A DNA stretch of 32,000 nucleotides from Candidatus Heimdallarchaeota archaeon B3_Heim (lineage in GTDB: Archaea; Asgardarchaeota; Heimdallarchaeia; Hodarchaeales; Hodarchaeaceae): the NCBI GenBank assembly GCA_003144275.1, contig NJBF01000024.1, positions 38,992-70,991 of the forward strand. Direction: 5' to 3'. The translations under genes and the position numbers were made by a program. Shown in pieces: positions 1-32,000 of this stretch. The notes under the pieces are model-generated. The model was not told where the DNA came from, made no database searches, and worked only from the letters and a program-made list of their open reading frames with translations. Position 1 is the stretch's first letter. The number at the start of each line of letters is the position of its first letter.

Positions 1-2667
1 AAAACACCAAATGAAGGAGGGTATAATTTTAGTGTCTGGATTGAGTCTCAATCAGGAACGAGGATCTATACGGATTGTAATAAAACTGTGGGTGAGATAG
101 CTAATGATTGGAACATTACGGAAACAACTGCATCGTTACCTGTAGTCAATGGAACTTATCAGACATATGCATTCTGGGAGAATACCACAGAAAATCAAGT
201 GGGCTTCTATGCTCGCAATATTACTGTTTTTATCCATACTACACCTATTATAAACGCCCCAACAGAGGTAATTGAAGATACTTCATTAGAGATTATAGTC
301 TATTATAACGCGACTCACAATTCAACTGGAGTAAATAATGCTAATGTGACTGGTATGCCAGATTGGGGGGATCAAAAACCCGTTCAATTTGAACATTCAT
401 ATTCTCCTCATGGATATTACAACTATACATGGGATATTAATAGTTCTCATTTAGCAGGCCAACAACTCAATATAACAATTTTTCTTGAAATGCCTTGGCA
501 TATAAACCATACAGTTGTTTGGAATACAACTGTTGTCTATACCAGTACAATCACGGCATTAGATGTTCCAAATCCTTTGATTTTAGAATACGGACAGAGT
601 TACCTTCTGAGAGTCAATTATTCATCGGGAACCACATTTATCTCTGGAGCTACTATGATTGTAGATGGAGATAATGAAAATTTTACAGAAGAACCGAAAC
701 ATTTCTCCTATCTGCTATACACAACAAATTACAATAGCGGGGAAAGTTATTCTAATCTACTTATTCACCTCAATAACTCGGGTTATCTTTCGCAAGAATT
801 GTATTTCAACTTGACCATCACGGCGGGGCCAACAAGTGTTCATCAGGCCTATACACCTATAATAGCCTCTATTTATTATACTGAGAGTTATTCATTTGCT
901 GTGTTCTATGAAAATACTGTGGATAATGAAGGAATCACAAATGCGGATTCTTCTACCAGTCATCCATCAGCGATTGATTTCTGGTATTCTAATTCAAGTG
1001 GATATTACTTTTTCAATTTGAGTTCAAGTTCGCTATCTCTAGGTTCTTATACAATTAACGTTACTCTTAATCATTCTATCTATCAAGAAAATTTCATATT
1101 ACTGACATTCAACATTGTGGAAATGTCTACACAACCTTTAGATTCTTATAGTATTAGTAGTGATCAAATTATGGTAGAAGAAACCATTACAGTAACTATA
1201 GATGAGTTTCAAACTTACAAATCAGATAGCATTGGTACAATAGATAACGCATCAATTCTGTTAAATGGCTCCTCTGTTGATCCTAGTCTTGTTTCTTTTT
1301 CATCAAATGCTCCGTTTTCAATAGTACTAGACACAGCAGGTGTCCAATATGGAAAATACAATATGACGATCATTTTAAGCATTTATGGATATGAAAACCA
1401 AGCAATTTCATTTAATGTTTCTATAGATGGATATGAAACAGAAATAAGTGTTGAAATAAAACCTGGAACGAACATCCGACAAGGTGAAGACATTATTTTT
1501 ATTGCTACTTTAGCTTATGTCACTGAAGGTGGAGCTGGAGCGGGGGTCACTCAACAGGTTCCCCTAGGAAGAGTAATTATCACCTTTTATATTGTATTAG
1601 AATACGATAATGGGACTACACAAATCTACGAGGGAACAGAACTGACTGATGATTCAAGTTATCGAGCTACGTACACTATTGATGGTATCTATACTATAGA
1701 TGCTGTTAAACTCACAAACATTACAATCCACTCATCTCCTGGCTTATCAGGCTTACCTTATACTTATAAGATGTCAGCTACTGAATTAGAAACCTATGAA
1801 ATCCTTCCACCAGCAATAGACATTTTTGAATTAATCACTACTGTTTTAATTGCTGTGGTAGTTGTATTGATCTCTTTAGTCATTGCAGTTAGCACTATTC
1901 GTGTATTTCGTCGTAGAAGAAGATCCCGTAAACAACTCATTTTAAGACATGATATTGCTGTTGAGCAAAGCTTTGAAGACATAAAATCGATTCGTTTAAT
2001 TTTAGCTCGTCATCAATCAGGCTTACAATTCTATTCAGAAAAAACCATTGCTGAGCTCCAAACAGATACTGATGCTTTGTCTGGTATGAGTGCTGCTTTG
2101 TCCTCTTTCATGGAAGAACTGTCAGAAAGCATGACTTCCCAGTCTGAGGAGGTAAAAGAGCGTGATAAAATTGAATTTCTCAGTCGTGAGGGTTTACACA
2201 TGTTAATTTGGCACGGTAATCATTCCAGTTTTATCATTATCTCCGAGGTGCGATTACCTGAGTATTTCCAATCTCATTTGAAAGCTTTGGGAAACGAACT
2301 TGAGGATAAATACACGGCTGAATTGCAAGACTTCTATAGCAGCGACCAAATCCCTAATACCGTTGTTAAGAAGATGGTAAGGAAGTATATCCCTCTCCAC
2401 TACTTTTCTGCTTACGTAGCAAACGAAGGAGTTCTCACACTTGATTCTGTGAAGTTATCACGAAAACAGGCTAAGATGTTCAACGAAATTAAGAAGGTGA
2501 TGTTTAAAATTGAAGGAGCCCATTATTTCTTCTCTGAACAAATTATTTCGCATCTTTCCAAACGGTATAAACGTAGTGAAGCCATAGAATTCCTGGATCA
2601 GGCGATTAAAATCAATCTACTTATTGAAGCTGAACAAGAAGATTTACTGCAGTTGACTAAACTTTGA
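1..2667 (+). CDS. Large N-glycosylated cell-surface protein (beta-rich, Ig-like repeats), single TM helix, cytoplasmic longin/roadblock-like domain plus helical C-terminal domain; 5'-truncated by the window edge
   Basis: Frame is open from base 1 (KTPNEGGYNFSVW...) into the tracked ORF at 88. More than 20 N-x-S/T sequons; TM LITTVLIAVVVVLISLVIAV followed by RRRRRSRK; tail IRLILARHQSGLQFYSE...DTDALSGMSAALSSFMEEL fits the longin-like pattern common in Asgard membrane proteins. Confidence 0.8.
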   Translation, partial: KTPNEGGYNFSVWIESQSGTRIYTDCNKTVGEIANDWNITETTASLPVVNGTYQTYAFWENTTENQVGFYARNITVFIHTTPIINAPTEVIEDTSLEIIVYYNATHNSTGVNNANVTGMPDWGDQKPVQFEHSYSPHGYYNYTWDINSSHLAGQQLNITIFLEMPWHINHTVVWNTTVVYTSTITALDVPNPLILEYGQSYLLRVNYSSGTTFISGATMIVDGDNENFTEEPKHFSYLLYTTNYNSGESYSNLLIHLNNSGYLSQELYFNLTITAGPTSVHQAYTPIIASIYYTESYSFAVFYENTVDNEGITNADSSTSHPSAIDFWYSNSSGYYFFNLSSSSLSLGSYTINVTLNHSIYQENFILLTFNIVEMSTQPLDSYSISSDQIMVEETITVTIDEFQTYKSDSIGTIDNASILLNGSSVDPSLVSFSSNAPFSIVLDTAGVQYGKYNMTIILSIYGYENQAISFNVSIDGYETEISVEIKPGTNIRQGEDIIFIATLAYVTEGGAGAGVTQQVPLGRVIITFYIVLEYDNGTTQIYEGTELTDDSSYRATYTIDGIYTIDAVKLTNITIHSSPGLSGLPYTYKMSATELETYEILPPAIDIFELITTVLIAVVVVLISLVIAVSTIRVFRRRRRSRKQLILRHDIAVEQSFEDIKSIRLILARHQSGLQFYSEKTIAELQTDTDALSGMSAALSSFMEELSESMTSQSEEVKERDKIEFLSREGLHMLIWHGNHSSFIIISEVRLPEYFQSHLKALGNELEDKYTAELQDFYSSDQIPNTVVKKMVRKYIPLHYFSAYVANEGVLTLDSVKLSRKQAKMFNEIKKVMFKIEGAHYFFSEQIISHLSKRYKRSEAIEFLDQAIKINLLIEAEQEDLLQLTKL

Positions 2668-2700
2668 CAAACCAAAATTGATGATTGGAGCAATTATCTT

Positions 2701-3624
2701 ATGATAGGGAATTATTATCGATTTTGGCTCATTAACGAGCAAGGTTTGTATATTATCGACCAAAAACTTCAACGTCAAATAATCCTTACAAAAACTGATG
2801 AAGATAAATTGATTGCTGAACTTTATAATGATCCAGCTCTTGAAATGGATGATACTGCTATACTTCAGAAGAATCTACCTGAGTATGCGTTTTCTCGTTT
2901 ATATTATCAGAAGTACAAGAAAGATTTATACATTCTTTTAGCAGACGAAATGATTGATATCACGGACATCGATTTACAGCTCCAAACTCGGCGAAAAGAG
3001 CGTGATACACAACGAAAGAATTTAATAGGTATTGTAGTGGCAGCTTTTGATGATGCTAGGGGACCTAAGGTGGTTTATAGTCCCAGTTTCATTAATGAGG
3101 AAACTACATTGTTACTAGCCGTACAAGGGCAGACAATATCCTATATGGGGAAACTAAACGAATTTAAGGCTGGATTTAAGGAACCTCTAAATGTTCCCAA
3201 TCGTACGGATATGATACATGTAAGTTACGATTTCTTGGTTCCTGCTCCAAATAGTAAAGATCCTAGAATTGCATTGACAGGCAGGGTAATGAACTTATTT
3301 TTACTATTTCCTCGCAATTTACCATATTTAAAGGAAAAATCATTTTTACAATTCATTGAATCATTTATTGAGGAGTGGGTCCGTAATTGGATCGACTTTC
3401 AGAAAGAGAATGAGGGTAAATATCCAGTCAAATGGTTTGATGATCTCGTAGAAAATTTACGATCAACGGTAAATATTGCTATCGATTTAGCGACTCACGA
3501 TGAAAGAGAAATAAGAAAACTAAAAGACTTTGTAATGGATATTCTAGCTCAAAATCAAGTCCTAACATATCAAGTCCAGAAGTTAAAGAAAAAAATTAGG
3601 AAGCTAGAAGGGAAGGAGCCCTAA
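2701..3624 (+). CDS. uDENN/longin-like domain protein with C-terminal coiled coil
   Basis: LIGIVVAAFDDARGPKVVYSP matches the F-D-x-x-x-G-P-x-V-x-Y opening of uDENN longins (NPRL2/C9orf72/DENN type); heptad-like C-terminus NQVLTYQVQKLKKKIRKLE. Confidence 0.6.
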   Translation: MIGNYYRFWLINEQGLYIIDQKLQRQIILTKTDEDKLIAELYNDPALEMDDTAILQKNLPEYAFSRLYYQKYKKDLYILLADEMIDITDIDLQLQTRRKERDTQRKNLIGIVVAAFDDARGPKVVYSPSFINEETTLLLAVQGQTISYMGKLNEFKAGFKEPLNVPNRTDMIHVSYDFLVPAPNSKDPRIALTGRVMNLFLLFPRNLPYLKEKSFLQFIESFIEEWVRNWIDFQKENEGKYPVKWFDDLVENLRSTVNIAIDLATHDEREIRKLKDFVMDILAQNQVLTYQVQKLKKKIRKLEGKEP

Positions 3625-3929
3625 TGTTCCTCACTGAATGCTATTAAATTGATACTATCATAATATAGCTTGTTTTGTTTTATTTTTTACATGCTTTCCA
3701 AATTTTATGCCCTTTATTCATAATGTCGGATCCAAGAGACGAATAAATGGAAAAGAGAGAAAATATGCACGAAGTTAATTCAATAAGCTACATAAATAAA
3801 GGTCAACATAGTAGGTTAGACAATTCAAATCGAATGAAGGAAATTCCTTCACTGAAAAAATCTCTTTGATTTTGGTTAAAAGAGAGAATAAAAATCGAAA
3901 ACTACTTATTAACTCACATTAAAGGTTGA

Positions 3930-5165
3930 TTGTTCATGCGTGTGTTACATGTTCAAGGAAAAAAACTAGTTGAAATAAACAAGAAAAATGGATCCTTTGA
4001 ATTCTTGAATGGGGACGTATATATCATTGATAATTCTGATGTCTCCGCAGGCCTCAAGAAAAAGGTGTTCATCTGGTTAGGATCTCAAGCATATGCTGAT
4101 GATAGAGCAGTTGGTGCTTGGGCTGCAAAACAATTGGATCTCGCTGATAAAGAAATAGATATCGACACTGAAGTCGAAGGAAATGAATCAGCTGAGTTTA
4201 AAGGATTATTAGAATTCGTAGTCGTGACAGGAGACACACCTGGCTTTCTAAAGCACGTAGAAGTAAATAAAGAAGACATTAGCTATGCTCTTTACAGAGT
4301 CCGTGATACTGATCTTTCAGATGGTTCATCATCAGATGATATAGCAATTGAAAAAGTACCTTTGAACCGTGAAAGCTTTGTCTCTGATGACGTATTTGTA
4401 TTGGATGCTTTCGATGATCTGTATGTCTGGGTTGGTGCCAGCTCACAGATCGGTGAAAAAGTTGCAGGAAATCGTGTGGCACGGAAATTAGATGTAGATC
4501 GTGATAGAACCCCCATGGTTTACCAAATTAGAGAAGGGTACGAACCAGAGGGTTTTTGGGATCTTTTTAATTCCATAAGCAGCAGTGGTTTAACACGGAA
4601 AGACGATTCATCTGCTATTAGTGCAAGTATGAGTGGTTCTCTTACTGATCTAACTGCTCCAGTAGAACCAGCAACACCTCCTGCTGAATTAGCTCCTCCA
4701 CCTTCTAGTACTTCAACAGGTGAAATTTCAGGTCCACCACGAGAAGAACAATACGTTCCAAAACCTCCTCCAATAAAAGATGAACCTAAACCAAAACCCG
4801 AACCTACACCCCAACCAGTTCAGACTGGTTTCGGAGTAGCGCCCACAGCCCCCGTACCATCTAGAAAGACCCAATATACTTTATATTATGTCGACGGTGA
4901 ATTTACTGAATTAGGGGGAAGTGAATCTGCAACTCTTGAGATCAATGAGTCCACAAAGACAGCTGTTCTTTCATTTGCGGGGGGGTCAAGTTTAATAGCC
5001 CAAAGAACTGCTGGCCGCCAAGCACGAGGTATTTGTAAATCAGGTTTCGCTGTTAAGGCAGGTTACAGAATTGGCATAAAATGTGACCTTCAAGAAGTTC
5101 GTGGGGAAGAGGACATGGAACAGCGAGTTCAAAGATATAGAGAAGAAGGACGCAAATACGTTTAA
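3930..5165 (+). CDS. Two-domain gelsolin-family protein with Ser/Pro-rich linker and uncharacterised C-terminal domain
   Basis: Two gelsolin repeats: FLNGDVYIID...VFIWLGSQA...EVEGNESAEF and FVSDDVFVLD...LYVWVGASS...IREGYEPEGFW. TTG at 3930 or ATG at 3936. Confidence 0.9.
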   Translation: MFMRVLHVQGKKLVEINKKNGSFEFLNGDVYIIDNSDVSAGLKKKVFIWLGSQAYADDRAVGAWAAKQLDLADKEIDIDTEVEGNESAEFKGLLEFVVVTGDTPGFLKHVEVNKEDISYALYRVRDTDLSDGSSSDDIAIEKVPLNRESFVSDDVFVLDAFDDLYVWVGASSQIGEKVAGNRVARKLDVDRDRTPMVYQIREGYEPEGFWDLFNSISSSGLTRKDDSSAISASMSGSLTDLTAPVEPATPPAELAPPPSSTSTGEISGPPREEQYVPKPPPIKDEPKPKPEPTPQPVQTGFGVAPTAPVPSRKTQYTLYYVDGEFTELGGSESATLEINESTKTAVLSFAGGSSLIAQRTAGRQARGICKSGFAVKAGYRIGIKCDLQEVRGEEDMEQRVQRYREEGRKYV

Positions 5166-5179
5166 TTCTACTCCTTCAC

Positions 5180-5198
5180 TTTTTTTCCCTTTTTTTTT
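5180..5198 (+). terminator. Oligo-T archaeal-type terminator after the gelsolin gene
   Basis: T7-CCC-T9 tract 15 nt after the gelsolin stop, between convergent genes. Confidence 0.5.
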
Positions 5199-5219
5199 AT
5201 AGTTTCTAATCACTTATCT

Positions 5220-6428
5220 TCATAAGGATAAGACAATCTCATTATGTATTTGAAGCATTTCTTCTAGAATTAACGAAATCGTTTCGGGAACGTCAGAAAG
5301 AACATTCAATGGAATACACCTTTTTGCGTTCACACTAGCCAGTAAAATTTCATTTAACCCCCGAAGAATCATATCAGGAGAAAACCATGGTCTTTTGGAA
5401 GCCCACCACTGTTGACAGCTGTGTATTCCACGATCTAAAAAAGTACGAGCATTATCAAATAGTCGTTTTTGATCTGAATCCATTATTTCATAATATTTCT
5501 GGAGTAGATTAACGGTCGTAAGGGCATACATTATGAACTGATGTTGTTTTTGATGTAATTCATTCGATGGTTCAAACCACAAGGGAAACGGTACATTTCT
5601 CTCTAAATCATAAGGCATGGTACTCCAACTGGAAGCTCTTGGTATTTGGGTCTCCCCCTTGGGAAATTTTTCAACAATCTCAGACACTGTACACAAACGA
5701 ATATCATGCCTTGAAGGTAAATCATGGAATAATGGTAATAAAAAGTCTTTAATAGAATGTTTAACATGGTGTCCGAATGTTTCTCCGTCCATTGCAAGAA
5801 TAATATAATAATCATGATCCTGTGCCTTGTATTTAAGTCGGTTTGCAAAAGCTTCTACATTGTTTAGCTTATCAAAAGCACAGTCAATTGAAATATAATC
5901 ATCTCGAAAAACAAGATTTATCCCGCTTGAATGATGCTGTGAGATTACTGTTGTGGGAAAATCAGGCAAAGTATTTGCGATCCCTGATGCAATTACCCAA
6001 TCAAACTTTAATTTTCTTAATGCAGGAAAAATTTCCTCGCTAATAGCCATTTCAGGAGGAAAAAAGCCTCTTGGTTTATACACACTCCCAAAGTATTTCT
6101 TATTAGTATCATTATTCAGCTGAATTTGTCTAATTACTTCAGGTTCTGGAATGAGGGGTAATAGAGGATGAAACTTTGCAGAACCTGTGAAATCAATCTG
6201 ATTCCGAGATGCCAATGTTGTTATCTCTTCAATAATTTCTCCATATCCATAATCATCAAGTTGCTCTGTTAAAGTGGCATTAATGTTTAAGCTAATCTTT
6301 GTCTGAGGATTTTCTTTAAGAGCATTAACAAGGGGACGGTAGGATTCATTGACAATCTTCTTGACGACAGGAGCTATCTGTACAGGAGGTTGATAGATAT
6401 GCAATAGAAATGCAAAGTATACAGTCAT
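5220..6428 (-). CDS. Glycoside hydrolase family 57 protein
   Basis: GH57 conserved regions: LLHIYQPP, SAKFHPLLPL, GFFPPEMAI (nucleophile Glu), AMDGETFGHH, SSWS. Confidence 0.9.
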   Translation of the reverse strand: MTVYFAFLLHIYQPPVQIAPVVKKIVNESYRPLVNALKENPQTKISLNINATLTEQLDDYGYGEIIEEITTLASRNQIDFTGSAKFHPLLPLIPEPEVIRQIQLNNDTNKKYFGSVYKPRGFFPPEMAISEEIFPALRKLKFDWVIASGIANTLPDFPTTVISQHHSSGINLVFRDDYISIDCAFDKLNNVEAFANRLKYKAQDHDYYIILAMDGETFGHHVKHSIKDFLLPLFHDLPSRHDIRLCTVSEIVEKFPKGETQIPRASSWSTMPYDLERNVPFPLWFEPSNELHQKQHQFIMYALTTVNLLQKYYEIMDSDQKRLFDNARTFLDRGIHSCQQWWASKRPWFSPDMILRGLNEILLASVNAKRCIPLNVLSDVPETISLILEEMLQIHNEIVLSL

Positions 6429-6458
6429 TTGAAATCCCCAGCTTTTGTTGGTTGATTG

Positions 6459-7208
6459 TTAGAATTTTCCCATCGCTTCCTTTAGAAGGACTCGTGTATC
6501 GTGACTGTACCAACTATCAACAAACGATCTAATATGAGAATCTAATCCTGTTTTTATTTGATCAACTACTGGCATCTTTAAGTCAAGTTTGATCTTTGCA
6601 AAGGTTAATGATGGATTTTTAGCCAATGATTGGCATTTATCCAATGAATATTCAAATAATTCATCAGGAGGAATAATTTCATCGATAATTCCAATTTCTA
6701 GAAGCGATTCAGGTGGGTGAAATTCACCGTTATAAACAAAATCTTTTGTATGCTCTGATCCAATCATATTTTCGAGAATCTGTAAAGCAGGATAAGGTAC
6801 TGGTACTCCCAATTTAATTTCATTCAATCCCATAAGTTTCCTTTCCTGAGAAATGAATCTATAATCACAACAAAGCGCCAAGATGCACCCACCAGCTATG
6901 GCATGCCCATTTATTATTGCAATAGTCGGTTTAGGGAATAGATATAATTCAATACATAATTCATTAAATGCAGTATAAAATTGAGTAAATTTCTCTCTAG
7001 TATATTCATATAATTCGGGAATGTTAAGCCCGATGGAGAAGAATTTCGTATTAGCGCTAGTTAGGATGATAGCCCTAATTTCCTCGTCACTACCCATCTC
7101 AAGTAATTTTGCTCTTAGTTCAGAGACCAATTTAGGGCCAATAGCATTTGTTACTTCATTATTTAATTCAATAACTGCGATTTTTTGCTTAATTGTAATT
7201 TTTAGCAT
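6459..7208 (-). CDS. Enoyl-CoA hydratase/isomerase (crotonase) family, enoyl-CoA delta-isomerase-like
   Basis: KFFSIGLNI, PKPTIAIINGHAIAGGCILALCCDYRF, GLNEIKLGVP. Confidence 0.9.
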   Translation of the reverse strand: MLKITIKQKIAVIELNNEVTNAIGPKLVSELRAKLLEMGSDEEIRAIILTSANTKFFSIGLNIPELYEYTREKFTQFYTAFNELCIELYLFPKPTIAIINGHAIAGGCILALCCDYRFISQERKLMGLNEIKLGVPVPYPALQILENMIGSEHTKDFVYNGEFHPPESLLEIGIIDEIIPPDELFEYSLDKCQSLAKNPSLTFAKIKLDLKMPVVDQIKTGLDSHIRSFVDSWYSHDTRVLLKEAMGKF

Positions 7209-7332
7209 GATTCATACCCTCTGTTTGAAAATTTCTTTTAACTAATTCTCATTAAGAATGCCAAAGTTCTTTTATTTTCAGTTAATAAATCGACCTATCT
7301 TCAATCTAGTGCATCTTTTTTCGGTGAAAATT

Positions 7333-7497
7333 ATGTTAACATTTAAAGAAAAAGCAAGTTATGGTATAGGAAGGCTTGGATCATCTATTACTATTGATAT
7401 GGCTGATCTTTTTACTGGTTTTGTCAGCACTCTTTCATCTATTTTCATTTTTGAATCAGAAAAAATAGAAGTTGTCTTTCTTTTAACATCGAATTAA
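7333..7497 (+). pseudogene. N-terminal remnant of a GPH/MFS_2-type sugar transporter
   Basis: MLTFKEKASYGIGRLGSSITIDMADLF resembles the K-x-x-Y-G-x-G first helix of GPH transporters; stops after 54 codons. Confidence 0.5.
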
Positions 7498-7586
7498 ACG
7501 TAAAACAATTTAATTAGTTATTTTCTCGCTAGTTTTGACTCGTTTACAAATTTAATATATATACGAATCCCCTAAGGTAATTTGTG

Positions 7587-8864
7587 ATGATTGATATTAA
7601 AATTTTCCGTGAGAACCCAGAAATTATCCGTGAATCAGAAAAAAAGCGGTTTAATGACGTCTTACGCGTGGATAAAGTGATTAAATTCGATGAACAATGG
7701 CGTAAGCTGTTACAACAAGTTAATGATCTTCGTAAAGAACGAAATACAATTAGTCGTCAGATTGGTCCACTTAAGAAGAAAGGGGAAGATATTACTTCTC
7801 TAATGAAGCGAGTCAATAAGATCAAGACCGAAATTATAAGAATTGAGAAGAAAAGTAAGAAAGTTCTTGAAGAGCGGGACAGTTTGAGATATGTTATAGG
7901 AAATATTCTATTACCTGGAGTTCCAATCGCTGAAAATGAGGAAGGCGATGTAACAATTCGAACTTGGGGAGACAAGATTAAATTTAAGTTCCCAATAAAG
8001 AGCCATACAGATCTAGTAGAATCGCTTGATTTAGCAGAGCTCGGAAAAGCGGCTGAAGTGAGCGGTTCAAGAACATTTTACCTGAAAAATGATTTGGTGC
8101 TTCTAAACCTTGCATTGATTCAGTATGCAATCCAGGTATTGTCAGAAAAAGGATTTATTCCTTTCTGGACACCTCCCTTTCTCCGAAGAGATGTTATGGA
8201 ACGGGCAAGCGAATTATCAGATTTTGAGGAGCAGCTGTACCACGATAAGAATGAGGATGTTTTTTTCATTGCTACCTCAGAACAAACACTTGCTGCGTTG
8301 CATATGAATGAGTTACTTGATGTGGATACTCTTCCACGGAAATATTGCGGTCTCTCGCAATGCTACCGAAGAGAAGCAGGATCACATGGGAAGGATACAA
8401 AAGGAATATTTAGAGTACATCATTTTATGAAAGTTGAACAGTTCGTTTTTGCACATCCAGAATCATCAGAAGAGATGCAAGAAGAAATGATTAAGAACGC
8501 AGAAGATCTATTTCAAGGATTAAAACTTCCTTATCGTATAGTTAACATCGCTTCAGGTGAACTCAATGCCAATGCAGCAAAAAAATATGACCTTGAAGCA
8601 TGGTTCCCTGCTCAAAATGCGTATCGAGAATTGGTTTCTTGTTCAAATGTCACTGATTACCAAGCAAGAAAGCTAAATGTCACTACAGGAAAAGCTGGTG
8701 GAGAAAAAGCTTTTGTTCACACCTTGAACTCAACTGCAATTGCCATGGAACGAACTATATGTGCTCTATTGGAAAATTACCAGCAAGAAGATGGTTCCGT
8801 TGTAATACCTGAAGTATTACGCCCGTATATGCACGGAAAATCGATAATTGCATTGGTTGAATAG
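7587..8864 (+). CDS. serS: Seryl-tRNA synthetase (bacterial/eukaryal type)
   Basis: MIDIKIFREN start, N-terminal coiled coil, IATSEQTL, CYRREAGSHGKDTKGIFRVHHFMKVEQF, ELVSCSNVTDYQARKL, HTLNSTAIAMERTICALLENYQ. Confidence 0.97.
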   Translation: MIDIKIFRENPEIIRESEKKRFNDVLRVDKVIKFDEQWRKLLQQVNDLRKERNTISRQIGPLKKKGEDITSLMKRVNKIKTEIIRIEKKSKKVLEERDSLRYVIGNILLPGVPIAENEEGDVTIRTWGDKIKFKFPIKSHTDLVESLDLAELGKAAEVSGSRTFYLKNDLVLLNLALIQYAIQVLSEKGFIPFWTPPFLRRDVMERASELSDFEEQLYHDKNEDVFFIATSEQTLAALHMNELLDVDTLPRKYCGLSQCYRREAGSHGKDTKGIFRVHHFMKVEQFVFAHPESSEEMQEEMIKNAEDLFQGLKLPYRIVNIASGELNANAAKKYDLEAWFPAQNAYRELVSCSNVTDYQARKLNVTTGKAGGEKAFVHTLNSTAIAMERTICALLENYQQEDGSVVIPEVLRPYMHGKSIIALVE

Positions 8865-9020
8865 AGAGAGATTCACCTCCTCTTATCATTTTTCTTCTTT
8901 TTCGTATGAGATTTGGGGTTTTAAAGCAATTTAAAGCTATTAAATTATTATTTGCGAAAAATTGTATCAGATTCATTTAAATAGACTTTTTGGTCATGAC
9001 TTCCTCTAGGTGAGATACTC

Positions 9021-9344
9021 ATGAGTTTTGAGGAACCCGTGGATGAAGCAAGTTTAAAAAAGCGTAAAATGCCTTTAATTAACACATTCCCTCCTCCTGT
9101 CGATTCAAGTGAACTAACACCAACAGAACAGCGAGTTTATCTTCAATTATCTCTTGAATTCAGCATTATTTTGGAAGAAGCCCCTAGTTTTCAGATGGGA
9201 GCTTATCAATGGAATTTAATTCTTCCTAGTCGTCTCCAAACCTTCGCTTTGACAACTGAAACATGGGAAAAGCTATCCGCACTTGGTGATGGCTCTGAAG
9301 AGTTACAAGCTCAATTAGCAGATTTAGTAGAGCAATTTAATTAA
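9021..9344 (+). CDS. Hypothetical protein, 107 aa
   Basis: Fills the gap between serS and PAC2, has AGGTGA upstream of the ATG and a natural composition; no motif recognised. Confidence 0.6.
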   Translation: MSFEEPVDEASLKKRKMPLINTFPPPVDSSELTPTEQRVYLQLSLEFSIILEEAPSFQMGAYQWNLILPSRLQTFALTTETWEKLSALGDGSEELQAQLADLVEQFN

Positions 9345-9356
9345 TTGATTATCTGG

Positions 9357-10145
9357 TTAGATGTACGTTTTATCTGGTTTACCGATTTGTTTTTCATCAT
9401 CAACCGCAGCACTAGCTTGTCCTCTCATCGATAGGGCTAATTGTTCAATTTTTTCAGCCTGAGCTAGAATTGGTTCTATCCCAATATTTAACGATGGAAC
9501 TAGTTGATTTAAAACTTCAATAATACGGGCAGCTGTTCGTATTTCAGGATAATGTTGCCGTACTTCCCCCAATAAAACGATAACCTCAGATTTATTGAAC
9601 CAACCTTCATTAAGTAATACCGCACTTAACCCCTTAATCACACCATGATTCAAGGGGGGGATTTGTTTAGAGTCCAATATCGCTCTACATGAATCAGTTG
9701 TTCCCACTCCGAAAAGTTTCACAGGTAATTGCTGTGGAGAATGTGCTTGTTCACTAACAAATCCTTCTATGGATAATATTCGACTGATTCCTTTCTCTTT
9801 TGCCCAGTTAAAAATTTTTCTTCCAATTTCACGAGTAATGGGAGCATACTGGGGTATCTCTGAGGCAAGAAGAGCGATTTTAATATCTTCATTTTTATTC
9901 GCATAAATGCGTATAGGAAATTTGGGTCTATTGAAATATACCATACAAACTGAGGGTAATTGACTACTATCTCCTACAGCCACCTGATCATAATTCCAAT
10001 GTTCTGGTCTCCCACCAGCCTCTAGAATTATGTTAGCAACTATCAAAGCTAAACTACTTGTTGAAGGAAAACACTCAATTAGGGTTCCTCCAGCTAGGTC
10101 AATATCTGCAATGTCTCGTATCTCAAAATCATGAATAGCTTGCAT
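9357..10145 (-). CDS. Proteasome assembly chaperone, PAC2 family (PbaA/PbaB-like)
   Basis: TLIECFPS, PKFPIRIY, ALLASEIP, RILSIEG, GVIKGLSAVLL, PEIRTAARII, LLAQAEKIE-type helix (ILAQAEKIE); C-terminal YI. Confidence 0.85.
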   Translation of the reverse strand: MQAIHDFEIRDIADIDLAGGTLIECFPSTSSLALIVANIILEAGGRPEHWNYDQVAVGDSSQLPSVCMVYFNRPKFPIRIYANKNEDIKIALLASEIPQYAPITREIGRKIFNWAKEKGISRILSIEGFVSEQAHSPQQLPVKLFGVGTTDSCRAILDSKQIPPLNHGVIKGLSAVLLNEGWFNKSEVIVLLGEVRQHYPEIRTAARIIEVLNQLVPSLNIGIEPILAQAEKIEQLALSMRGQASAAVDDEKQIGKPDKTYI

Positions 10146-10170
10146 AATTTCTCTTATGAGATCTCGCTTC

Positions 10171-10183
10171 TAAAAAGGTTTTA
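10171..10183 (-). promoter_or_regulatory. Probable BRE/TATA of the PAC2 gene
   Basis: Minus strand reads AAAACCTTTTTA about 26-37 nt upstream of the PAC2 ATG; similar AAAAC-T-rich motifs precede other genes in the window. Confidence 0.4.
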
Positions 10184-10195
10184 CTAAATGGGTAG

Positions 10196-10214
10196 AAAAA
10201 AAGGGAGGAGAGAG
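10196..10214 (-). terminator. Pyrimidine/oligo-T terminator after cdc48
   Basis: Minus strand CTCTCTCCTCCC-TTTTTTT shortly after the cdc48 stop. Confidence 0.45.
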
Positions 10215-10226
10215 ATTTATAGTGAC

Positions 10227-12452
<2,226 letters not shown>

Positions 12453-12470
12453 TTAATCTCTATAGGGTCT

Positions 12471-12890
12471 CTATTCAATATTCACTTTTGTTTTAGGCTT
12501 TTTGTTTGCATAGGGAGCTGTAACCGTAAGAATTCCCGCTTTAAGCCTAGCATTAGTTTTCTCAGGATCAATTGGTTCTCTAAAGTGGAAATGGTTCTTA
12601 TACTTCTTATTTAATTCCTCATTCTCTGCATTTAACCATAATCCATCTGGAGTGACTTCTAGTTGAATATCCTCTTTTGAGACACCTGGAACCTCAAATG
12701 TAATTGTATAAGCCTCATCATCTTTATTGACCTCTGCTCTACCATCAAAGCCATAATTACCAAAACCTTTAGATTTATGGAAAAATGGATGTTTTCCACC
12801 GGGAAATCCTTGTACAAAGATTTTAAAAGGATCAAATCCACACGAAATGTTAAATTCTTTATCTTTTCGTTCATCGTATTTTCTATTCAT
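12471..12890 (-). CDS. hsp20: Small heat-shock protein (Hsp20/alpha-crystallin)
   Basis: YTITFEVPGVSKEDIQLEV...ARLKAGILTVTAP and C-terminal V-x-I (KVNIE); 30 nt upstream of cdc48 on the same strand. Confidence 0.88.
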   Translation of the reverse strand: MNRKYDERKDKEFNISCGFDPFKIFVQGFPGGKHPFFHKSKGFGNYGFDGRAEVNKDDEAYTITFEVPGVSKEDIQLEVTPDGLWLNAENEELNKKYKNHFHFREPIDPEKTNARLKAGILTVTAPYANKKPKTKVNIE

Positions 12891-12950
12891 TTTAATTCTT
12901 CCTTTAGAACGTTATTTGTGATATTAAATCGTTTTATTGTTTGAATTATT

Positions 12951-12990
12951 TTATTCACATATAGTTTATATATTTATCGAATGTGAATAA
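12951..12990. promoter_or_regulatory. Perfect 10-bp inverted repeat TTATTCACAT-N20-ATGTGAATAA enclosing a TATA-like element, upstream of hsp20-cdc48
   Basis: Arms at 12951-12960 and 12981-12990; spacer ATAGTTTATATATTTATCGA; extra half-site TTATTCACA at 13146-13154. Confidence 0.6.
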
Positions 12991-13333
12991 ACGAATAATA
13001 CGCATCCAACGGTCGTAATTAAGAAAAAATAGCTGTAAAAATTCTTTATTTATGTTGTAAAATTTTCCTCCAGTAGATTTTTAATTTTAAGACCGAAATC
13101 ACGTTCTTTTTATTGAATTTCAGCTTAATTAGTAAGGAAACGAATTTATTCACAATGTTACTAAAGTATATAACATAACTTATAGTGAGAAAATCTAGAC
13201 TATTCAACTAATATGTTTTTTTTCATTTACCATAGACTTTAAGTTTAAATCCACTGCAAAATATACTTTTAACAATCACAAAAGTACCAAAGAGGTATGA
13301 CTGTAAGAGCTTACATAAAATAGAGGTATTCAT

Positions 13334-14344
13334 TTGGCATCGGAAGGTCTAATCAAGCGTCCACTTCATTTTCGTAAAGATTTTGAAAGAATCGTTGCAT
13401 TACTTGAATTGGTATTCGCCGAAGAAATTGAAGCAAGGGGAATGGATATTAGGGCCGAATTAATCACTTATAAGAGATTATTTCCCTTATTCAAAATATT
13501 AGGTTTGTTTTCGAAGACATTTCGGTATACCATGAATGGATTTGTCTTCGAAACAAAGGATGAACAAATTATTGCCTCTGTGAACACCAGTTCACTAGGA
13601 AATCGCTGGGAAATAGCAATGGTTGCTACTCATCCTGATTATCGGAGAAAAGGACTAGCTAGGGATTTAGTTACTGATGCTATCAATTTTGTAAAGGATA
13701 AAAGGGGTAACATGTGTGTGTTGGAGGTAAGATCGGAAAATACCCCCGCATATCATCTCTATCGCGATTTGGGATTTATTCATTATGATAGTATTGCAGA
13801 AATGAAATTATCTCCGGATAATTGGCCAGAAAGCATCGATTTACCCATTCCTGATGAATATACAATAACCAAGATTAAGAGAGACAATCAAACAAGTATG
13901 CAAAGATACCAATTACAGGTAAAAGAAACTTCAGAAGAGGTCCAACAATTTCTTCCTGTTGATAAAAAGCGGTTTAAAAGCTCTAAACTTAAAAATTTAT
14001 TGCGTCCAATAATGGTACGTCTTTTGTCCATGAAACTGAATTCCTGGCTTATTTATTTCAAAGAAGAACTTGTCGGGACAATTTTTGTTAATTTTAACAA
14101 ATCAGGTAAGAACCCCCATAGAGTAGAACTGGTTATTGATCCAGATCATCAAGAAAAACTCGCCAAATCAATGTTATCCATTGCCTTAACGAAAATTAGT
14201 GACAGAGGGTTTACTAACAATAACACCCTAATAACTATTCGAAGTTCAAATTCTGATTTATTGGCTATTCTGAAAGAATCTGGATTTGAAATTGTTGAAA
14301 ACAACCACAAATTAGGATTAAAATTAAAACCAACTTATTTCTAA
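13334..14344 (+). CDS. GNAT-family N-acetyltransferase (tandem GNAT)
   Basis: Motif A VATHPDYRRKGLA, LEVRSENTPAYHLYRDLGF; degenerate second GNAT half ending ILKESGFEIV. Confidence 0.85.
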   Translation: MASEGLIKRPLHFRKDFERIVALLELVFAEEIEARGMDIRAELITYKRLFPLFKILGLFSKTFRYTMNGFVFETKDEQIIASVNTSSLGNRWEIAMVATHPDYRRKGLARDLVTDAINFVKDKRGNMCVLEVRSENTPAYHLYRDLGFIHYDSIAEMKLSPDNWPESIDLPIPDEYTITKIKRDNQTSMQRYQLQVKETSEEVQQFLPVDKKRFKSSKLKNLLRPIMVRLLSMKLNSWLIYFKEELVGTIFVNFNKSGKNPHRVELVIDPDHQEKLAKSMLSIALTKISDRGFTNNNTLITIRSSNSDLLAILKESGFEIVENNHKLGLKLKPTYF

Positions 14345-14367
14345 TAAAATGAATTGGAAATAAGGTC

Positions 14368-15213
14368 TTAAGAGTTTTTTTGGAGGAATCGTGTCCAGTG
14401 ATCGATAGATCTTTTTCTTCTTTCAGGACGATCTGAATAATAATAATCGGGAAAATCAGGATCATCTTCAATTTCTTTGGGTTTTACACCCTGTTCGAGT
14501 TTCTTTCTTATAAATTCGATACTACGTAAGAAAAATTCATTGATTTCAGTTAGATCTTTAACCGTTGCTGTTGGCCCATGACCGCTGACAATAATTGCTG
14601 GTTTTAGTTCTATCAAGGTTTCTATTACTTTTTGCCATGTTAATATATTGCATGACTCATCAGCTCCATAAGGGCCCTCTCTATTAAATACTAGATCACC
14701 AGCAATTAGTGTTTTAGTGTCAGGCTGCCATAGATATGTGCTACCATTGGTGTGACCATCAGCTTTGACTAGTTCCAGAGGCATCGGTCCATACAGTTGT
14801 AGCTTAGTCTCAAAACATATTGAAGCTTGTGTAAATTGAAAGTTTTTCACCCCATATCCTTCTTTCTCCCATTCATCTAATTCTTCTGGATCTATATTCT
14901 TCCAATAGTGTTTCTCAAATCCCATCATCATCGTTCTTATATCAGAATTTGCGATAATTGGAATATCGGTAAAGATCTAGTTTCCAAATACATGATCAGG
15001 GTGGTGATGTGTTAAAATTAATCCTGAAATAGGTTTTTCGTAATATTCTTGAACAGTGTGTCTCCATTCAGCTGCTAATTTCCAATTAACCATAGAATCA
15101 ACTATATACACTTGTTCTCCTAAATTTATAGCCACACTATTCCCATAACCGACATCTGTCCAGATAATATGATCTTCAATTACATTAAACTTCATTCTCT
15201 TTTTCTCCGTCAC
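14368..15213 (-). pseudogene. Metallo-beta-lactamase-fold hydrolase interrupted by one in-frame TAG at 14977-14979
   Basis: LTHHHPDHVFGN-(TAG)-IFTDIPIIA continues in frame into the 14368-14931 ORF, which carries GHTNGS, LIAGDLVF and IVSGHGP. Confidence 0.8.
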
Positions 15214-15259
15214 CAGTTGACCATTAACTTCATAAATATTTTCCTTTCCTATCTAAAAT

Positions 15260-15622
15260 ATGAATCATTTCAAACCTGCAGCAATTAAACCACTAATTGC
15301 TCTAGATGATCTCAATAAAATAGATATTCGTGTTGGTACAATCGAAAAGGTTGAGGATATCCCAAAATCTGAAAAAATTGTCAAATTAAGTGTTAATTTT
15401 GGAGATCACATCAGAACTATTTTAGCTGGAATTAAACAAGAGCGTGAAAATCCTAAAGAAGTTGTAGGGAAGCAAGCATTATTCATTGTCAATCTAAAAC
15501 CAAAGAAAATGATGGGGGAAATTTCTGAAGGAATGCTCTTCGATATCGGCTATTCTGATAAGATCGTTCCAGTTTTAACCATTCCTGAAAGGAACGTACC
15601 AAATGGGACACGTGCGGAATGA
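15260..15622 (+). CDS. Stand-alone tRNA-binding OB-fold protein (Trbp111/CsaA/MetRS C-terminal-like)
   Basis: IDIRVGTIEKVEDIPKSEKIVKLSVNFG...RTILAGI...FIVNLKPKKMMGEISEGML...VPNGTR. Confidence 0.85.
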   Translation: MNHFKPAAIKPLIALDDLNKIDIRVGTIEKVEDIPKSEKIVKLSVNFGDHIRTILAGIKQERENPKEVVGKQALFIVNLKPKKMMGEISEGMLFDIGYSDKIVPVLTIPERNVPNGTRAE

Positions 15623-15639
15623 CCTCTCAACAGAGAGGT

Positions 15640-17811
15640 TTACTTCTTTTTCATGGACTGTTTTTTATTCCGAATTTTAATGCCCTGAAAGGCATCAACC
15701 AGCGTTTCATATAGTAATTCAATCAATAGCGGTATTTCTGTCTCAGAGAAACCTAGGGCTCTAGCAATTGCTATATCCAAATTTTCTCTCTTACTTTCAT
15801 ATATTTGGTCTGGAAGGGCCTTTACTTTTTCGGATCTGAGAATATCAAATGCCTCTAAAATATATTTTATGTCATTTGAGGAGCATTGAGAAATATCTAG
15901 GAAGATTTTCTCTCTCATATAATCAATGATTTGTAAACGACCATATGAACCACTAATCTCCCTTCTACTATTAATAAAGAGCAAAAAATAAAACGATGAA
16001 TTCAACCACGCCCCCAAAAATTTAGATTGGTGGTGATTTTTGTCAGTTAAGACGAAAAAATTCTTAGAAGCAGTTTTCTTCTCATCTAAGAAGAGTACAT
16101 TATTAGTTGCACTAGTCAATCCAAATTTATCAACAAAGAACAGATATCCCCAAGGTTTCTTTGTCGTTAATTGATCTTCAAGATGATTTATCCATCTGGT
16201 TTTGAATTTCTTCCTTGCTGGATTCGCGTAATCTTGAGTTTTCCTAATATAAGTTTTCACTGGAGAAGTTAACTGATTTAATGGCTCTGAGACAGAAAGC
16301 GCATAATCTGCAATAGTTGGTGTTATGTACCCTTGATAATTACTCTGTTTACGTAAAGCGCTTACTAGATATTTCTCTGGTAGAATTAATTTTTCTTCTC
16401 TTGATATTAATTCATAACCTTCATTTTTCTTCACAATTTGTGTCCAGATTTTATTTGGTAAGAAAAAGAAACCAGGACCATACATTTCAACCCCCCGTAC
16501 GATCTTTAGATCTAACTCTTCACCAGATCTTATTTTATTAGTTTTTAACAATTTCTGCCTTAGATCTAATATGTTTTCACTGTGAAAGTATCTCATCCAA
16601 TTCCATTCATTAAGCAGGTGTTTGGAATGAATTAATCGCGTAGATGAGATATTTTGTTGATTTTTTATAGAATTTCCGCAAATAAGAGAAAACTTAATCC
16701 CGTAATGATTATCAGATGTTCGTTTAGTAGCAACTAAGATCAGTTCTTTGAAATCACTGCCTTCAGAAAAAGATTTAATCTCATCGGAAGTAAGAATTGA
16801 GTCAATTTCATATTTTGACATCAAATAATTTTGAATACCTTTGGAATAATTTGACAAAAATGTTGATACAGGTAATATTGCACTCAGCGTTCCTCCATGT
16901 TTGAGAATCTGATCTGCTAGAAGAATAGAGTAAATGTGCAGTCCTGGTTGTCCAATTAGATATTTAATGTATTTTTGTATGAGGGGAACTAATACCTTTC
17001 TTTGACTGTCATCAATTCTGTGTGTTCTCGTGAAGGGGGGATTCATTAATACTAAATCAAAATCATTATCAAATGGTAACGAATTACTTCTCAATCTTGT
17101 TGGTAATCTTCTAAAAGCATCACCTATGGTCGCAATAAGTATACTAGGATCCAAATTATGTTTTTGCAATTTGATTAATATTCGAGAATATGCAATTACT
17201 ACGGCAGAAGGAACAAGATCATTAATCCAAATAAGACTCGGAAAATTCATAGACATATTTTTTTCTTCTAAATAGGCCGAAATTAATCTTCCTGATCCAC
17301 AAAACGGATCTATGATTTTGGTAAACGACTTCTCCGTAAGATTTGAACAGATAATTCGTGCGGAGGGTAGTGTAGTATAATTAGCCGCTAATTTTTTCCG
17401 ATAATTTCGTTCTAACGCATTCTGCACAATTGTACCAAAGATGTCACCATTGAGAATAGGTTCAATTTCTAGCGAATGGGGGGTGAAAAGAGAAAGGTCT
17501 TGTTTCAAATCGGCCAGATAACTGAACACTTCTTTCAGAAATTTCCATAACGATATATTTTTTTCATATTTCCTTTCTAAAAATCTTAAACTCTCCATAA
17601 CTGGTTCATAATTATTTATCCTATCATTCTCTTTTATCAGTGATTTTATTATCCATAATCCTAAAGAAATAGAAATGATCAGTTCTTCTTTCGTTGAAAT
17701 CAATTTTGGTAAAGAATCAAATCGCTTTTTATCATCAAAGGATTTAATCCAGTCATTGACATCCCTTTCTAATGAATTTTCAAACAATTCTGGATCTTGA
17801 ATGCATTCCAC
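15640..17811 (-). CDS. N6-adenine DNA methyltransferase (gamma class) with C-terminal target-recognition region; no nuclease domain seen
   Basis: Motif X ANYTT, motif I IIDPFCGSGRL, motif IV LVLMNPPFTR, ILPVSTF; GTG start at 17811. Confidence 0.85.
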   Translation of the reverse strand: MECIQDPELFENSLERDVNDWIKSFDDKKRFDSLPKLISTKEELIISISLGLWIIKSLIKENDRINNYEPVMESLRFLERKYEKNISLWKFLKEVFSYLADLKQDLSLFTPHSLEIEPILNGDIFGTIVQNALERNYRKKLAANYTTLPSARIICSNLTEKSFTKIIDPFCGSGRLISAYLEEKNMSMNFPSLIWINDLVPSAVVIAYSRILIKLQKHNLDPSILIATIGDAFRRLPTRLRSNSLPFDNDFDLVLMNPPFTRTHRIDDSQRKVLVPLIQKYIKYLIGQPGLHIYSILLADQILKHGGTLSAILPVSTFLSNYSKGIQNYLMSKYEIDSILTSDEIKSFSEGSDFKELILVATKRTSDNHYGIKFSLICGNSIKNQQNISSTRLIHSKHLLNEWNWMRYFHSENILDLRQKLLKTNKIRSGEELDLKIVRGVEMYGPGFFFLPNKIWTQIVKKNEGYELISREEKLILPEKYLVSALRKQSNYQGYITPTIADYALSVSEPLNQLTSPVKTYIRKTQDYANPARKKFKTRWINHLEDQLTTKKPWGYLFFVDKFGLTSATNNVLFLDEKKTASKNFFVLTDKNHHQSKFLGAWLNSSFYFLLFINSRREISGSYGRLQIIDYMREKIFLDISQCSSNDIKYILEAFDILRSEKVKALPDQIYESKRENLDIAIARALGFSETEIPLLIELLYETLVDAFQGIKIRNKKQSMKKK

Positions 17812-18049
17812 GCCCTTAGGTCATGGTATATTCCTATATGAAATCCTAATATGAAAGTAAAGAGTGAGGATGATTGATACACCGACTCAATGTATAAAAT
17901 TTAAATTAAATCCTTTTCTTCATAGAAACCTCAGAGAATCGAGAACGATTGGCTATCTCAAGAGAAATTCTGCAAAGTCAAAGTTTATAAATATTTTAAC
18001 TGTTAGATTACTTCGGATGAAATAAATGCAACATAGAGGGATCTACTAA

Positions 18050-19837
18050 ATGCTAAGTCTGAAATCAGCAATTTATATAATCATAGTCAGTATTATATCG
18101 GCTAGCTTAGTCTCCTCATTGGTAGTAATGAATACATTGTCAACTTCCTCACTCCCAACTGAAATTGAGGACAATGCCGAGGATAAGTTACTTATTACAA
18201 CCACAATTCAAGCCCGTCAAATTGCCTCACAATTGGGCAGAACGGAATCTGTTATCAACGCGATGAGTGCTTTTGCAGAGCAAATATGGACTGATACTAC
18301 GATTCCTGACATTCCTAGTTTTTATCATGACGAAAACGTGCTTAATAACCCTCCAACCGATGTTTATTATGATGAGGTTTACGAGCGAAGACTTTCTCAT
18401 CTCTACTCGGGTTATAAGATCGCCCCAACAGCATTTGAGGAATCATATCAAGACAGTTATTTAACAAGTATTCAAGAAACTGAAAATCCTTTATCACACA
18501 TTAACAGTACGGTGATGGCTGCAATCAACCGTTCAGCAAAAATGGACATGGTTTTCCGACAGCTCTATGAGGCTTATCCAGAACATGTTTGGCTCTATAT
18601 GGGGTACGAGTATGGCTTTCATAGATCTTTTCCCTGGCATGGGCCATATTCTCGTACTTATGATCCAAGGACACGTCCTTGGTATATCGGAGCAATTACT
18701 GGAGCGAAAGATGCGGTTATCATCATGGATATAAGCGGAAGCATGCAGGGTACTCCACTTACAAATACCAAAACTGCAATGAAATCCGTACTGAAAACAT
18801 TAGGACCTAAGGATCGATTTACTGTTCTCTCTTTTTCTGCCGATGTAGATGAGTGGGACAATACTTTACAAATCGCTTCTCCTTCAAATATCAATGATGC
18901 CTCTTCTTACATCGATGATCGTAGCTCGGGAGGAAACACAAATATTAATAGCGCACTTCTAGAAGGTCTTGAAATTTTAGAAAAACATGGAACCTCTGAT
19001 CGCACACCCATGCTTATATTCATGACTGATGGTGAAGCGACCTCAGGCATAACAGAATCTGATTTAATATTATCTAACGTCGCTACTGCGAATGTAATGG
19101 GAGCTAGAATGTTTGTTTTTGGATTAGGTACTGAAATTGATCAACAGCTCTTACTAAACCTTGGATCTCAAAATGATGGAGGGACAGTTTTTGTGTTCGA
19201 TTCTGAAGATCTAACAGATGCTATGAACCTTTATTATAAATTTTTTACCTCACAAATTGATAATGCTATTAGTTGGTCATGGCCTTACGTAGATGCGAGT
19301 GGTTGGGGTATAGTAATAACTGCTTCCAAGCCAGTAACAGTTAATGGTACTCTATTAGGAGTCGTTGGAGCAGATTTAACTCTCAATTCACTCATAGACA
19401 CACTTGCAGATTTACAGCCTTCAGATAATGGTTACAACTTCATCTTTGATACAGGTAATATAGCTCTAATCCATCCTAGCTTTACCGATCTACCTATTGG
19501 AGATTGGCAAGAAGAAGAAGTAAGAGTACCTATTTCTACATTGGAAAGTTCCTCAAATAGCTTTATCTCTCTAGTTGATCGTGTTAATCTTGGGATCCCT
19601 ACAGCAGGTACAGTCTATTATGGTACCGAAAAACGTGTTGTGGCAATGGCTCCAATTGGAGAAACTTCCATGCACTTAGCTTCTGTAGCCCCAATCTTAG
19701 AATTTCTTGATCCAACAACCATTACTGCATTAAAAGGAGTTAGCACCTTCGCTCTGCTTTGGCTTGGAGGCAGTATTTCTGTAGGTACAATAGCTGCACT
19801 AGTATTAGTGATAAAATTCAAGGAGGACTTTCATTGA
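18050..19837 (+). CDS. Membrane-anchored dCache_1 protein with inserted VWA domain (alpha2delta/CACHD1-like)
   Basis: N- and C-terminal TM helices; YDPRTRPWY (18659-18685) followed by KDAVIIMDISGS (MIDAS DxSxS 18728-18742), GGNTN, IFMTDG; Cache resumes at WSWPYVDASG...GVVGAD, then NGYNFIFD...LIHP. Confidence 0.9.
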   Translation: MLSLKSAIYIIIVSIISASLVSSLVVMNTLSTSSLPTEIEDNAEDKLLITTTIQARQIASQLGRTESVINAMSAFAEQIWTDTTIPDIPSFYHDENVLNNPPTDVYYDEVYERRLSHLYSGYKIAPTAFEESYQDSYLTSIQETENPLSHINSTVMAAINRSAKMDMVFRQLYEAYPEHVWLYMGYEYGFHRSFPWHGPYSRTYDPRTRPWYIGAITGAKDAVIIMDISGSMQGTPLTNTKTAMKSVLKTLGPKDRFTVLSFSADVDEWDNTLQIASPSNINDASSYIDDRSSGGNTNINSALLEGLEILEKHGTSDRTPMLIFMTDGEATSGITESDLILSNVATANVMGARMFVFGLGTEIDQQLLLNLGSQNDGGTVFVFDSEDLTDAMNLYYKFFTSQIDNAISWSWPYVDASGWGIVITASKPVTVNGTLLGVVGADLTLNSLIDTLADLQPSDNGYNFIFDTGNIALIHPSFTDLPIGDWQEEEVRVPISTLESSSNSFISLVDRVNLGIPTAGTVYYGTEKRVVAMAPIGETSMHLASVAPILEFLDPTTITALKGVSTFALLWLGGSISVGTIAALVLVIKFKEDFH

Positions 19838-21093
19838 AATCATACTATGGGTTCTCACGTTTCTTGGAAGATTCTGAAGATTGGAAAGCTATTATGGGTG
19901 GGTTGCTAGTAGCGATTATTATTATTTCTACTGCTTGCGTTGGCATTTTTATTCTTAGTTCTCAACAAGCAATGATTTTGGAAGATACCCCACTCCGACA
20001 GGTAGAAGATTTGCTTCATAACCAAGCAATAGAAAGCGCAGAATCTCTAGATGTGTTTTTTTCACGAATTGAAGGAATTACTAAGGTTGTTGGTGACTAT
20101 GCTACCCAATTGTGGGAAAAAAATGACTCTACTGGAAGACCAGTTTATTATCATAATTCAACATTTAATGCACCAACAGACTTCACTTATTCAGCTAAGC
20201 ATTTCCAGGGTGTATCCTATACTTTTTCTGGTTATAAAGTCGCTCCCTCTGCTTACAACAACCAAAGTGATTACCTCACCCTAGCTGACGACCAAACTTT
20301 TGGTGATTGGTCTCCAGAAGTTACTCATACAATCAATCTATCAGCTGATATGGACTTCGTATTCCAACCTATGTATCAATCAATGGATGAAATTCTTTGG
20401 ATTTACATGGGGACAGAGGTAGGTGTCCATCGATCTTATCCATATCACGGACCTTATAGCAAAGATTACGACCCCCGAATACGTTTATGGTATTTAACAG
20501 CTCTAGATACAGCTACAGGAAAAGTAGCCTTTACGACGCCTTACGTCGATGCCAGTTCTGGAAAAGTAATTGTCACTAGCTTATATCCAGTTCGAGATCA
20601 GAGTGAGACAACTATTGGAGTTGTAGGAATTGATTTCAAACTTACTACTATTCAATCAGCTGTAATGGAGATCAGTGTACGGAAAACTGGTAGAGCTTTT
20701 TTAATAAATCGAGATTTTGAGGTACTAGCCCATCCTGCTCATACCTTACCAAACGCTACATGGCGAGAAACAGATCTCCAGGTACCTATTACAACGTTAG
20801 AGACGAATAATGAAGAATTCCTTGATATTCTGGACCAAGCTCGAAATTACATTACAGTCCAAGAAATAATTGATTATGGTGGTTCCCTAGGAAAACAAAT
20901 AGTTTCTTTGGTACCAATGAACAAAACTGATTTAATTCTCGGTTTAGCTCTTACACAACATGATACAACTGCCCCAACGGTCAAAATCTTTGAAAATTTC
21001 TTCTTTCTTGGACTAATAGCGATAGATATTGTGTTAGGGGTTGTAGTTGTAGCAGCATTTATTCAATATCGAAAGCTAGCTCACGAAATGTAA
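19834..21093 (+). CDS. Membrane-anchored dCache_1 protein without VWA; paralog of the upstream gene
   Basis: TTG start at 19834 overlaps the upstream TGA (TTGA), with AGGAGG at 19821-19826; YDPRIRLWY (20467-20493), TTPYVDASSG, GVVGID, GRAFLIN...LAHP; two TM helices. Confidence 0.85.
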   Translation: MKSYYGFSRFLEDSEDWKAIMGGLLVAIIIISTACVGIFILSSQQAMILEDTPLRQVEDLLHNQAIESAESLDVFFSRIEGITKVVGDYATQLWEKNDSTGRPVYYHNSTFNAPTDFTYSAKHFQGVSYTFSGYKVAPSAYNNQSDYLTLADDQTFGDWSPEVTHTINLSADMDFVFQPMYQSMDEILWIYMGTEVGVHRSYPYHGPYSKDYDPRIRLWYLTALDTATGKVAFTTPYVDASSGKVIVTSLYPVRDQSETTIGVVGIDFKLTTIQSAVMEISVRKTGRAFLINRDFEVLAHPAHTLPNATWRETDLQVPITTLETNNEEFLDILDQARNYITVQEIIDYGGSLGKQIVSLVPMNKTDLILGLALTQHDTTAPTVKIFENFFFLGLIAIDIVLGVVVVAAFIQYRKLAHEM

Positions 21094-21284
21094 AAGATGG
21101 ATTTAAGAAATAAGATCAGAATTACTAGTACTGAAGAGTGAAGTTACATCGTAGAGTTAGATATGAGAAACCGCTCTCATTAAACAGAATCTTATGGTTA
21201 GAAACTGAATCTAATTCAAAAAAACTTCCAAAATTGATCACATCCCAAATCAAAATTCCATAAAGGGAATTGGGTTGTTCAGGA

Positions 21285-22754
21285 ATGGCAAAGAAGTATT
21301 ATTGTGGCCTTTGCGAGACCAGTCATAATGCCCTAAAATCAAGACATCAGTGTAACCAATGTGCTCGTTTCTACTGTGATTCAGCACTAGAGGATGCACG
21401 AACAGTTGGTGTTACAACCTGCGTTTTTTGCGAAGGAAAATTATCTCCATTTTTTCTTACAACGAGCTTACAATATCTTGCGGAAGATAAAAGAGTAGTG
21501 GATTCTGAGGGGAATAGTGAGGATACAACAAGTTATTCAGAATTCAGTTTAACTCAAGAAAATCTGGAAATTTCTTCTGAATCGGCCACATTTCCTTCAT
21601 ATAATATTGAGATTGATCAAAGGGATTTGGAAATAATCTGGCTGCTGCAAGAAATAGTTGCCAAAGAGATTCCTTTAATAGAAAATGAAGATCTCATCCA
21701 AACAAATTCTGGATTCATTGTCAAAAATCAGCGTATCGTTGGTTTAAGCCTTTTCAAACTAGAGATAAGGCGAGTTCCTGTTGAGATTGGAGAATTAACA
21801 GAGTTAGAAAGGTTATTTTTACGAGAGAACAGAATTGATAAATTACCTGACTTGAGTAGTCTAAAGATCTTGCAAGAACTAGATCTAAGCTATAATCAAT
21901 TAAGAGAATTACCTGCTACTCTGGGTGATATCCCCTCCCTTACTACTCTGATTTTGAACAATAACCGACTAAAGAAAATTCCTATTTCTCTCACTAGCCT
22001 ACAACTGAAGAAATTAAATTTGCAGGATAATCCTTGTTGGAATCATCAGCCTCGTAGTCGAAAATTGCAGCGTTGGATAGATAATTTAGTAAGTAATGGT
22101 TGTGAAGTATTCGATACTCCTAGAGATGGTGAATACCTAAATATTGTCTTATCCCCAAGTGAAGTGGAATTCTTAGAAGAGATAGAACGATTAATTGATA
22201 AACAAATAACGCATTCAGAAACAGCTGTCAATATATTAAATTTAGAACAATTAAAGAATTTTAAATTTGGATTTTGTTCTTCGTTCGAGAGAATTAAAGC
22301 TTTAGGATTAGGAAACCTAGGCCTTTCAACTTTACCACGTTCCATTCAGGGTTTAAATGCTATTGAAATGATAAATTTATCTCAAAATCGTTTTAGTCAA
22401 CTTCCACTAGAATTATTTACCTTGGTGTCCTTACAAGGACTCAATTTAGAAGATAATATACTCGATACACTTGATAGCGGGATTAGAAGTTTAACAGAAT
22501 TAAAAATATTAGATCTACAAACGAATAATCTTAAACGAGTACCCAAATCGTTAGGAAATTTAAGAAAACTTGAAATTCTTATCTTGAAAGACAATGATCT
22601 TATATCACTTCCTTCTTCCCTTAAAGATCTTCAAAACCTCAAAATGATCGATCTTCGTGGGAATCCTATATGGAATGAACGAGAAGATCGGCGTGAATTA
22701 CAAAAATGGATTCGTGACTTAAAAAAACGACATTGTGAAATTGTAGGTTTATGA
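21285..22754 (+). CDS. Cys-rich Zn-finger plus two capped leucine-rich-repeat modules
   Basis: CGLC...HQCNQC...FYC...CVFC at the N-terminus; LxxLxLxxNxL repeats (LERLFLRENRI, LQELDLSYNQL, LKILDLQTNNL); ATG at 21285 preferred over TTG at 21270. Confidence 0.85.
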   Translation: MAKKYYCGLCETSHNALKSRHQCNQCARFYCDSALEDARTVGVTTCVFCEGKLSPFFLTTSLQYLAEDKRVVDSEGNSEDTTSYSEFSLTQENLEISSESATFPSYNIEIDQRDLEIIWLLQEIVAKEIPLIENEDLIQTNSGFIVKNQRIVGLSLFKLEIRRVPVEIGELTELERLFLRENRIDKLPDLSSLKILQELDLSYNQLRELPATLGDIPSLTTLILNNNRLKKIPISLTSLQLKKLNLQDNPCWNHQPRSRKLQRWIDNLVSNGCEVFDTPRDGEYLNIVLSPSEVEFLEEIERLIDKQITHSETAVNILNLEQLKNFKFGFCSSFERIKALGLGNLGLSTLPRSIQGLNAIEMINLSQNRFSQLPLELFTLVSLQGLNLEDNILDTLDSGIRSLTELKILDLQTNNLKRVPKSLGNLRKLEILILKDNDLISLPSSLKDLQNLKMIDLRGNPIWNEREDRRELQKWIRDLKKRHCEIVGL

Positions 22755-22790
22755 TCAGCATTTTCACTATTTTTATGATTACATTCAGGT

Positions 22791-23909
22791 TTATTTTTCA
22801 AGAACTATTCGAACAATATCTGCGTCTCTAAGAACATGACGTAGACCAACTTTCTGGCCGGGAAACTTAGCTGAACTACCCCAAATATTGGCAAAACGAA
22901 AATCATTCTTGAAACGACGGTGAAGCTTAATACAGATATCTTCAACCGTTGAATCCGTTGGAACAATCATCGGTTCATCAAAATCGGCCTTTTCTCCAGG
23001 TTTACGCATGAAAATCCGCATGAGTTTAACTTTCTCGACAATTATCTCCTTAAGCTCATCAATACCATGTCCTAATTCAGCTGATATTGGAACAATTTTT
23101 CTTCCAATTTGTTTTTCAAGGCGATTTAATGTTCCTTCATTAGCCAAATCCATCTTATTGACAACAATCAACGAAGGAATGTATCTACGGTTATCAGCTA
23201 CTGCATCAATGATCTGATCAATAGTTAAATTAGGATCATTTGGTAAGTAAACATCAGCATTGATGATTCGATAAGTACGGAAAATATTCGCAATTTCCTC
23301 ATCCGATAAACCATATCTGAAACCCGAAATGTTAATCCCACCATAATTGCGGCGAATAATTCTGATCCTCGAAGAAGATTGATCTAAACGGATATTTGCT
23401 TTCCAAAGTTCTTCAAATATTTTGGTAAGATGATCAGGACGGCGAACGTCAAGAAGGATGACAATAAGGTTGGCATTTCGTACTGCAGCGAAGACTTCAC
23501 GGCCACGTCCTTTGCCTGATGCCCCACCCTCAATAATTCCAGGTAGATCAATGACTTGAATCCGTGCACCTTTATATTTTCCTTCATATTCCATCATACC
23601 AGGAATAGCATCAATAGTAGTAAAATCATAAGCAGCGACCTTACTATCCTTATTAGTAATTGCATTAAGTAAAGTAGACTTACCTACGGATGGAAAGCCC
23701 AAGAGGATAACCGTCGCGTCACCATGCTTCTTAATCGCAAATCCTGACCCCTTTCTCTTCGATTTCATAGCTCGATCGATGATTTCGGATCGAAGTTGTG
23801 CAATTTGAGCTTTAAGAGTCCCAAAATGTGCCTGAGTTGCCTTATTATATTGCATTTTAGCCATCTCGGCTTCTTTCTCGGCAATCCTTTCTTCGATTTT
23901 TTCAGACAT
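22791..23909 (-). CDS. drg: DRG-family (OBG class) GTPase with TGS domain
   Basis: FGTLKAQIAQLR, G1 GFPSVGKST, YDFTT, DLPGII, NKMD, TGS ending FPGQKVGLRHVLRDADIV. Confidence 0.95.
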   Translation of the reverse strand: MSEKIEERIAEKEAEMAKMQYNKATQAHFGTLKAQIAQLRSEIIDRAMKSKRKGSGFAIKKHGDATVILLGFPSVGKSTLLNAITNKDSKVAAYDFTTIDAIPGMMEYEGKYKGARIQVIDLPGIIEGGASGKGRGREVFAAVRNANLIVILLDVRRPDHLTKIFEELWKANIRLDQSSSRIRIIRRNYGGINISGFRYGLSDEEIANIFRTYRIINADVYLPNDPNLTIDQIIDAVADNRRYIPSLIVVNKMDLANEGTLNRLEKQIGRKIVPISAELGHGIDELKEIIVEKVKLMRIFMRKPGEKADFDEPMIVPTDSTVEDICIKLHRRFKNDFRFANIWGSSAKFPGQKVGLRHVLRDADIVRIVLEK

Positions 23910-24198
23910 AGGGAAATCAGCTTGGTTTAACCAGAAATATGTAACTAAATCTTCGTATTGAGAATTTTATAAAGTTTTGTTCGATTAAGCTTCATTCTAA
24001 GTCGATTCGGTTGGAATTAATGAAACTTTCAATAATTCTTAAGGGTGTATGAAATTGACAAAACTGAGACATTTGCGAATCTTCTAATTATCGCGAAGAA
24101 ATGAACTTCGTAAAAGTGTCGTTTGAAATAAAATTGTTATACGAAAATATAACTCTTATCTACAGCGATGAATATATGTAATAACTGTTCCCCTCCAA

Positions 24199-24244
24199 AT
24201 CCCTCGGAACTATTTCGTGGGTATATTATCCCTCGGACTATTCG
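24199..24244 (+). repeat. Imperfect tandem direct repeat ATCCCTCGGA(A)CTATT(T)CG
   Basis: Copies at 24199-24217 and 24228-24244 differ by two single-base indels. Confidence 0.55.
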
Positions 24245-24358
24245 AAAAGGCGATTTTTGCTAGCGTTCTGTCTATCGAAGTATCTTGAAGGTAGTACTTC
24301 ACGAAAACCTTTTAAGATTAATTATTATTAATGAATATTACAGGTCACCGAAGGCCTG

Positions 24359-24565
24359 ATGACTGAGAGCGAAGTTCGGAGAGTGAAGTGCAGTCATAAC
24401 AAAAAACCAGTTGTGACTACATTGGAAATTAAACGTGAAATTAAAGAAAGTATTATGATAACCTGCCCTTTTTGTGGGTTTAAATGGACCCCCAGGCATG
24501 GAATCCCAAAAGCCTGTGCCAAGTGCAAGCGGTACTTACCGATAGAGGAGGAAGAAAACGAATGA
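24359..24565 (+). CDS. Small Zn-ribbon protein of virus/plasmid type
   Basis: CPFCGFKWTPRHGIPKACAKC; preceded by AAAACCTTTTAA near 24304-24315 and CAGGT upstream of the ATG. Confidence 0.7.
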   Translation: MTESEVRRVKCSHNKKPVVTTLEIKREIKESIMITCPFCGFKWTPRHGIPKACAKCKRYLPIEEEENE

Positions 24566-24705
24566 CCGATTCCACTCCCGAAGAGATTACCCCCCGCGAG
24601 GGCTTCGCGTATATTCTCAAGGAACTCAAAAAGCATGAGGACCGTCTCTTTGCGTTAGAGAATTTCAAGGAGGCCTATTATGATCGGTTGGAGGGGAGAC
24701 GTTGA
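24562..24705 (+). CDS. 47-aa hypothetical protein with short coiled coil
   Basis: ATGA overlap with the Zn-ribbon stop, GAGGAGG upstream; MTDSTPEEITPREGFAYILKELKKHEDRLFALENF... Confidence 0.55.
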   Translation: MTDSTPEEITPREGFAYILKELKKHEDRLFALENFKEAYYDRLEGRR

Positions 24706-24776
24706 CTGAACGACCCGCGGGAAAACTCTGTAAGTATCTGATTCACCTGCTGATAGAGAAAGCATTCAAAGTATAG
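24702..24776 (+). CDS. Possible 24-aa micro-ORF (MTERPAGKLCKYLIHLLIEKAFKV)
   Basis: TTGA overlap with the preceding stop and GGAGGGG upstream; too short to verify. Confidence 0.3.
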   Translation: MTERPAGKLCKYLIHLLIEKAFKV

Positions 24777-24787
24777 GAGGGCCCGAA

Positions 24788-25099
24788 GTGACCACAACGA
24801 AAAAACGCACAATGAAAGCCTCTCCTAATATCAAAGATTTTAAATCGAATCGCTCAGTGTACACAGATATCGAAACTATAGAGATTGTATATGCAGGCAT
24901 AGAAGAATTTGGGTATAAGGGTTTTAGCGCGGGAGTGTGTGGGTTGTTAAAAATGGGCGCAAGCTGGCGAAAACAGTCCGATGCCTATCGAACAACCTTA
25001 CATGAGACGGACACGAAACTGAAAACATGTGAAAAAAACTGTAGTGACCTAGAAGAGGAAAACCGAGACCTGAGTAAACGATTTCGACAGATAGAATGA
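24788..25099 (+). CDS. Possible ribbon-helix-helix protein with C-terminal coiled coil
   Basis: GGAGG before the GTG; RSVYTD-IETIEIVYAGIEEFGY-KGFSAGVCGLLK fits a strand-helix-helix layout; heptads LHETDTKLKTCEKNCSDLEEENRDL. Confidence 0.55.
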   Translation: MTTTKKRTMKASPNIKDFKSNRSVYTDIETIEIVYAGIEEFGYKGFSAGVCGLLKMGASWRKQSDAYRTTLHETDTKLKTCEKNCSDLEEENRDLSKRFRQIE

Positions 25100-25152
25100 G
25101 AATTAGAGGTATTGAAAACACCCGACTAATTTTTGTTCGCTTTCTATGCGTA

Positions 25153-25287
25153 TATATGAGAAACACATAGAACCACAGCGGCCAACTAGAAAAGAGCTCA
25201 AAAATTGACTACGAAAAAGAGCAAACATCAAGAGACCTATATGAGAAGCACATATATTCACATAATTTCTAATAGAAACACATAGAA
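25153..25287 (+). repeat. Three degenerate direct repeats, core TATATGAGAAACACATAGAA
   Basis: 25153-25172; 25238-25254 (16/17 match to the first 17 nt); 25274-25287 (exact AGAAACACATAGAA). Confidence 0.5.
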
Positions 25288-25491
25288 TCAACGCGTAATA
25301 TATATATGAAAATAATCTCATTTACCAACCTCCAAAGTGAATGTGTTCTTAGACTAACAAATTTTGGTCTTCTGATCCTTTTTAAATAAGCCAAAGTATT
25401 ATAAACCTTTAGATTGAATTTAGAGATTAAATTAATCCTTTAAGAATTCTAAAGTTGATCCTATACCATTCCTAAGGTGGTTTTATTAACA

Positions 25492-26199
25492 ATGAAAGCG
25501 ATGATATTAAGAATTGGAATTGATAAAGGAACGGATGGTACTCTAGCGCCTATATTCAATGACAGAAGTTATGAATATATTCCAATGTCAGAACGAGATA
25601 ATAAATCAACAGAGCCAAGGAAGTATTCCAATACCAAAGGTAGATCAGGAAAGCTATTATCATACTATTTACCAAAAAGAGTAAAGGATCGCACAATTCA
25701 TTTCGATCCAGAATTCGAAACCATGACTTATGGAGATCCAACAATAAAGAGGAAGTATTTATTACGCCTTGCAAAAGATGATTTACTAGTATTTTATGCT
25801 GGTTTAACCCCTTTTAGGACTAAAAGATTTAAAGAAGGATTATTTATAATTGGATATTTTCTTGTTTCAGAAGTAGTAGAATTCAAAGTTCTCACAATGG
25901 AGGAAATAAAATCAACATACAATAGATTACATAATAATGCCCACGCGAAACGAAGCTACCATGCATCTGAGTTAGTTATCGTGACTGGAAGCTCAAGTAG
26001 TAGACTACTTGAAAGAGCAATTCCAATAAGCTCTACTAAAATGAATTCTATAGGTAGAAAATATCATGTTGTTTCACCAAAGATAGAAAAGCTCTTAGGA
26101 ATTAAAGGATCCATCCAACGAAGTATTCCTCCCCGTTTTATATACGATATAAAGAATATATCAAACCTAAGAACAATACTAAGTGAATCCCAATTATAG
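25492..26199 (+). CDS. Nmad3-like (nucleotide-modification-associated domain 3) protein
   Basis: ILRIGID, YEYIPMSE, IHFDPEFETMTYGDP, LAKDDLLVFYAGL, IIGYFLV, NNAHAK match the remembered Nmad3 consensus; ATG at 25492. Confidence 0.65.
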   Translation: MKAMILRIGIDKGTDGTLAPIFNDRSYEYIPMSERDNKSTEPRKYSNTKGRSGKLLSYYLPKRVKDRTIHFDPEFETMTYGDPTIKRKYLLRLAKDDLLVFYAGLTPFRTKRFKEGLFIIGYFLVSEVVEFKVLTMEEIKSTYNRLHNNAHAKRSYHASELVIVTGSSSSRLLERAIPISSTKMNSIGRKYHVVSPKIEKLLGIKGSIQRSIPPRFIYDIKNISNLRTILSESQL

Positions 26200-26253
26200 A
26201 ATCCTAATTGGTTCTAAAATCTTCGAAAAAATAATTTGTCTCATTAGAAAATA

Positions 26254-26281
26254 TTGGTGTTAATCCAGCCTTTTACGACAT
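26254..26281 (+). repeat. Direct repeat, copy 1 (TTGGTGTTAATCCAGCCTTTTACGACAT)
   Basis: 25/28 identical to 28895-28922; core 21 nt are 20/21 identical. Confidence 0.75.
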
Positions 26282-26610
26282 TTCTGACGGTTTGTTTTTT
26301 AAATAATTTATGGTCTGTGAGATTATGGTATTCAATGATAATCCTAGCTATTAAATATCCAAAACAGGGATCAATTTCTGGAGCAATCCCTAAAATATTG
26401 TAAAAAACAGGTTGAGAAAAGAAAATAACTGGGACAATGCATCTACATTGATAAACATCACGGGAAGAAGATGAACTATCGATATAGAAAAGAAAATCCT
26501 CTTTTTACAAAAACGTTTGTTTCTATGTTCAAATATATTGCACTCTTATTCTTGCTTTTATAGTAATAGTTCAATGGAATTTTAGAATTAAAGAACGAAT
26601 AAACAATGAT

Positions 26611-27393
26611 ATGTGCTTCCTGATGTCGAATCAATCATTACCTACATTGAATATAAAAAAAGGGTTTCAGATAATTAGCATCAGCGTTTTAATACTGGTG
26701 GCAGTAATTCTCTTTTTTCAAGGATTGACTTCTAATATTAAACCTGAATTACCATTAAAAGAACAAAAAGGGCTCTTTGGTTTTTTAACGACGTTTTTGG
26801 TAATATTACTCTTTATAATCACATTCACAGTCATTATGGCAAGGTTTTATCGCTCAAAATATAAAAATCAATATAATAGTAATACTAATACCCTATTTCC
26901 TTCAACTGAAGTTGAATTCCTGAAACATATTCGAAATAAAGTTGCTATTGGATTAGAAAACATACAGAATACCACCACTTTAACATTTCAAGATATTCGT
27001 CTTTTTACTAATTCTTCTACACCGAGTACAATGTTAGATTTTTTCCCATCGGAGATTAAACAAGAATTACAAACAAAAATTAGAAATAACACCATATTTA
27101 CTTTAATTGAAATCGCTTATCAGGATCCTACTGAAACAAACCCAACGAAGCTCTCTAAAAGTCTTAATATCCCTCCCTCGACCCTTTCTAGAGAAATCAA
27201 AAAATTAGTAACCCTAAATTACCTAGAAACATATTTATCAGACGTTGTTATGTTAGATACTCGTTTGAAGAACTTCAAAGTTACAGAGAAGGGATTTGTT
27301 TTTCTTATGAATCTAAAAAATGCGCTTAATATTACAATAGCCCATCTGAATGAAAGAAATAATCAACAAAGTATTAATATGCCAATATTATAA
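26611..27393 (+). CDS. Membrane-anchored transcription regulator: two TM helices plus MarR/ArsR-like winged HTH
   Basis: TMs IISISVLILVAVILFF and LFGFLTTFLVILLFIITFTVIM; HTH NPTKLSKSLNIPPSTLSREIKKLVTLNYL and wing DTRLKNFKVTEKG. Confidence 0.8.
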   Translation: MCFLMSNQSLPTLNIKKGFQIISISVLILVAVILFFQGLTSNIKPELPLKEQKGLFGFLTTFLVILLFIITFTVIMARFYRSKYKNQYNSNTNTLFPSTEVEFLKHIRNKVAIGLENIQNTTTLTFQDIRLFTNSSTPSTMLDFFPSEIKQELQTKIRNNTIFTLIEIAYQDPTETNPTKLSKSLNIPPSTLSREIKKLVTLNYLETYLSDVVMLDTRLKNFKVTEKGFVFLMNLKNALNITIAHLNERNNQQSINMPIL

Positions 27394-27520
27394 GATATCA
27401 TGCTTATTTTATTTTTTTTTAGGGTAATGTAATTAATTTTCTTGTGATTGATCAGAATAAATTCATGAAATAATGATATGGAATTTTCTATGGGTATTCC
27501 TTTATTATTTAGCCAAACTA

Positions 27521-27546
27521 AGATCCTTCCATTTGTGGAAGGATCT
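27521..27546. promoter_or_regulatory. Perfect 11-bp inverted repeat AGATCCTTCCA-TTTG-TGGAAGGATCT (operator or hairpin)
   Basis: Arms at 27521-27531 and 27536-27546, between the wHTH stop and the LVIVD start. Confidence 0.55.
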
Positions 27547-27599
27547 AAAACATTAAATCGAGAACAAAAATCAGGACTCCCATCAATCTTTCAAACCGA

Positions 27600-28718
27600 T
27601 TGAAGGTGGTTCATTTGAATAAACTGTTCATTAATACTAAAATAAATAGAACACTAAAAGTAATCTATTTCTTGGTTCTTGTAACTCTAATATTTCTGGA
27701 TATTTTGGTTGTTTTCTTTTTACCACAAGTTGGTCTAGGGGCTCTTGTAGCGTATAGTGCGTGTGTTGAAGGTAATCATGCTTTTGTTACAACTAACGAC
27801 GGAACAGTGATTCTAGATATCAGTAACCCTGTAAATCCTAGAAAAATTGGGATTGTAGCTACTAGTGACGGTGCATTTGGTGTAACAGTAAAGGACGACC
27901 TCGCATATATTGCAAGCGATAGTAATGGTTTTATTATTGCTAATATAAGTGATCCAGAGAATCCTTTGATCACAGATCAATATAATGATGGCGGAAGTGC
28001 CCATTCAGTATGTACTAATGGTTCTTATGCGTATGTAACTGAATATCCTCAAGGTATGGAAATATTTGATATTTCTACCCCTGATGATATTATTAAAGTC
28101 ACAGAATACGATGATGGAGGAGTATTTCGTGGTGTCGCGATAAAGAATAACTTCATCTACCTTCCAGATTCAGGTAGGGGCCTTAAAGTACTTAATGTAA
28201 CAGATCCATCCTCGCCTAAATTAGTATCGACTTCTCTATTAACACATGGCGCGATTGATGTTTATATTCATAATGATTTGCTTTTCTTAGGATGTCATGG
28301 ACATGGAGTCTATATTTTTGATATTTCCACTCCCCATTCACCTATTCAGCTTGGAAAATATTATAAACTTGGAGGGGAAGCTTATGGTGTTACTGGAAAC
28401 ACTACTCATCTTTACGTTGCTGATTTACAAAAAGGAGTATATATCCTAAATATCACAGACCCCTCGCACCCAAAAGAAATTTCAGAATATAGTAATGCAG
28501 CTCCACACGATATTTTTTGGAATGATAAGAAAATTTTTCTTGCAGATCAAGACAAGCGATTGATCATCCTTGATGAACATTTAGAACCCTTATTTACTGG
28601 TTTTCAGCGTGATATAAGTCTACAGTTATTTTTAATTGCAGTTACTCTTGTTGTTGGATCAATTCTTCCTATCTATTGGTTCAGAAAATTTCTCCAATTA
28701 GGTCAAAAGGAATCATAA
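27600..28718 (+). CDS. LVIVD-repeat beta-propeller protein anchored by N- and C-terminal TM helices
   Basis: Repeats such as GTVILDISNPVNP, GFIIANISDPENP, GMEIFDISTPDD, GLKVLNVTDPSSP, GVYIFDISTPHSP, GVYILNITDPSHP. Confidence 0.85.
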   Translation: MKVVHLNKLFINTKINRTLKVIYFLVLVTLIFLDILVVFFLPQVGLGALVAYSACVEGNHAFVTTNDGTVILDISNPVNPRKIGIVATSDGAFGVTVKDDLAYIASDSNGFIIANISDPENPLITDQYNDGGSAHSVCTNGSYAYVTEYPQGMEIFDISTPDDIIKVTEYDDGGVFRGVAIKNNFIYLPDSGRGLKVLNVTDPSSPKLVSTSLLTHGAIDVYIHNDLLFLGCHGHGVYIFDISTPHSPIQLGKYYKLGGEAYGVTGNTTHLYVADLQKGVYILNITDPSHPKEISEYSNAAPHDIFWNDKKIFLADQDKRLIILDEHLEPLFTGFQRDISLQLFLIAVTLVVGSILPIYWFRKFLQLGQKES

Positions 28719-28894
28719 AGAAACAATGGAAATCTACAAGAAGAGTAGGTAAAGTCAGAAGAGGATAAACATTTCATGAACGGGTAACTAATACTACTCT
28801 CTTAAGCCTGTTTTGACCATCTCTTTTCTATTTTTAAAATCGAATAAGGAGAGGTTTTATCCTTTGCAGGAAAAGTTGTTAATAAAAATCATTC

Positions 28895-28922
28895 TTGGGG
28901 CTAATCCAGCCTTTTGCGACAT
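28895..28922 (+). repeat. Direct repeat, copy 2 (TTGGGGCTAATCCAGCCTTTTGCGACAT)
   Basis: 25/28 identical to 26254-26281. Confidence 0.75.
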
Positions 28923-29563
28923 AAATCTTTAAATTAGGGAATAGAACAACTTATAACAACCGAAGGGGTCTAGGAAATTTAATCAGGAAAAAGTATAATC
29001 AAATCTATCAAGATCCCACTGGATACATCAGTCAAGTCCCAGGGATCATTTTTATAACTTTCTCGTTTCTTTTGAGCTGGTTAGTCAGCTATGACCAAGA
29101 AAGTCATGTCTACGATTAATTCATTATATTTCATTTTTTTGGTGGGTTTAAGTAATTTTAATGCTATCATTGGGTAAACATTAACAGGAAAAACCTTTAA
29201 ATCAAAAAAGGAGAAAATAACCTTTCTTAAAAATCGATGATGAAAGTTTCAAGAAGGAGATAGGAGAATCGTTTTTGACCTCTGAAAATCTAGTAACGGG
29301 GGTAGGAGAAACGAGATTGATTAAAGTTGTTTAATTTAGGTATAACGACTTACAGGGTATATAAATAAAACATAAAGATTTAGAGAGGGCATACGTTGGT
29401 TATATGATCAAAATACCATGTAGTTTTACAAGGCAGTAGATATATTCTTATTTTTTTATATTGAACGCGTTTGTTAATGGCTTTTATTTCGTCTATGTCG
29501 GCTTCTAATCATTATTCAGGATACCGACGTGCTAGCCGATATCATCAAAGGCTCAATTGCGAC

Positions 29564-30142
29564 TCATGTCTGTCTTTTAAAATACTTTATTGAAATTTTC
29601 TTCATTAATTTAATTAGATAATTAGTTATCTCAATTGCTCTTTCTTTTAAATCCTCAATGTCTATTACATCGAGGTGTAGACAATCATTTCTCATTTCAT
29701 TAATTTTTATCAACAACTCTCTTTCATCTTCATCTAAGTATTCAGTTAATTCGTTAATTCTATTCTTTTGACCAAATACTTTAAAATTCTGTAAATCGTT
29801 CTTTTTAGGAATATACTTTTTAGTCAAATATTCACATATTGCACCGGTGGTTGAAACAGTCGCTAACCAATACCCCTTACTATATAAATTTAAGACATTT
29901 TTGAATTCTCTATACATATAATCAGGTTGATCAAATATTGCTATGTCTCGCAATTTAGAAATCAGGGTTAATCTTTCTTTATCATTGATTGCCATTCTAT
30001 ACAAAGGTGTTGCGTGTAATTCCCAAGTCTTTAATGAAGACTCTATGCTTTCTTCTTTTAATTCATCTATACTGTATTTTCTTAGAGTAGATGGAATTTC
30101 AATTAACATTAATGCCTTAGGTATTTTATTTTCGCTATTCAC
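29564..30142 (-). CDS. HEPN-like (DUF4145-like) protein
   Basis: GYWLATVSTTGAICE helix and R-x4-H motif RNDCLH in the C-terminal half. Confidence 0.6.
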   Translation of the reverse strand: MNSENKIPKALMLIEIPSTLRKYSIDELKEESIESSLKTWELHATPLYRMAINDKERLTLISKLRDIAIFDQPDYMYREFKNVLNLYSKGYWLATVSTTGAICEYLTKKYIPKKNDLQNFKVFGQKNRINELTEYLDEDERELLIKINEMRNDCLHLDVIDIEDLKERAIEITNYLIKLMKKISIKYFKRQT

Positions 30143-30226
30143 TATATTTACTCTCCATTAAGCCAAAGATCAAGTATTTATGAGTAATAACCATCATGTT
30201 TTTGGGGAAAAAAGATTTTAGATTTA

Positions 30227-30670
30227 CTATATCTGAATAAACTCTGGTTTGGGGCCAAGAGGAGGAGGAGGACGAAGTGGTTGATTCCAAATGGAATTTG
30301 TCAAATCCTTCAATTTTTTTTCATATTCATTTGGATCTCTAAAGTCTATATAAACCACATTATCTCTTAAAAACTCTGGGATAGCTGTTTCAGGTGTTCC
30401 TTCTCTTAAAACTGGAATAACATTTTCAAATTTAGGCCTATCATCAAACATTTTATCTTCTATCAGCATATTTTCGAATTGAATTGCTGCTTTCTCAGTT
30501 TGAGTGAGTTTATTCATTAAATTTGGATCACAAATTATTATGACCTTGTCCACTGATCGGATTTTGTTAATGTACTTGGTTAATCTCCTTCCTCCATATA
30601 ATTCCCATTTATCAAATGAAACCTCAACTCCACCTTTTGTTTTTAAATTCGAAAGATTTTCAAAGAGCAT
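30227..30670 (-). CDS. TIR/SEFIR-like domain protein, apparently lacking the first (FISY) strand
   Basis: GVEVSFDKW, DKVIIICD, QFE (putative catalytic Glu), VIPVLREG, IPEFL, YIDFR, PPLGPKP match stand-alone prokaryotic TIR/SEFIR proteins. Confidence 0.7.
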   Translation of the reverse strand: MLFENLSNLKTKGGVEVSFDKWELYGGRRLTKYINKIRSVDKVIIICDPNLMNKLTQTEKAAIQFENMLIEDKMFDDRPKFENVIPVLREGTPETAIPEFLRDNVVYIDFRDPNEYEKKLKDLTNSIWNQPLRPPPPLGPKPEFIQI

Positions 30671-30685
30671 AAAGATTCATCCAAA

Positions 30686-30862
30686 TTAAGCTATACCAAT
30701 TTCCATTTTTGTTATTATTCCCTTTTTCACTTCTTCTGATATTAATTCCTCCTTTCTCTCTAAAATCAATTTTTTAATATTCTCGCTGTTCTTTGCTGCA
30801 TTTTCTTTTACTTTTTCTCTACCTCTACGTATGAGATTGCCCATTTTTTTGTACTTGAGCAT
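30686..30862 (-). CDS. Possible short charged helical ORF or gene remnant (58 aa)
   Basis: MLKYKKMGNLIRRGREKVKENAAKNSENIKKLILERKEE... has coding-like composition; no motif recognised. Confidence 0.3.
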   Translation of the reverse strand: MLKYKKMGNLIRRGREKVKENAAKNSENIKKLILERKEELISEEVKKGIITKMEIGIA

Positions 30863-32000
30863 TATTTCATTATGGCTAAAAAAAACTAACCATATGCACC
30901 GGTGGTTGGAAATCCTCTCATCCCACCCCATTAAAATTATTCTCCGAACTGTGGGAAAATTTAATTTCCATTTTTTGGGAATAGATAATAATGATTCTTT
31001 TCCCATTAGTGATGAATATCGACGTTTGTTAATTGTATCCCCATTTTTAAGTGAGAATTTCTTAAATAGGTTTGGTAATGTAAAGCAAAAATATTTAATT
31101 TCCATGCAGAATAGCTTAGATAAGATATCTGATGATACTTTAAAAAAATATAACAGAATATGGGTCCTGGATGAATTAGCTGAAGATAAATCAGAAGATG
31201 ATATTTCTCGATTATCGGGCTTACACGCCAAATTATATATAGGTGAAAATGAAAAATCGGTTACCTTGTGGAATGGCTCATCAAATGCTACCCATGCCGG
31301 TTTTTCTTCGCAAAATGTTGAAGCTTTAGTTGAATTAAGAGGAGAAAGAAGGAAAGTCGGAATCAATAAATTTTTAGATGAGAATTCCGAGAACTCAGCT
31401 ATTAATTTTTTAAAAGAATATGGGAAAACCACTCTTGATGAGGAAGAAAAAAGGAAAGAGAATTTAGAAAAAGAGTTGGAAAAAAAGCTTGAGGAATATA
31501 AGGCTAATTTATTAAAAATGAGGTTAAGGGTGAAAATAAGACCGGAATCAAAAGAATTATATAAAATAATAGTTTGTCCCAATATAACTAATTTAGGATA
31601 TAGCAGTGAAGAAATAAAGGGGATTTGTTATCCGATTACTTTACAAAAACAGACTAATAAAATAAATATCTCCTTATTATGGGAGGATAAAATTATATTC
31701 CATAAAGTACCATTACTTTCTTTAACCAGTCTTGTGGCTTTTGAATTGAAGATTAAAGATAAAAGGATATCACAAAAGATGGAATTTGTTTTAAATTTAC
31801 CCGTTGAGGGTATGCCAGAAAGAAGAAATGATAAAATTATTCGGGCTATTTTAAGGGATTCAAATGGTTTTATCCAATATTTGAGAATTTTACTTATTGA
31901 AAACCAGAATATATTTTTGTTTAATCATAATATTATTAATCATGGTAAAGATGATTATAAAAACAAACAAAATCGGATACACATGCCACTTGCAGAGGAA
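30831..32000 (+). CDS. Phospholipase D-family nuclease-like protein; runs off the window, probably also 5'-truncated; absent from the ORF track
   Basis: Manual translation from ATG 30831 is open for 390 codons to the end: RLLIVSPFLS, LISMQNSLD, GLHAKLYIGE (HxKx4E at 31224-31247), LWNGSSNATHAGF...NVE. Confidence 0.75.
   Translation, partial: MRLPIFLYLSIISLWLKKTNHMHRWLEILSSHPIKIILRTVGKFNFHFLGIDNNDSFPISDEYRRLLIVSPFLSENFLNRFGNVKQKYLISMQNSLDKISDDTLKKYNRIWVLDELAEDKSEDDISRLSGLHAKLYIGENEKSVTLWNGSSNATHAGFSSQNVEALVELRGERRKVGINKFLDENSENSAINFLKEYGKTTLDEEEKRKENLEKELEKKLEEYKANLLKMRLRVKIRPESKELYKIIVCPNITNLGYSSEEIKGICYPITLQKQTNKINISLLWEDKIIFHKVPLLSLTSLVAFELKIKDKRISQKMEFVLNLPVEGMPERRNDKIIRAILRDSNGFIQYLRILLIENQNIFLFNHNIINHGKDDYKNKQNRIHMPLAEE

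Follow-up and report, generated by a model that had tools for sequence, protein, structure and literature searches.

A VWA-split dCache_1 protein of Heimdall-group Asgard archaea is homologous to the alpha2delta/CACHD1 module

A membrane protein gene of a Heimdall-group Asgard archaeon (gene A; product P0001) encodes a VWA domain inserted into an amino-acid-type dCache_1 domain, and sequence and structure comparisons support it as a whole-module homolog of the dCache_1-VWA unit of alpha2delta and CACHD1, with the VWA at the same insertion point. The gene lies in the window, the 32,000-nucleotide stretch of an Asgard contig analyzed here. This chimeric module had so far been reported only from eukaryotes; it is now confirmed in archaea of the Heimdall group of Asgards, which have been proposed as the nearest kin of eukaryotes. 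Alpha2delta subunits are major targets for drugs such as gabapentin, pregabalin and mirogabalin, and CACHD1 is a Wnt co-receptor and channel modulator. The one published account of the module's evolution that our search found, Gumerov et al. 2022 (PMC8915833), describes the VWA insertion in all eukaryotic dCache_1 domains and dates both this insertion and the transfer of a bacterial dCache_1 to about LECA; a prokaryotic copy is not mentioned there. Our search of open-access papers and preprints likewise found no report of an Asgard or other prokaryotic copy of the alpha2delta-type module. Counting the mechanism and a single insertion event as parts of one explanation, we give a probability of roughly 0.7 to the reading that gene A encodes the subunit with the VWA in a membrane-anchored, extracytoplasmic receptor made of two subunits.

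Architecture of gene A

The features of the locus are listed in Table 1. The TATA-like box lies about 57-66 nt 5' of the gene A ATG, within a 238-nt gap that follows a divergent gene, and a GAGGG is read about 9 nt 5' of the ATG at 18050. For expression of the locus, no RNA runs were listed, only DNA runs from marine sediment and cold seeps (best word share, 0.34).

Table 1. Coordinates of gene A, its parts and its neighbors in the window
Feature	Position	Strand	Basis
TATA-like box, A/T-rich, putative archaeal promoter for gene A	17984..17993	+	Sequence reading
Purine-rich putative ribosome-binding-like site 5' of gene A	18035..18040	+	Sequence reading
Gene A, VWA-in-dCache_1 membrane protein (595 aa, P0001)	18050..19837	+	ORF, ATG start
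Gene A N-terminal membrane helix, about residues 5-27	18062..18130	+	Hydrophobic stretch
Gene A residues 36-216, stalk helix and first part of the distal dCache_1 module	18155..18697	+	
Gene A inserted VWA, residues 217-404	18698..19261	+	Pfam, structure match, paralog gap
Gene A remainder of distal module (Y413, D415, D442) and membrane-proximal module, residues 405-556	19262..19717	+	
Gene A C-terminal membrane helix, about residues 563-588	19736..19813	+	Sequence, model, alignment
AGGAGG ribosome-binding site for gene B, inside the 3' end of gene A	19821..19826	+	Sequence reading
Gene B, VWA-less dCache_1 paralog, 419 aa, same two-helix topology	19834..21093	+	
Cys-rich zinc-finger and leucine-rich-repeat protein, third gene	21270..22754	+	Pfam LRR_8, LRR_14

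The AF2 model of gene A (pLDDT 82.6, pTM 0.72) shows a dCache_1 fold with a long stalk helix and distal and proximal PAS-like modules. The N-terminal helix spans residues 4-32 in the model and is common to all homologs in the alignment. Residues 36-216 align with alpha2delta-1 and also with residues 1-223 of the VWA-less paralog; their last element is Y204-x4-R209-x-W211-Y212, half of the amino-acid motif. Pfam VWA (PF00092) matched residues 221-388 (E = 1.9e-18, 67.7 bits against a cut-off of 23.8), the C-terminal half of Pfam dCache_1 matched at 399-545, and a weak VWA_N match at 153-195 corresponded to the first half of the interrupted dCache_1. As a result of the split, both dCache_1 half matches fell under the Pfam gathering score. 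Gene A has a single dCache_1, a second being supplied by the separate gene B, and past its C-terminal helix the chain has a cytoplasmic tail of roughly 8 residues that holds no output domain.

The distal module carries the universal amino-acid (dCache_1AA) motif Y-x4-R-x-W-Y...Y...D, and its residues Y204, R209, W211, Y212, Y413 and D442 do not vary among 16 aligned Asgard homologs. There are 28 residues between Y413 and D442, which is inside the published dCache_1AA range of 27-34 (Gumerov et al. 2022, PMC8915833). The MIDAS residues D227, S229, S231, T297 and D327 are invariant in the same 16 homologs and align with the MIDAS segments of ITIH1; the VWA itself superimposes on that of ITIH1 with a VIA Z of 26.1 and an rmsd of 1.9 Å. 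The original prediction had read from the letters a VWA lying within an amino-acid-type dCache_1, with motif and MIDAS both intact. The open reading frame and all of the strings that it quoted were found, and the Pfam matches and the invariance of these residues bear it out.

Gene A matches alpha2delta-1 and CACHD1 across the module

In a phmmer search of PDB sequences, gene A matched alpha2delta-1 in one unbroken stretch (gene A 152-484 to 176-533; E about 7e-18). A Foldseek search with the gene A model gave E = 1.2e-27 over about 600 columns, and the best 14 matches were all alpha2delta-1 or CACHD1; the two E-values exclude chance as the source of the likeness to alpha2delta-1. VIA aligned residues 5-556 of the model with alpha2delta-1 at Z = 24.9 over 490 residues (465-490 residues and Z of about 24-25 across matches). 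The Foldseek and VIA matches to alpha2delta-1 and CACHD1 span gene A residues 42-556 and so take in the whole ectodomain, and the alignment is colinear. In the ESM Atlas, the full-length fold matches of gene A were eukaryotic alpha2delta-like clusters in every case, and no large bacterial cluster with the full fold was found.

The VWA enters the distal module after the WY helix and ahead of the strand bearing the motif Tyr, so that it splits the amino-acid motif. The VWA segment is exactly what the VWA-less paralog misses, and the paralog thus delimits the boundaries of the insert. In the tool alignment of gene A with human alpha2delta-1, the WY-to-DxSGS junction has zero gap and identical spacing. 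This reproduces at the N-terminal junction the order and spacing that had been predicted from the human sequence, and the structural matches likewise gave a VWA entry point that was not different. Archaeal, planctomycete and human proteins share this spacing with a crinoid alpha2delta-like protein, and three aligned protist proteins are at most one residue off. On the other side of the insert, the post-VWA half aligns with the chemoreceptor PctA without gaps (E = 5e-10) and with CACHD1 at E = 2e-9. Thirteen residues have been named as the gabapentin/L-Leu pocket (bioRxiv 10.1101/2022.12.05.519047), of which seven were mapped onto gene A. Five are identical (W181, W196, Y204, R209 and W211), and the positions matching Val209 and Tyr219 of alpha2delta-1 differ (Y183 and S193).

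Gene A is not a full alpha2delta. It shares the fold and order of alpha2delta-1 (CACNA2D1) over residues about 72-632 of the latter, the VWA entry, a perfect MIDAS, and the pocket residues W, W, Y, R and W of the N-terminal half; but identity is about 20%, and gene A has one dCache_1 and no second in the chain, whereas in alpha2delta proper the first dCache_1 is nested in the second. At its C-terminus gene A also has a membrane helix and then a short tail. The 94%-complete genome has no Ion_trans (PF00520) match above cut-off, the best being 20.2 bits against 25 (one family searched). CACHD1 has the same module and a C-terminal transmembrane helix, is the top PDB match of the post-VWA half, and aligns over the whole chain with a VIA Z of 23. 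It differs in having two dCache_1 domains with the intact amino-acid motif in the second (PMC8915833), whereas in gene A the motif is in the VWA-bearing domain and the MIDAS is complete.

Other relatives resemble parts of the protein. Bacterial PctA-type dCache_1AA chemoreceptors share the distal-module pocket and the same motif in a 71-residue gapless alignment that includes PYVDA and GVVG-D, but they lack the VWA insertion, carry cytoplasmic HAMP/MCP output domains, and fall outside the alpha2delta-like dCache group in the tree. By cross-profile comparison and tree, the nearest VWA-less dCache_1 domains belong to clan U, a set of archaeal sensors of the order dCache_1-HAMP-TPR-VWA whose labels read Hodarchaeota and Thermoplasmata. 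They occur in the same archaeal groups. These are conventional sensors with HAMP output, however, and their VWA is C-terminal, cytoplasmic and unrelated to the inserted one.

Taxonomic distribution

Close homologs of gene A were found in Asgard archaea, in part of one class, and in one Planctomycetota MAG. Full-length copies were present in 4 of the 21 species of the genus. Two further families belonging to the class had them in 1 of 3 and in 7 of 12 genomes, and sampling of other Asgard classes gave none. The junction signature occurred at four loci among 185,579 species genomes, three of them in Heimdall/Hod MAGs, and a 15-residue spacing was found in none in this search. A nesting of gene A among bacterial Cache-VWA proteins, named beforehand as an outcome that would point to convergence or transfer, was not seen, and a single bacterial genome among these species representatives carried the signature.

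In the Planctomycetota MAG the full A-B cassette has bacterial neighbors on its flanks, among them genes for a PEP-CTERM protein and a T2SSE ATPase, and its copy of gene A lies inside the Asgard clade (10-row set, support 100/98). The presence of one copy in a bacterium indicates that the module moves horizontally. In 400 other Planctomycetota genomes only VWA-only matches were obtained, ruling out this phylum as a reservoir.

Archaeal subclades are 26-31% identical to each other. Beyond the close homologs, the nearest proteins are eukaryotic alpha2delta-like (E = 1e-53 to 1e-30; 32-39% identity), and the best non-archaeal match is to single-dCache_1 proteins with a VWA from protists and invertebrates (PMC8915833). 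The archaeal proteins differ from these in having helices at both ends, a proximal module and an operon with a VWA-less paralog, and they form a separate clade; the Arcella-type eukaryotic proteins P0116 and P0105 have a Cys-rich region instead of the proximal module. In a divergent Asgard subclade, the amino-acid motif is degenerate and the MIDAS residues are still invariant. Within the gene A clade, loss of the VWA is seen directly in the first half of P0026.

Phylogeny of the inserted VWA and its dCache_1 host

The original prediction had proposed separate phylogenies of the two domains. In the VWA tree from the cleaned data set, the archaeal and eukaryotic inserted VWAs are sisters with a support of 95/90, for which the bootstrap is not fully settled, and stand apart from ITIH/VIT-type VWAs; in an earlier rooted tree that included long-branch outgroups, the archaeal-plus-eukaryotic clade had 46/86. 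The sister relation of the inserted VWAs supports one insertion event, common to the modules of archaea and eukaryotes. An identical junction and a sister VWA in Asgard archaea therefore point to an origin of the module in archaea before LECA or to an ancient exchange between domains. Deep branches and the backbone of the dCache tree are poorly supported, and the best dCache-only tree places gene A, with weak support (56/90), beside archaeal VWA-less clans and not beside the first dCache of eukaryotes. The AU test did not reject a grouping of both VWA-bearing dCache sets in one clade (p = 0.43).

Reciprocal monophyly of the archaeal and eukaryotic clades does not polarise their history, which may be one of inheritance from an Asgard ancestor or of ancient transfer either way. 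Gene A had been proposed as a prokaryotic precursor of the gabapentinoid-binding subunit. Shared homology of the module stands; precursor status does not follow, given the reciprocal monophyly and the weak deep branches. For the group as a whole, the nearest VWA-less dCache relatives come from archaea, namely the B paralogs and the dCache-HAMP sensors. A region search started from the eukaryotic module P0102 for the nearest prokaryotic dCache returned only close eukaryotic relatives, so the argument for an archaeal rather than bacterial source rests on archaeal-seeded searches.

Two candidate sources were examined. The C-terminal VWA of the archaeal dCache-HAMP-TPR-VWA proteins was rejected as donor, as it falls far outside in the VWA tree. 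In eukaryotic two-dCache proteins the domains follow the order of genes A and B, and a joint clade of B and the eukaryotic second dCache was not rejected by the AU test (p = 0.41). In cross-profile scores, however, B had no special affinity to the eukaryotic second dCache, which was closest to the first eukaryotic dCache. In view of these scores and the weak backbone, fusion of the A-B pair was set aside as the origin of the two-dCache proteins, except in the boldest reading discussed below.

The partner gene B

The TTG start of gene B at 19834 overlaps the TGA stop of gene A (TTGA), an arrangement of translational coupling, and its AGGAGG lies 7 nt upstream. The length of 419 aa and the N-terminus agree with those of orthologs that start at an ATGA overlap. 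Gene B matched Pfam dCache_1 with E = 6e-16 and is 35% and 26% identical to the two halves of A. A VWA-less dCache ORF adjoins the VWA-dCache gene in nearly all examined loci, including those of distant families and of the planctomycete, and P0016 is a natural A-B fusion. Among B orthologs, the motif Tyr is replaced by Phe in half; zinc-ribbon tails occur, and a cytoplasmic output domain is absent. This replacement and the degenerate motif of the divergent A subclade suggest that ligand sensing may not hold across the family.

Modeling predicted an A-B heterodimer that would form through the stalk helices (A 46-86 and 167-176; B 40-69 and 152-164). The complex model reached an ipSAE of 0.70, against 0.00 for the best control, and runs shared at least 79% of contacts with a partner pLDDT of at least 83. 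Of 80 solved complexes, 58 come up to this ipSAE mark, as do 2 of 110 mismatched pairs. The pass may stem from a resemblance to alpha2delta and to dCache dimers of solved structure, and the modeled heterodimer is not distinguishable from A-A or B-B homodimers.

Discussion

The shared insertion point can be read in several ways. A module born in stem eukaryotes could have passed by ancient transfer to a Heimdall-group archaeon and spread patchily to its relatives and one planctomycete; the archaeal protein would then descend from alpha2delta-like proteins and not foreshadow them. The scattered archaeal copies, the mobility demonstrated by the planctomycete and the unpolarised trees would fit such a history, as would the presence of the module in all eukaryotic supergroups (PMC8915833), but the archaeal clade is internally as deep (26-31% identity) as its distance to eukaryotes (32-39%) and lies inside no eukaryotic subgroup. 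The closest VWA-less dCache relatives are archaeal, moreover, and two coupled cistrons with their own helices would need fission and helix gain from a fused gene; we consider this transfer somewhat unlikely. Gumerov et al. proposed that eukaryotic dCache_1 came from bacteria, Cache domains being thought bacterial in origin (PMC8915833), and Asgard archaea and eukaryotes might each have received the family, or its dCache part, from that source. The complete cassette among bacterial genes in the Planctomycetota MAG would agree with this. So would a Tex-like gene, of a kind commoner in bacteria, on the contig of the divergent member P0090. The VWA-only matches in 400 other Planctomycetota genomes, the near-confinement of the junction signature to Heimdall/Hod MAGs, the position of the planctomycete copy within the Asgard clade and the lack of a large bacterial full-fold cluster in the ESM Atlas make a bacterial origin very improbable. 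Independent insertion of a VWA at one loop in archaea and in eukaryotes would account for the weak grouping of A with archaeal VWA-less clans in the dCache-only tree. It is hardly credible beside identical junction spacing, sequence kept on both sides of both junctions, sister VWAs and a joint dCache clade that is not rejected, and the VWA loss in P0026 accounts for VWA-less relatives with no second insertion. The boldest form of a single insertion, that the alpha2delta/CACHD1 module is a eukaryotic signature protein of Asgard derivation, is speculative and in our judgment unlikely to hold in full: the VWA would have been inserted in the archaeal lineage leading to eukaryotes, with the A-B operon as the pre-fusion state of the two-dCache alpha2delta architecture and P0016 as an intermediate, and the gabapentinoid pocket and MIDAS would predate LECA and calcium channels, having first served surface sensing or contact in archaea.

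Gene A might instead be mainly a metal-dependent adhesin or surface scaffold for contact between cells or with a substrate, with a pocket that is structural or takes a ligand other than an amino acid, and transduce no signal. Neither A nor B has a cytoplasmic output domain, the MIDAS outlasts the amino-acid motif in the divergent subclade, and in eukaryotes both alpha2delta and CACHD1 work by binding other membrane proteins and do not themselves signal (CACHD1-FZD5-LRP6 entries). The invariance of six motif residues in the 16 closer homologs nevertheless argues for selection on the pocket, and the zinc-ribbon tails, the LRR/zinc-finger neighbor and the receptor kinase neighbor point to a cytoplasmic read-out; a mainly adhesive role is in our view unlikely.

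We favor a two-subunit receptor, whose working can be outlined from conserved residues and the complex model. The distal pocket would take a free alpha-amino acid or a close analog, its carboxylate probably held by Y204, R209 and W211 and its amine by Y413 and D442. Through a divalent cation bound at its MIDAS, the VWA may hold a partner protein or surface ligand by one of the latter's acidic side chains, and A is predicted to join the co-translated, VWA-less B through the stalk helices. As neither subunit carries an output domain, the A-B complex would be an accessory or co-receptor unit whose signal is read by another protein. The locus suggests a class of Cache receptors that have no output of their own and must act via partner proteins. 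As a compact prokaryotic counterpart of the alpha2delta ligand and MIDAS unit, encoded by only two genes, it lends itself to expression, crystallisation and the study of pocket-to-VWA coupling.

No output partner is kept across all loci. Candidate readers are the zinc-ribbon tails on B orthologs, a receptor Ser/Thr kinase encoded in the planctomycete operon with the A-B cassette, and the zinc-finger/LRR protein, a possible cytoplasmic adaptor by its neighborhood. The gene for the last is conserved within the genus and lies 3' of the A-B pair in three sister species, with identities of 96%, 58% and 50%.

Architecture of protein A and position of the VWA insert

The open reading frame of gene A proved to be real, and all strings quoted in the original prediction were found in the protein that it encodes. 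Pfam placed a VWA domain at residues 221–388 (E 1.9e-18), flanked by a weak VWA_N match (153–195) and the C-terminal half of dCache_1 (399–545); VWA_N is the N-terminal half of a VWA-split dCache_1 (Gumerov et al., PMC8915833). Across the 16 homologs aligned as A1, the amino-acid motif of dCache_1 (Y204, R209, W211, Y212, Y413, and D442) and the metal-binding MIDAS of the VWA (D227, S229, S231, T297, and D327) were invariant. Every one of these homologs has membrane helices at both ends, its cytoplasmic tail is shorter than about 10 residues, and none carries an output domain. An AlphaFold2 model built from A1 had a pLDDT of 82.6 and a pTM of 0.72.

A phmmer search of PDB sequences aligned residues 152–484 of protein A with residues 176–533 of alpha2delta-1 in a single unbroken stretch (E about 7e-18), and CACHD1 was also matched (E 8e-21). 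When the query was trimmed to the N-terminal junction, alpha2delta-1 was the best match, and this alignment confirmed the human sequence given in the original prediction, with zero gap from the WY of the motif to the DxSGS of the MIDAS. The half following the VWA aligned best with CACHD1, and without gaps over 71 residues with PctA, an amino-acid chemoreceptor of Pseudomonas. In the Foldseek comparison that had been proposed as a check, alpha2delta-1 and CACHD1 chains occupied ranks 1–14 (E 1.2e-27 to 1e-16, about 560–630 columns), followed by VWA-only matches. VIA-align superposed residues 42–556 of the model on residues 72–632 of alpha2delta-1 (Z 24–25, 465–490 residues) and gave Z 23 for CACHD1, and full-length fold matches in the ESM Atlas were eukaryotic alpha2delta-like clusters only. 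Since the junction alignments and these fold matches agree, the VWA enters at the same point as in alpha2delta and CACHD1. Thirteen residues line the gabapentin/L-Leu pocket of alpha2delta-1 (bioRxiv 10.1101/2022.12.05.519047); seven were mapped through the N-terminal junction alignment, of which five are identical in protein A (W181, W196, Y204, R209, and W211) and two differ (Y183 and S193). The alpha2delta/CACHD1-type module family has a genuine archaeal member in protein A.

Gene B and the two-gene unit

The TGA stop of gene A overlaps a TTG at 19834, which is preceded by AGGAGG 7 nt upstream. Translated from this TTG, protein B is colinear with orthologs whose start lies in an ATGA overlap. 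It is a dCache_1 paralog with the two-helix topology and motif of protein A and without a VWA, and two A–B alignment blocks bound the insert in protein A to residues about 217–404. Beside the VWA-dCache gene, a VWA-less dCache ORF was detected at nearly every locus examined, also in distant families of the class and at one bacterial locus; at two of the divergent loci, the partner ORF was visible solely as a weak Pfam hit. Natural fusions were also found. In P0016 (993 aa, ENA metagenome), VWA-dCache is followed by dCache, a membrane helix, and lastly a zinc ribbon. In P0026 (863 aa, Logan), an A-like half from which the VWA has been cleanly lost is connected through two membrane helices to a B-like half. 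The A-like half of P0026 nests within the A clade despite the missing VWA, indicating that clean VWA loss occurs.

When the A and B ectodomains were predicted as a complex, the median ipSAE was 0.70, versus 0.00 for the best control; of 80 solved complexes, 58 attained this mark, as did 2 of 110 mismatched pairs. The runs had at least 79% of contacts in common, with a partner pLDDT of at least 83, and the predicted interface follows the stalk helices. The model supports binding of A to B and is compatible with homodimers too, and its score could stem from the predictor's memory of alpha2delta or dCache dimers. This two-subunit form without an output domain is a new form of the alpha2delta/CACHD1-type module. 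Open-access papers and preprints yielded no description of VWA-in-dCache proteins from Asgard archaea or other prokaryotes; the VWA insertion has been dated around LECA (Gumerov et al. 2022, PMC8915833), and a Dolphin-group review gives alpha2delta and Cachd1 as the only animal carriers.

Distribution

The genome, 3.9 Mb in size, is 94% complete, and the contig that contains the window measures 71 kb. Genes near the A–B pair are Asgard-typical and encode the gelsolin-repeat protein, CDC48, PAC2, a DRG-type GTPase, and seryl-tRNA synthetase. Close homologs (44–92% identity) carry the labels Hodarchaeales, Kariarchaeaceae, Hodarchaeota, Heimdallarchaeota, Thorarchaeota, or Promethearchaeota, with no annotation beyond 'VWA domain-containing protein' or 'YegL'. 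Hits of an exhaustive phmmer scan covering 1.84 billion representatives fell into three tiers: full-length proteins of about 600 aa (26–61% identity); proteins of about 540–650 and 1000–1400 aa with the same module (32–39% identity, E 1e-53 to 1e-30); and VWA-only matches. Second-tier proteins of known provenance were all eukaryotic, their sources including Salpingoeca, Pharyngomonas, Arcella, a contig with Tim17 and a C2-kinase, and a transcript-like contig.

The 400 Asgard genomes searched held full-length copies in 4 of the 21 species of the genus and in two further families of its class (1 of 3 and 7 of 12 genomes); outside that class, only VWA-only matches were detected. One Planctomycetota MAG carries the A–B cassette (46% identity) between bacterial flanks, and the cassette was absent from 400 other Planctomycetota genomes. 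Across 185,579 species genomes, the back-translated junction signature turned up at just four loci, three in Heimdall/Hod MAGs and one in that planctomycete; the 15-residue spacing was found in none.

Phylogeny and origin of the module

A dCache-only tree, inferred by a careful method with the VWA excised, contained five solid clans: archaeal VWA-bearing dCache (A, support 100/97), archaeal partner dCache (B, 99/97), archaeal dCache-HAMP-TPR-VWA sensors (U, 92/86), and the first (C, 98/90) and second (D, 100/99) dCache of eukaryotes. Backbone support was 52–56, leaving the order among clans without resolution, and AU tests rejected neither A+C (p 0.43) nor B+D (p 0.41). In cross-profile scores, A, B, and U were mutually closest, C lay closer to A and U than to either B or PctA, and D lay closest to C. 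Clan U members P0110, P0133 (labelled Hodarchaeota), P0161, and P0166 (867–944 aa) have the order dCache_1, HAMP, TPR, and C-terminal VWA; the alpha2delta-like dCache has its closest conventional relatives in such sensors, whose C-terminal VWA is unrelated to the inserted one.

In a VWA tree that took in ITIH/VIT-type and distant VWAs, the inserted VWAs of A and C formed one clade (95/90; 46/86 in a noisier data set), within which monophyly had a support of 100/100 for C and 59/32 for A. This clade and the identical junction support a single insertion event common to archaea and eukaryotes, and reciprocal monophyly of the archaeal and eukaryotic modules. The direction, and with it the 'precursor' of the original prediction, is not polarised by these results.

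We favor archaeal ancestry of the module, with a probability of roughly 0.55, because the VWA-less proteins nearest to it are archaeal, the archaeal clade runs deep and is limited to the class held closest to eukaryotes, and fusing an operon for two membrane proteins is easier than deriving the operon from a fused gene. Passage from a eukaryote to an archaeon would fit the patchy archaeal distribution and the proven mobility of the cassette, and we consider it unlikely, though still a live rival to archaeal ancestry.

Possible read-out and neighboring genes

From the conserved residues and gene neighborhood, we infer that the module combines amino-acid sensing with MIDAS-mediated partner binding, read out via another protein. 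No Ion_trans channel scored above the cut-off in this genome; therefore, a calcium-channel accessory role is not supported here. A zinc-finger/LRR gene lies directly downstream of the A–B pair in three sister species of the genus (96%, 58%, and 50% identity). Because several B orthologs elsewhere, like the P0016 fusion, bear a cytoplasmic zinc ribbon, a zinc-finger adaptor link between the A–B pair and the LRR protein is conceivable. The Eco57I-type methylase gene is not conserved beside the pair in sister species.

Genes of the A–B unit, its neighbors, and the planctomycete operon
Feature	Location	Strand	Description
Gene A	18050-19837	+	VWA-in-dCache_1 membrane protein, 595 residues
Gene B	19834-21093	+	VWA-less dCache_1 paralog, 419 aa
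Cys-rich zinc-finger/LRR protein	21270-22754	+	N-terminal Cys-rich zinc-finger region, then two leucine-rich-repeat blocks
Gelsolin-repeat protein	3930-5165	+	Pfam Gelsolin, E 1e-24
723-aa protein	15640-17811	-	Eco57I-type methylase domain; divergent from gene A
Nmad3 domain protein	25477-26199	+	Nucleotide modification associated
LVIVD-repeat protein	27600-28718	+	
Receptor Ser/Thr kinase	L017 7026-9110, Planctomycetota MAG JAJDCR010000069.1		Third operon gene; start overlaps end of dCache paralog

The planctomycete kinase has a kinase domain (13–269), one membrane helix, and three extracellular repeats, each opening with a YEPNN-like motif, and is a candidate output of the transferred cassette. 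At the divergent Asgard-like loci L009–L012 and L019, an extra gene of 400–710 aa, for which there was no Pfam match, immediately precedes the VWA-dCache gene and overlaps it by 4 nt, which suggests a different third component in the divergent subclade. The gelsolin-repeat protein encoded in the window is a typical Asgard eukaryotic signature protein.

What the first reader, a model, noticed from the sequence alone, without database searches (positions are those of the whole stretch)
18050..21093. 'Split alpha2delta': coupled paralogs that together give the dCache(VWA)-dCache order
Seen: the second gene starts at a TTG overlapping the first stop (TTGA, 19834-19837) with AGGAGG 7 nt upstream. 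The two are clear paralogs (SGYKIAPTAF/SGYKVAPSAY; WLYMGYEYGFHRSFPWHGPYSRTYDPRTRPWY/WIYMGTEVGVHRSYPYHGPYSKDYDPRIRLWY; PYVDASG/PYVDASS) and only the first has VWA. Established: alpha2delta has a VWA-containing dCache followed by a second dCache in one chain. Inference: a heterodimeric sensor that could resemble the pre-fusion state of alpha2delta.
Basis: partly seen in the sequence, partly recalled or inferred. Interest (0 to 1): 0.75.

Follow-up and report, generated by a model that had tools for sequence, protein, structure and literature searches.

The report
Two-gene archaeal alpha2delta-like sensor
An Asgard archaeon carries two coupled genes that together look like the eukaryotic calcium-channel alpha2delta/CACHD1 subunit in two pieces, which suggests that this drug-target protein module is older than eukaryotes.

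Summary
Gene 1 (18050-19837, 595 aa) and gene 2 (TTG 19834-21093, 419 aa) overlap in TTGA, with AGGAGG 7 nt upstream. They are paralogous double-Cache (dCache_1) proteins with a membrane helix at each end. Only gene 1 has a VWA domain, inserted into its amino-acid-binding motif.

Gene 1 is a true homologue of the VWA-interrupted first dCache of alpha2delta/CACHD1:
- It is 32% identical to a protist alpha2delta-like protein, collinear across both junctions.
- Its model (pLDDT 90) matches only alpha2delta-1 and CACHD1 over its whole length (Z 29).
- Its MIDAS metal site is intact.

The pair is old. The same gene order holds in three Heimdallarchaeia families at 22-35% identity, and in one Planctomycetota contig. 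Natural one-chain fusions exist. A complex prediction passes (0.76; best control 0.00).

In trees, gene 2 groups with the eukaryotic second dCache (99/96). Gene 1 and the eukaryotic first dCache share the VWA insertion. AU tests do not reject separate duplications (p 0.3-0.4). Alpha2delta is also nested, whereas the archaeal fusion is tandem.

I read it as a heteromeric extracellular amino-acid sensor with no output domain of its own. The 'pre-fusion' history is favoured, not proven. I found no report of it in the papers searched. Earlier notes of this scan cover this same stretch only.

The parts
17984..17993 (+). TTTATAAATA, a possible archaeal TATA box about 56 nt before the start of gene 1 (inference only)
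   Evidence: Read directly from the sequence. Not tested. The bacterial-type promoter and terminator scan was uninformative.
18036..18040 (+). GAGGG, a ribosome-binding-like site 9 nt before the ATG of gene 1
   Evidence: Sequence read.
18050..19837 (+). Gene 1 (P0001, 595 aa): N-terminal membrane helix, stalk helix, dCache_1 with a VWA inserted in the distal module, C-terminal membrane helix, 7-aa tail
   Evidence: ORF and translation. Pfam. Model with pLDDT 89.9. Whole-length fold matches go only to alpha2delta-1 and CACHD1.
18071..18127 (+). Gene 1 N-terminal transmembrane helix (aa 8-26)
   Evidence: Hydropathy scan. Helix 4-32 in the model.
18659..18685 (+). Gene 1, N half of the amino-acid-binding motif: Y204-x4-R209-x-W211-Y212
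   Evidence: Spacing is identical to PctA Y121/R126/W128/Y129 as defined in PMC8915833. R209 is invariant in the close clade.
18707..19246 (+). VWA domain inserted in the dCache (aa 220-399). MIDAS residues: D227-x-S229-x-S231 (nt 18728-18742), T297, D327
   Evidence: Pfam VWA E 1.9e-18. D227, S229, S231, D327 and G328 are invariant across 46 Asgard and eukaryotic sequences.
19286..19375 (+). Gene 1, C half of the amino-acid-binding motif: Y413 ... D442 (29 residues apart)
19745..19813 (+). Gene 1 C-terminal transmembrane helix (about aa 566-588)
   Evidence: Hydropathy scan. Model helix 555-589.
19821..19837 (+). Coupling site: AGGAGG (19821-19826), a 7-nt spacer, then TTGA, where the TTG start of gene 2 overlaps the TGA stop of gene 1
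   Evidence: Gene 2 follows gene 1 with an overlap or a gap of a few bases in the other loci too.
19834..21093 (+). Gene 2 (P0002, 419 aa): membrane helix (aa 23-41), uninterrupted dCache_1 with a full amino-acid motif (Y212-R217-W219-Y220 at nt 20467-20493; Y237...D267 at nt 20542-20634), membrane helix (aa 392-410), 9-aa tail
21285..22754 (+). Zn-finger plus leucine-rich-repeat protein with no membrane helix. It is a conserved downstream neighbour within this genus only. It is a candidate cytoplasmic partner, which is an inference.
   Evidence: Pfam LRR_8 and a weak Prok-RING_2 match. No TM helix. It sits directly after the pair in L042, L043 and L044 at 96, 58 and 50% identity. It is absent from distant loci.

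Best explanation
This is a two-gene, translationally coupled operon of an Asgard archaeon (Hodarchaeales/Kariarchaeaceae). It encodes an extracellular sensor built from two paralogous double-Cache proteins, each held in the membrane by a helix at both ends.

Shown:
- Gene 1 is a homologue of the first dCache of alpha2delta/CACHD1. A VWA domain with an intact MIDAS site is inserted at the same place, splitting the amino-acid-binding motif.
- Gene 2 is an uninterrupted dCache.
- Both keep every residue of the dCache_1AA amino-acid pocket.
- Neither has a cytoplasmic output domain.

Inferred:
- The two ectodomains pair through their long stalk helices into a pseudo-symmetric heterodimer, and each binds an amino acid or GABA-like ligand.
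- The VWA MIDAS site grips an acidic residue of a third membrane protein, as alpha2delta does with the channel. That protein, or in other lineages the cytoplasmic tail of gene 2, passes the signal on.

Evolution (favoured, not proven): the duplication and the VWA insertion predate the split between Heimdallarchaeia and eukaryotes, and eukaryotes joined the two genes into one chain.
For: Homology to alpha2delta:
- phmmer aligns P0001 152-484 in one stretch to alpha2delta-1 176-533 (E 6e-18), and also matches CACHD1.
- BLASTP to the Pharyngomonas alpha2delta-like P0223 gives 32% identity over 335 aa (E 2e-42). There is no gap at the N junction and one 1-aa gap at the C junction.
- In Foldseek the top 14 hits are all alpha2delta-1 or CACHD1 (E 1e-32, TMq 0.66). 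The next hits are VWA-only.
- VIA-align gives Z 29.2, 471 residues aligned, rmsd 4.0 A, with model 45-552 matching alpha2delta-1 73-628.
- After the Asgard family, the best matches of a profile search of 1.84 billion representatives that span both dCache flanks and the VWA are N-VWA-C-N-C proteins; proteins with several VWA copies score among them on VWA alone. Those I could trace are eukaryotic: Pharyngomonas, Ploeotia, Bolivina, Nonionella, Salpingoeca, Pecten, Saccoglossus, and contigs carrying Tim17 or Ku.

Motifs:
- The MIDAS residues are invariant across 46 Asgard and eukaryotic sequences.
- The AA motif is intact in both genes.

Pairing:
- ipSAE is 0.76 and the best of 3 controls is 0.00. 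This mark was reached by 58 of 80 solved complexes and 2 of 110 mismatched pairs; these counts hold only roughly because my own alignments were used. The runs share at least 77% of contacts and the partner pLDDT is at least 85.
- The same gene order holds in L007, L008, L010 and in three Asgard families.
- Two natural fusions exist: P0016, with the two middle TM helices removed, and P0026.

History:
- Gene 2 plus the eukaryotic second dCache has support 99/96, and 95 after junction columns and long branches are dropped.
- E1 and E2 are each monophyletic (100/97 and 100/99).
- The constrained tree ((A1,E1),(A2,E2)) has the best likelihood.

A third partner:
- In the Planctomycetota contig a single-pass receptor Ser/Thr kinase with an extracellular domain overlaps the stop of gene 2.
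Against: - No experiment or RNA data exist for any member.
- The complex pass may partly come from the model's memory of solved dCache dimers and of alpha2delta itself.
- AU tests do not reject an all-Asgard clade (p 0.30), a clade of both eukaryotic dCaches (p 0.38), or both together (p 0.42). Only 134 alignment columns were usable.
- The gene 1 plus eukaryotic first dCache grouping is weak (78/32) and is lost in the trimmed analysis.
- P0026 shows that the VWA can be lost cleanly.
- The distribution in Asgard is patchy. About 12 of 400 genomes have it, all in one class, and only 4 of 21 in the window's own genus.
- In the more distant f5/f6 clade the amino-acid motif is degraded in both genes, so amino-acid binding is not universal in the family.
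- Neighbouring genes differ between lineages, so no output partner is identified.
Confidence: 0.68

Rival explanations
1. Independent duplications. An Asgard ancestor had only the VWA-interrupted dCache gene. It duplicated within Asgard and the copy lost its VWA. Eukaryotes duplicated and fused separately. The shared 'VWA-dCache then dCache' order would then be convergent, not a pre-fusion state.
For: - AU tests do not reject it: dlnL 12.9 with p 0.30, dlnL 8.3 with p 0.38, and dlnL 8.9 with p 0.42 for the joint constraint.
- Genes 1 and 2 share motifs such as SGYK[IV]AP and are 35% identical in the N part.
- P0026 proves clean VWA loss inside the gene-1 clade, restoring a 16-17 residue loop.
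- Alpha2delta is nested, while the archaeal fusion is tandem.
Against: - Every ML analysis puts gene 2 with the eukaryotic second dCache: 93 and 97 in the quick trees, 99/96 in the careful tree, 95 after trimming.
- The joint constraint has the lower likelihood.
- The C half of the eukaryotic second dCache leans towards the gene-2 profile more than the first dCache does. This is descriptive only and is not independent of the tree.
Confidence: 0.27
2. Transfer from eukaryotes. A stem or early eukaryote gave an alpha2delta-like gene to a Heimdallarchaeial ancestor, where it split into two genes. The archaeal pair would then be a post-fusion fission product.
For: - Patchy distribution, found in one Asgard class only.
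- This history predicts the same tree shape, (A1,E1),(A2,E2).
- The family has moved between domains at least once, because a Planctomycetota copy is nested among the Asgard ones.
Against: - Both eukaryotic dCache groups are monophyletic to the exclusion of Asgard (100/97 and 100/99), with Discoba, Rhizaria and Opisthokonta sampled. A post-LECA transfer is therefore disfavoured.
- The Asgard clade is itself deep, at 22-35% identity between families.
- The nearest VWA-less relatives are archaeal Thermoplasmata HAMP receptors.
- Turning a nested chain into two complete genes, each with its own stalk helix and two membrane helices, needs several steps.
Confidence: 0.1
3. Two separate receptors. 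The two proteins do not pair. Each forms a homodimer like bacterial dCache receptors, and they are co-expressed only because they sense related ligands.
For: - Bacterial dCache_1 receptors are homodimers (established knowledge).
- The prediction tool can pass close relatives of a true partner (caveats). A paralogue of a self-associating protein is exactly such a case.
Against: - Strict adjacency and start/stop overlap are kept across more than three families and into a bacterium.
- Two independent natural fusions into one chain exist.
- Neither gene was found alone. These two are also the only dCache_1 genes in the genome.
Confidence: 0.15

Closest known systems
Voltage-gated calcium channel alpha2delta subunits (CACNA2D1-4) and CACHD1
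   Same: - A dCache_1 whose distal module is interrupted by a VWA at the same loop, splitting the Y-x4-R-x-W-Y ... Y-x~29-D amino-acid motif.
- An intact DxSxS MIDAS site.
- An extracellular, membrane-tethered protein without an enzymatic output.
- A second dCache as a partner.
- The whole-ectodomain fold matches (Z 29, 471 residues).
   Different: - The two dCaches are separate genes, each with its own stalk helix and two membrane helices.
- No nesting of the first dCache inside the second.
- No VGCC_alpha2 Pfam match, and no delta peptide or GPI anchor.
- No Cav-type channel was detected in the genome.
- Both pockets keep the full motif. In alpha2delta-1 only the first does, and in CACHD1 only the second (PMC8915833).
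Eukaryotic single-dCache proteins with a VWA insertion (protists and invertebrates; Gumerov et al. 2022)
   Same: One dCache_1 with an inserted VWA and a size of about 540-640 aa, like gene 1 alone.
   Different: They are eukaryotic, with no paired paralogue gene next door. In my parse their post-VWA part matches only briefly.
Bacterial and archaeal dCache_1AA receptors (PctA, PctB, Mlp24, Thermoplasmata HAMP proteins)
   Same: Topology of TM, dCache, TM. The same amino-acid motif. Gene 2's best solved-structure match is PctA (E 1.5e-15).
   Different: Those proteins carry HAMP plus MCP, kinase or cyclase outputs and are homodimers. Here the cytoplasmic tails are 7-9 residues long and the partner is a diverged paralogue carrying a VWA.
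Inter-alpha-trypsin-inhibitor heavy chain and prokaryotic VIT-VWA proteins
   Same: The VWA of gene 1 is closest in raw score to this class (80 bits to ITIH1; VWA-only hits of 160-174 bits).
   Different: They have no Cache flanks. In the VWA tree they form their own clade (93), while the eukaryotic alpha2delta-type VWAs sit next to the Asgard ones.

Membership tests
alpha2delta / CACHD1 | VWA domain inserted in the distal module of a dCache_1, between the two halves of the amino-acid motif | tested here: met
   One collinear alignment crosses both junctions. Fold match Z 29.2 over 471 residues. Foldseek top 14 hits.
alpha2delta / CACHD1 | MIDAS motif DxSxS plus T plus D in the VWA (perfect in alpha2delta-1 and -2) | tested here: met
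   D227, S229, S231, T297 and D327 are present. The D, S, S and D positions are invariant in 46 Asgard and eukaryotic sequences.
alpha2delta / CACHD1 | A second dCache_1 in the same polypeptide, with the first dCache nested after the second's stalk helix | tested here: not met
   The second dCache is a separate gene. The natural fusion P0016 is tandem, not nested.
alpha2delta / CACHD1 | VGCC_alpha2 (PF08473) region | tested here: not met
   No PF08473 match at E <= 0.01 in either protein.
alpha2delta / CACHD1 | Cleavage into alpha2 and delta with a GPI anchor, or a single C-terminal TM helix as in CACHD1 | tested here: not met
   Both proteins have an N-terminal and a C-terminal membrane helix. 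Cleavage cannot be tested here.
alpha2delta / CACHD1 | Association with a Cav alpha1 channel (or with FZD5/LRP6 for CACHD1) | tested here: inconclusive
   No Ion_trans match above the Pfam cut-off in a genome that is 94% complete. Binding itself is not testable with these tools.
dCache_1AA amino-acid sensors (Gumerov 2022) | Motif Y-x4-R-x-W-Y ... Y-x27-34-D | tested here: met
   Gene 1: Y204, R209, W211, Y212, Y413, D442. Gene 2: Y212, R217, W219, Y220, Y237, D267.
dCache_1AA amino-acid sensors (Gumerov 2022) | dCache flanked by two membrane helices | tested here: met
dCache_1AA amino-acid sensors (Gumerov 2022) | Cytoplasmic signalling domain after the second membrane helix | tested here: not met
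   Tails are 7 and 9 residues long. Some orthologues of gene 2 have Zn-ribbon or longer tails.
dCache_1AA amino-acid sensors (Gumerov 2022) | Pfam dCache_1 match above the gathering score (45 bits) | tested here: inconclusive
   Gene 2 scores 59.2 bits and passes. Gene 1 scores 36.2 bits and fails because the VWA splits the domain. This may explain why earlier censuses missed gene 1.

The most novel reading that the evidence does not exclude
The alpha2delta/CACHD1 module (an amino-acid-sensing dCache with an inserted MIDAS VWA, plus a second dCache) arose in Heimdallarchaeia as a two-gene heterodimeric receptor. The eukaryotic stem inherited it and joined the genes into one chain. Alpha2delta would then be an Asgard-derived eukaryotic signature protein. 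This would replace the published view that the dCache came from Bacteria and that the VWA insertion and the doubling happened around LECA.
Probability: 0.5. Interest if true: 0.85.

Novelty: new variant of a known kind. Interest (0 to 1): 0.78.

Why it matters
Alpha2delta subunits are the targets of gabapentin and pregabalin, and their Cache domains are still poorly understood. The only published account of their origin that I found (PMC8915833) says that every VWA-interrupted dCache is eukaryotic and that the insertion happened around LECA, after a transfer from Bacteria. It does not mention Asgard archaea.

This finding shows the same insertion, with the same junctions and an intact MIDAS site, in Heimdallarchaeia, the archaeal class to which the window's genome belongs and which I recall from published work (not checked here) as the closest to eukaryotes. 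There it is paired with a second dCache as a separate gene.

This matters in three ways:
- It moves the invention of the module to before LECA, or it reveals an ancient exchange between the two lineages.
- It adds a membrane-receptor family to the proteins shared by Asgard archaea and eukaryotes.
- It offers a small, intron-free, two-piece system in which to test how a VWA-bearing dCache senses amino acids and passes the signal on without a tail of its own.

Tried and rejected
- Folding the natural fusion P0016 from a single sequence failed (pLDDT 31.7). The fused arrangement could therefore not be compared with alpha2delta.
With the close alignment A4 it found only four loci.
- The 'longer' homologue search returned one crinoid alpha2delta and no long prokaryotic form. 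This is weak evidence only.
- A search for an indel shared by gene 2 and the eukaryotic second dCache, or by gene 1 and the first, found none.
- The sigma-70 promoter and intrinsic terminator scan matched chance and does not suit archaea.
- No Ion_trans channel scored above the cut-off in the genome. A 20-bit hit on contig C83 was not followed up.
- AU tests could not separate the two duplication histories.
- Recent lineage-specific duplication was considered and rejected. The pair is shared by families at 22-35% identity, and both halves of P0026 and P0016 fall inside the gene-1 and gene-2 clades.
- A misbinned eukaryotic contig was considered and rejected. The window has prokaryotic gene density and coupling, the relatives at 70-92% identity are named Heimdall/Hodarchaeota MAGs, and the genome is 94% complete with 4% contamination.
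Full report
**Observation.** The window holds an ORF at 18050-19837 (+, 595 aa, P0001). A second frame ends at 21093. The TGA stop of gene 1 is at 19835-19837 and a TTG lies at 19834-19836 in the frame of gene 2, so the genes overlap as TTGA. AGGAGG is at 19821-19826, 7 nt upstream. Publicly annotated homologues of gene 2 are 419 aa and start at this same position, so I take 19834 as the start (P0002, 419 aa). BLASTP of the two products gives two collinear matches on either side of the VWA of gene 1: E 2e-33 (35% identity) and E 1e-19. Pfam finds VWA only in gene 1 (E 1.9e-18, residues 221-388). It finds dCache_1, MCP-like_PDC_1 and weak VWA_N matches in both.

**Anatomy.** Each protein has a membrane helix near each end and almost no cytoplasmic tail, 7 and 9 residues respectively. 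Gene 1 carries the amino-acid motif of dCache_1AA sensors split by the VWA: Y204, R209, W211 and Y212 before it, and Y413 and D442 after it. Gene 2 has the same motif unsplit: Y212, R217, W219, Y220, Y237, D267. The spacing matches the definition in Gumerov et al. 2022 (PMC8915833). The VWA has a complete MIDAS site (D227-x-S229-x-S231, T297, D327). These two genes are the only dCache_1 matches in the 3.9-Mb genome.

**Organism.** Homologues at 87-92% identity are named Candidatus Kariarchaeaceae, Hodarchaeales or Heimdallarchaeota archaeon. The assembly is 94% complete with 4% contamination.

**Relation to alpha2delta.** Several results agree.
- phmmer against PDB sequences aligns P0001 152-484 in a single stretch to alpha2delta-1 176-533 (E 6e-18) and to CACHD1.
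- Against an alpha2delta-like protein of the protist Pharyngomonas (P0223), BLASTP gives 32% identity over 335 residues (E 2e-42). The alignment runs through the pre-VWA dCache, the VWA and the post-VWA dCache. It has no gap at the first junction and one 1-residue gap at the second.
- An AlphaFold2 model of P0001, made with a 46-row alignment, has mean pLDDT 89.9.
- In Foldseek the top 14 PDB hits are all alpha2delta-1 or CACHD1 (E 1e-32, TMq about 0.66). The next hits cover only the VWA.
- VIA-align gives Z 29.2, 471 aligned residues and rmsd 4.0 A. Model 45-552 aligns to alpha2delta-1 73-628, which is the first dCache with its own stalk helix and the VWA.
- A profile of 18 gene-1 relatives was searched against 1.84 billion representative proteins. 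After about 15 Asgard-type clusters, the best matches that span both dCache flanks and the VWA were roughly 1000-1300-aa proteins with the order N-VWA-C-N-C, and 540-640-aa proteins with one VWA-interrupted dCache. A few proteins with several VWA copies score among them on VWA alone.
- Every one of the VWA-interrupted proteins that I could trace is eukaryotic: Pharyngomonas, Ploeotia, Bolivina, Nonionella, Salpingoeca, Pecten, Saccoglossus, an MMETSP transcript, and metagenome contigs carrying Tim17 or Ku70/80.
- The MIDAS residues and several Cache positions are invariant across Asgard and eukaryotic sequences.

Gene 1 is therefore a true homologue of the VWA-interrupted dCache of alpha2delta/CACHD1. 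Its Pfam dCache_1 score (36 bits) is below the 45-bit cut-off, which may explain why a census based on that model did not list it.

**The pair is old and behaves as a unit.** In contigs whose gene 1 is 46-54% identical, the dCache paralogue follows at once (L007, L008, L010). In 400 Asgard species genomes, full-length gene-1 matches occur in about 12, all in the window's class: 4 of 21 in its own genus, 1 of 3 in a second family and 7 of 12 in a third. In these loci, at 22-35% identity, a gene-2-type ORF again overlaps or abuts the end of gene 1 wherever the locus reaches far enough.

Two natural fusions exist.
- P0016 (993 aa) is gene 1 followed by gene 2. The two middle membrane helices are gone, and it has a C-terminal membrane helix and a Zn-ribbon tail.
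- P0026 (863 aa) keeps all four membrane helices but has no VWA.

The complex predictor supports binding of the two ectodomains. The score is 0.76 and the best of 3 controls is 0.00. This mark was reached by 58 of 80 solved complexes and 2 of 110 mismatched pairs; these counts hold only roughly because I used my own alignments. The runs agree in at least 77% of contacts and the partner pLDDT is at least 85. The interface is the two stalk helices (P0001 46-86, P0002 60-103) plus helices 167-176 and 175-184. Because dCache dimers and alpha2delta have been solved, this pass may partly reflect likeness to those structures.

**Which paralogue matches which eukaryotic dCache?** I cut out dCache units (VWA excised) from Asgard gene 1 (A1), gene 2 (A2), the eukaryotic first (E1) and second (E2) dCaches, VWA-less archaeal relatives and bacterial chemoreceptors. 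I aligned them to one HMM and kept the 134 columns of the distal module that all groups share.
- The careful tree (104 rows, LG+C20+F+G4) gives A2+E2 at 99/96, A1 at 98/92, E1 at 100/97, E2 at 100/99 and A1+E1 at 78/32.
- The quick trees agree.
- After I dropped the junction columns and the long branches, A2+E2 still had 95, but A1+E1 was no longer recovered.
- The AU tests are not decisive. Holding all Asgard units together costs 12.9 lnL (p 0.30). Holding E1+E2 together costs 8.3 lnL (p 0.38). Under LG+F+G4 the tree ((A1,E1),(A2,E2)) is best, but ((A1,A2),(E1,E2)) is only 8.9 lnL worse (p-AU 0.42).
- A tree of the VWA domains places the eukaryotic VWAs next to the Asgard ones and apart from VIT-VWA-type proteins, with weak support.
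- No shared indel settles the question.

The history in which both genes existed before the Asgard/eukaryote split is therefore favoured but not proven. The monophyly of both eukaryotic groups argues against a post-LECA transfer into Asgard.

**Differences from alpha2delta.** In alpha2delta the first dCache is nested in the second, after the second's stalk helix (PMC8915833). Here each gene has its own stalk helix, and the archaeal fusion P0016 is a plain tandem. A simple read-through of this operon would therefore not give the eukaryotic order. In addition:
- There is no VGCC_alpha2 match.
- Both ends of each protein are membrane helices.
- No Cav-like channel scored above the cut-off in the genome.

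**The family is not strictly Asgard.** The 180-kb contig of L010/L045 is labelled Planctomycetota and carries bacterial genes (MshEN/T2SSE, PEP-CTERM). P0026 lies next to a sigma-70 gene. Both fall inside the Asgard gene-1 and gene-2 clades, so they are most simply explained as transfers into bacteria. P0026 shows that the VWA can be lost cleanly.

**How it probably works.** Shown: two extracellular dCache_1AA pockets, one MIDAS VWA and no output domain. Inferred: a heterodimer that binds amino acids or GABA-like ligands and signals through a third protein held by the VWA, as alpha2delta and CACHD1 do.

The neighbouring genes fit a sensor with exchangeable outputs.
- In the window's genus a cytoplasmic Zn-finger-LRR protein follows the pair (96, 58 and 50% identity in L042-L044).
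- L007 has an Arf/Roc-type GTPase and a receiver domain.
- In the Planctomycetota contig a single-pass receptor Ser/Thr kinase with an extracellular repeat domain overlaps the stop of gene 2.
- Some gene-2 orthologues carry Zn-ribbon or longer cytoplasmic tails.
- In the distant f5/f6 clade the amino-acid motif is degraded while MIDAS is kept, so the ligand may differ there.

**Novelty.** Full-text searches for Asgard together with alpha2delta or dCache found no paper describing this. The 2022 study places the VWA insertion and the doubling around LECA, after a transfer from Bacteria, and does not mention Asgard. Earlier notes of this scan concern this same stretch only.

Noticed in passing
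window 21285-22754 (ORF listed from TTG 21270): A cytoplasmic protein with an N-terminal Cys-rich Zn finger (weak Prok-RING_2 match) and two LRR blocks. It stays directly downstream of the pair in three same-genus genomes (96, 58 and 50% identity). It evolves faster than the pair (gene 1 at 92/81/72% and gene 2 at 97/78/70% in the same three loci).
   Followed up: partly
L010 8001-13218 (same contig as L045, JAJDCR010000069.1, labelled Planctomycetota bacterium): A bacterial contig carries the same pair at 46% and 42% identity. A receptor Ser/Thr kinase overlaps the stop of gene 2: kinase domain at 13-269, TM helix at 318-336, and an extracellular region with three YEPNN...DWF repeats. In the trees it is nested among the Asgard sequences, so it is probably a transfer into bacteria.
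   Followed up: partly
L006 2619-5210 (P0026, Logan SRR18725158): An 863-aa fusion of a gene-1-type dCache without VWA and a gene-2-type dCache, with all four membrane helices kept, next to a sigma-70 gene. The first half is sister to the Planctomycetota gene 1 (100/95), which makes this a clean secondary loss of the VWA.
   Followed up: partly
L005 1416-4397 (P0016, ENA ERZ27237645): A 993-aa natural fusion of gene 1 and gene 2. The two middle membrane helices are deleted, and it has a C-terminal membrane helix and a CxxC...CxxC Zn-ribbon tail. This is the most alpha2delta/CACHD1-like single chain seen in a prokaryote-type contig.
   Followed up: partly
L012 1498-3288 (G068, same genus): The gene-1 orthologue has one in-frame TGA that splits it into 197-aa and 399-aa pieces. 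It could be a pseudogene, a sequencing error or a recoded codon.
   Followed up: no
proteins P0236, P0242, P0245, P0249, P0322: Metagenomic proteins of about 870-940 aa with a gene-1-like dCache at the N terminus and a separate VWA near the C terminus. The Cache and VWA are in one chain but the VWA is not inserted. Their taxon is unknown.
   Followed up: no
P0105/P0350 (Thermoplasmata archaeon HAMP protein), P0254, P0247: The nearest VWA-less relatives of both paralogues are archaeal dCache-HAMP receptors, not bacterial chemoreceptors. Their motifs are very similar (YFGTEVGVHRSYPWH..YDP..WY).
   Followed up: partly
window 15640-17811 (-) and 25477-26199 (+): An Eco57I-type methyltransferase-like gene lies just upstream of the pair on the other strand. 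An Nmad3 (nucleotide modification associated domain 3) gene lies a few kb downstream. I saw no link to the pair.
   Followed up: no
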